Of a stretch of 64,000 bases of DNA, positions 1 through 64,000 are shown in pieces; position 1 is the stretch's first letter, and each line of letters begins with the position of its first letter. Under the pieces are notes generated by a model. That model did no database searches, was not told where the DNA came from, and worked only from the letters and a program-made list of their open reading frames with translations. Source of the stretch: Trichoplax adhaerens (Eukaryota > Animalia > Placozoa); contig NW_002060978.1 of NCBI RefSeq assembly GCF_000150275.1, positions 1-64,000 on the forward strand, written 5' to 3'. Made by a program: the position numbers and the translations under genes.

Positions 1-166
1 CCTAACCCTAACCCTAACCCTAACCCGAACCCTAACCCTAACCCTAACCCCTAACCCTAACCCTAACCCTAACCCTAACCCTAACCCTAACCCTAACCCT
101 AACCCTAACCCTAACCCTAACCCTAACCCTAACCCTAACCCTAACCCTAACCCTAACCCTAACCCC
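1..166. repeat. Telomeric repeat array (CCCTAA)n = TTAGGG telomere; left chromosome end
   Basis: About 27 tandem CCCTAA units from base 1, C-rich strand on +, as expected at a left end. Single variants CCCGAA (24-29) and CCCCTAA (48-54). Abrupt switch to unique AT-rich sequence at ~167. Confidence 0.98.
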
Positions 167-1778
167 ATTTAGCACGGATTTCATATCTAATATCCATTAC
201 TGAAAAGGTATCTAAAAAATAATTGAGTGTATATCTAGAGAAATTAAGGATTGTATTACTAATTATCCGTTCGATATCGATTCAGGATTTAACCTTTATT
301 AACACCATTGATGATACCGATAATTCTAAATTAAGTAACTGTAATTACAATTTTAGCTGTTTAATGCTCCTTAATTAAAAAATGATATTAAAGATTTTAT
401 CATTCATAAAAAATGAGTAGTTTGGATACATCTGTAAATCGAATGCAGAAGGTAGTCTCTACAAATTAGATGTCATTTAACCCTAACCATAAACGGCAAT
501 ACAAGTAGATACAACAGTGAATTAGATTCTCAATAGGGATTATATTGTTTTCTACGATTATTATTTTATCACTGATCATATTTATTGTGGTATATTTCAT
601 AAAGTAAATGTGGATTTTGATCTAAAGTAGTCATATGCTTAATGAAATGAATACAAATCTATACTTGGATTGTTTCTCAATTAAACTTTTGTATTTATGA
701 AACTGATACAACATACGTATCTTACTATAATATTAAGTAATGAAATGATATCGGTACTGAGCCAATGTTATTGTTTAACATAATTTTCTCTGTTTATGGG
801 TATGTAATGATATTACATATAGATGTCGATTAAATCCAAGATTGTCTAGTGCTAATATAAATGAACCGGAAAAAAAATGAAATAATCACCACAACATCGG
901 CCAACGGTTCTACGATGATATGAGGTTCTGCAAATTAGCAGCTAGCTGCTATATCATTAAGTTAGATTATGGCACAGATTTTTTTTGAAGTATTAGTTCC
1001 ATCTTGAAAGTTCTTTATGAACATACGAACAAAGTCTGCAGTCTTCAACAGATCTGAAACTAGAATCGCCATCTTGAATAGCTTGCGTAAGTCTTACATT
1101 TTTATGAGCGCAAAATAGTAAGTACTGATGAAGGTCAAGGACCAATTTTAATTATAGAGATTTGCTTAATCTGTTCTGGCGCCTCATAAATTATCTGTCG
1201 ATTCTTATTTATTCAGCAAATTAATACACTGCAGATATACGATGTAAGTAACATTACAAATTTTCTGATGCCCAACACTATCTTAATTCTAAAAACAAAA
1301 TTTTATTAGCAACTTTATACGATCTTAGATAATTAGCAAACATAGTTAAAAACAACTTATGAAACGTTTATCATGCTCAGATAGCAATCATCGTATTTAT
1401 TCCTGAATGCCCTCAAATTTGTTACTGATCTACTGCTGATATAATCTAAAAGTACGCACAGTTTCTGTTACTTATGCTCAATGAAGCATGAGTCAAGTCG
1501 TTTAGACCCTTAAATATTCAACTAAGTCAAAATTTTAGGATAAAAGACAAGTCGAAAATTAGTTTTATGAAATTACTACCAATTACAGCTAGAATACAGT
1601 TAGCTAAGTGTCAAAGTCCGATTAGGTCTCCTGTCTTTAAAATCTAAATTTCTGATACCTTCTGCAATTATATAAAGTCATAGTAAAAATTATGAAAGAT
1701 TGTTACGAAAAACTGCAACTTTGAAAACATTCCATGCGACGCTTTCCGTCCATCAGGATCTCGCTAGATCCAAAAAAT

Positions 1779-4700
1779 TTATTTCTTGTCACCCTTCGCT
1801 TTTAGTTTCTCCATTTCTACATAATAAGGGATCCTCACTGAATAATCAATTTAAGATCATAAAGAAACGGTATTGGACGATTACCTTGCTGAAGCTTTTG
1901 ATTCTCTTGCGCTAATTCAGAGTTTCTGGATGACAAATAAATAGCATCTTGTATTGATTCTTCAAGAAGTGATCTATAGGATTGGTCCATGGTGGCTTTT
2001 TGCTGTTCAAAAACGTCCCTGTAGTTTCGGAAGGTCTAACGTACAATTCAGAAGAAACCTTTAATATCATGGGTCTTAATATACGGGTATATTCTATGCA
2101 GAGAGAAGCAGTCCTACTTGAAATTGCTGAAGTTTTTGAATTTCGAATGCTTCCTTATGGCGTTTATAAACATTGTTGATATCGTCCTCCAATCTTGCCT
2201 TTTCCTGTTGCAATTTACTGATCTACAAATTTGTCAACAGTAATTTACGAGTAAGTTAGTTTAAGAATCAATGATAAGACATGTACTATAAAACAATACA
2301 TACCTTTAATGTGAGTATTGATCGTTCAGCCTTCATTTCTATTAGATCATTCTCTAGCTTTAGTATTTGTTGTTGCGAGTACTCGATTCCTTCTGCCATT
2401 TTTAACTACAGTCAGAGTATAAATAGCTATTAGATTTACACGTGATGTTAGTTTTTGCCCAAACATGACAGTTTTACCTGTACTTCAGCTTTTTCCTGCT
2501 GAATTTCAACTTTCATTCTTTCTAATTCTTCTTCAATTATTGCATCATCTTCCTTTTCTCGCTTTTTTCTTTCCTCTGCCTAGTATTTGTATTGTTTAAC
2601 TCATGTTATAAAGTAAGTAGACAATGAAACTGTTACTGCTGTACCTCTATGACTTGCTGTATTTCTAAATTGCCGCGGGAAGCACTGTATTGCATTTTAG
2701 CATCCTTAAGTATAAATTATTAGTTTATTAATAACACTAACAGTTGACAGATTATTAAACTATATGGCTACCATTTTTCCTTTTTTCATTTTCTCTTGAT
2801 TTTCTCTTAACCTTTTCTTGACATCTTTCAGGATTTCATTTTCGTGCTTCAATTTCTCTTTAACTTCATTAATTGCATTAACATATTGTTTGGTTTCTTC
2901 TTCTGATCGTTTATCTGAGTAGATTCATTAATATGAATTACATTAAATGGATTTAAAACATCAAGCATTTTCATATATAATAGGTTTGGATTAATAAAAC
3001 AGAAACTGTACTTGATTCTCCAAGCTTTGAATATTCAGATATTCGATTTTGCAAGTCGTCTTTCATTTCATCGACAACACGCCTCTTTTCTTTGTATTCC
3101 AGAGAGAGCTATGCGTAGATTTATAGCAGATTAGTTAATTCAGTTCAATTTAATATTTCTTATTAGATTTTCTTGACGTATAACAAATAATCTTACTGAG
3201 TCCTTTTCTTGCTGCAAGGTAACCAATTTTTCTTTTACTTCTCGGGTATCTTTCTTGTGGATATCAAAAACCCATTCTATCATACCCTATTGGCGATACA
3301 ATTGTTGTAATTTCAACATAAAACTATCATCAACATTGACTTAATCAAAATATTTGATTATTCGAACTGAAAATAACTTAATGTACCATTGCGCTTATGT
3401 ATACGTTACATAGCAGCTACCATCTCTAAATTTAACCACAGTACTCGTATACTAATATCACTTTTAGAGAAATGCTTTGATATCTCTAACCTTTTCAGCA
3501 AGATTGCGACGTCGTTCTTCTTCGTAAATATCAGAGTAGCGTTCCTTCTCGTACCAGGTTTGTCTCTTTGCAACATTAAGGTCTTTAATCATATCCTGTT
3601 TTAAAATTTTGTTGGCATTGTAGGAAAATTTACTAGGTGCAGATCAAATCAATCATTATAAGCTAAATTGACCTCTAGCCTCTGGATGTCTTCCTTATTT
3701 TGCACCGCTGCTTCTGGACTAGTTGAAGCAGTGGCTAATTTCTCTCTAAGTCTGTTTATCTCATCCCTAAGCTCTCTAATAACTCGCATATTGTCATCCT
3801 AGATGCATAAACAAAATTGGAACCCGTTAAAATGCGTTAATGCTATGCATGTCAAGAAAGACAAAGCCAATAAAAAAATCTGAATGTTTTCAACATTTTA
3901 AGCTTATAATATTAATAACCTCTGTTTGCTTAATAGTGTTCTTAATGCTTCGAATAGACTGAGTAAAGTCCAACGTATTTAGCGTTTCCTGATATTTTTC
4001 ACCTATAAATTGTTATTGGATTAACACTATGCTACATGATCCTACTTTTTGCTAAGTACCAACTTCGAAGCTATCTACTCGCAGCGAAATGCTATTTCAA
4101 GAGCCTTCTACCTGATGAAGAAACTGTTCCTATGAATACTGTACAGCTGTTACCGCCAAAAGCATCCTAATTGCACATTAGCGAGAAATAAGCAGAATAA
4201 TATAATCATATAACCATTCTTTAAAGAAAAGCATATACAATAGCAAATTGTAACCTGTAGTATTCGAGTGATTTTACTCTCTCTATATGGTATAACTGTT
4301 CGTTTCTTAGAATTTACGAGGTCTTGTACGACTTTATGAAGAGTGTTGACCCTAAATGAATGGTAGAGTTACTTAAGCATTTATATGTTCCCTAAATGAG
4401 AATGAATATCTAGGGGCTGACAAAATAAATAATGGTTACACTATATATTCTGGCAATTACTAGCTTTTGAATGCCATAGAAGGGATATTCATTTCATGAG
4501 CATTTGTCGAATACTTACCCTTTATTTGTCAGTTCATATCCTGATCCTTGACTATCCTTCTTCCGTGGTGGAGCTGCATACCATTTTTATTAAGTTATGA
4601 ATAATTGAATTTTTGAAAGCTTGAATAACAGTAACTAATTTTACCCAACCAATCTACATTACCAATAACCTCTAATTAATTTTCAGTGTACCTGTTATGC

Positions 4701-6275
4701 TGGCAATCACAATTTTGCTACGTAACCCGAGATCACCAGCATTTTCTTGTTGCTGTTCAATGGTTATGGTATATACATCGTCAGTTCTGCAATGATCGCA
4801 TTGTTAGCCAAGTAGTTTGAAATATACGAGTATGAGCAAAATTCTTAATAAACTTAAAGCAATCAATTAATTTTAATTAACCGTACTTTCTTGCTGCACC
4901 ACCACCTTTCTGGTCTTTCAACAGCTTTTTAACGCGACTACCTTGCTCATATAATTTCGTACAATCTTCGCTTGAGCGTACAACAATTTCAGAAAGACCA
5001 TCTATGTATCTGTGTAAAAGATATTAATGACGCTAATTTTACTTCAAATTCAAAAATAAAACTAAGTGTCGACAAAAAATATTTTAATAGTCTTCCTTAC
5101 AAGCCTAACTGCGGATGTTGTCTAATTTTCATTTCGTTTGAATGAGGATTTAGCAAATCTTGCATTTCTTCATCTCTAACCTATTCGATTTCTAACTGTT
5201 AGTTATATAAGTACAATATATAATTTTAAATCGAAATTAGCGTAGAAAGACCTCGAGAAATGAAGCAGTTGTAAGACAGCGTTTTCCAGATGATTGTAAT
5301 CCTTTGAAAATGGCCTGTGATAGCTGGAATGAATTATAATTATAACACACTTGAAACATAAATCTGGTGCAAAACATCGATAACAACTATGCATCTATAC
5401 ATTAATTAATTCAATAAAGTTGCTAAATTTAGATACTAGTAAGAAAGATCTTCCTACCAGAGGTACAATTCCAACTTGGTCTTCATTTCCTGACAAAGTA
5501 TGGGTTTTACCAGTACCAGCCTTAGCAAAGTAGTTAACGATATCTTTAGCACGATAGATAGTGTACTACAATTAAGAAATATTTACAAAGTACCTGTCCG
5601 TAAGTAACAATTGTTAAGTTCTTTCCAGATAGTGCTTTTTTAATTAGCGGCTCAACAGCATCATGGTATATGCTATCCTAATATTAATGAAACATTATTA
5701 GACGTTATATTTTTATTTCACATCCAAAATAACACCATTGCATAAATGACATCCAGTTTGCATACAGTTTTTGCGTCTGATGAGAAGCTGTAGTCGAAAG
5801 CAAAAGTTTGTTCCTGAAAGACAACAGCAGTAATAAAACGTTTTAGTAATAGTTAGGCAGGCGTTCATCTTTTACTATTTCGCATTAAATCAAAGTACTT
5901 AATATTTTCCTAAAGTTTTCATGAAATTTGATGCAATTACTGTTTACATGTACCTTGGTATCATTTCCAGAAGGATTAGGATTATGAATAATAACTTTTT
6001 CGTTGTGCATTTTAATGATTTTGGTTGCTCCTTGACCAGATTCAGAAGCTGTAATATCATTAACAGCATAGGCAAGTTCAGTTAGAGGAATAGAATTACA
6101 GAAAAACAAACAGAACAACATAAACCGATATTAAGCCTACCAGAGAAGGGACGACATCGGATAGAGGTTATTATATTCATAGATTCTTCCTAACAATGGT
6201 TAGATCCGCAAATTGCGATAAAAATATTGAAAGATACGAGATTAATTTACTGCGCTAATTATCCTAACTTGCCAT
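1779..6275 (-). CDS. Multi-exon kinesin-like protein (kinesin-3-type motor/neck, long coiled-coil tail) with degenerate switch I and II
   Basis: Hand-spliced exons give EESMNIITSIRCRPF (~6141-6190), EQTFAFDYSF, IVTYGQ|AGTGKTHTLSG..GIVP (P-loop, ~5594/5521), SFLE|VRDEEMQDLL..IRQHPQLGLYIDGLSE, IPYRESKITRILQ|DAFGGNSCTVFIGTVS, YQETLNTLDF, neck DDNMRVIRELRDEINRLREKL and KRQTWYEKE. Coiled-coil exons follow, ending EMEKLKAKGDKK* (TAA 1781-1779). Start is either ATG 6275 (ATG|GCAAGT GC-AG intron) or the internal Met near 6180. Confidence 0.9.
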
Positions 6276-7522
6276 TATTTAGTGATTGAAATGAAATCAG
6301 TAATGCTAAATCATAACACATAGTGATACAGTTGGCTTATAAAAGCATTTAAATTGACTATAAGCATAAACAATTATGAAGAGAATAACCTTGTTTGAAT
6401 AGATTAAACTGTATCTTGTTTTATAAAAGAGGAAGTACACGATATACTATATCTACTCCAATTGAACGAATAGATGAGTGAGTATGAACGTAATAAGTTA
6501 AGAAATTTTTAGCTTGTATAAAATCTCAATTTTAAGGAGCTAGATATTGCTATATCAACGGTGGAAATAAGAAACTGTGTTAAAATGATTTCACAGCGAA
6601 GTTTAGTTGCTTACATGCCGTATACACATGTACATGTCCAGTTAAATTAGTTATCATCGAGCATTCTATATCGAAATCGCATGCTTAGATAACATTTTTA
6701 CTGTTAACTTGCTAAAATCGCATGTATAAATTTACTACAACAATCCTCACTAATATAGACCGAAAATCTGTCACTTACGGTACAGAACATAATAACTAGC
6801 AGGAATAACAAACAGAAATATATCACCATTAAGTGTTAACCAATATTATAAATTCTTTGACATTTGAAGCAACATGTAGTAAGGGAATTATTCATACCAT
6901 GTTTGTGCCTCTGGTAATTTTCTTCCTGATTTGTGTATTTGTTATTCAAAAGTTCACCTTCGTGTCCCGTAGGCACTAGTTGCTAGTATTGATAGTCGAA
7001 GGTAGCAGTTATAACTACGGGATTAAACAAAATGCTTTACAGTAAATTGTGGTCAAAGCTTTTACAGATCGAAACTTTTCAATAAAATTGTGAATAACAG
7101 CGACTGGTCTCCAGTAGTAAAGCGATGTAAAGCTTGGACTTACACTTGGAAAGTGCATCTATTTTAAGTGATCTATCTCCAATTAATTAGCTATGGCACA
7201 GTACACAGGTGGATACCGTTGCGGTATATGGTACCGTACAGTATTTCTCTTGCAGTATAACAGCGATATTAAAAGTGACTGATGATCAACACAGTGCAAC
7301 TGGCTATTTCAGGGCCGTTACCAGCGCAACTGCATGATTAAAATAGCTAGCACTATGGTAATTAATAAAGACGGCATTAATGAAGGGAAAACTCCTTTTG
7401 CAGCAATAAGTACAAGAAAATTGCATACTGAAACATTTAGCTCGTTAGCTAGAAATAGCAGTACTGTATTGGTACTGTAGCATGTTATTTGAATTCTGTA
7501 AGATGCCCCGTCCTTTTCTCGT

Positions 7523-7568
7523 ATGACGCAGAACATGACTATTATGACGTCATAATCTCTATAGCAAC
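7523..7568. promoter_or_regulatory. CRE/ATF sites plus RFX X-box in the kinesin/PCM1 divergent promoter
   Basis: ATGACGCA (7523-7530), perfect palindrome ATGACGTCAT (7544-7553), then ATCTCTATAGCAAC (7555-7568), which matches the X-box consensus RTHNYY-WT-RRNRAC at all 14 positions. Confidence 0.55.
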
Positions 7569-7742
7569 GCTATTTCAACGTTGTGTAGAATGTAATTGGG
7601 CATACTTATGGCATCGTACTGAAACGGGACTCTCCATTGACCATTTTAGTATTCCCCAAATTTCCAACCGGAGATGTTTTAAAGTAATTATCGAGTCTTG
7701 CAGAAGTTTTAAGCAGAAGATCTCTGCAATCTTTATGTGAGA

Positions 7743-8356
7743 TTGTAGTACAGTACAGTGCTGCACTATGCTATACCGGTGAGGAAACTTTATGTACTGT
7801 ATAGTACAGGTATACAGTATGAACGAAATCAGCTCTGATGATAAGCACTGCAGTATACTGTGCATTGTGCAGCATTGTACCATGCCTGTATCGCGCCTGA
7901 TCGCGCCGAAATATTAAATAAAAAAATGATTTATTTATTTAACTGCCCGACTTGGCCAATTTATTTTATAATATAGTATAAACTACCATTCAGTTTCAAC
8001 TTGCAACTAAGAAAGAGTATTACGCTGTCAGATTGTTTTACGCCTTATCACGCAGCCTAGTTCAGAATTTTGTAGACAATCTACGCTCTGGCTCCGGCTA
8101 GACGGATACAGATCTGTTTTCACATGCAGACTGCTGACCATTTAACGTGGAATTCAGTATACCGTACTGTACTTCCGTACAGTGTACAGTACAGTCCAGT
8201 ATTCCTTTGCTATAACCGTACTGTATTGTACAGTACACAGTGTACAGTACTGTACAAGTGTACTGTACAGCCTGAGTACAGCATACCGTACAGTACACGG
8301 CGCAATCGCGCAAATGAATAATCCTGCGTTGTACATACTGTATACATACACTGTAG
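7743..8356. repeat. Two clusters (7743-7881, 8156-8356) of degenerate CAGTA/TACTG pentamers (TAC[A/T]GTA)
   Basis: e.g. tagtacagtacagtg, tactgtatagtacagg, gtacagtgtacagtacagt, tactgtacaagtgtactgtacag. They generate the spurious YCTVLY-type ORFs on both strands. Confidence 0.8.
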
Positions 8357-9469
8357 AGAAGTACATCAAGCTCGGGTAGATCTTTGGCGCTTCCTGGAAG
8401 GACTGGTATTTCAACAGTTTGACCGATATTTTATCCTATTTGATCCTTCTACGTCTAACCCACTGGTCGCCCTGGCTGCAGTCAGATGGTAAGAAATAGA
8501 CATTATAAAGTACCGTGTCATTTCAGCCTCGATTTTCTCGATGGAGTTAATTTTGAATTAATCATACACGTCTGATCAACGGGTTAATTTCATGACAACA
8601 AGTGCATCAAACGCGTTCTTATATTGGCAGTGCATGATATACAAAATTGAGAGAAAATTCCCAAAGAAATCAATATCGCATAAGTTATCACTGGAAATTA
8701 CTGTAATGTAGTGTACAGTCATATGTATCTTGAAATAAAGACTTGAAGATAATTGAGAAAACAAACATGTAATAAGACTCTTCTAGCTACCGAGCTACTG
8801 TTGCAACGTGGAGGCGGATTCGATGAAGTTGTTTGTGTCTATCAATCAGAATCGATAGACCTGTATTATAAGTAGTATTAAGCACTATATACAGACGACA
8901 CAGTTTACTAGACGACGTCCACAACATCAGCTAGACACTATCTTGGTATTCACCGTTACGGTCGTTATCTTGTGGCATCTACTTTACCGGAATAGATCCT
9001 GTCTGGAAGGACAGGCTATGTACCAACTACTGAGATAATTACAATCTGTAATAAGTCCAATAGTTACATTTTACAACGTACCTAGCGATTTTCAAAATCA
9101 TTGTCAGCAATGACTTCTAAAGCATATGCACAGTAATTTCTTTATTAGAATCATCAAAACTTAAATATTTCACCATTATCTGTATGTGGTAGAAAATTAC
9201 CAATAGCTACTATTGCAGTAAATAAGACGTCATGATTTGACGATGTCGTTCATTAATTACGGTTATATTAATAGTATCAAAGCTTACCCTTATACTGCAT
9301 CTGCTGAAGGTGGATAAATGAATGCATGACAGTCAAATAGTATTAAAAGCCGGTACTATCGATTGAATCGATCTTTTAAGTATAAATAAGGCGACCATAG
9401 GGAGTTAGAAAAATAGATATATTCTATACTGTGACAATGTGCCGATGTCATTGGTGTTCTAGGTAAGAG

Positions 9470-12400
9470 ATGGCTTCCAACTTGAAATACAGCAGCTCTT
9501 CCGAACCGAGACCAAAGCATTTACGGGTGTCAAGAATAACAAATGATCGCACACTAGCTCAATCTGCGCCAAAGCCGTCAAGCAAGGTGAATGGCATAAT
9601 ACTTTATCATATAGCATGGTTTATCCTGCACTATGCCGTTTTATATCAATTGGACAATTCTTAAATGACAAAGTGTTAAATTGCTGAGAAGCCCATGTTA
9701 TTGATAGACGTGCATGCTATAATTCCTATTGTAGTAATTATAGTTAATCAAGCTGCTACTTTTAATCTTAATCAACTTCCCTATGTTGTTATAAAAATTC
9801 GTCATATTTTACTTATACACGTACTTAATACTATACTAGAAGAATGCGACGACACCGTTAGCTACTATGCAAAGTGCTCCTTCGAATGAAAGGTAATTGA
9901 AAATTGATTTGACAGTCATAATAGGAAACGCAGACTACGAAGATCATATGTATTGATTGGCAGCTATAGTAATAACGATGCATAATTAATATGACAATAT
10001 ACGTTGCATACGTGTTGTAAATTTTTGCATATTTTAGCCATCGATTAAAAGATACCATCAATAGAAAAATTGCATTTGATGTTGATGAAGAAGAAATAGT
10101 GAGTTAAATGATATTTCTGTTTATTGCCCCTGTTGAATAAAAATTCCGTAATATGAAATCCTTAAAAATTGTTATTCCTTCTTTCTTTTATTGCAGAATT
10201 CGATGGAGAACGGAATAGATGATATCGAATCGTTTACTACGGAAAATCAAAGCGATATATCAGAAGCGGTTAGTTTGATGATAGTTATACTGTACGTTAT
10301 CTGCTATGAATACGTGTACTTTTAGTACTTCTTTCTTAGTTTTAAAATAACAAGGCATCCACTAAATGCAATATAACTGCTCCTCTATACTGTAGATTGA
10401 CTCTCAGATGGTTTATGAACGCCTGATGCAAGTGAGGGTAAGCTAACACTTTATTGTAGTAACTGTAATATTGTAGATTAATCTGAAATGTTTTACTCTG
10501 TGTGCAATAACAGAAATTTCTTAAGCAAGTTACGCAAAGATATAAAGAACTTCAAACTATAGAAGTTAATGATGATGGTAGAAAGGTATTTGTGACTTAT
10601 ATCTAATACCATTTTCCATTTAATTCTAACAATTGACTTTGTGCTCATGAATACAGAATTTGTATGCACAGCAAAAAATCAGACTTGCTGGATTTATTAA
10701 GACATTAAAGGGACAGGAGCAAGGATATTTAGATCTGATGAGAAAAGTTATGGTAGGTATTTCATTGCAAATGAAACTACATGTGGTATATTTGCAAATA
10801 TTGTGTTAATAGCTTGATTTATCCTCTGAAACCGAACCCTAACTAGAATACTGAGAATGTAAGATCTGAGGCAGACACAGAAAGCAATCTTTCGGAAACA
10901 TTGCGATACGATGATCAAATTGAAACTAATAATCCAACGAATGACTTAGTAATTGATGACTCTAAATTGCTAACAATTTTACAGTTAGATTGTTTCTTTG
11001 CTTACTCGCTTAGATCTAAGTCGAATGCTCTATTGCAGGCGGATGCAACGGAAGATGCCGCAGAAGAGATGAATGCTTTACGAAATAAATATGCGATTAT
11101 GCAAAATATCCTTACGCAACAAAAGGAGGTAAATCGCTGGATATCAGAAGTAAATTATAAAATTTGGATTGATTAAAGGTTTAGTAAATTTTAGCATTGT
11201 CTACGGTTATTAGCTGAATGAACTTCGTAGTCGTCAGGCCGCTTTAGTTGCATTGCAACAGCGATCGCAAGACCGACAAAACGATTTAAAGGTAATTGTA
11301 AAAGAGATCGTATTGCTATCCTATTCATGGCTTCAAGGTTGTTTTTAATACTAATTGAATGAACGTGTTTGCTCAGGATGCATCGAATGACCTATTTGCG
11401 GAGGCAGAACTACCAACAAAAATTGAAAATGTCAGATATGATTTACACTTATCATATTTAACATGAAACAAACTTACTGTCGCAACTCCTTTATTGCCGA
11501 TTTAGGATGAAACGGATAAAAGTAGTGAACCTGAAAGCGCTAATAAACGACAAGCTGAACTTTTAAACAAGATGCTACTATTGAAACATCGGCAACAGCA
11601 GTTAGACGATCTAATAAATCAATATCGCAGCGAGAAACAGCAGATACTTCAAGGTTGTGTATTCCGTTGAATGGGGATAATGTTGATAACAGATAAAAAT
11701 TTAAATTAATGAAGAACTTGGTATAGTAAAGTTGGAGTAGCTCAGAATCAGTTTATAAAGTACTATAGTATGCACTACAGAAAAATGACGATAGTTATTT
11801 GTTAAATTTATAAGTATCAGTAGGCGATTCGAAAAATGCCAGGAATATCGATAGCAATGAAAGGTATCTTCTGTAAAATTTTTCTTTCAATAATGACATC
11901 GAACGTATTGTAACATATAAGTGTATTCCTGTTTTTAACAGCATTCAAGATACAGAAAGTATGGAAAAATTTGCTGACGTCAATGATGATCCGGAGTTAC
12001 TGCAAAAATTAAGGTTAAATTCAAGCATCCTTTATTTTGATTTTAATACTGAAAGCCTAGATCTTATTCAATTTCTAAAACATCTTATCTTAAATTATTC
12101 AGATTATTGCAAGAATCACGATCGCGTGTCGCTCGTTTAAAGGAATTAATTCCTGAGGTTCGTCTAATGTTTTAGATATTTAGCTGAAATTTTACTCGGA
12201 AATCTGATATAAGTCATCAAACATAAAATAGTCGTCAGAATCGATGGCATCATCACAGGTTGTAATAGATGATGAGGAAGAGAATGCCGGTAGCAGTTCG
12301 ATAGACGACAGTCTAGCTATTTCAACGGAAGACCCTGAAATCCAAGAGAAATTAACGTAAGAACTATAGTAACTAGAACTTGTTTGCAATGCCTGAAAGG

Positions 12401-15400
12401 AAATTTGCCTATTGGTTATTACTGATATCTAGAAAATTAAACGTTGCCAAGAAACGATTACAAAAATTAAAAGAATTGATGAAAATCGTTCAAGAGGTAA
12501 CTATTGCTCGTTATTAATGTAAGAGTAATTTCTGGGCAGCTTTTGCTTTGGAATATGTCAATGAACTTATTTATTACATTTCTTACGAATTATCAACTAG
12601 TCATCCGCTGAGCAACTACCACCGGATTTATTACAATTAACAGAGGAGCTGACCACATCCAATCCCGATAATAGGAGCGACAGCAGTGTATGCCTTTTCA
12701 TTGTTATTACCAAGATTTAACTATCAATCGTTATCAGTATTGCGACAGTATACTATGTCATCATTCTAGGTATCTAGTATTAATAGACCAAGATTGAAAA
12801 AATCTGAAAAATTACATACGGAAGAAAGTAACAAATCTGATGATGTGGACCACTTTCAAGAAGAGCAATTGCATAAACTGCAAGAAAAGCAAGAAAAGTT
12901 ATTACATTTAAAGAAAGTTCTCGAAGAACTAAAATCTTCTCTCTCTGATTCTCTGAACCTACCGCCAGCACCTACAGATGATGTAAGATTGAAATTATAA
13001 TCGGTTGTATAATTCTTGGTACAGGAATATTTGTTGCTAAGATTTCACATTATGTATCTAGCTGGCCGCAAAGAGTGATAAAAGGAATGATTTAGGTACG
13101 TGAAAACTTTTTCTGGTTTATCTTACTTTACGTAAATTGTTCCTGAATTTTATTGTTGATACTGATTTCTATTCAAGCTTTGAATAATTCCAATTCGGCA
13201 CTATGGGGTGAACTACGTAAGCGGCGCGAATTACAGGAAGAGCTTAAAAGTAAAAGAAAGCAATTGCAGCAATTGCTTGCTGTAGAAAAGGCAAAGGTAG
13301 ATTATGTGATACCGTAATGTTGTGTGATCGAAAGTGTTGTTGAGTCAGGGCCTTAATCATGTCAATTGTACTGTAGGAAATGGAAGGCTTGGCGAATGGG
13401 CCATCGTAAGTTTAGCTAAACCGTTGTATGACAATTAACTTCCAGCAATGTGTAGATAATATCTTGACCGAAGTAATGTTAACTTTAATATTGCACTTTA
13501 CAGAGTGAATGGCACCGAAGAAGTTATGGGGTTAGTCCTGTATTGACGTAAATGCTTCATATTTATACATACGTTGATGTACAGTATAGTGAGTAGAAAG
13601 ATTGGTTGTACATGATGTTGCATTTAAATAGAAATACCTTAATACTATTATGTAAAACATGATATGAAGTGTCACAATTTTGATTTAATTAACTAATGTT
13701 TATATTATCAATTTAGAATATGTTCTATTGAGTTGCTGTACCGTATGCAAACAGTATTACCTACCGTATAATAATAATTTTAATGATACATACGATCATT
13801 TTTCTCGAAAATAGAATTATGGAGTAATTATCATGATTTTGGTGAAAGTAGTCATATAAATAAATACTATGAAATCCCTAAGCCAAAGCCATGTGCAATA
13901 AATGCTCGGGATTAAGTCACAAGGCTAGGTTATGTACACATTTTGATACTTGTCAAAGTGATTATATTCTCTTGCTAATTAATAAGATATGGATATGACG
14001 GTGCCACCACTCAAGCAACGTGGGGTGGTTCTACGCCGGACGTTGGGGATTTTAACGCAAATCTAGAAGGTATAATCTATGATGCCTGTTTTTATCATAA
14101 TGTAACGCTTACATTCTAGCTATGTAAGTTTTTATTTTTAATGGTTATCCTTGAATGAATAATTTAAATTGACTTTTCGTTATTAGTAGCTTGGTTTTTG
14201 TACAAAGCGCGTAATGAATGACTTTATTAATATAGACGACTTGGATGACGGTTACGTTGCAACCAGAGGTATGGAAGAAGATTCTGCTTCTAGCGAATCT
14301 AATGAAATCGGTGAGCAATTTTGGATGGTTAATGTATTTGCCATTCGCATTGGTAAAGTTACATTGAAGCGAAACCGGACCTTGTAGCTTATCTCTGATC
14401 ATACTAATTGTTTATTAATTCTATAGAATCTGACGATAGGAAGGAATTTAAGTCTGATAGAAATCGTAGTAGAGACTATCGTAATGTTGATAATGATTTG
14501 GTAAATAATGAATTGGTAGTCAGCCAACTTTATGATGTACTGTACAGTAGAATTGATTCTTGTTTTTGACTGCCGTTAGTTGAGTAGGAAAGAGCTACTT
14601 GCAGTTAAAAGGCAGTATGCCGGCCTAGGAAAGCAAATGGATGGAATGAAATCTCTTTTACAATCGCTAGCAGTTAACTTGCGAGTGCCTTCCAAATCTG
14701 ATGAAGGTTAGGGATTGTATACGTATTGCAAATAACATACTTATGAGTGCTTGCGGTAGTCAGTATATAATAGGCTTACATAACGTGAATATTGCTATTA
14801 GAACGGTGAATTAATGAATTAAGCATTTGTTTAGCTCTTTGTACTAATGGACGTAAATTGTCAAATAATGATTTATGATGTTATATTACATTGTTATTCT
14901 ATATGCGTAGAGATGTATTTATCTGAACCTAATGAAAGACCAAATTTTGGTGCTGTCCGTAAAGGGCAGGATCAAGTATACATGAGGCAGCTGGAAATGA
15001 GTAATACATTAAACCAGTGTCTTTTACAACAAATGAAGCAACAACAGGAAATACAGGAAGTTCAAAAGCAAACGAACCAGCTGTATTGGATGTTCATGGA
15101 TCGCCGTCATAAATATACTGATCAGGGTTCGTTATAGAGTTCACTATCGTATATAGTAGAATGCTTGTTTAAATTTGCGGAACCGAAAGGAATACTCGCA
15201 TTGTACTTTATAGGAAGTAGTATTTTCAGATTATGTAGCCCGATTTATATCCTGAATTTTCTACTTTATGCAGCATTAGGCAGGTTGTACTCGGATTCAA
15301 GCTTGACATCGGGTCCGGAAAGTACTAACAACGAAAGATCATTCCAACGTTCAAAGAAAGGGTATGAAAAGGCAACTAGTGACTGAAAATAAAACAGATT

Positions 15401-18400
15401 ACTTTAGTTACGTGTTGCTGACTGGAAATGATGATTTCATCTAAGGATTCACTACCTTATCTAAAATGTCTATTAAGTTATTGTAATTAACATTTAACGT
15501 CGATCGAAAATTATCCTTGGTTAACTTTCCTAACTTAGCTTATACACGGATAATTAAGTGTTCGTCTATGTTCCGATAAATTACGTTTATCTATCTTATC
15601 TTAAGTAAAAGTCATGAAGATCTTTTAAGGCGGATAGCCAGCGATAGGTAAGTTGTGGTTTCTGCTGATTCTATGCTGCTTATAATGTAATATAAGTCAA
15701 TACATTAAAGGTACACGTTATTAAATGTAGAGAGTCTGGTATAACAAGTGCTACCGATCAGTCACTTTTCGAAACTTTAAGAGAGCCAATCTATTCTGAA
15801 GTAGCTGCATTAATATCTCAAAATGAGGACAGGCCTCACTTTTTGGTAATACTTACAATATAATAGCTTCACTGTACTGTGTTGTCGTGATAATGTAATT
15901 ACGAATGTAAAGAAGTTTTATTGTACGCATTTGCTACAGCATCGTTTATATATTTTCGTTAGATTGAACTATTCCGAGAACTACAACAGTTAACAACGGA
16001 TTATTTACGTCAGCGAGCGATATTTTCGTTACAAGACCTTACTAGGCGTTATTTGCGGGAAGATACCATAGCTACAAGAGAGCCACAGCGCAATCAACGG
16101 GTACGCTTTCTAATTAATTTATACTCCCAAGGGGCTCTTTAAGAGATCGATATCGCTTTCCAGTACTGTTGTAGACATGATGTAGGAATAATCAAGATTT
16201 ATTCTATTATTACTAAGCCTTGGGCGTTATCAAATGCTACTTCCGAGCATACACCAAGTGAAAGTATTGCTACCATTGATGATGAAGAAATGCAGGTAAC
16301 GCATTGGTGTTAGTTTATACTTCTGTAGACGTTTGTGTTGTTTAATTAAAATCTATCTTATTGCTGTAAATATTCACCTATTTCGTAAATGATTGCATTA
16401 GGCTCAACTAGGAGGGCGCCGTAGCAATCGAAGACATACTCAAGACGACGATATTAGCTGTTTGAGCTACGATTACATGGAAGTGGTTGATTCGGCTACA
16501 TCTATGGCCACTCCACCGTCCAACTCTAGCCCGTACGATTTACCTTTTGCTTCAGACTCTTTAGGAGATACAATTATCCACTTAGATAAGGTGATATGCG
16601 TAATTTACGAGCAGTTTTAATCATTTATTAAGATTGTACACGCTTAGTATGTAATTTCTACTAAGCTAATAATTCATTTATTATGATCCATTTGTTTAAC
16701 TATACAGGCACTTAAAGAAGTTAGAGCCGTTGATGAAAGGGCACGACGTGGTACATTCACGATAGGTAATTCTGCAGTGGGTTTCTTACGTTAATTTATA
16801 CTAGTCATCTACCATCTCGAGACTGCTTAATGGCGAAAATAATTCATGTTCAGAGCGTCTATGAATATTTGGAAATAAACTATCTTTTCAGAAACGGAAA
16901 TGGCCAAGGAAGGAGTTGATAAGATTTCGAAAGCAAGTAGTATTGAAAGTCATAAAAGGAAGGGCGATGCAACTTTAAGTAATAATAGCTCCGCTTATGA
17001 TGTTGAAAGTAGTTCATCGTTGAGCGATGTTCCTTACCCTCGCGTTAATACTCAAGAACTGGACCGACGAATACATGTGATTCTAAAGGTATAGATTTAT
17101 TTTGGCTTATTTTAGAACTAAGGAAATTAACCACGAAATTTTGTTACCAGGAACTGGTACCCTACATAAAGGAACACTCGCAGGAATCTTGTTCTTCGCC
17201 TATGTTAAGTGCTATTTGTGCTCGTGTTCTGTCGTTAGCACAGAATCAAACCGAAAATGAGGAGTTTGCAAGATTCTTTCATCGTCAGTTGAACTCAACA
17301 TTGATAGACTCGCTTGGAAAATATATTGGAAGAAGGTGATTGCGCAATTTTAAAGTTGTTATCAAGACTGTCAGTTAAAGATCTAGTGTGTATCGATGTT
17401 TTTATAATTTATTGATGTTATTCTTGTTATATGCTGCCAACTATCAAAGTATGAAGATCGTAGCACAGGAAATTCTAGTCGACATTTCAGAGATTCTATT
17501 TAATGAGCTAGCATTCTTTGAACTTATGCAAGATGTCGATAGGTAACGATTCTAAACCAAAGTAGCTAAGCTTTCACAATGGTATATCTGTAATAGTTAT
17601 AATGTGAATATTTATGCTAGCCACGAAAAATCAAGCCAAGAAATACCATCCTATTTACCCAGCGGTAGTGGTAATCAACAATATACAAGTGAAGGTAGCA
17701 AGATTTGCTGTGCTATGATGCAGTAATTTTAGACAAATTCCATCAGTTTGTCCTTGTCGTTTTTAAGTCTTTTTGGTGTCCATAATATTATCGTACTTTT
17801 ATATTTCTCACGCAGACGGGAATGATAATTCAGAAATTGACTCTGAAACTGAAGCGGAAAGCGCTGAAGATAAGCCAGTTGATTCCGTTCATGAACGAGA
17901 GGTAAAAACCGCAGTTGATATGCTATCGAAAGATAAGAGTGATCAATCTATGGACGTTGAAATGGAAGAATTAGGCAAAGTATGTACGATTAGATTCATT
18001 CTATGAAAGACATTGTTACATACAGAGTTTGTATCATTACCATTTTATCAAGCCTAACCTGAAACTGTAGCATTAATTTGATTCGTCTTCAAATAACTTC
18101 ATTTTTAACGGTAGGATCGCGACGATGCTATGGCAAATCAGTTTGAAGAGCGGTCAATTGAGCTGATGCAGGAAACGGAATTTATTGATTGTACTGGCGA
18201 TTCTGCGTAAGTATTTTCTATTGCTTTTAGTAGTCGGCTCAGGATTATTGCATTTGGCTTGTTAGCAATGATTAATTTCTGGCGTTACAGTCAAACGGAA
18301 GATTTTAATAAAATTAGTACTGGAAATAACTTGGATGGCAAACAACACTCGACGGAAGGCAACTCCACTATTAGCAATGAAACTATTACCGACGACAACG

Positions 18401-19243
18401 GCAATTCAGCGGATATGGAGGTACCAACCAGATTACTATTTATTCATGTGGATTAAATTTAAGGAACAATGCATTTTCAGATCTGATAGCAATGAATTTT
18501 CGCATCTTAGGTTAAATCATTTAGCAAACTCGATGATGAAGACGATCAGCACGTTGCAAATACGGGCACAGCAGATTTTGAGGTAAACACTAAGCAGCTA
18601 TAATAGATGTCATAAAACATATGCAGAAATTATGACGAAGCTAAAACTGATCTGCAATTGATCACTTACTTTGCGATGCTACTCTAGTATTGAAGGTGGA
18701 TAGAATTAATTGCATAGTCTCTTTTAACATGTACACTTCAAACGCTTCTTTAGAATGACGAATTAGGTGTTGAACATCTTCCTTCGAAATTGGATGTGAT
18801 GACCAAGGTTAGCAATGCTTGCTGTAATTACGGAGCTGAAATTGTAATTAATAGCAAAAGATTGTTCTATACGTAGTTAGCATATGTTGAATACGTATCC
18901 TGATAAATCACGCATATCAAATGATAGGAACAGCTGCTAGAAAAAATCGAGGATGAAAACCGCCAAAATGATCCAGTGGTAGCAGTAATAAACACTTCTT
19001 CGGATAAAGGTTTTTTATAGTAATCACAACCTTGAAAGTTGTGTTTTTATTTGTGTTAGGCAGTATTCGGTATCTTTAAAATAGTACTACTTTGGCAGAA
19101 TTGTTATGATCTTTTCTTTATTTTGGAGACCTAAGATTTTTTGCTCATTTACTATCGAAACAAACAAATAATCTTTAGAGCTGGCTTCCACTAATGAAAA
19201 CATCGATCCTGCTACTTTTGCAAGCGAAGCTTCCACTCAGTAA
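9470..19243 (+). CDS. PCM1: Pericentriolar material 1 (centriolar satellite scaffold), multi-exon
   Basis: C-terminal PCM1 domain: DQSLFETLREPIYSEVAALISQNEDRPHFL|IELFRELQQLTTDYLRQRAIFSLQDL (~15750-16040), also YPRVNTQELDRRI, FFHRQL, ILVDISEILFNELAFFELMQD. N-terminal PCM1-like motifs RITND (exon 9470-9586), RKIAFD, ERLMQVR, ATWGGST (~14015). Last exon ends ..SEASTQ* (TAA 19241-19243). An upstream exon ends at 8488 (ATG|GTAAGA). Confidence 0.93.
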
Positions 19244-22200
19244 CGGGAACATTTGAATAATTTACAATGCTATAAATGATTCATCGCTTATCATTACAGC
19301 TATCGAGGTTTACTTTATAGCGATATTGGCTAGGCAGATTAGTGGTAGTATCCAATACCAAACAGAGTTTTGTCGTAGATTGTTTTCAGTAGGAATGAAA
19401 TACTGCATCACGTATTGCATATGCAGTTAAATGGAGCTATACAATTGGAAGTTATTCCGGGTGATGAATAATCCCTGAGTTGGGCACTTGTAACATAGCT
19501 GTTATTTAATTTACGGCAGTCTAGAACTTACAATCATTCAATAATACTGCTTGCTTGTATGTATTTTATTTAAAGATCGCGACACCACCGGTAAATGCGC
19601 GTTTCATACTTTATTTCTTATATTCAATGTCGTCTTTAAACTTTAATTGACAACTATCAATAAATGTAATATTAATAATCCTCTTTTGAAAATTCTTAAA
19701 CGGATTGTTTTCACAGCACGCATTCTTGCTTATAATAAATGATTAGATGATGCGTGTATCCTTGCAGCTGTACCACTAAATGTCACTATCGATTAACAAT
19801 ATTATCAGTGCATTTTTTTAAGGTGATCCAGCCCTGTATATTTTAGATTTTCATAAGTTAACATGCAATAAATGCCACTGTTACCTTCACCTCGGTCAGG
19901 TTTTTATTGTATTTCTGAGATCGTAATTTGCCCATTGTTGGTATTAGTGTATTTGTAGGTCTTGGAATAACTTACGCATATGGCTTTGAATTAAGATACT
20001 ACGTAATACAAATGTAGATAGGCGTATTTAGGGTATTATACACTGTTACAGTAGAGAATGACGAGGGCAAGTGCTCTCACAATATAAGCATACTTATTTA
20101 CAGCTTCAGTCTTTGAGGCCTGATTGGTACCTGATAATGGTATTCGCAGATAAATCATGACGTGGTTTATTAACTTACTGCAGCGCTGAATCTTATAATT
20201 AGTAATTCAATAATTTATTATATTTAAACCTTGCAAGTGGATTTACGAGTGCTAACAAACTTGGCTTTCCTCAAGTGCAAGCTCACGGCTTACGCATATG
20301 TCAAGGTATTCTATCATGGATCAACGTAATACGCTATAATGAAATGCAGTACTTGATTAAAGATCTGATAAGATCATAAATTACTATGACTATCCGTAAA
20401 ATGTGGTTTAAATTTCTTTGTAACTTGGATAATAGCTTGGACTTGCTTTGCCGTTGTGGTATACTCTATTTATTCATTCAGTTTAATCGTAGTGTAAGAC
20501 TAGCCATGTACATGGGCTCTAACTGTAAAAATTTAACTATTTATTCTTATGAATACGTCACATAAAAAATGGTCAAAGTATGATGTCTTATGCTTAGAAA
20601 TAGATCTTTTATATGTACAGTACTTATATTTAACCGTGGATTATGACAATGGAAGTTCTCTATTAATAACTACATCACATACAATTGCGATAATAAACGG
20701 TTTTCGAATTTTTAAGCAATCTCCTACTTCGCTATAAATCTGTAGCAGCTAGCTTTCTAGTATTAGAAAATCTTACCAAGTGCACCTATGTTCGAAATAC
20801 GGTACCAAAACATTCATCAGATTGCTAGAAGATTAGTATACTATACTTAGTAAATATTTCAGTTCTCTACTCTAGGGCTACTAGGCTCGTCTGAAGCTTT
20901 CTTGCTAATCTTCTTTATTACGTAAGAGAAGAGTTTTGAAAATGTGGCAAAGATAAAAATTGCTATATGATTATATCTCTAAGCTTTAACGCTAAAAAAA
21001 AGGAAAGACTACGTAATGCTGCTTTCCTAATAACATTCATAACAATGTACGCATATCTTCTTTGCCTATGAATGTTATTGATACATTACTTTTACAGAAT
21101 GCAAATAGGTCAATTACGCGTATGTTGTACTTTAAATCACTAAGGAAGGTACCTTTGCTCTAACATTTAATAGAAGCAAATTACGAATCAGTACTTAGTA
21201 GATGTTGATAAAACAATAAATATTAATTATACCCAAGCTGTTTTGTTAAAAAGTAAATTTTGATAGCTATCATTACAAGTATGAGCACCTAGTCATTGGC
21301 AATTAGTGTGGTTAAATGTCCAAATACTAGTATATGCTTGCAATCTATAGCAATACTAGTAATATCAACACGTACACTGTACAGCTAAGATTACATAGGA
21401 GTTAGCAAGAGCTACGGATAGCTTAGAGGCATTAAATCGAGTTTGACTTAATTAGATAGAAGTCAATTTTTAAATTTAGAGCTCTATATTGTGCTATTGC
21501 CGAGGCGGCACCTCTAATTTATAGTGCTTTTGGAAAATGCAGTGGTATATTTGACCCCGAAATTGTAAAAATAAGCCATAAGATTGTAGATGTAACAGCA
21601 ACTATTGCTGATCGAATCGTAATTCAAATTAATCAAACTCATACAATCAACTTCGCTAATAACCATACACCCAGTTTCCGTAACAAAACTATTAATGTTG
21701 CTTGCCGAGCAGCTCTTCCAATTTAATACAGATTCTAAGGTAGTGTAATTTGATATTGAATATAAAGAGTCTAACAAAGCAGTTGATGAATGCCGAACCG
21801 TTAATAAGGTAATTACTTAGAGGCAACGCTATTGCGATGCAAGTATCGATTCAATGCACAAATTGGGTGTCAACTATATATGAAAGAATGGCTATTTACA
21901 AGCTGTCTTGATATTTTGTATTAAAATAAATAACCAACTTCGTTATAACCATTATAATATAAAGCAGAATTTAACTGAAATTGAATTGCACGTTTGGAAC
22001 TCATTACTACATACATAAGTGTATATTAAGTTTACAGCAACAGCGCTGATATCTGCGCGTAAAATACATTATACTGTATTGATTGCGCTGCTGAACATGC
22101 ACATCGTAGAATACTCTATCTTAACATACTGTATACTATACTGTATTATTGTAGACGTAAGTTTCAGTGAAAAGTGTAGTACTCGTACATAATAAATATA

Positions 22201-23076
22201 TTCATCAGTGTGAACAGATAATTTAAAGATTAAAACTAGTTCAAACTAGGTTATTTATGCATTGGCAATTATTCAATTTTTGTAATTAAGCTAGCAATTG
22301 CAGCGCATAGTTGATATATTGCTTTTAGAAATGTAAGATGTTAATTAGGAACTTTCTAGGCATCCAGTCGTACCTAATCATGAATAACTAAATGCAATCT
22401 TTTCATTTTGCCGTATATGTTACTTATTAAGCTAATTTATTACTAGTAATCAAAATTTTACCTTATACGCATGACATACCGTGCAAGTTGGTACTTGCAC
22501 GCATCTATTTATTTGTTCATTTCACGGTATTTATTTATTCAATTAATTATACAATGCTCTACAATATATCAAAGTTTTCTATCTATTATAATTATCATGC
22601 TCGGCACATTATCACTTTGCCGTGTTATCGCTTAGATATAATGGCTTGAATAAATTTAATGATACTGAAGGAATTTAGATAGCATAATTACTTAGCAAAA
22701 GTTTCCAATATTAATAACAAAGCGGCAAGATATGTAACTACGTTTATAGGTCTATTACTCTGTAATAGACGTACGCTTGTTGGTTGTACAAGAAAGGCAA
22801 TCGACCATAACCCCTATCAAAGGTGTTGAGGCTTAATTTTCCGGAGGCAGAAACATAAAGATATCATCCGAAATATGAAGCAAGTGTGCATTACCCGATA
22901 TAACTTACCACGGTGCGTAAGAGCATGTTTTGCTACAACTAAGGTAAACATTCAAACAAGTTGCTTTGTTGAGGCAGACTATTGCACCTTGTGCTATCGG
23001 TATCCCTTCAAGTAGCTAGGGACAGTAATTTGACCTACAGTTAGGGTAATCGTATACAAGAGGCGTTCCTAATTTT

Positions 23077-23094
23077 TATAAAAACCTATAAATA
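23077..23094 (+). promoter_or_regulatory. Candidate TATA box of the CRD-protein gene
   Basis: TATAAAAA and TATAAATA about 25-30 nt upstream of an Inr-like TTCAGA (~23116). Plausible UTR exon to donor GTAAAA (~23223), acceptor TTACAG at 23716 just before ATG 23730. Confidence 0.4.
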
Positions 23095-23729
23095 AGTGCA
23101 GCGTATCGCTTAAATCTTCAGAACTTTCTGGTTCACTGCCCGCAATAATAACAAAAATTTGGCTGTTCCAGAACTGAAACATTCGAAGTTCATCTTTAAA
23201 AATTCCATTTCCAGTCCTCGTGGTAAAAAGCTACTAGCGTTTATCAATCTCAATTTAAGTAAACCTGATTTCCCTGCCTATATTCTCGAGCTATCGTACC
23301 ATTTTATTGGCAAGCAGACAGTTGCAGCGATCACTTTCAGTCTTATACTTTATTTGTCCACTATAATTAGCGTAGTAGACGGTACATAAATTAGTGTCTT
23401 CTTGTCCTGTGGTTATAATATGTTTTGTTATTTGCTGCAAAATGCGAGTATATCTTGCTTTCTAATCTTGCTCTCTTATTTGTAATGATAATATTGTTTA
23501 CTCCAGTTACATGAAGTCAGCTTCATGTTGTCTACAATTGGTAAAATATCAAATTTACTTCAAGTAATTGACTTACAATAAGCATATTACTGTATTACAA
23601 GCTAACTGAACAGGATGCTGCTATCAACATTTCAGCAATTATTGACCGTCCGAGTTTCTTGACTATTACGCTATTGATACTGTACTGATTGCTTTCATTT
23701 TTGCGTCTTCTTACAGATAACTTGTAAAA

Positions 23730-26169
23730 ATGAATCGACGTTTCAGTTCTATTAAGTCTATAACCCACTTACTTATCCTGATGGTTATGATGTCATCGAC
23801 GTTAGCATTAACTGCAAATTCTTTAAGATTGAAACCGGAGGTAAGGTCATTAAATCAAGATACGCGCATACGAATCCAAAAGGCTACTTGCAGATAATTT
23901 CAAATTAGGTCCATTTCTAACTGATATGCAATAGGCTATATGTTCAATAAGCATATATTTTATTTGCTTGTTCAGTATTTAACTAAGTTACCTAATGTTG
24001 ATTGAGGATACTAAAGCATATCATACCATAATTACATAATGGTTTTAACAGTTTTGGTACCAACAGTAAAGAATAATTACAATAGTATCGTACTATAGCA
24101 TATGAATTAGAACATGCCTAAGGTAAAACTAAACTTAAACTAAACTAGTGATATAATGCTCTTCAAAGCCAATGTTATATGGTTTACGATTCCATAGTAC
24201 ATGCAATCTGATAATAAATGGCTTGCAGTTATTCTCATGGCAGGATAAAGATATAATTTCTTATAATTAAACATTATAATTGGCATTTCGCAAACCGTAA
24301 ACTTATTAACAAGTCAAGCTGCTATTGATTAAATCACAAGAACATATAAGTTGCCTTCAGATTCCATAAAATTCATCAGCTTTATACATAATCTTTTGAT
24401 AGGCTAAAATGCATGACCTAAAGTTCCTGTTACTTTATAGCATTGTTGGCATTTAAGTAAATGATCACTAGAGGTCTATAACCGAATTTTTCTCTTCACT
24501 TCACCAAGCTTTCATTCGATATAAAACATCAGTAATGTACAAAATATTAAAGCTATCTTGACATTCGAATAAGGAAGAGTGAAGGTTTTGTTACGATTAA
24601 GAGTTAGATTATATGAATTATGATACTCAGACTATTAGTACTTCATAGCTTTTATTTAAATTTTTTAATGGTTTATTACAATCACGGATTCGTATACGAG
24701 CTAGTGTTCCGGTAATCTTCGCCAATGTTATTTAACCGCATTGCCAGATGACAACTGTCAGCTTCTCTAACAACAAATAGTAGAAGGTTAACTCCTTGTC
24801 GACTAAACTAAAGAAAAATTGAGTTCCTTAACGTGTTATATTACACGAAACAAACAATATCGCAAAACGTTAGTCATCAACGACCAGTATATAGTCTACG
24901 ATCAAAATCACTACGTTCCATAATTATTTACAGTGCTGACTTATTTACTCTTAAATTTGCTATTACTGTCACTTCAATGGTCGCTTATGTATTAAGGTAT
25001 AAGCAGAAAGATCAACATTTTATTTGATTAAGTTCTGTATTATATTGGAAAATAAAATCTTTTGCCAGTGTTACGGTCAATTTATATATTTTTTGGTAAT
25101 TTACATTTTTTGATGCTGAAATAATAAAATACTATTAATTAATATGTTCTTATGATAAATTTAGGATGTAATTTCATCTTATCGCTCAAATCGCCAAAAG
25201 TTAGCCCCATTAATTTATGGTACTTTAGGAAAATGCGTCAATATGCCAAGTAAAGCCACTCAATTTTGCTCATCGAGCTACATGATACCGGAAGTTTCAG
25301 CAACTATGGCTGCTGGAATGGCGCATGAAATGAATCTGTCTATGGCAATGATATTTAACACTAATCCTACAGCGACTTGTCGTAATAAAGTTGCAGATGT
25401 TGCTTGCAGGTCAGCTTTCCCAAAATGTGATTCAAACGCAAAGACGGTAAGCTTTGATGTGCAAGATGGAGAGTGTCTTAGAACAATTAATGAATGCCCA
25501 CTTGCCATTAAATTAGTCCTTCAGCAACAACGATATTGCGATTTAAGTATACGTAGAACGAAAAAATTGGGTATTTGTGTTAAACCTAAAGTAACGGCTT
25601 TAAAAAATTGTCCTAAATCGCAAGCTGATGTAGCAGTACCAGATTGGCTATCTCATGATTTGCAATTTCAAGATAATACCATCACTGTTGCTCAGGCCAT
25701 GTTAATTGCTGCTAATGTTAGTCAAGAGTGTACAAAACAGATAGGCTATTTCCAGTGTACCGGTCAGCCATTTTGTGCAAATGACAAAAAAACGGTCGTT
25801 AGCTATGGCAGTAAACAACGATGTTTGCAAGCGATGCAATGGTTAGTATTCTTTCCTCGCTATAGCGTAATAATATTTTTTTTGCATACAGCAAACGAGT
25901 TTCAAACGCTAAAGTTTAATAGCTTCTAATTTTGGTCTACAATGTAACACGATATTCGATATCCTTGCTTTCTTCTTTGAAATACTTATAGCTTACCGCC
26001 GCCGATGCGAAGTGCTCCACAAACATATGGTTTCTGTGGCCTCTTCGTTGATGAGACCGAAGCTGAAGTGTATACGAATTCAGCAAGTCGCGTGATGAAA
26101 AATTCTTTGGTTGTGGCGTTATCATCTATACTTGTATCTTTATGGGGTGTTTTGCCACCAACTGATTAA
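23730..26169 (+). CDS. Secreted, probably GPI-anchored cysteine-rich protein with two tandem Frizzled-CRD-like modules (3 coding exons)
   Basis: Exon 1 (23730-23840) MNRRFSSIKSITHLLILMVMMSSTLALTA is a signal peptide. Exon 2 (~25166-25841) holds two similarly spaced Cys modules (KCVNMP..FC..C..ACRSAFPKC..C..C..YC and ICVKP..C..C..FQC..PFC..C). Exon 3 (~25992-26169) reads C..FC..TNSASRVMKNSLVVALSSILVSLWGVLPPTD*. Splice phases are consistent. Confidence 0.8.
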
Positions 26170-28622
26170 TATGGGTCGCCAATTACAGCGCATAGGTATT
26201 ACCAACGCTCATTTCTTTAATAATAAATATGATTCCAGTAAACAGTGTTACTATAGTTGATTGCCATTTTATAATTTATTATCACTTGCATTATCATAGT
26301 ATATATTTTGGAAAACCTACTTCAAAGTATATCTGGTAAACTTTTATAGGCTCTATAAAGCAGTACTTTAGAAGATTTAATAATGTAATGTAATGGAGAC
26401 TAATTTTCTTCAAAATATACGTGGTTATATTGGAATTAGCTATAATCCGCTTAATCCATTGCATTAATTTAACAATTTGGTCGCTCTATTGCTGCTTTTC
26501 TATCCATACATTTCATATTTTTAATTCAATTTTGATTGTATTTTAATTAATCTATAGTACATTAAAAAATGCGAGTTAGATGTACATATTAGTATCTCAA
26601 TTTCTACATGATCTCGTCTCGGTATTATTCAATTTTACATAACTGACCATGTCCTCTTGTATTATCTATATTTAAGTATTTTACGATCCATACATAATTA
26701 ATTACTTGTACCAGGAGAATAAATCAAATATTTATACAATTTCTCCTTACGTACTTTCTTTGCAACTTTAAACTATTGTGCATCGTAGTAAAATAGCAAA
26801 CCCATGAAAACATCGATTAAGCTGGGCACATTGGACTGTAGTGAGACCGAGATATAGCCAGATAAGCGAATACTCGTTGCGATAGCTTAGACTAACGTTT
26901 GGGATACGATCTAGTGGATAGCAAGGCATGCTACCGGTACCGTATAACAGCTATTTAGTTCAGAATGCAAATCGTGTATAAATATGTAAGAAGATTGCAT
27001 GCTATGATCCGGGCGATATACCTTACACCCTTTAATTCAAATATTTTACAGCAAACTATACATACAACCGATTCCTTTTCATTCCAGCTGATCGTCATTC
27101 AAATCTAATTTACATGGAAATGGATGCTATCGAAGAATACTTGTATATCGGATAGGTGGATCAATTAATTATATTATCGAACACATTCATGCATAGTACT
27201 AAAGGTATTCTATGGCACTACTGCTGCTAAGCAGTTTGTAGTGGAGTGCAATACACAAGTATTGCATAACAAGCAATAAACTGGACTGTATACTATTTTT
27301 CGTCTTATTCTAAATTAAATCACCGTGTGAGATAGGCTAATTAACGTATTAACAATTTCAAGTCAGGGTATATTCTGTACTTACCAATATTTAAGCCTGA
27401 TTTCCTGCTCCGCTTTCTACATTATAAAAGCAATTTTAAAGCAACTAACTAGTTAGTTCTACAAGTTACTGTACACAGTAAACTGGTATGCTTTGCCTAC
27501 AGTATTCTAATTTATCATAGTTATTCAACTATTATGGATCATGTGGTTTATCTACTATGTAACCTCAAAAGATTTACCCACAAACACAAACCTCAATGGA
27601 GAAACGTCAAAGTTACATCATTTTATCCCAACTCTCTTTTTGCAAAGCATTTCAAGATTATCCGATTCAACTCTAATTAGCTTATTGCAGGCATCATAAT
27701 TCTATTGAAACGCACCATCCATAATAGTATTGCGCTACTTTAAAGAACTTGCTTATTAAGTAACTGCCGACTATGCCATTCCTACGTGCCTACGTGATTA
27801 TACGCATGCATATTTATATTAATGTGAAGTAGAATATAAAAAGATAATTATACAATGGATATTCTCTAGTTTAAAGAAATAACCTCCAAAATTAAGAATA
27901 TTACACGGCGGAAATATCGTCATCCTACGTAATTAGAATCCACTAAGTGCTGCTTAGCAGGCGCCATAATATTAAATAATTTTCTTGTATTAGTATGTTG
28001 TCGTGACATTTATATGTTCGAATTTTCTAGCTTACAGTACATAAACGTATGTTTCATATATGCACAGATATAATCCTGAATAAATCAGATATGGAAAGTA
28101 TGATAAACGCTATGCAAAGTACACGTACTATTTTGTGAACCCATAAGCAATAATTTTTACAAGTATGCAACTACTAAAACAAGTATATAATGACATAGCA
28201 ATTTCTACATAAACCTTGTAAAAATAGTTTCTATTAAGTTTCGGCATGCAAAATAGAATATATCACCATTACACATGCAATAAAATTTGAAGTGTTTACA
28301 CTTCTTGTCAAGGTAAAAAACAATTATAAAATGGAAAGGCGTTATAGTATTCATTTAGAGTACACTTTTCTTCATGCAAAATAAAAATATAGTTCTATCT
28401 ATACCAATTCACGTAAAGCAGGTATTTTATATATCGATAGGTTTAGCAGAATCCACTGCAGCTCCATTATGTTATCGATAGTAATTTTCTATAGAATGAA
28501 GTTCATCGAAACAGCCATCACATTTTAGGCGACACCAGAAACTGCGGAGTCATTTTGGCTACAACACTAAATCATGGTAAACCATAATTGGAATAATATG
28601 CTACGAATGTTTAATAGTCAGC

Positions 28623-29732
28623 TTACATTAAATGGGTTACCTCCCGGTCTGCTATATCACCTACTTTTTTACATCCGTGTTCGGAAAAACTTTTACGGCA
28701 CCTATCAGCATTGACGGTATGAATTTGAGAGTAGATCAATTTAATAAGATCATTTTTACGCTCTGGCTTATCGAGGGTTGACACTTCATGATCTTTCAAC
28801 TTCCTAGTAAGGCTGGCATCAATGCATTGCAGAACATGGGTCATGTCCAACGGGAGGAAAGGGACGAAAGAGCTGACTAAACAATGCTTAACAAATTCGG
28901 ACGAAGCGAAACCCGTACGCGATGTAGAATCGTCGGCCGATGTACCACGGTAACTGATTTTTCTAATGATATCATAAAAATTTTCTGAATCGAAATCGTC
29001 AACCTCGGTTGTTACTGTAAACTGTCTGCAAGCTTCTTCATTGATTTCTCGAGAGGCATAATTACTGGTGAATATAAATATGGTATTTGCATAGCTGACA
29101 TTATCCACGCTACTTTCGTCGAAATACGGAGATAAAGCATCGATGACTCCAGCTTCCAGTTTATCCACTTCTTCGAATAGTACTAGTGGCCTAGTACACG
29201 ATTGCACAAATCTCTTGATTTCTGTCTTGAGTTTGTGTTTCTTACCGTCCATATTAAGATTAGTTAGGAAATCTTTCAGATGAATACGACGAACATATGA
29301 GCTACTTAGACCATTTTTATATAATACTTTAGCAAGTAACTTGGCAACCAAAGTTTTGCCAGTACCAACGCCACCATGAAAAGAGAGAACTAAAGCTTTT
29401 TTCGACGTTTTCTTTGAAATTCTCACTAAATGGCTAGTTAGCATATTCCTGATGATTTTCAAAGCAAGATCTTGTCCGAAAACATGCTGCTTCCATTCCT
29501 TAGTCAACTTTGCCTTGAAAATGTTGGGATCGTGGATAGCCCACTCGGCATTATCGCATTCCTTGAATTGGCAATATGCATATTCTCCAACTTTGTAAGT
29601 AAAAGGAATCGCAACACTCCATCCAACTAACGCAGCTGTAAAAAATTCGCTGTTAACTTGAACGAAGTAATTAGCTGCTAGTAATAGAAGACCAAGGTTG
29701 CAAGAGAAAATGAGTGATCGAGAAAGGTGCAT
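28623..29732 (-). CDS. Torsin-family ER AAA+ ATPase, intronless, 369 aa
   Basis: Signal peptide, AYCQFKEC, HVFGQDLA, KKALVLSFHGGVGTGKT (Walker A), LVLFEEVDKL (Walker B), IFIFTSN (sensor 1), FVPFLPL..HV..CI, FSEHGCKKV (torsin GCK sensor 2). Confidence 0.95.
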   Translation of the reverse strand: MHLSRSLIFSCNLGLLLLAANYFVQVNSEFFTAALVGWSVAIPFTYKVGEYAYCQFKECDNAEWAIHDPNIFKAKLTKEWKQHVFGQDLALKIIRNMLTSHLVRISKKTSKKALVLSFHGGVGTGKTLVAKLLAKVLYKNGLSSSYVRRIHLKDFLTNLNMDGKKHKLKTEIKRFVQSCTRPLVLFEEVDKLEAGVIDALSPYFDESSVDNVSYANTIFIFTSNYASREINEEACRQFTVTTEVDDFDSENFYDIIRKISYRGTSADDSTSRTGFASSEFVKHCLVSSFVPFLPLDMTHVLQCIDASLTRKLKDHEVSTLDKPERKNDLIKLIYSQIHTVNADRCRKSFSEHGCKKVGDIADREVTHLM

Positions 29733-30017
29733 TCTACTTTCCTTGTTTGCATTCGCTATTGATGCTGTATCTGCGTATTTTAAGCATTAGGATAAATAAA
29801 TTATATAATTATTGGTAGCCTTGACCACTAATAGCGTATTCGCTTTTGAGCAAGTATTACAAACTGGTTATTATACCGTACTAATATTAACTTGTAATCT
29901 GCCTTAAGCCGTCAACAAATGCCGGGAAAACTATTACCTTAACAGCTCATTATGAACATCCATGACCAGTAGACGTTTGTATACAGTAAACTGTCAGTAG
30001 TTGCCAAGATTGGCGCC

Positions 30018-30505
30018 ACTTACTACCCTATCTAAACTTAACATTTCTTACTATCTATGATTGCAGGCTCGTACGAATTAACATACTGTACGTCAACTTT
30101 TTACGCGTCGATTATTTCTATCGGCTCCACTGAAAACTAGTGAACAATATAGCTATTGCAATGACAGTTTATGGTTAACATCAACTACGGTGCTTAGACA
30201 ATTTAGTTTAGTACAGTATCCATTGGATATGTGTAGATTAATTATTTGACTTGTTACCCTACCTAAGGATACTTTTCTTACATTATTTACTTTCTATGAT
30301 TGCAGGCTCATACGAATTAACCTGCTTCAATTTAGATTTTTTCAGTACAGCCATTGCATTGGCAGTTCATGGTTAATATCAACTACAGTAGTTGGACAAT
30401 TTCGTACAGTATCCATTGCATACGTGTAAATTAATCATTTTACTTATTACCATACCTAAGGTTACTTTTATTTTCGTTCTATCGATTGGCTGTAGGCTTG
30501 TACAA
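30018..30505. repeat. Diverged tandem repeat, ~200-235 bp unit, ~2.3 copies
   Basis: Collinear shared blocks ctatgattgcaggctc[g/a]tacgaattaac (~30055, ~30294), atggttaa[c/t]atcaactac, gtacagtatccattg, tacc[c/a]tacctaagg (~30255, ~30448). Confidence 0.85.
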
Positions 30506-30920
30506 ACGCGATCACTTCTTCCAACGAAATGGACGAATAAACGAATCCACATGAAGGAATCTGTTTAAGCGGTGGACAATTGATGATGCTGTATCATACC
30601 GCGATACCGGTGCACAGTACGTTACCGTCTGTACCTCTGTACGTCCGTAGGGTCTCCATTATAGTACTAAGTACTGTACTGTCAGGGACTTTTCCTCTCG
30701 TGTCGCTTACCGATGATTTACAGTATAGTACCATGGACTAATACTGTATTAGTAACTTTAACACAATTTATGTAAATTTAAATAACATATTTACATAAAG
30801 CGTCTTATTTGCAATAGACTGATACAAAATTTGTCTAATTTAGTATTGAAATTGTGCTTTCATATAACTTCAATCGTCGTAGATTTTTTATGAGACATCT
30901 GGTAAGATTTTATGGTCCTA

Positions 30921-31041
30921 TACAGTACAGTACAGTACAGTACAGTACAGTAAAGTACAGTACAGTACAGTACTGTACAGTACAATCTGACCCTAGTGTG
31001 TACTGTACAGTACAGTACAATACTGCACTGTAAATACTGTA
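30921..31041. repeat. (TACAG)n/(CAGTA)n pentamer microsatellite just upstream of neurochondrin
   Basis: tacagtacagtacagtacag... about 10 near-perfect units, then inverted tactgtacag units. Ends ~110 bp before ATG 31152. Confidence 0.92.
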
Positions 31042-31151
31042 GACTGGATTTGCTGCTGCTCTCACAGGCAGCTAGAAAAGCGGTCGCAACTGAAGGCATC
31101 AGCGATTGATTGAAATGAATTGCAAATCCGAAATATCGACTACCATGCAAA

Positions 31152-34100
31152 ATGAATGAAAATCAACAATCCGACGACGCTTTCCTGAACTGTATTGATT
31201 TATTACAAGCATCGGATAATGATAGCCAAAAATTCGCTGCTCTCTTACTGGTATGTTGACGATAACTATCAAGTCAAAAGGATAAGTCGCTACTTTCAAT
31301 CATACGAGTGTTGAGCTAAATAAGCGCCTAGTATTGTTTGTAAACTACAGAGCATTTTGTAGTGGGCCACCGTGGTAGATGGAGGGCTCAATCTTATCAA
31401 TTGCATTTTAAATGCCTAAAATTCAATCAGTATATGCATCGAGTCAGATAGGATACAAACATCAACTCTCTCATGTTATTGGAGACTATAGTCATGAATA
31501 ATATTTCATCACCGTAAAAGGTAGTGCTTTTGCTAGTATGATAACGGCTAAGGATCGAAGCCTATGTAGCAGACATGATCCAACGACTCTATCGATGTGC
31601 GTTGGAAAAGTTAGCATTTCAGGACCAACATTTTATTTTGTAAGCTAATTTTCAGCAACTGAGTTGATAACGATTTATTTTGAAAGGTTACAAAGTTGAT
31701 ACAATCAGAAAATTTGAATCTTGAGAGCAAGAGAAGACTCTTTTCTGCCATTGGAGTAAACTTTATTATTCGCCTACTAAAGTCTGGTAAGAACTGCAGA
31801 TAGCTTATCGCTGTTGGAGCATTCATTTGTCAATCCTGATAGATTAATAGTCTGTTAAGTGTTAAGCTAATCCTAGATACAAAGTACATCATACACAAAT
31901 ATGCAAACAGCTTGATAAAAATAATAGAACGTCTGCAATAAATAGCTTGAATAGGATGCTCAAATAATTCTATATTTAAATGCAAAGCGAAATCATCCGT
32001 TATAATTATTTATAAACAATATTATTTAAATGTGCGCTTGCAGCTCAAGTTCCATCAGGATGTGATCCAAATATATTTAAGACCTTGGCTGTCACTGTTT
32101 TATCCGCTTTTTGCGATGACGAAGCCATTGTAAGTTAAATTGATGAAATTTCAGCTGCTGCAATCTACATGATGCTGCTGCGTGTATATTATCACAACCA
32201 TGGACGATTATATGTAATTTAGTAGTCTCATGTCACGAGCAATCTGTATCAATGTATCTAATTTGTTCATAATCCAATTGATCTATAGGTGAAAATTAAT
32301 AAATAAGGGAATGATACTAATTTCTATTTGGTAGACCACTTCGCGTAGATTGTAGTTATAATTTAAAGCTCTTTGTATGCATGACTACTCGCAGTTACAA
32401 TTATGTAATGTAAATATTCATTTCTTTATTAGGTTACTGATTCAAGTATGGAGGAGTGTTTGCACCACGTTTTGCACATTGTGGAAAGGTAAAAAATGAA
32501 TTCAATAAAATCAATCTGCTGTATTTACACCAAGAATCCTTAATACCTTATAGTTTCACGTTAACATTTTTTTTGGAAGTACTTCGCAAGGCTTCCAGTC
32601 ACAAGCTGAATGCTATCAATGTTTACATGCTGCTTCATCATATCAAGTTGGGCGTCAGTATTTACTGAAACTTAACGCTATAGAGACGCTGTCAAGGATC
32701 GTTACTAAATGTGAAACTATCAGTGGTGAGTGTAATACCACAACAATTACATAGGCAACTATTCGCTAACACATAGAACGAGCATCGCAATATGATCAGA
32801 AATTCAGCTTTTAGTCAATGGTAATTAGGGCTCATGGTCAAATTGTGATTTTTTCCAATGCTACCTAGAGTCTGAATCACCTCTTCAAATTCTCCTTAAT
32901 CTGTTACACGACTGCAATTTATCTCTGCCCGAACAGAAAGCTTCAGTTACCTCTCTATTAGAATTTTCAAGTCATCAATTTGCTACAAACCACGTATGAA
33001 TAAGAAACATTTACTATTGCTATTGCTATTAAGACGTCCTACTATTCTTTCCAAGCTAACATATATTCATGAATCTAAAATAGGAAAATGAGAAATTTGT
33101 TATCTGTCGAAAGATATCTGCCATTTTGCTAGCAACGAAGGTAATTCTGTAATTTCGTTATATCCTCGTTACTAGATAATCTTAAAATATTACTACATCG
33201 ACTGCTATAGTGACTTACTTGTGACAATGGTTGTGCTTTATTAGTCGTTTAATGAAAATTATTTGAAGAGAGAAATAGCACAGGGAAGCATTTGGATAAT
33301 TGATCATTTTATTTAATATAACGAACAGGGCTGCCAAGATATTCTGGGGCAATCATCCATAAAGTGTATTAGGCAAGGATTGTGGGATATCTTAAGAAGT
33401 AGAGTAGGTATGACTATTAATACGTCTTGATATAGCATTTCAATGTAGGAAAAAGGCGTCTAAAACTCCTGAATTTATATGCAGGTGCGAAGCATCGGGA
33501 GCCAACGTTTGAGCTATGTGCTGAAATGATCCGAAAAATGCAATTTATTTGGATTAAAAGTGACGATTTGCAATATACGTATGTTTTAGGGTTAAGATTA
33601 GAGTTTACATTGATTGCAGAAATTTATCTACTGAAAATATAAAGTTTCTAAAAATGCATATAAAGGTCAAATGATTTACTACGGCGTTGTTGCTTAGGGA
33701 AGAAGATATCAAAATGTTACTGATATTAGTTAACCTAAGCTGTGTGGTAAGGCCAACGTTGCTACTTCTTATGCTTTAATATTGGGTAAACGATAACGCA
33801 TTTAAGAACTTATATGATATATCTTACAATTGATGTAGGAAGTGCAAGTGCAGTTAAAAACTAACGCCCCTGGACAAGTAATTTATTTGTCACTAATCTA
33901 TTACTTCATTAGAATATGTATTGCATTACTGACAAGCCCAATGTTTTTGGCGCTGTAGCTCTTTCTAGATACTTGTATATTATCTAGCTGTTTCTTCATA
34001 ATCGAGTCCTTCATCTCGTGTATTTCTAGCCCAACCGGTAGATAGGAACAGTATTTGCATTGATGTCTTATTAATTTTCGAAAGTAATTCAATAATCTTT

Positions 34101-36825
34101 GCTGGTATTATCTCAAGGGTTTCTAATATTTCTAACCATCTAGATATCGCTAAACAAGTCACTAATGATCATATTATGTATTTACGGCCGATGCTAAATG
34201 AGACATTCATAAGTGTCACTGAATATGTTCAAATGATAACAATGGAGAAGAATTTCTTCAATGTTAGTACTTCATATAATCGTCTTAATAGAGGTTAATG
34301 TCTTGAATTATACCGATTGTAATTGCAGTTTATTCTTACTGTTTCATTTGACGCTATTATTGTCAACTCTATTGCATTACATATAGAAGCCGGAGCCTTT
34401 GTTGATCGCTTGTCTTCGACTATTGGCAGCTTATTTAGCTGAAGATTCTTCATTATCCAATCGGATTTATGAAGTTTTACCCCATATCTTAAAAATATCG
34501 TAAGTACCACAGCTTTATTGGACTGCATATTGAGATCGTGAATATACATACCCAAGATAAATCTTAGCCGTAGCAGACACTTTATGAGTTCTCTATATCT
34601 TATGATATTTTGATACTTAAAGATGCTATTTCGATTTATTTTACAGTTACGTCGAATTTGATCAAGCGACAGCAGAAGGTTGGTATTATAACGATTGAAT
34701 TGCCTTATTTATTACAGGGAAACATGGTATAGATAGATATAATATTGTCGTCATTTGTGTTTATACTAGGTAGTCTACTTGATGATTCGCGTGGAGCATT
34801 ACTAATACGTTTCTATTTGCCGGGCTTGTGTCATTTAACGGCTGAAGAAGATGCTTGTAAAATTATGGCGGATAATGGTGGGATTAGCTTTTTAACCAAA
34901 TACTTTTTGAGAATGTATTCAGATTTTAGCAAGAAAAGGTAACCTGCAGTAGTAATGATTGATCAGTATAAGTACGATGTAGTAAAAAAATAGCAATAAC
35001 ATATTTTTTCATTTGTCGATATCTAAATGGCTACGTTGATGAAGATTACAACGAAATGACAAATCATGCGATATCGAGTTCTTTGAGGTTAGATGTGTTA
35101 AATGCATGATAATATATGTCGTTATCATAGTTTGCTTTATATTTCTAGCACGATTTGCAGTATTGCCTGCGATATCTAAAGGCCATAGTTTTGTTGTTTT
35201 CAGACTACTCTTAAGCTGTTGTGTGGCATTTTCTTGAATATTTCGTTGGTGTATCCGACTGCAATAAGGTCTTGCCCTGAATGTTCAGGAATGTTGACTA
35301 CTATGCTTGTAAATAGTGATGTGGACGGTATGTGATAACTATCGCAGTTTTGTTATATTGCACTAAAATGTATGGGTATAGTATTAGTTAATTAATGGTT
35401 GAATGTTTTTATCCTTATTTTAGTTGATGCAGTGTCTACTACTGTAGCCATTAACATAACTGCTTTAAGTTTTGCTCTAATTGAGTGCAAGGCTAATGCA
35501 AAGGGTAAGTCGCAGAAAGTAAAGTATATTTACTTCAGCTACCTGATTACGTGTAAATGAATTGAAAATTTGTTATCCTTCATCATTATTAAATCAATAA
35601 AGGTGGCATAGATATGATGCCAAATGATACTTTTAAAGCATCTTTAGCGAATAAATTAAATTTCATCGGTTTGGCAACCCCTAATGTTGTATTAAACAGC
35701 AATGATAGACCAAGCAATTGGGAAGAACATGTAGAACTTTGGACTGTTGTAAACAGAGGTATATTAAATAAAATAGTTAAATCGATACCTAATGATGTAC
35801 GCCCTGCAATAAATCTGGAATGCTGTTTGCATGTATGATTTAATCTACTGGTTGTGATGATACTTTGCTAATGCATAACAAGATAGCAGATTTACTTAGC
35901 TTATGATTAGTTTTATTAAATAAAATCCCGCAATTCACGTACTGTATATGTTATAGTGGCAATAGGGATCATATAGATTTCCAGTGTACATATATTCAAG
36001 TTAGTGATTGTAATCTTGCTCTTTCGGATTTTAATAGCATTACTAGGAGTGCTTCGGTTGAATGTAGACTATTACATGGAAATTGTCAATAAATCTACTT
36101 TTTTGCAATCGGTCTATGACTGGACACAAGTCTTATCAGGTAATTATCGATTATTTGATTTGCTACTTTTATCTTTATTGCAGGTCCTTATATACTAACT
36201 CGGGTGTTTCTATTTTTAGTCAGTAACCACATCTATGAACAAAACAATTACATGATTGATTTACTACAAACTGTAGAAGAATTATTTATTTGTTGCATTC
36301 AATGTCGTCATGGATTGAGAACAATACAGAAAATGATTGAACCTAAATCTTGGGCTACAATGATTAGGTAAATAATACGTATAAAATGCTTAATTACAGA
36401 TTTATTGGCTATCTACGGGTACTGCTAGTTATTCTAGACGTCAATCAGGGGAGTTATTGATGAAAAATAGTTATTTTTACCGTTTCTCATAATCCATGGT
36501 TATCTGAATTGTCTTTGAAACTGGAAATTACTAAATTTCTTTACTTGCAATATTTACTTTTCTGCTCGAGCAGTAGTTGATCGGCTACATTTCATTGCAT
36601 AGCACGCCAATGCCAATTTAGAGAAGCACGGTTGTAAATTGTATTTTTGTGAAGAGGTGTTTGAAACGTATTTACAATTTCTAGTAATCAGGTTTATGAA
36701 CTTGATGATGTCTCTATATCCTTAGGTATTCTGTTTAAATGATTTGTTCACTACTTTATGATAGGAATCTCAACATGGCCAGATTGAAAGATTACGTAGA
36801 TATCACTCATGTAAATGTTGACTAA
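31152..36825 (+). CDS. NCDN: Neurochondrin (Norbin), ARM-like repeat protein, multi-exon
   Basis: MNENQQSDDAFLNCIDLLQASDNDSQKFAALLL|VTKLIQSENLNLESKRRLFSAIGVNFIIRLLKS|..VPSGCDPNIFKTLAVTVLSAFCDD matches the neurochondrin N-terminus (NDSEQFAALLLVTK...RRIFDAVGF). Also GLWDILRSRV, WLAEDS..R, RFYLPGLCHLTAEE, NWEEHVELW. Last exon ends ..HVNVD* at 36825. Confidence 0.93.
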
Positions 36826-37922
36826 ATACTCACCGTACTCTCTTTGAAAAATATATTGAGCTTTATGTGGACAGCTTCGTTTAGGATCGAACGGTATCAG
36901 TATCTAAAACTGTTTGTTGATGAGGCTACCATTGCGATTATTTATCGCTTCACTAGATAGACTGTATTTTTGTACACTTGGTGATTTGTGATTTCATTAG
37001 GTTCACTAAGAAATAAATTTGAATAACTTTTGTTTTATAATTCTACGGAAATTAATAAAAGTTGTTATGCATATCGAATGAAACGGTAATACGCACGTTT
37101 TGAACAATTTATGTGTCATCCCCTTGTGAAAATTTGCCATGAGTTGGCCACATTATTAAGAAGATCAAGGTGACATTTTACAATAAAATTATTTCAATTA
37201 CTCATCATTTTTATTCCTGGAATACGCATACTTAAAACTTGACAATGTATTGAAATAAGCCATCACTATAATCACTTGTAATTGCACGTGGTTTGATAGG
37301 GAGGAGTGTTAATGCGCTTCAGAGTATAACAAATAGTATTGTATAGGCCACTTAAGAAATTTAATTGCTTGGCCTTAATGAAAAATGCTTATCTCTGAAA
37401 CAACTATAATTGTATAATTAATATTCATTTATAGTGAAGAATGCATAAATACAGTACTGAATATGCATAGCTCTAACAATAACATTTTAATCTATTATAA
37501 AAGGTCAGGATAATCATGCGGAAATGTTTACATAAGCATGAAATTATCCCTTATTACATTAGCCAGAACGTTAAAATTGTTTAATTAAGTTGATACCTTT
37601 GTCTTAAACAATTATTCCTGTAAGGGTGGAGCAATAGGGTGGGTTGTACTGAAGTTATCATTAAGCAGAAACCGCGATCAATTATCGTTCATAACTCCTG
37701 TTCACTTATCGCAGTGGATCGGTAGGAAATTGCTATTAGAAGAATTAGGTGTCGGACAGTTTTCAAGTTATCAATAATTTGAATTAGCTTCTACGTTGAC
37801 AAGATCATTTCTTCAGTGGCTATTGATATTAAAATTCATTGAAAGCCATAATCCTATTTTTGCTATATCGTATTATCTTGCACACTTTATTACCAGTAAA
37901 AAAAGTTGGTAACTGAAGAATT

Positions 37923-40900
37923 ATGGCTATTTTACGTCTTTTATTCATATTTTCCATATGTACTCTTGTGGTAAAAGCCCAGATGATGTCAGGTGAATCT
38001 GACGTTTATTCGATGTCCAATTTTGAATTTATCACCTCAGGTTATGATGATGGATCTCAGCAACTATCAACTGCAATTCAAATGTTATCGATACAGTCAA
38101 TAAGTTCTGCATCTGTTACTACATTTGTTTATACCAATAACCTGCGTAGCTCTCAACAATTCGCTCCATCATCGATAAGCGTGCCACCTAGTGATGTCGG
38201 TTCTTTGACAAGCAGTGTATCTACTTATGATTTGACTGCCAGTCAATCGGTCGTTCCTACTTCAACTACTGGCAGCAATACTAGTGCTACAGCTGGTACT
38301 TCAGTTAGTGCCCCATTTAGTGCTTCCATTAGTGCTTCAGTCGGCCCTTCAGCTAGTGTTACACGTAGTGCTAGTGCTAGCGCAGGTTCAAGTACTATTG
38401 CTAATCCTACTGCTAGTTCTAGTATTAGTGCTAGCCCTACTGCTAGTTCTAGTATTAGTGTTAGCCCTACTGCTAGTTCAAGAACTATTGCTAATCCTAC
38501 TGCTAGTTCTAGTATTAGTGCTAGCCCTACTGCTAGTCGAGCGATTGATTACACGCCAACAAGTAGTTTCGACGACTCGGGTGAAAGTGATGCTGAAACA
38601 ATTATCATCATTAATCCAACAACGGCTACCAGTTCCAAGTCTGCAAGTCCCTCTGCGGCAACAAGCGTAGCTGTATCAGCTTCAGCTTCTAAATCATCGA
38701 CGGCAGCAAGCTCAATGGTAGCTCAGCCAAGCAGTACATCTACTCCATTTTCTAGCTCAGTGGCTCCTACACCAACACCAACAACTCTTGCTCCAACGCC
38801 ACCATCAGCATCACCATCAACTCCAACTCCAACTCCCACCCCAGGTAAGCATATTTTGGTAGGTTTTAGTAATACATTAAGTTACGGCAAAATATGATCA
38901 ACGTCATGTATAATTATCATTATTTTCAGACGTAAATCATACAATATACAGTTTCATTCCCTCCTATCTTTAGACAATATAGTTACTGTATTGCTCATGT
39001 ATAATTTATTAGTTAAAGACACATGAAATTCGTAATTATTGCTGTATTAAAACAGAGATAATCTATAATGCGGTAATTTCGGTACGGTACCATAATCTTC
39101 TAAATTTAATCAGCTTAGTTAACGGGATCCCATCACTTTTTATCCACCATAATGGACGCACTAATTTCTCATAAATAATATTAAAGTCATTACTGGCTTC
39201 CCCGTAGTAATGAATAAGTTTAACTTATTTAAAATTCGACGCATCAGTTTACCGCTCGTATAAAGAGTATTTTGATTAATTATTATGGAATTTGATGAAT
39301 TTTCTTTTAATGAAAATTAAAGATGCGACCACTTGCCGCTAGGGAAAGTTACTAATTTAAAGATTTTACATGTACCCTCCTAAGAATATTACAACTGATA
39401 TTGAATTTATCTTATTTAGACTCTGGTTCATTACGCCCATTCAGTACCAAAAATATGGTGCCGCTAGGTTATGCTTGTCAGCCGATGACAGTTCCTCAGA
39501 CAGTTGGTCTACCATTCTATGGCAACCTCTATTATACCGCATACGTAAGTATCCAAAACGATCTGAGCATGCATGAAACAACGAAACTGGCTAAAATCTT
39601 TTACCATTATAGAGTTAATGATAGTCCTACAAAATTCATGATAATATACTGTATCGTATATACTCCAGCAGTCGCTTTACTTTTCCCGAAATACGAATAC
39701 TGTTATACAGTATAAACGTGTTGCAGTCTTTATCTTACTAGTCTCCACCAATGAATAGTTATCTACATGACATCTATCGCCGTCGGGTAATTAACTCTGA
39801 CTTTCATATCCATATGTTATAGTTATTAAGGCCAAGTGAAGATTATTAGTAATAACCTCTTCGAATTGCTTTGTTTCTAACAGCTTTCATGAATTATTCA
39901 TGCTTTCGTAGTTTAAAGTATCTATCTACAGATATACGTGAATGTATATCCTAGACAATTGCATGATCTATTTTTAAGAAGTATTTAAGAATGTTATGAC
40001 TAATTCCTTATTATTTTATTTATCTCAACAATATTTATAATATCTTTAATAATAAATTTCGTTCTATGTAAAATAAATAAAATCATATTCTTCCTTCCGT
40101 TTCATTTTGCACTTTAGATTTGTGGAAATGGCATGATTACCTTTAGTACAAATAGTTGGATCAATTACAGATTTCCTAAACCATTCGGAAGTCCTGGATC
40201 GCTAAGATCTTTATCCGTTGCCGCCCCATTTTGGTCGTTAGTTTCCTTACAACAGCCAGTTAATTCTGGTACTTTCTACGAGCCTCTATCTGATAGCTTA
40301 CTCGCAACATATAGTAACGATGTTCGAACGGCTCTTAATATTCAACAATTCGCCGCAACTTGGGGCCTCCAAGTTACTTGGTATAGATTGATTGCAAATG
40401 AAACCGCTTTAACTTCTCCGGTGAGTACTGCATACTGTATATTATTAAATTGTAGCAATGTTTGCATGATTTTTTTGTCATTCTCGGAAGAATTTTTCTC
40501 ACGAGACATCATTCTTGAAAGTATTGACAGGATCGCATAAATTTATAGTTACTAGACTTGATCTATGCATATAAATTACAGTGTCAATGACTGAAATATT
40601 TTGGCATATAAATATTAGTATGCTATGAATTGATTAATCGTATTTTAATATACCATACCTGTGCTGTTCAGACCAATACCTTCCAATGTCAATTAATAAC
40701 GGATGGTACCAACAGTTATGTGCTCTATCGCTATCCTAAGAACAGCCTGCAATGGTCATTGCCACAGGAAAATACCTATTTAAATAGCTTAGGTATTGGA
40801 TCTCCTGTCGCTGGATATAACAATGGTCCCAGCTTTTTCAATATTAGGCAGTCAGCTACCGGCGGCATCAATACAGTTGTGACTGGTACTGGCAACACTG

Positions 40901-43900
40901 GAAAACGCGGATTTTGGATATACAGGTAATTATACTATTTGCAATCCATCTAGTCGTTAATATGTACGATTTCCGATTCTCTCACACTTTACAATTCGTT
41001 ACAAAACGTTTAGCCTATCAAGTAATGTAGAAAGACCTCCAGAAGGATCATGCAGAAATTTCCTCACGCAACCTGCTCCAACTTCATTGCAAGCCATTTC
41101 CAGATGCCCATGCTCACTTGGTCAAGCCATTTTGGATCGTCGATTTATATTTGATAGTGCTAATTCTGCTACTCAGTTGTGTTACTATTCACGCTATATT
41201 GTCAACAACTTTGTTCAGAAATGTTGCTATCAGAACTTCTCTCCTGGTTTTGGATCATATCTTAGTGGAATCTCTAGCCCTGGTGCTGGCTATATCGTAG
41301 GTTATACTAATAATGCATATGACAATACTGGATATGGTTTCTGTTGCCATCCAGCAACACCACAATCTTTATGTGTAACCTTCTACAATAATTATCCAAG
41401 TCGAGAATGTCAGATTTCACCACGCTTAAGTAAGTTACGTTAGTTATTATACTGAGGATGGAAATATTTGTATCAGACTTCATATTATACATCTTAAATT
41501 GGAGATTGATTCTAATTTTATTTTATAATATTTTCATTTACGATTAGCTTGGAGTTTTGGAGACCCTCATTTCACTACGTTGGATGGTGTTCGGTACACA
41601 TTTAATGGCCTTGGCGATTTTGTTCTATTGCAAAATAGAACAGCAGTTGTACCCGCCCTTGAAGTTCAGGCACGATGCGTAAAAGTAGCCCCAAATGCTG
41701 GTGCAACAGCATTCCGAGCCGTTGGTGCATCTGAAGGCAATAGCGGAAGCATAGAATTTAACGTTAATACTGCAACAAATACTATCGATATTTTATACAA
41801 CAAGCAGACTGTTGTTATTGGCAGTTCGGGCTCAACGACTTACCAAAGTGGCTTAATTGTTAACAAACTCAATACTACTTACGCTATCGCCCAATTTCCA
41901 TCAGGTTAGGCTAAAATTAAAATGATTAAGAATGCAACTGATTAAATTTTAAATTGTTGTTGTTTTTGGATATTAAAAACTGGATTTTTTCCTCATATGA
42001 ATACTTAAGGTACCGTTGTCATCGCTAAAGTCCGAAATGATTCCTTTATGGATATAAGCATGCAATTATCTGTTAATTACTTCGATCAAACGCAAGGCTT
42101 GCTAGGTCGATGGGACAACAATGCGAATAACGATTTCACTGATCAAAGAACTGGAGTGAGCTTCCTAATCTCTGCTGTTTCAGAATCACAAATTCACAAC
42201 ATAGCAGAAACATGTAAGATCAAGAATCATAATTTTTAGTATAAATACGCAAATAATACTACGACCGTCTGTCGTTAGCTTATTATTTTACTAATTTTTC
42301 TATCTATTTACTGAAGTTATATGCTAAATGATTGTCGTCCGCGTATGCTAATATCTTATGAGTAACATAAACAGAGTTTGCATGAAAAATCGTATATCAT
42401 GAAATGATCGTTGTTGAAATAAAGCAACCAGGCTCTGTAATAAAGTGACTAAAACGTTCTATTTTTAATTTTAAATTAAAGGGGCCGTGGATCCGCTGAA
42501 ACGACTAATAGCAAATGATCCACCTTCGAACTCATCTTATGTACCGATCTTTCCCGCAAATATCACATTCAGCTCACAACAGTTGGAAAATGATGCTGCA
42601 TCAGTATGTCAAGGAAATCAAGCTTGTTTATACGACGTTGCGTTAACTGATTCATTAAGTATTGGTTCAGCATCTGCAGCGGTGGATCAACAAAATACTG
42701 TCGATAAGCAATCCTTAGGTAAGTTGTTGAACGTAAGTTAGGATTAAAAAGTTATATGGGATCGTTGATTTAGCGAACCAATAAATCATGGAAAGTTAAC
42801 CGATGTCATATCGCTAACCAAAAATCTACTGGTAATAAATGTGGAAATATTTAATGTAATCGAACCAATTATTTCTCTAAAGATCACAGACCTCCGCAGA
42901 TTGTTACACCGAAATCAACAATCAATGCTACTATTGGGGAAAAAATTGTTTTTCAAGTATCCGCTGATAGCGCCCAACAGTATACAATGACTTATACTAT
43001 TAGCGGCAAATTACCTGCAGATTATTCTTTTCCTAATGGCAGCGCCGATGGTACTTTTGTATGGAATGTTACTTCAGCTGATCCTATTTCGATCACTTTT
43101 GTTGCAACTGATTCACAAGGTAGATCAAGTGCAATCACACCCAAGATTAGCATTTGCAACTGTTCGAGTAATGGCCAATGTATGTGGAATGCTGCCATTG
43201 GCTCTACATTTGCATTGGTCCCGTGCACTTGCAACGCTGGATATACTGGTTTACAATGTGAAAGTGATATCAATGCTTGCGCATTAAATGGAGAAGCATG
43301 CTTCCCAGGAGTTACCTGTACTGATCAACCAGCTCCAGCGGGTATCGATGGTTTTACATGCGGATCATGCCCTAGTGGTACAGCCGGTGATGGAAAAGTC
43401 TGCTCAGGTATGTTTTTCTTTTATGTTATTACTAATAAATTAAAATAGATATCTAATAAGATTTGAAATAATCGATTTAGATATACAGGAGTGCAGCGGA
43501 TCTACACATGGTTGCAATCAAGTCTGTGTTGAAATTTTTGGTTCCTATAGATGTCAGTGCAATCCTGGGTACCGATTATCAAATGACTCAAAAACATGCA
43601 CTGGTGAGTCGAATTCTATAAGAAATAGAATAAAATAAGAAAGAAAGTAAATTGAGTAATAGATTTTTTGGATTTCAGATATTAATGAATGTTTGGAACA
43701 AAATGCTTGTAGTCAGCGGTGTGTCAACACAGCTGGAAGTTATACCTGCGGTTGCAGATCTGGATTTACTCTACAACAAGATGGCCGAACTTGTACCAGT
43801 AAGTTATCGCAATACTAGTACTCTACTGAAAAAGTTTACATTTCTGGTCAAAACAATGCCTTTACTCTTGTGTTTATCGTTTTATAGGCTATCGATATAT

Positions 43901-45914
43901 AATTGTAATTATTACTCTTTTCCACAGGCAATAGCCCCTGTCAAACCAATAACATTTGCGGCATTCATGCATGTAGCTTTATTAATGGACAAGAAGTCTG
44001 TGAGTGTAATAATGGTTATGCTCTTAACTCTGCCAAAGAATGTGCTGGTAAGATAGCGTCATAACTCACTATATATGTACAGTATATGATTTCTTGATCA
44101 ATTGATTAACGTTCCAACACTAACGCTATCAATCGATTCAATTCATAGATATAAACGAATGCGCTACCAACAACGGAAATTGTCAGCAAGTCTGTATTAA
44201 TACTATAGGTAGCTATCAATGCAGTTGCAATTCTGGCCAGGAATTGAGACCTGATGGCAAATCATGCGTTGGTAAATCTATTTTCCTTAAAGTTAATCAT
44301 TTGCAATATCCTTTTTTATCACTTTGTAATGATATTTGGTTGCTAATCGAACGCTATTGATGTCCTTAAATAAAAAAATAAAAGTTTCTGACGATTAAAT
44401 GCGTTTCCTTTTTAGATCTTAATGAATGTAATTTGCATACCCATGACTGCGATTCAACTCAGTTATGTCAAAATACTCCTACATACTATTATTGTATTTG
44501 CAGACCTGGATTTACTTTTATCAACGGCAGATGCCAAATTGGTAGGTTACACAGTCAAATATATACCTTGATTTTTACTTCATAAGTTGCTGTAAGTTGC
44601 TCAATTACGTCAATGATAAGTTAATTTATTAATCAAATGGGATAGTGTGTTGTATCGAAAGATTTGCTGTACGTAAAACTGTTTGATTGCTAGAAAAATC
44701 TCTCGATCTAATGTTAATAAATTTGTACTTTTGCAGCTCCACAGAATTATAAACCTCCAGTAACACCGATACCCGGCGTTTTGCAAAATATGAGTTCCGT
44801 TCAGGCGACTTTCCGATACAGTGCTGCTCCATCTGTGAGTAATGCATTCTATTTTATTCGTATAATTCAGTTAAATAATTTCATTCATTATATCATATGT
44901 TTCTATTAGATTAAATTATAAATTTCTAATTTAAATATAACATATTTCATTCCTTACTTAAATTATCCTGTTTAGTGGAGCCTCGATACTAGGATTCGCT
45001 TTAGAGCTGCAGTAGCTGCTGTTGCAACACGCTATTGTCAGGCGAATCTGCAGATATGTAACCTAACATCAAGGTTAATAAAACTGAAGAGCTAATTTCT
45101 TTTCGAACCTTATTACTTGATCATACAAGATACAAATCAAAATATGTTTCATTTTTATTCATAGTGTCAAATTCCAGCAAAATAATGTACAATTTCTGAC
45201 TGGTTTCCCTGTAGCTATGGGGTATGCTATTTTAAACTGTCTTAAGAAAGCAATTCATTCAATGATACAATTATAAATACTAACATGATGTAAAGATAAT
45301 TAATCATCTTTTTTATATACTATTAATTTATAGTAATAATGAAGTGGCTGCTTTCTATGTGAATATGCCTAATTCACAGAATACTTTACCTCGTCCGGCT
45401 CTCCTTTACGTTGTTGAGGCTAACAATCGGCATTTACCTGCTGCCGTTGGTGCTGATGCTCTTATTGCTGTCAGTACATTTATACCAACGCCGACTCCAC
45501 CAACACCCAGACCAACTACTCGGCCTACAACACCAACAATGTCCGCCACCACGCAACCTACATCAAGACCTACAATAAAAGCAACATCGCAAGCTACAAC
45601 ACCACCAGTTACGTTAGCAACACCTCAAAATAATGACGCACTCATCATTGGATTAACAATTGGATGTGGTAGCGGTTTCATTCTGATTCTTTTTGCCGTT
45701 GTGGGGTAAGATAGTCTAAAAATTGGATAAAGATGTGGATGAAAATTGTCTAGTTGATTAAATTACCTATTATGATTGGATTTGAAAAATTTGATAATAT
45801 AATTGATGAAATTTCTTTTCTTTTATTACCAGTTTCTGCTGTCGAAATACCAAAAATAAGCCGAAGCTCTACGAGGAAAGAGAACATGAACTCAAAAAGC
45901 TTAATAATTTTTAA
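37923..45914 (+). CDS. MUC4/SUSD2-type membrane mucin-like protein A: signal peptide-PTS-NIDO-AMOP-VWD-EGF/cbEGF repeats-PT stalk-TM
   Basis: Signal peptide and S/T/P-rich exon 1 (37923-~38844). NIDO ([19 protein letters not shown]), AMOP ([19 protein letters not shown]), VWD ([11 protein letters not shown] at 41559-41570, [16 protein letters not shown]). EGF and DINEC-type cbEGF exons at 43160-44540. [27 protein letters not shown], tail ending KKLNNF* at 45914. Confidence 0.92.
38391..38537 (+). repeat. Coding 30-bp minisatellite (5 units of 10 aa, xIxxxPTASS) in the mucin PTS domain
   Basis: Units [agtactattgctaat/agtattagtgctagc]cctactgctagtt(ct/ca) in order A-B-B'-A-B. Confidence 0.9.
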
Positions 45915-47100
45915 TATCATAGAAGGAAAATTATTCTGGTAGAGAAAGTAAATAGTAATAGTCTACTAGTGTAGTTTATTAGATGATATGCTTTAAAAAA
46001 TATGATATATCTAATTTCATAGTATTTTTAACCGTACCATTAGCAATCACTATAATTTTTATTAAATCATGTGGATATTGCGAAAACTGTTGGTATTAAG
46101 GATGCCTATATTAATTATAGGAGCTTTTACTAATGTCTTAAAATATCCTTAATTCTATAATCACAGTGTCTTCTAGATTTTGAGAATTTTTATAGTTCGG
46201 AAATTATTCATATTTTCGTTCATCATTTCTCTTATTAGTAACAATGTTAGATATAGTATTGCTAAATTTAATATCGAGAAAGATGTTCGTCACATCAGAA
46301 ATACTAGAAAGATTTTAAAACACATGATTTCTAGCATCTATCTATTTTTTTTTTTCTGTACGATTAGCTCTCAAATGCTTGTCTATGCAAGCACTTACTG
46401 CATTTAATTTGAATAACAATTTATTACGTGAAGCATTATCTCAGATAAGCTTACACGATTGTTATTATGTTCTTATTTGTAATATTCAACCAAGATAGAC
46501 GGGTATGTCCAGTTTAACTATACTTATATGGTTCATATGTCTGTCTGTAATTCGGAATTTTTTCCTATGCAATGCTAAATGAGTGACGAATTATCGAGGA
46601 TAAACGTACACCTGCATTGTTTAACAATATTTTGTGTTCGCCTACGACTTTGATTCTAAATATGTTATTTTTACATTGATTTCAAATAAAAATTACGGTT
46701 TTATAAAGTACTGTTGATCCATTACAACAAAATATAAAATTTCTGATCTTTTTGAATTGATTAACGGTTATAATTCTAACTTAATTTAGAAAATATTTTA
46801 ATCATGGATCAGAGCATAGCAATAAAATGTTGTAATTGTACAGTGTGACAAGAATGCATAGCTACATGTTACCTATTCGTGTATATTAATTAAACCCCAG
46901 CCTATTAGCAAGGCAGGAAACGTAAACCTTACTAATGTAGCCTAAATGCAGAGTTGAATCGAATTACAGTACATACAGCTGTATTGCTTTACATTTAATG
47001 CGAATCAAAGTTTGCAACGAAGAAAACTTAACATTACCACTAGTAAATTAAACTCTATGAGCCTACTGTCATGTCTGTCTTCTCCGACATTAAACTGTTA

Positions 47101-47576
47101 AACCATATTTATATAACTCCCTAAATATTGACGACCTTCATCGTGCTACTACTTCTCATTGATACGCTGTTTCAATCCCAACATAAACATCAGTATGTAT
47201 ACGGACGTAGCTTCACGTAATTATGTAAGTTAAAGTAAAAATTACTGCACTATGAAAAAAGGTGTCGTTATTTTTCTGTTGTAGATGATAATTCTACAGA
47301 GTCCTACAGAACAGGACTCATAATAAAGAAGTTAATACCTATACAATCACAATTATATAACCCTAAACATTGACGACCTTTATTATATTACTACTTTGTA
47401 ATGATATATTCTATCAAAGGTACATAAAAACCAGTATCTATAAGAATGTGCCTTTACGCAATTATGTAAGTAAAAGTAAAAATTACTGTACTAAGAACAG
47501 ATATATCGTCATTGATCTGTTGTAGGCGATAATTCTATGGGGTTCTGCAGTGCAGGACTCAAGATAAAGCAGTTTA
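47101..47576. repeat. Diverged ~241-bp tandem duplication (2 copies)
   Basis: ccctaaa[t/c]attgacgacctt at ~47119 and ~47361; aattatgtaagt[t/a]aaagtaaaaattactg at ~47219 and ~47460; ctgttgtag..gataattcta..caggactca..ataaag in both copies. Confidence 0.85.
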
Positions 47577-47634
47577 CCATGTGAAGGTGTTGAAGTTTAC
47601 GGTACTTATTCTTAAGATTTACTCACTATAATAC

Positions 47635-47683
47635 TAAAGTAAATCTGCCTATATTTTTAATAATTGCAGGTAGATTTACTTTA
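47635..47683. other. Inverted repeat / hairpin (16-bp stem with one G-T pair)
   Basis: TAAAGTAAATCTGCCT-17 nt-AGGTAGATTTACTTTA. Confidence 0.7.
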
Positions 47684-48209
47684 TTTATTTATCTACTACT
47701 GTTTGTATTATCGCGATATTTAGTCTACGTAGATAGATATGTTATAGACAAAGTACGAAAATCAGGTATTGTAGATCTTTCCTGAGTATTTCATGCTCAA
47801 CTTTACAATGTTAGGCAATGCAATCTAATTTCAGATTAAGTAATGCTCTACCTAGGAAAAGTTAACAACTTATTCCTTTACCTACAATAAGTATTCTGTG
47901 TCTAGTTTGAAATTGATAGTCTAATGTACCATATGATCTACTCGCATATTTACTTTTTATGCATACTGTACTACTAGTACTAAGAATGGCTAGTTTACAG
48001 TGCTACTACTCCAACTCTCTATAGCGCTACATTAGAATAACTCTTGTACGATACGTATACGCCATATTGCAATTATGCCTACTACGCTCGACGATATCAT
48101 CTATATCTAGACGTACGCATACATCAATAAAGACATATATATTTGACCCTACAGGAAAGCACTATGGATAGTTATGCGATTTTAGCATTGCATAGTGACC
48201 TCTATAATG

Positions 48210-48423
48210 TACTCGGCAATGAGCTAGCCGGGAATGCAAGCGGTTGAAGACTTGAAGTACATCTTGAAGAACTAAGTATTATAAAAATAGTCTTGCTCTA
48301 ATTTAAGAAGTACTGGTAAGTACTCGGCAATGAGCTAGCCGGGGATGCAAGCGGTTGAAGTACATCTTGAAGAACTAAGTATTATAAAAATAGTCTTACT
48401 CTAATTTAAGAAGTACTGGCAAG
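48210..48423. repeat. Recent near-perfect tandem duplication (111 + 103 bp) upstream of the HSD17B10-like gene
   Basis: tactcggcaatgagctagccggg...aagaagtactgg[t/c]aag occurs twice. The copies differ by an 8-bp indel and 3 substitutions. Confidence 0.95.
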
Positions 48424-48947
48424 CATGAGCACGGTACAAGTTGGTTAGCTACGGTATAAATAATCTTAATTTCACGAGGTATCTTAATTAATATACAGTA
48501 AATCATTTTACAGTGCGATTAGACGTACGCAAACACTAATGAAGATATGTATAATTGTATGACATTGTTATATATAACTAAAGGTACTGAAGGTATACAG
48601 TATATTAGCAGTTAGAACTAGGATTTCTATCATTCTACTGTATACTGTAAATGGATCTAAAAATACACCTATACTGTACTTTTACATGTACAGTATCTGT
48701 TATATATGCGAGCTAGTAATAACGTAAGAAGGAAGAAAAAATAAAAGTTAGAAGATATACGGTACGCAAAGTATAACGAGCGTAAGTAGTAAGTACTAGT
48801 AATTGTATAACTAGCGTTACTGACATGAACAATGTATCAGTGATTGTTAGATTACAGTCAATGGTCTACTTTACAGTAAAATCTATCTACGCCTACAGGA
48901 ATATTGAGGAGTAAAAGGAGTTGATCTATTTATTAAATTTTTCAGAA

Positions 48948-50429
48948 ATGTCCGTCGTATCACAGTTAGTAGCATTAGTAACTGGTGGCGCTTCTGGTCT
49001 AGGTCGAGCCACCGCTCAGCGTTTGGTTAGGCAAGGAGCCAGAGTGGTCATTATGGATTTGCCGAACAGCCATGGTGCAGCTACCGCTGAAGAAATTGGT
49101 AGCAATTGCTGCTTTGCTCCCACTGATGTAAGGCTTCTCACACTATGCATACAGCTATGAATTGATCGTAATTCACATTACAAGAAAATTGCTTTACGTG
49201 ATTATTTTGATGCTTTTAAACTCGTAATAATCCATTTATTGCTGAAATACTAGCATCAAATTGGCATGATTCTTTTCAGGCTTAATCTCAGGTGTCTTAG
49301 TTATTGTGCTATCACCATAACTCTTGTGTGGAATAACATAAAACTACCTTGGTACAATCTCTCTATGGCATTATAATATAATCTACAGTATTTAAGATAA
49401 AGCCGATAATGCACTTATAGCGGTATGATTGTTGACATGAATTTGTGCCAACAAGGTAACTAAGGAAAAGGACGTGATGAATGCAATCCAATTAGCTCGA
49501 GAGAAATTCGATCGAATTCGTCTTGTGGTCAATTGTGCCGGTATTGCACTTGCTCGAAAAACTGTCAATAAAGATGGCCCACATACATTAGAAGACTTTA
49601 ATAAAGTGATGATGGTGAGTTATCGAAGTAACGCATTAAGACACATACATTACTAGCAAGTAGTTAATAGAATAATTAGTCTTTAAGAGGCATTTGCTTG
49701 TACATAAGGATTATGAAGTGGGATGGTTCGATTAATGCGTGCATATACAGTAGATAATAAAATAAGTCAATTTGTTATTGACTTCATTGCAGGTAAACAC
49801 TGTGGGAACCTTCAATGTTATACGACTATGTGCTGATGATATGGTCAAAGACGAATTACCTCCGGGAGCTGGCAGTAATCCTGATGAACGTGGCCTTATC
49901 ATTAACGTAGCTAGCGTTCTCGGACTTGATGGCCAACCGGGTATGGCAGCTTACTCGGCTTCAAAAGCTGCAGTAGCAAGTATGACATTACCTATTGCAA
50001 GAGATTTGTCGCGCAATGGTATACGTGTATGTACTATTGCTCCTGGTTAGTAATATCAATAAGTTAGCAAGTTTTTTAGATTAGAAATTATTTTCTAATT
50101 GATCGAAACATCGTAGAGTAATGTACATCGCAAATTAATTATGCTCATGCTTTCGTATGGTACATGTAATAATATGATATCATGATTATACTTACTAGTA
50201 CGTATTAATAGAAAAGTGATGTCTGGTGCTTTTGCTAGGTGCTTTTCTTACTCCAATGCTAACAAACAACACGCCTAAAGAAATCTTAGATTGGTACACC
50301 AAGTTGATTCCTTATCCAAAACGATTTGGAGACCCTGACGAATTTGCTCAACTTGTCGAAGCAGTCGTCGAAAATCCTATGCTGAATGGCTCTGTTGTTC
50401 GACTAGATGGTGCACTACGAGTAACATAG
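48948..50429 (+). CDS. HSD17B10: 3-hydroxyacyl-CoA dehydrogenase type-2 (HSD17B10/scully)-like short-chain dehydrogenase, 4 coding exons
   Basis: [75 protein letters not shown], catalytic [53 protein letters not shown]. Confidence 0.93.
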
Positions 50430-53400
50430 CAATGCACCAGACATCGCATAAAAATTGAAATTTGAGCAAGATAATTCTTTATTGAACATCTATACGCTTT
50501 TATTTCGTAATGCTACATCATCCATTGAACGATATTTATTCCGCCCTTGAAGATTTTACATAAGCTGTTGCAGTCTTTAACATACGCAAAAATTAATTTA
50601 GTCTATAGAACGAATTGAGGAGTTTCCTCAATTGTTTTAGTAGATGCTACAGTCTTTGCAAGCAGTAATAATTATAATGCAAGATTTGCTGGTCAATTTT
50701 ACGGAAAGGTAACGTTCAATAAAATTTAAATTTTTTGGTGACACTACAGATTTAAAAATACTAAAAATCTCTTAGGATTTATTAGAACGTATCTGTTTAA
50801 AGTAGTAGATATACTGGTTGAAATAAGAAAAAATAAACAAATTTTCTGAAAGTGTACTACATCATCACTAATAACTTGTACATCTATTCATACATGCTTA
50901 TTGAAGCTTAATTCGGGTATCAACTGCCATTGCAGGAGTTATCTCGAGATTTTATGCTACAGTCTAAGAATATTAGAAGATGCTATTTTTGAATATTGAT
51001 TTTGCTGCAAGAAAGTGTCAGTGACATTATTTCATTGTTCAATGTAGTCGCTGTACTAATTAGAAATGATAAATAAAGAAATTAAATTATAATAACAAGT
51101 GGAAGAACTTTCGGCTTTCGAATTCCAAAATGATTACGACATCATATGAATAGTGGAACAATTCAACTTCTAATCCTTTCATTAGAATTTCTTGATATTC
51201 CTCATTAGACTCACGCCTAAGTCTAGAAAAGGAGGCTGATGTATTAGATTATAGGAGTTTGGATATGCAATCATTTTTAACCTAGCTTTTTCATTGTTCG
51301 TAGTTACTTTTAAAGTTAAAGCTATTATAATCGAAGAATAGCTGTAAATATTATCCTGTACTGCTATAAATAAAGTTATGATACTCATAATTTCTCATCT
51401 ACGAGTAATTGGCCATTAGTATTACATAACATCTTTAGTCTGACAAGACTAATCTCAATTAAATATATTCCAATCGAATTCTAATCCAACATGCGAGTGT
51501 ACTATAAAACCAATATTTTACTATGTTTATGCTAAGTAAGTTTTAGAGTTCTAGTAAAAATGCTACGATAATTATGATCGAGATTTCACAATTGAATTAA
51601 TAGATAGGATAAAGAAAGAAACAATAATGGTTTAAGTCTGTTTAAGCTGCTAAGTTTATGTTTTTGCATTTAATCAAAAATGCGTATATAATTGAGTATT
51701 AGAATTTCGCAATATTTTTAGCTGTAAAATTAATTCAATCATGCTCACATCCGATGGATTTCCAGCGTGAAGTTTACATAGTTTATTAGGCTTAGAGTTA
51801 CATTATGCTTTTATAAAGTTTATATCATAGATCAGAATGCTTATAAAAAATATACTCGAAGGACTTCCGGCAAGCAAAGGCACGAAGTAAAACCAGTTAT
51901 ATCGTGACAAGCGCTATATTATTTGCAATTTTCCAAATAGTAACATTATCAAGTGGCTACAGAATGTGAATTATTCCCATTATTCATATTTGTATAATTG
52001 ATCTTATCATAGATACTCCATGTAATTAAAACCCGTGGAAGATCATAGCTTAATCTTTATTGCACTCAGATAGAGTTGTGCTTATATCCAATGTTACGAA
52101 GACAAAAATGCTGCATTATTAATTTATGGACTGTTTTCTTGACATAAGACTTACGTTCTAATTTGATTATTGACAATTATCAATGCGCAAAAGGCAGTAT
52201 ATTTAAGTTCTACCTTAAACTTTGATAAGCTATTTTGAAATTTATTCGACAAAAGTTTAAACAATTTATTAGATTTTTTAATAATTGTCATAATGCTTCC
52301 TGCTTTATGAAGAATTCAGATCTCAATAATAATAGTATAGAATAACATCCATGTATTGATAACTTTGGCTATTATGCTTAATTTAAAGACTAGTAGCTTA
52401 CGTAAGCTAATCTAATACTGTTACAACATTGCTTAAAAATTGATGCTACACTCAAAATAAAATTCTGTTTAGTAAATTGATCTGATTAAATCACATAATC
52501 AACTGCAAATTATATTTCCTTATAAAACAGCATCGGAACTGGTACACAGCTGACCTTATGGCTACTCTGAAGGAGGAGCTTATTTATCAGCCTAATTCGA
52601 AAACAGTTCTTTAGTTGTTCAATGTCTCTAGCTGCTAACTATCATCAAGCCATAAGAGGTCATTCAATCAATCGATTTATAAGCAGAATCTTCAGTGGTG
52701 GATAAATTTTATTAAAAAATTGGATAAACTGTTTTAGCTTGGATAAATAACAGATCGGATTTAAAGCAAAGCTATTGAAAGATGGATTATTATCTCATAT
52801 CTATACCACGTTGATAATACAAAAAAAATTAAATTATAACGCCGAAGATCCTAATACACTGTAGTAATTAGAAACAATATTTTGTCAAAAATAAGCTCTG
52901 TTATCGTAAAACATTAAGCGCTAGACAGAATCATTTCGGACAATCTACATGGTAAATTTAAGGTAAATTTAAAGGCTAATTTTTAATCTTTATATATCTA
53001 CATAAATTGGATAACGTAGAAATTACTGAGCCGCTATATCAAAGATAAGGGTAAACTCTTTCAGTAGCAATTTGAAAATATTTACCGAAGTGAGTGTAGT
53101 TAAGGTTAATTATTTAAGGTTAGATAGAATGATTTTCGACTACCTATGGCGTAAACTTGAAGGAAATTGTTCTACTTTTTATCCGCTTAAGCCAGAAAAT
53201 ATGAAAATTAGTGAATCATAGAGTCAAAAATAGATATAAACTTTATCAATAGCAATTAAATATATTTTACTAGGTAAATCCAGTTATTGAATATCATTTA
53301 GCACTGGAAAAAACAATTTAGGATTACTCTAAATGGTGAACCTTACTTAAACTATGATGAATTAACACCTATTTATTAACCTACCTTTCGTTTTAAAGTG

Positions 53401-55346
53401 GTCTATCACCCTAATACAATATCGGCTTATAGATAATATAAAACGCTATAAGCATGCCTGGATGCAGTAAAAGGCAATGAATAAGGCATTGTTATTTGCG
53501 AATCACTTACTATATAGCTAGAGTAAGATATATTGCTAATGGGTCAAGTGCCCGCTACCTACGCTAATTAATTATATATGAATAAGAAACCTTTCCCAAT
53601 TTACTATTTATTCATGAAGGTAGACAGCTTATCCCAATTATCGAGTTTATTACAAATAAAGTAGAAACTGGATAGCAGAATCAAGTAACGATTGAAAAAT
53701 AATTTACCTACGGAAATCCAGTATTCAAATTATTCTAGGCTACTCTTAAGTCATGACATTAGACAAGGTATGAACAAAATTTGTATTATTTGTCTGCTAT
53801 CATTAACAGTGTACTATGGACGGATCGGAAATTTGGATAGCAGTAGAGAATTTAATTAGACATATTGTGATATTTTATATAGAACATTTGATTTCCTTTC
53901 GTTAAATTACAAATCCTCCTTTTTTCAAGTCTAGGCGTTAGGCATGATCATCGGAAGGGCGATGCCTTCTCCATTATTCAAATAAATGATTTATGTTGGC
54001 TTGATCACGTTACTTCGCTTGTCTTTCATATATATATATCATAATCCTATTGATAAAAATAGCTTGATTTTTATTCCATTTTCGTATTAGAAAAAGTTGT
54101 TTTTCTTATGGTAATGAATAAGAAATTGCTGTTATTAAAGGACAAAAGTCATATCAACAATTAAGGTGGGACCAAATTGGTAATAACATGAGACAAAGCA
54201 AAGACCGAAATTTTCTGCAGTATCATAGTTTGATCATAGGGAAATGATTACAATCGCCTGTTATAGAGATTTAAAAACGATTTGCCTTGAAAATAATGGA
54301 ATTCTTTTCTAGACTAATTGGCCATAGAAATGACTTAAACTGGTTTTTTCACCTTATTGGCGTAGCTAAACCTACGTAGTGTATAAGATAATATAGCAGT
54401 CGTGCATCAGAGAAGAAAATTTGAGCATACGTATTCTCTTATTCATCGAGGACATCCAATTCATTGTTCACTCATTCTATCTAAATTGGATCCATCTATA
54501 AATTAATTATTATTGACAATTAGCCTCTCGGTAGCTAAATTCTATATAAATAAATAGCTGTAATAACGGACGAAACAAACTCATTTGGTTCTAGAAAATA
54601 ACACGTAGCTTGACTCCATCATTCTCCAAGAGTATTTATACTCCTAGCCAATGGGTACCAATTTAAATCTATCGAGCAAGATGAACCATTGATATAGTCT
54701 AAAGAGAAGAAATTATCTTTTGACTCAATAGGTAGAATACTGAAGGCCGATCAAATTATGTTTTTTAATTGAAATTCAATTCCCTCTAGGAATTCTAAAT
54801 AGGAACATTGAGCCGAGTGTCCAGTAAATTTTTAGTAAAGTATCCTATTTAGTCATTGATTATTTCATCAGGAATGTCCATTGAAAAAGTAATGTTATGT
54901 TCTACCTAAGATCCGGTAATGCTTTAAAATACGAATTGAATTATTTAGCTTTGGATTGTAGCGATTGTCTCCGTCAAGAAAATTTTTTTCAGCGTTGCAA
55001 TAAAATTTCCATTTTCAATACAATTCTTTCTCGTTATTGTTTGCTACATTATAATCCTTCATTCAATTTTTTTGTATCATTAACAGTATGAAATAGTTGG
55101 GTTGGGTCTGTATACCCTAAGTAGTTATTTTTCTAATTTAGGTGATCCTTGAAATACTGGATTAGGAGCACTCTTGCTGATTCTATCCGGCATTTGGTCT
55201 ATGTTAGGGTAGTGGTGTCTGTTAAGGAGTTATTGGAAGATTATCGATAAGAAAGATATCCGAAAATTGACATCATATTTGGTTAAGAGTTCTTTCACTC
55301 TTTGAAAAGTTTTCTTTATAAAAAATTATCCTACTTTCTATCCACC

Positions 55347-58300
55347 ATGACTCGATTAATACTTTTAATATTTCTTATATGCTGCTATCAAGTACCAACA
55401 ATATCTGGACAAGAATCGCTATCGTTAGCCATGCTTAGTATAATAGACGAAACTTATGTTACCGAATCGATTGTACTCTCAACAGATAATTTTCTGTTTT
55501 CTATGGATATGCGGACATATACGTCTTCTATTTCCATGTCTATGCAGACATCAACATCCACACTTTCCTCGAGCATTGTCGCAACCCCAAGTACTGCCAG
55601 TTCAACCGCTCGACAACCAACTCCTACGCCGGTGATAGGTAAAAATTATAGGATCCTTGTTTTTTCTTGGATATATTATGATTACGTCAATTTAAAGTCA
55701 ATATGGGGAATGTCTAATTCAAATGAATAAAATACGATCTATAAAATGGTAGAATGTCATGAGTTGAGAAACAATTTAGTTTGCTAAGTAACGGTTAGGA
55801 TGAACGAGTCCAGAAATAGGGAAGGCTAATATTCTCTCCGACTTGAAATAATTTAGAGTATGACAGTCGTTTGTGTAGTGACATGCGATGCTAATTTTCT
55901 CTTCACTGCGAGATTAAAATTTGTACGCAAAACTGAAAAGGAATTGGTTTTAACTTAGATAACGATAACGAATAATACGTACTGTAATGGTTAAATTAAG
56001 ACTGAAAATGCTACTGGTAATTATTATCATAATAGTATTCTAGTGTTAAGATGCGTAAAACCGACAAAACAGTTACGGTAACGAGTTGATAAAAGATGAA
56101 TTTTCCGAAATAGCTGCCTAAAAATATGCTAAATATTCTAAGAATTAGGTCAAGACTGATATTTTCAAACTTGAATATAGTCAGAGGCAGCTGCCATTGC
56201 TAGAAAATCCTTTATTTCATCTAAAGTATACAATAATTAAAATATTTAAGGCATGGATGTAAATATAAGAATTATTCTAATAACGGTAAATAACGATTAG
56301 GATAAATATGCAATCTAATGGTTAAAATCAGATTTCTATCGATTGTAGATCCTGTCGCTATGACAGGAGATTTCGAATATAATCTGGCCAAATAGTCAAA
56401 AATGATAGTTAGCGCGTCGATATAAGTGCTAATTAAACTTATGCCAACTATAAATAGCCATCAGAATAACTAGCACAGAATAGCTAGATTAAGATTCCGA
56501 TTTTCAAGCATGGAATCGTAAATCGTAACAAACTTTACTATGATTGCTGATACATTTTTAGTATCCTTTTTTAACGTTGGATCAAATAGGTTACGGTTAA
56601 CACGTATTTAGCATTTATTATGCCCTTGGAATTGAATCAATGTCAGAAGCTGTATATATAATGAAGTATTTTGTTGCATAGCCAATAGTAAAACAAATTC
56701 TAACTAGCGTTAGCATTGCAAAATAATTTTAATTAAACCTGGCTTCTTTGGCTTTAATAACGAGTAGATAGTGGAAATATACGCCCTTTTTCACGAAATA
56801 ATGGCGTTCCAGACGGGCAATCTTGCCCGAGTATCGATATACCGCAAACGATTGGATTACCTTTCTATGGAAAATTATTTTATAAAGCTTACGTAAGTAT
56901 TAATTTGATGTTAGTCTTAGCCAGTATCTACGATAACATCTAGCTGCTATAGGCCAGACGATATAAAAATGCTGTCAATTCAATATTACCAAACGATATA
57001 AAGTAAGGAAAGTAGATTGAATTTAGCAAATCTCGAACGTCATTTTTCAATATCATAGCTTCGAAAGTTTATGCATTTATTCATTTGATGCTAATTTTTG
57101 GCTGGTTTCTGTCATAATATCACGCTGATAGTTACTAATATTAATACAGTACTTATCTGATGATATACGAGAAAAGGTTTGTAAGTACCACACTATCAAA
57201 TGATATACGGAACATAAGAAAACAGTAAAGAATCTTTAAAATTCTTCTCCTATGCTATAACGAGCTAAACTATATCAAAAAGACTACGAAGATATTGATT
57301 TAATTGCTAGTCTGGCTCAGCCCTCTTCGCTGCAATATCAGTTATTCGACGATAGATGATTTAAAATGTTTTAATGTAAGAGTTAATTACTGATAGAAAG
57401 ACAAGATATCTTGAAAACTATTTTTCTATATCGAAACTTCTTAGAACTATATTATCTGCTATACAAAAGCCTTGATTTATGATTCGTTCAGTGGGTTTCT
57501 ATTAGTATAGCTTAATCGTTAATTTTCAAATGATACATTCGTGAAAAGATATAATCTCAAATTGATTAAACTGCAGCATGTAAGGACCTAAGAAAACGGC
57601 AGACATTCTTGAAAATTAATTTTACGCACCTCACTCGACTGAGCTATATTGCAAAGTTTATAGACGCCCTGACTTAATGTTAGTGTTGGCAAGTTTCTAT
57701 TATAGTATTATAGATACTACTGATCAAACACTAATGGTTATAATTTCAACACAATCAAAAGATGTAAGGCCATAAGATAAATTTAAAGGGTTTTAAAAAT
57801 TTTTCGTGTCTATCTTGACCACATTGCAATGTACGAGATGTAAAAAGTCTTGATTTAATGTTAGCGTTGGCAAGTCACTATTGCCATCTCGTAGTTGCTA
57901 CTTATAATTATTAGATACTATAAAATGTTACAATTTCATGATCTAACGATATAAGGACGCAGCGTCAAGAATCTTTCAAAAAATATCTTTTCATGCCATA
58001 GATAGCTATTACAACAGCTAATGTTTGGTACTATTTATTGTAAGGTATTTAATAATAACCCTTTTCAACGACAAAGAAATCCTTGTAGGCTACTTAAATT
58101 GTCCTAGTAATTAGCATTGATATCAACAGCGTGGCTTAATTGATTTATTTATGATAATCTCCTTGAAAAAATAATTCTGTCAATAGAATCATAAATTTAC
58201 GGCCTTTGATATTTCCTAAATTAGATCTGTGGCAATGGTATGGTCACATTTAATCGAAATACATGGGTGAAATACCCAGTTCCCTATGGTGGTGCAGTAA

Positions 58301-61300
58301 TCACAGCTAGTATTGCTGCAATTTCGCCATTTTGGTGTTTAGCATCGCCTCAACAACCCAATGGCTCGGGAACATACTACGAAAAGTTGACGGAAAGCGC
58401 ACTATCCATCTATAGTGCAGAAATTCGATCGGCATTTAATAAAACTGATTATGTGGCATCATGGGGCTTGCAAGTCACTTGGGAAAATTTAGTTGTTGAT
58501 TCAACTCCGATTGATACTACTAAAGTAAGTTCTAGCCCACTTTTATTCTTGTTACGGTAGTCTGTGGAAAAATATCTTGCTTTGATTCTGTTTTCTATAT
58601 CAAAATTTTGTATCAAAAATATATATGTCTTATAGAAAAATACATTCCAAGTTCAAATATTAACGGATGGGACCTCGACATACGCCTTATTTCGCTATCC
58701 TAACAATGGAATTATGTGGACCTTGCCTAGTAATTACAGTTATTTATCAGGCCTTCAAATTGGTTTTCCAGTGGCTGGATGGGGCAACGGTGGCTCAACT
58801 TATAATAATATTTTTCGATCAGGAACTACTGGAATCTCACAAGTTGTTATGGGAGCTAATGCTAATTCAGGCAAACAAGGCTATTGGAGATATGTGTGAG
58901 TCAATTAAGAACAATACCTACCATAAGGCGCAAGAACAAATTAATTAACTTTATCGTTATCAGCGATTCAAATGAAGTAGATTATTGATTTTTTAAAGTA
59001 CCGTAGAATACCCGGTGCCAACTTAACCTTTCTATTTATATCGTAAGTAAATGACTAATTTATTGCAAATACGACTATTTATAGATTAACTCAGAATGCT
59101 CAAAGGCCAATTGAAGGAACATGTAGAGCTTTCTTGGCTCAGCCAGGGCCAAGATCTTTTCCACTCAGGTGCCCTTGTTCCATAGGCCAGGCTTTTTTCG
59201 ATTGGCGCTTTACTTTTGATGCTGTATCAGGTAATTCGAGATGCTTTCGTTCACGATTTATACGAAATGGGATTGCCCGTCGATGCTGCTACCGAGGATT
59301 TGGACTAGGCTATGGATCATATATCATAGGACCACGCAATCCTACAGCAGGCTACGTAGTCCAATTCAACCGAGGCTCTTTCGATCATACAGGCCACAAA
59401 GCCTGCTGTAATCAGCAAACACCTGTTCAACTATGTGTTCAATTTTATAACAAATATCCGAGTGGACTTTGCCGGCCTTCACCGCGTCAAAGTAAGTCAA
59501 TTGAATGATTGTGGTATAAGAGATGTAATTTAAGATTGCAGTCATTCCTTCTACCAATAAGCTATACCTACTGCAATTACTAGCAAATTTTTTAATTTAA
59601 AATTTATTCACTTTCTAAAATGACTATCCTATCTAATTGATATCGTCAAATATTAACTTCTTCCTTTAGTTATAACTTTGACCTCCAATCATAACAATTT
59701 CTACCATTTAACTTATTCCAATTCTTAAAATGAATTTCCTGTTTGTAATTGATGCCATCAGATATTTAATCATTTTTTTTAGCTATTACTTTGACTGTGA
59801 CAAGGCTTAGTAAATTTAAATTGTAAAATTCATTTCAATTATTCTAAAAAATGAATGTCTTATATTGAAGCCATCAGATATTGAATTCTTTCTTACCTAT
59901 AACTTTGGTTACAAGAAACATTTGTAAATTTTAATTCCAATCCCTAAAACGGTTATGCTGTATTTCATTAATTCTATCAGATATTAAAATCAATTTTAAT
60001 AACAATGATTATTTTAATAATATAAAATTAAGGCCTCAGCAATTTCTTTATCGATTCCGTTTACTTCATGCATTTGTATTGCATTTTTCCTTTTTAAAAT
60101 GGCTTTCAGTTTTAAAAGTGATATTACAGCATATGTAAATTATACTGCATAGTATAATTGGATATCGAAATTATCAACTACTGTATTTATTGCTAACTGA
60201 TGAAAATCAATGATATCTTAGGTTGGTTTTGGGGCGATCCTCATTTTAATACCGTGGATAATCAAAATTATACCTTTAACGGAATTGGTGATTTTATATT
60301 ATTACGCAATCGAACGATGAGCCAAACACCCTTCGAATTCCAAGCTCGTAGTGATGAAGTTTCTCCTGGTGCTGGAGCTACGGCATTTAAAGCTGTTGGT
60401 GGATATGAAGGTGGTAGTGGGATCGTTGAATTTAACTATGACAAGATTACTAAAAGTCTTCAATTATATTACAACAAAGTGAACCGGACAATTGGAGATT
60501 TACCACTTACCCTTGGTAGTGATGCTATTCATGTTCTTAAATTAAATTCAAGTGCGATGAGAGCGGAATTTAAATCAGGTATACAGTACTACTACGGCGT
60601 TAAAGTTTGAGTTTGAGTTTAAATAAGCTACTTTACACCAAATTTCAAATTTGTTTTAAGAGTCCATCTTTCTTCTCTTCCTCCCATACTTTAACTAAAT
60701 TTAACGATTCAGCTGGAAATATATCAATATATATTAGATGTAATTCGGTTTTACCCTTAATTATCCCTACTTAGCTATATCATATGTATCGTACCTCAAA
60801 GTAGACTTAAGTTTCTAGCAGTTATGATTATGATCTTTTAGAAATGTAACATTACTAAACAGTTTAACCAACTGGTCTATAAATCTGCTGCATTAATAAT
60901 ATTCAGCTGAAATAAATATTGAAAATCTATTATCACGATGAAAAATGGTCAAATAGGTACGACACTGCAAGCCATTTTGAGATCAGACGGAATTTTAGAT
61001 GCAACCGTGCAATTATCACGGGATTACTACGGCAATACAGAAGGCCTTTTAGGTCGATGGGACGGAATTCAGAATGATTTTGCAAATTCGAATGGTGTTG
61101 AATTTCCACTAAGTAGCACTTCAGCGCAGGAAATTGATACTGTAGGAAATACATGTAAGTAGGTTCCTTCCTACTAGTATTTTATCGTTTATCAATCGCT
61201 TTAAATCAGTTCCAAGCAAATCTTTTTTTAAGTTTTTGTTGGAATACGTGTATATGGCTTGTCGTTCTTGAGACGACATCCATCATTTTTTGATAAATTG

Positions 61301-64000
61301 GCACTTAGCAAGAGCGAAAGTAATATCTACAGTATTGATTGTCTCTCAATCTCTCAGATATAATGTTCTTGTTCTCCATAAGGTTGATTATCACTTTATG
61401 ATAAACTTGATCCTTCAGCACATTGTTGAGAAGGAATACATCTAGGCTTTCTTTTTACTCCATTCTAAAACCTAAGTAAACTAATTTACCGGCTGATCAT
61501 GCACTCTTATAAGTTTGTATGACAAGAACCATTTTGCTATGATTTCATATTTTTTCAATCGGAATTAATTAATAGTTGAATTTTCTTTTAATAACTAGTA
61601 GACATGCTTTATGCTTGATTAATAGCTAATTAATCTTGATCCGTACATTTGGATAGAAATTCATGTGTGAATGAGTAGAAGCATGGTCTGAGCTTATGCT
61701 TCATTTTTGCCTTATCAAGATGTTGATCGCATTTGGCTGAATTTACATTTTAACAGGGAGAGTAAATCCCGGAGCTGGAATCTTAATTAATTTTCCACCA
61801 ACTTCAGGATCATACCAACCAAAGTTTACTGACAATATCACTTTCAGCAGTCCAGAATTGGAAACAAATGCAACCAAAATCTGTGGACAAAATATTGCAT
61901 GTTTATTTGATGCAGCTGTAACAAATTCTCTTGCTATTGGTTTACAGTCTAGATTAGTAGATCAGACCAATAATCAAGCAAAGGAAGAATTAGGTAACGT
62001 AGGCAGTTGACTATATTATAAGTAATTTTTGTGTTTTGCGCAATATAAACATAAATTTTTAGTAAGAGCATTTGCACATTACCATAAATACAAAATGTAG
62101 ATATAGTCTGGTCTATATACGGGTATTTACCACGATAAAAGAGTAAAGTTACTCTGACTATCTACGATTATTTTTGCGAAATATAAAATGATATTATTAT
62201 AAGTGTGTTTACTTGTCTTATCAGATAGCTAGTGTAGTTTATTCTAAGAATGAATATTTTGCAAATATATATGAATAAAGTCTCATTTCGGATACGCTTA
62301 CTTGCCTTGAGAAATACTTGATGTAATCTGCGGGTATTTTTTGTCAAACATGAATACGACTCTTGAGTTGGAATATTAATTTGTCACGGCAAATACAATA
62401 TAAGCCGAATAGTCTAGCCTATCGATCAGCATTTGCAGTAATTAAAAATCATCTTTCTCGTCGAATTCTAGACCATGAACCTCCACAAATGATCGTGCCT
62501 GCATCTATTAACGTAACGGTTGGCTCTACGGTTTCTTTTACTGTTACTGCTTCAAGCAATAATGGATATAGCATCAATTTTACGATATCAGGTCTGCTAC
62601 CTACTGGAATAACATTCTCTAATGGTAGCAGCAATGGTAGCTTTGTCTGGAATGCTACATCAGCCAGTCCAGTATCCCTAACATTTATCGCTACTGATAG
62701 CAGAGGTAGGTCCTCCTCCGTAACACCAATTGTCAATATGTGCAATTGTACGAGCAATGGCCAATGTATGTTTAATGCTGCCGTTGGAGAAGCGTTTGCT
62801 GTGGTTCCGTGCAAGTGTTCTGCAGGATATACTGGTCTTCGATGCGAGAACAATATTGATGCATGCCTAGCTAATCCAGATGCATGCTATCCAGGAGTAA
62901 AATGTACAGATCAACCCCCTCCAGCTGGAATAAATGGCTTTACTTGCAGTCCATGTCCTGCAGGGCTTACCGGGAATGGAAGTACATGTACAGGTAAGCC
63001 ATGGTTTACAATAATCGTTACCAATTAACGAGATAGTTGTTAGGAATCGTTTTAGTAACGTAGAAATTGTAGCAGGATAGAGTTAGTATAAATGAGAAAG
63101 GGTAATGAGAATGATCTTTATGAGCAAACCTGCTGCTGAAAATACAAGAGTGTTGAGGAACTGTAATTCATTAAACTTAGGAGAATTTTTAGTGATACAG
63201 CTCATAAATGACTTATTGCAGACATTAATGAATGCCTGCGATCTCAGCATAAATGTAATCAAACTTGTGTCAACCTGGTTGGCTCTTATCGTTGTCAATG
63301 TCGATCTGGATATCGCTTAAATGCTGATGGCAAGGGGTGTCAAGGTAATGCTTCGATTCTGCCTTTAATTTGATTAATTTGAAATCGTTTCTCTATTCTA
63401 TCAAGTAAAAAAGACGATAAACAATAGATTTCTGAATTAAAGTTAATTAATTTATGTGTGTAAATCATATCTTAAGATATAAATGAATGCATTGGACTAA
63501 ATAACTGTCAGCAAACATGCATTAATCAGCCAGGTGGTTTTCGGTGTTCTTGCTTCGCCAATTTTATCCTTAATGTTGATGGTCGGACTTGCAGAGGTTA
63601 TATTAGTTTTCTCTCTTTGATAGTTCTTACTCTTAATAGATATTATGTTATATTGCTACATATGGTAGATTTGAAAACTCAATTACTTTTTGCACGTATT
63701 CCAAATAGCAAATAATTCTTGCCCTCAACCGAATGTATGTGGAAATAACCTTTGCCATCTAGAAGGCACTGCTGAAATTTGTACTTGCAAAAAAGGCTAT
63801 CGATTAACTGGTCCTAATACCTGTATAGGTTAGTTTGCTACAACATCAATGCGGTAATGATGAGATTGAAATTTTTCAACTATGAGTTCTATAGGCTAAT
63901 TTTCTTGTCCGGAAATGATACAGATATCAACGAATGTTTGGCTAACAACGGTGGCTGTTCTCAACTGTGTGACAATACCGTCGGAAGTTTTCGTTGCATG
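55347..64000 (+). CDS. MUC4/SUSD2-type mucin-like protein B (paralog of A), runs off the window end
   Basis: Signal peptide [21 protein letters not shown] and a short S/T domain. NIDO ([19 protein letters not shown]), AMOP ([14 protein letters not shown]), VWD ([10 protein letters not shown] at 60233-60244, GLLGRWD), EGF/DINEC exons at 62740-64000. Exon order and boundaries parallel gene A. Confidence 0.92.
57671..57940. repeat. Diverged ~180-bp intronic duplication
   Basis: ga[c/t]ttaatgttag[t/c]gttggcaagt..ctatt at ~57671 and ~57852, each followed by tagatacta..gtta[t/c]aatttca. Confidence 0.65.
59635..59990. repeat. Diverged ~110-120-bp intronic tandem repeat, ~3.5 copies
   Basis: Recurring (g)ccatcagatatt...tat[a/t]actttg at ~59645, 59754, 59871 and 59975. 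Confidence 0.6.

What the first reader, a model, noticed from the sequence alone, without database searches (positions are those of the whole stretch)
3670..6190. Kinesin-3-derived pseudo-motor: P-loop kept, switch I and switch II both lost
Seen: the P-loop is GQAGTGKT. Where NxxSSRSH (switch I) should be, splicing 4887 to 4786 gives GGAARK|TDDVYTITIEQ. Where DLAGSE (switch II) should be, splicing 4692 to 4573 gives SKIVIASIT|APPR. EIYNE is EVRDE. The microtubule-binding L12/alpha5 motif PYRESKITRILQDAFGGNS is intact, the frame is open and splice sites are canonical, so this is not a decayed pseudogene. IRQHP.LG.YIDGLS, the neck NMRVIRELRDEINRLREKL and QTWYEK point to kinesin-3 ancestry, yet I see no FHA domain, only coiled coil. 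Established: the switch I Ser/Arg and switch II Gly/Glu are required for ATP hydrolysis and mechanochemical coupling; non-motile kinesin-fold proteins exist (kinesin-11/KIF26/VAB-8, Vik1). Inference: a nucleotide-binding, non-hydrolysing microtubule tether or heterodimer partner, apparently of separate origin from kinesin-11.
Basis: partly seen in the sequence, partly recalled or inferred. Interest (0 to 1): 0.85.

Follow-up and report, generated by a model that had tools for sequence, protein, structure and literature searches.

The report
Catalytically dead kinesin of an old family
This Trichoplax gene is expressed and encodes a kinesin whose ATP-splitting site is gone. It belongs to an old, unnamed kinesin family that still looks like a working motor in sponges and protists but lost its catalytic motifs in every cnidarian, placozoan and bilaterian member sampled.

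Summary
A 24-exon, 702-codon gene on the minus strand (CDS 6180-1779), next to the telomere, encodes a kinesin head, a neck coil and a coiled-coil tail. The Walker A loop (GQAGTGKT) is kept. Switch I (NxxSSRSH) reads KGGGAARKTDD and switch II (DLAGSE) reads ASITAP. RNA contigs from two studies show both critical junctions (4887|4786 and 4692|4573). No frame of the locus encodes the missing motifs.

The gene is TRIADDRAFT_62201, which the 2010 kinesin census set aside as "divergent". It is not a Trichoplax oddity:
- It is the only Trichoplax member of a roughly 700-aa family found in protists, a nucleariid, sponges, cnidarians, amphioxus, echinoderms, hemichordates, molluscs, annelids, nemerteans and brachiopods.
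- I found no vertebrate, arthropod or nematode member.
- Protist and sponge members have canonical motifs. Every cnidarian, placozoan and bilaterian member examined lacks the switch I serines.
- Decay is confined to switch I, switch II, L11 and the start of alpha4. The microtubule-binding L8 and L12/alpha5, the neck coil and a C-terminal tail motif stay conserved.

My trees put the family as sister to kinesin-3; the published tree put it in kinesin-2. The most likely reading is a microtubule-binding scaffold that does not hydrolyse ATP. That function is inferred, not shown. I found no paper describing this family.

The parts
1779..6180 (-). Coding region of the pseudo-kinesin gene (TRIADDRAFT_62201): 24 exons, 702 codons, stop at 1781-1779
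   Evidence: Exon model from coordinates, all GT-AG, open frame. At least 15 junctions seen in RNA contigs. Exons hit the family profile in order. The existing database model P0001 is 100% identical over exon 8.
6898..6926 (-). 3' end of a 5' leader exon spliced to 6189 (donor GT 6897-6896, acceptor AG 6191-6190). It holds an in-frame ATG at 6900-6898 that would add four residues. Its 5' limit is unknown.
   Evidence: Loose end of one X6 RNA contig at 6190 matches 6926-6899 when read on the sequence. There is an in-frame stop at 6948-6946. Single contig only.
5503..5599 (-). Walker A / P-loop GQAGTGKT, split by intron 4 (codons 5599-5594 and 5520-5503)
   Evidence: GxxxxGK[ST] is kept in the bilaterian, hexacoral, Hydra and jellyfish members examined; octocorals and one unnamed sequence have lost it.
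5169..5254 (-). EVRDE in place of the kinesin EIYNE motif, across intron 6 (5254-5252 and 5180-5169)
   Evidence: Junction 5252|5180 seen in RNA contigs (listed as 5178|5250 with a shift of 2).
4777..4912 (-). Switch I position: QKGGGAAR (4912-4889), a split Lys codon, then TDD (4785-4777), across intron 8. Both Ser of SSR are absent; the Arg is kept by alignment.
   Evidence: Alignments. Junction 4887|4786 in X6 and X16.
4566..4710 (-). Switch II position: VIASIT (4710-4693), a split Ala codon, then PP (4571-4566), across intron 9. The Asp, Gly and Glu of DLAGSE are all replaced.
   Evidence: Alignments. Junction 4692|4573 in X6 and X16.
4146..4290 (-). L12/alpha5 microtubule-binding motif: PYRESKITRILQ (4290-4255) and DAFGGNS (4166-4146)
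   Evidence: Pfam Kinesin hit on exon 11 (E 2e-6). The region is conserved in the degenerate clade about as well as in canonical members.
3736..3792 (-). Neck coil NMRVIRELRDEINRLREKL (exon 14)
   Evidence: Weak, sub-threshold Kinesin_assoc hit (E 3e-4). Conservation 0.70 in the degenerate clade. Junctions on both sides seen in RNA.
1885..2035 (-). Exon 23: conserved C-terminal tail motif (FQTFRNYRDVFEQQK...LLEESIQDAIYLSSRNSEL)
   Evidence: Best family-profile hit of the gene in its own genome (E 3e-24). 67-69% identical to coral and acorn worm. Tail-only search finds only family kinesins.

Best explanation
The locus is a real, expressed Trichoplax gene for a protein of about 702 aa: a kinesin head, a neck coil, about 350 aa of coiled coil and a conserved C-terminal motif.

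It is the single Trichoplax member of an ancient, unnamed kinesin family that my trees place as sister to kinesin-3. Protist, nucleariid and sponge members have canonical catalytic motifs. The catalytic machinery was most likely lost in the common stem of cnidarians, placozoans and bilaterians. Trichoplax shows the most complete loss, with both switch I and switch II gone.

Shown here:
- gene structure and splicing;
- absence of the motifs;
- family membership;
- the pattern of what is lost (switch I, switch II, L11, start of alpha4) and what is kept (RxRP, P-loop, L8, L12/alpha5, neck coil, tail motif).

Inferred: the head can no longer hydrolyse ATP by the kinesin mechanism but still binds microtubules. 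The protein would then act as a static or nucleotide-locked microtubule anchor, probably as a homodimer through its neck coil, and would hold whatever its conserved C-terminal motif binds on microtubules.
For: - **Gene and expression.** 24 GT-AG exons with an open frame. Spliced contigs from two studies include both critical junctions. The shares of words held by the RNA-type runs (about 0.30) match my own count for a fully spliced mRNA.
- **No rescue exon.** No matching motif in any frame of the locus. The family profile hits only the modelled exons, and the genome holds no second gene with this tail.
- **Family.** 40-45% identity over 97% of the length to proteins of about 700 aa from many phyla (E 1e-160 to 1e-105). 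The profile search extends the family to cnidarians, sponges and protists. The tail-only search adds amphioxus, Nematostella, Hydra and a nucleariid, and finds nothing but family kinesins.
- **Motifs.** Canonical GQTGSGKT / NxxSSRSH / DLAGSE in sponges and protists. Switch I is degenerate in all cnidarian, placozoan and bilaterian members examined.
- **Tree.** Family monophyletic at 100/98. The degenerate members form one clade at 100/100, with sponges just outside it.
- **Where conservation falls.** It drops only at switch I, at switch II to the start of alpha4, and at the start of alpha6. L8, L12/alpha5, the P-loop and the neck coil hold.
- **Head versus tail.** The tail is as conserved as the head or more so among most pairs of degenerate members compared (Trichoplax-coral 44% head, 51% stalk, 67% C-terminal motif). 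This is the reverse of canonical pairs (sponge-sponge 71/55/51).
Against: - No biochemical or localisation data exist for any family member that I could find.
- Microtubule binding is inferred from motif conservation only.
- Bilaterian members deleted most of L11 and the start of alpha4, which are part of the microtubule interface. Octocorals lost the P-loop Ser/Thr. The head may therefore serve different ends in different lineages.
- dN/dS in the placozoan lineage could not be measured, because no second placozoan ortholog was available.
- RNA evidence comes from assembled contigs, which hide rare isoforms.
- A single loss in the stem is the parsimonious reading, not a proven one. The replaced sequences differ between bilaterians (RAHRAR[SA]H) and cnidarians/Trichoplax (GGAR-type).
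Confidence: 0.6

Rival explanations
1. Dead-head partner in a heterodimer. The protein pairs through its neck coil with a catalytically active kinesin and tunes that motor, as Vik1/Cik1 do for Kar3.
For: The neck linker and neck coil stay conserved although catalysis is lost. Non-catalytic kinesin-fold partners are known (PMC4338441, listed).
Against: Trichoplax has only one gene with this family's stalk and tail. Canonical sponge and protist members share the same stalk, with no sign of a second family subunit among the hits. Vik1 lacks a P-loop, whereas this protein keeps one. No candidate partner was identified.
Confidence: 0.15
2. The kinesin fold is repurposed for something other than microtubule binding, for example as a protein-binding or nucleotide-sensing module. 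The tail would carry the ancestral role.
For: The tail is more conserved than the head in most pairs of degenerate members. L11 and the start of alpha4, part of the tubulin interface, are degenerate or deleted.
Against: L8 and L12/alpha5, the other main tubulin contacts, are conserved about as strongly as in canonical members.
Confidence: 0.15
3. It is still an ATPase or motor that uses non-canonical residues.
For: The P-loop and the RxRP motif are kept, and the neck linker and neck coil are conserved. Ambulacrarian members keep DLAGSE and the switch I Arg.
Against: From established kinesin enzymology, which is my own knowledge: the switch I Ser that coordinates Mg2+ is absent, and the switch II Asp, Gly and Glu are all replaced in Trichoplax. 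Loss of any one of these cripples kinesin ATPase.
Confidence: 0.07
4. It is a transcribed gene relic on its way to becoming a pseudogene, in a fast-evolving subtelomeric position.
For: It is the first gene in from the telomere repeat. It has the longest terminal branch within the family's animal clade (sponges plus degenerate members): 0.78 against a median of 0.28 for all rows.
Against: 702 codons across 24 exons remain open with canonical splice sites. It shares 45% identity over the full length with deuterostome orthologs, and 67-69% in the C-terminal motif. The same degenerate state persists in many phyla.
Confidence: 0.03

Closest known systems
Kinesin-3 (KIF1A/UNC-104, KIF13, KIF14, KIF16B)
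   Same: Sister group in my maximum-likelihood trees (99/98; 97). The neck coil is of the IRELxxEIxRLR type and there are weak Kinesin_assoc matches. The sponge member scores almost as high against KIF1A structures as against any other kinesin.
   Different: No FHA domain and no long Lys-rich K-loop. The tail is a family-specific coiled coil. The catalytic motifs are lost in eumetazoan members. Placement with kinesin-2 is only borderline rejected.
Kinesin-2 (KIF3/KIF17/OSM-3), as assigned by Wickstead, Gull and Richards 2010 (PMC2867816)
   Same: The Lottia (Lotgi_235687) and Phytophthora sojae (Physo_158637) members are listed there as 'Kinesin-2' without a subfamily. The sea urchin entry GLEAN3_11353 is probably the family's member too. 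OSM-3 is the top solved-structure hit for the sponge member. Many NCBI automatic names are kinesin-2 names.
   Different: In my trees kinesin-2 is a separate clade (100/97) away from the family. The family has no kinesin-2 type tail. The Trichoplax gene itself was excluded from that study's tree as 'divergent'.
Kinesin-11 / KIF26A, KIF26B, VAB-8 (non-motile kinesins)
   Same: A kinesin head with a degenerate ATPase. For kinesin-11 this head is thought to bind microtubules without moving (my own knowledge).
   Different: Different family: KIF26 is group X7 in the 2010 tree, and the sea urchin has an X7 gene in addition. Different size and architecture (about 700 aa with a coiled-coil tail). The degeneration here arose inside a family that still has canonical members. 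I had no KIF26 sequence to put in my own tree.
Vik1/Cik1 (Kar3 partners) and Costal2/KIF7
   Same: Kinesin-fold proteins that no longer work as conventional motors and act as microtubule-binding partners or scaffolds (PMC4338441 and PMC12919046, listed).
   Different: Vik1 has no P-loop and sits C-terminal to its coiled coil. KIF7/Cos2 belong to kinesin-4. Neither is related to this family beyond the superfamily fold.

Membership tests
Kinesin superfamily (Pfam PF00225) | Motor-domain profile match over the curated cut-off | tested here: met
   The database model of this gene (P0001) scores 132.6 bits, E 2e-38, against a cut-off of 29.3. Single exons give sub-threshold matches in the right order.
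Kinesin superfamily, catalytically competent motor | P-loop GQTxxGK[ST], switch I NxxSSRSH and switch II DLAGSE | tested here: not met
   The P-loop is present (GQAGTGKT). Switch I reads KGGGAARKTDD and switch II reads ASITAP. No alternative exon exists.
Unnamed kinesin family of about 700 aa (Lotgi_235687 / Physo_158637 / TRIADDRAFT_62201 group) | Full-length collinear homology (head, neck coil, coiled coil, C-terminal motif) and monophyly | tested here: met
   97% coverage at 40-45% identity. Profile E-values run from about 1e-90 to below 1e-290, with kinesin-2 and kinesin-3 hits starting near 1e-90. The tail-only search returns only family members. Clade support 100/98.
Kinesin-3 | Motor-domain phylogeny places the protein inside or next to kinesin-3 | tested here: inconclusive
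   Sister to kinesin-3 at 99/98 and 97. The AU test of the kinesin-2 alternative gives p 0.077 and 0.033. My kinesin-3 sample lacks KIF13, KIF14 and KIF28.
Kinesin-3 | FHA domain after the neck | tested here: not met
   No FHA hit in P0001, in four orthologs or in the tail exons.
Kinesin-3 | Lys-rich K-loop insertion in L12 | tested here: not met
   L12 is short (SKKRT in Trichoplax, P.KKGG in orthologs), without the insertion seen in the KIF16B row.
Kinesin-2 | Motor-domain phylogeny inside kinesin-2 | tested here: inconclusive
   The published tree says kinesin-2, unassigned. My trees separate them, and the AU test is borderline.
Kinesin-11 (KIF26/VAB-8) | Orthology to KIF26A/B | not tested
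   No KIF26 sequence was available by reference. Indirect evidence only: the 2010 table puts KIF26 in X7, and the sea urchin has both an X7 gene and a probable member of this family.
Kinesin-17 (Wickstead) | Orthology to Physo_128334 / Chlre_175469 | tested here: not met
   The P. sojae kinesin-17 sequence printed in the paper's alignment differs throughout from the family's oomycete members. Physo_158637 matches them. The comparison was by eye.

The most novel reading that the evidence does not exclude
An ancient kinesin family whose protist and sponge members keep every canonical catalytic motif was converted once into a pseudo-motor. The conversion happened in the stem of cnidarians, placozoans and bilaterians. 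The catalytic loops were released from constraint, while the microtubule-binding face, the neck and a conserved tail motif were kept. The pseudo-motor has since been maintained across most marine invertebrate phyla, including amphioxus, and was lost in vertebrates and ecdysozoans. It would be a kinesin pseudo-enzyme family with an unknown, conserved cellular role, separate from kinesin-11.
Probability: 0.55. Interest if true: 0.75.

Novelty: new variant of a known kind. Interest (0 to 1): 0.62.

Why it matters
Few non-motile kinesins are known (KIF26/VAB-8, Cos2/KIF7, Vik1/Cik1), and each has taught something about how the kinesin fold is reused. Three things make this case useful:

- It is a natural series within one orthologous family: sequence-intact motors in protists and sponges, partly degenerate heads in bilaterians and cnidarians, and a fully switch-less head in Trichoplax. 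One could ask directly which parts of the head are needed once hydrolysis is given up, and what the conserved tail motif binds.
- It corrects the annotation of TRIADDRAFT_62201, and of dozens of orthologs that carry conflicting automatic names.
- It assigns a sequence discarded as "divergent" in the reference kinesin census to a defined family.

The family is absent from the standard model animals. That probably explains why it has gone unstudied.

Tried and rejected
- **Pfam on single exons** gave only weak kinesin hits. That was enough for order but not for classification.
- **The representative search** with exon 8 found the gene's own database model and a 77-aa fragment from a metagenome. 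The fragment's switch I stretch is identical to the coral's, so it is probably cnidarian.
- **Kinesin-17 identity** was considered and rejected by comparing sequences in the 2010 supplement.
- **Alternative exons** restoring the motifs: none.
- **A second, canonical paralog in Trichoplax:** none with this tail.
- **Tail function:** no Pfam domain. The ESM Atlas returned only coiled-coil look-alikes. The tail-only homology search found no non-kinesin carrier.
- **Ciliary link:**
  - An X-box-like palindrome at 7317-7330 has one mismatch, and the window holds 8 such matches against 3.1 expected. This is weak.
  - The neighbouring gene gives only a sub-threshold PCM1_C hit.
  - A nucleariid member (Nk52) argues against a strictly ciliary distribution. 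Its identification as Parvularia is from my own memory.
- **Origin of the unnamed sequences P0014 and P0179:** contig look-ups gave no organism. P0014 resembles Hydra in its motifs.
- **Literature:** searches by gene identifiers and by concept found no description.
  - The joined 702-aa model was assembled from coordinates only inside local scripts, for translation, alignment and trees. External searches used single exons by reference or the database proteins.
  - For the same reason I ran no structure prediction or complex prediction of the Trichoplax protein.
  - The telomere repeat at 1-170 was not sent to any tool.
  - dN/dS could not be computed.
Full report
**What is in the sequence**

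The window is AT-rich (about 33% G+C) and starts with a telomere repeat on the minus-strand reading. Earlier notes of this scan call the genome Trichoplax. I confirmed this: the database protein that is 100% identical over exon 8 is named TRIADDRAFT_62201 [Trichoplax adhaerens].

From coordinates alone I built a minus-strand model of 24 exons (CDS 6180 to 1779). Every intron is GT-AG and 65-204 bases long, and the frame is open for 702 codons.
- GQAGTGKT across intron 4;
- ...KGGGAAR | K TDDVYTITIEQ across the 4887/4786 junction;
- ...KIVIASIT | A PPRKK across the 4692/4573 junction;
- EVRDE for EIYNE;
- PYRESKITRILQ/DAFGGNS;
- the neck NMRVIRELRDEINRLREKL, QTWYEK, and the tail motif in exon 23.

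**Is the splicing real?**

The share of sampled words held by about ten runs, three of them RNA by their record, is about 0.30. By my own count that is what a fully spliced mRNA of this model would hold.

I laid contigs of four runs on 1700-6300. Run X6 is an RNA-seq library by its record. Run X16 is RNA by the tool's guess and comes from another study. Both carry the joints 4786|4887 and 4573|4692, and 13 further joints of the model are listed, all with CT..AC ends on the plus strand. Nine more joints were not printed. Run X4 gave unspliced, DNA-like pieces, and X12 gave nothing. Contigs cannot exclude rare isoforms.

No frame on either strand between 1700 and 6600 encodes anything like SSRSH or DLAGSE, and introns 8-10 are full of stops. 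A profile of the family hits only the modelled exons, in order.

One X6 contig continues past 6190 with letters that I located at 6926-6899. This implies a 5' leader exon ending at 6898, spliced to 6189. It also implies an in-frame upstream ATG (6900-6898) that would add four residues. It rests on a single contig.

**What it is**

The existing gene model P0001 (647 aa) lacks my exons 1, 3, 6 and 7 and has a different C-terminus. The missing pieces align to orthologs.

Searching with P0001 gave a sharp group of proteins of about 700 aa, 40-45% identical over 97% of the length (E 1e-160 to 1e-105). They come from hemichordates, echinoderms, molluscs, a brachiopod and an annelid. There is then a gap down to E 1e-30. 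Their automatic names contradict each other (klp-20, KIF4, KIF1B, OSM-3, KIF3B, KIF13A, FLA10), which is typical of a family without a name.

Two further searches widened the family:
- A profile of 14 members added nemerteans, corals, an anemone, three sponges, oomycetes, Tribonema, a sequence filed under Symbiodinium, relatives of brown algae and several unnamed transcripts.
- A search with the tail alone (residues 345-712 of the acorn-worm protein) added amphioxus, Nematostella, Acropora, Hydra, a jellyfish, octocorals and two unicellular opisthokont-type entries (Nk52 and m.125031). It returned nothing except kinesin-domain proteins of this family.

No vertebrate, tunicate, arthropod or nematode protein appeared in any list. 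Trichoplax has a single copy: only this locus matches the stalk and tail part of the profile.

**The main result: where the catalytic site was lost**

The motif tables show a clean split.

| Group | P-loop | Switch I | Switch II |
|---|---|---|---|
| Protists, Nk52, m.125031, three sponges | GQTGSGK[ST] | NxxSSRSH | DLAGSE, followed by the usual L11/alpha4 start |
| Bilaterians generally | GxxxxGK[ST] | RAHRAR[SA]H | DLAGSE in ambulacrarians; variants such as DLAGTD, DLAGCE or DVAGSS in lophotrochozoans; most of L11 and the alpha4 start deleted |
| Amphioxus | GxxxxGK[ST] | its own variant | DLAGAE |
| Anthozoans | kept in hexacorals | GGAR- or KASR-type | DMAGS[ED] (corals), DLSGTE (Nematostella) |
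| Medusozoans | kept | further variants | ELAGSE, DLAGSN |
| Octocorals | Ser/Thr lost (GQKYSGKE) | degenerate | NLADSD |
| Trichoplax | kept (GQAGTGKT) | KGGGAARKTDD (Arg kept by alignment) | ASITAP (Asp, Gly and Glu all replaced) |

Every cnidarian, Trichoplax and every bilaterian member examined lacks both switch I serines.

In the careful maximum-likelihood tree of 69 motor domains (LG+C20 PMSF):
- the family is one clade (100/98);
- the degenerate members form one clade (100/100);
- the sponges branch just outside that clade.

One loss in the common stem is therefore the simplest reading. The differing replacement sequences allow later independent drift, or even parallel loss.

**What decayed and what was kept**

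I scanned conservation position by position in 19 degenerate and 16 canonical members.

Conservation drops sharply only at three places:
- switch I (0.35 against 0.77);
- the stretch from switch II through L11 to the first half of alpha4 (0.49, 0.10, 0.01 and 0.34 against 0.89, 0.73, 0.70 and 0.76);
- the start of alpha6.

These features hold up:
- the RxRP motif;
- the P-loop (0.62 against 0.80);
- L8 (0.70 against 0.66);
- L12/alpha5 (0.61-0.73 against 0.72-0.79);
- the neck coil (0.70 against 0.60).

Pairwise identities show the usual order reversed. Canonical pairs have a better-conserved head than tail (sponge-sponge 71% head, 55% stalk, 51% C-terminal motif). In most degenerate pairs the head is the least conserved part (Trichoplax-coral 44%, 51%, 67%; Trichoplax-acorn worm 43%, 52%, 69%). 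Trichoplax has the longest terminal branch within the family's animal clade (sponges plus degenerate members): 0.78 against a median of 0.28 for all rows.

**Which kinesin family?**

Wickstead, Gull and Richards 2010 (PMC2867816) removed the Trichoplax protein from their tree as "ND, divergent", with a Pfam score of 27. They list the Lottia ortholog (Lotgi_235687) as "Kinesin-2" without a subfamily. The P. sojae member is listed the same way; I identified it by its printed sequence as Physo_158637. A sea urchin entry with the same label is probably the ortholog. Their kinesin-17 of P. sojae is a different sequence. KIF26A/B fall in their group X7, which the sea urchin also has.

My trees instead put the family as sister to kinesin-3 (99/98), away from a well-supported kinesin-2 clade. 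The result is the same when only canonical members and the motor core without the neck are used (97).

Forcing the family together with kinesin-2 costs 27.2 log-likelihood units (AU p 0.077). With canonical members only it costs 19.7 units (p 0.033). Kinesin-3 affinity is therefore favoured but borderline.

Limits of my sample: there is no KIF13, KIF14, KIF28, KIF17, kinesin-11 or kinesin-17 sequence. The sponge member scores about equally against OSM-3 and KIF1A structures. The family lacks the FHA domain and the K-loop, and only the neck resembles kinesin-3. I treat it as a separate, unnamed family next to kinesin-3.

**How it most likely works**

What follows from established kinesin enzymology is my own knowledge. 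The switch I Ser coordinates Mg2+, and the Arg-Glu bridge closes the pocket. The switch II Asp, Gly and Glu sense the gamma-phosphate and position the attacking water. With these gone, the Trichoplax head cannot hydrolyse ATP in the kinesin way.

What the sequences show is that the tubulin-facing L8 and L12/alpha5, the neck coil, the stalk and a C-terminal motif remain under constraint.

The inference is a microtubule-binding scaffold that does not hydrolyse ATP. It is probably a homodimer, given one gene per genome here and a conserved neck coil. It would hold a conserved but unknown partner of the tail motif on microtubules. Whether nucleotide is still bound is open: the P-loop is kept in most lineages but not in octocorals.

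The rivals are set out in their own section: a heterodimer partner, a head repurposed away from microtubules, a residual non-canonical ATPase, and a dying gene.

**Novelty and limits**

I found no paper that describes this family or its loss of catalytic motifs. The scan's index holds this same stretch once more, read in another window or again, and a note on the promoter it shares with the neighbouring gene; I found no follow-up report on either.

It was assembled from coordinates only inside local scripts, for translation, alignment and trees. I made no structure or complex prediction, and dN/dS could not be computed. The telomere repeat was not sent to any tool.

Noticed in passing
window 1-170: The window begins with a telomere repeat array (TTAGGG units when read on the minus strand). 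The pseudo-kinesin is the first gene in from the chromosome end; its stop codon lies about 1.6 kb from the repeats.
   Followed up: no
window 1779-6180, against database protein P0001: The public gene model TRIADDRAFT_62201 (647 aa) is wrong in places. It lacks exons 1, 3, 6 and 7 of the RNA-supported model. It reads 15 residues from intron sequence after the P-loop exon. It also ends in a 3' read-through instead of exon 24.
   Followed up: yes
window 6898-6926 and 6189-6191: One RNA contig joins a 5' leader exon (ending at 6898) to 6189 across an intron of about 707 bases. An ATG at 6900-6898 is in frame with the main start and is preceded by a stop at 6948-6946. The true start may therefore lie four codons upstream.
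   Followed up: partly
window 7317-7330: A palindromic X-box-like site, GTTACCAGCGCAAC, with one mismatch to GTNRCCNNRGYAAC. It lies about 390 bases beyond the known 5' end of the gene, between it and the plus-strand neighbour. The window holds 8 such matches against 3.1 expected, so the evidence is weak.
   Followed up: partly
window 16900-17091 (+): An open frame of the plus-strand neighbour gives a sub-threshold match to PCM1_C (PF15717, E 8e-4, 18.7 bits against a cut-off of 27.4). The other eight frames tested gave nothing useful.
   Followed up: partly
L001 (ENA metagenome contig, 882 bases), gene 638-871: A 77-aa predicted fragment ends in ...KLASADKNSGGAR, the same letters as the coral Pocillopora at its degenerate switch I. 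It stops where Trichoplax exon 8 ends, which suggests a shared intron position between cnidarians and placozoans.
   Followed up: no
proteins P0237, P0244, P0242 (octocorals and an unnamed relative): In octocoral members of the family even the Walker A Ser/Thr is replaced (GQKYSGKE, GQKSTGKD) and switch II reads NLADSD. This is a further step of decay than in Trichoplax at the P-loop.
   Followed up: no
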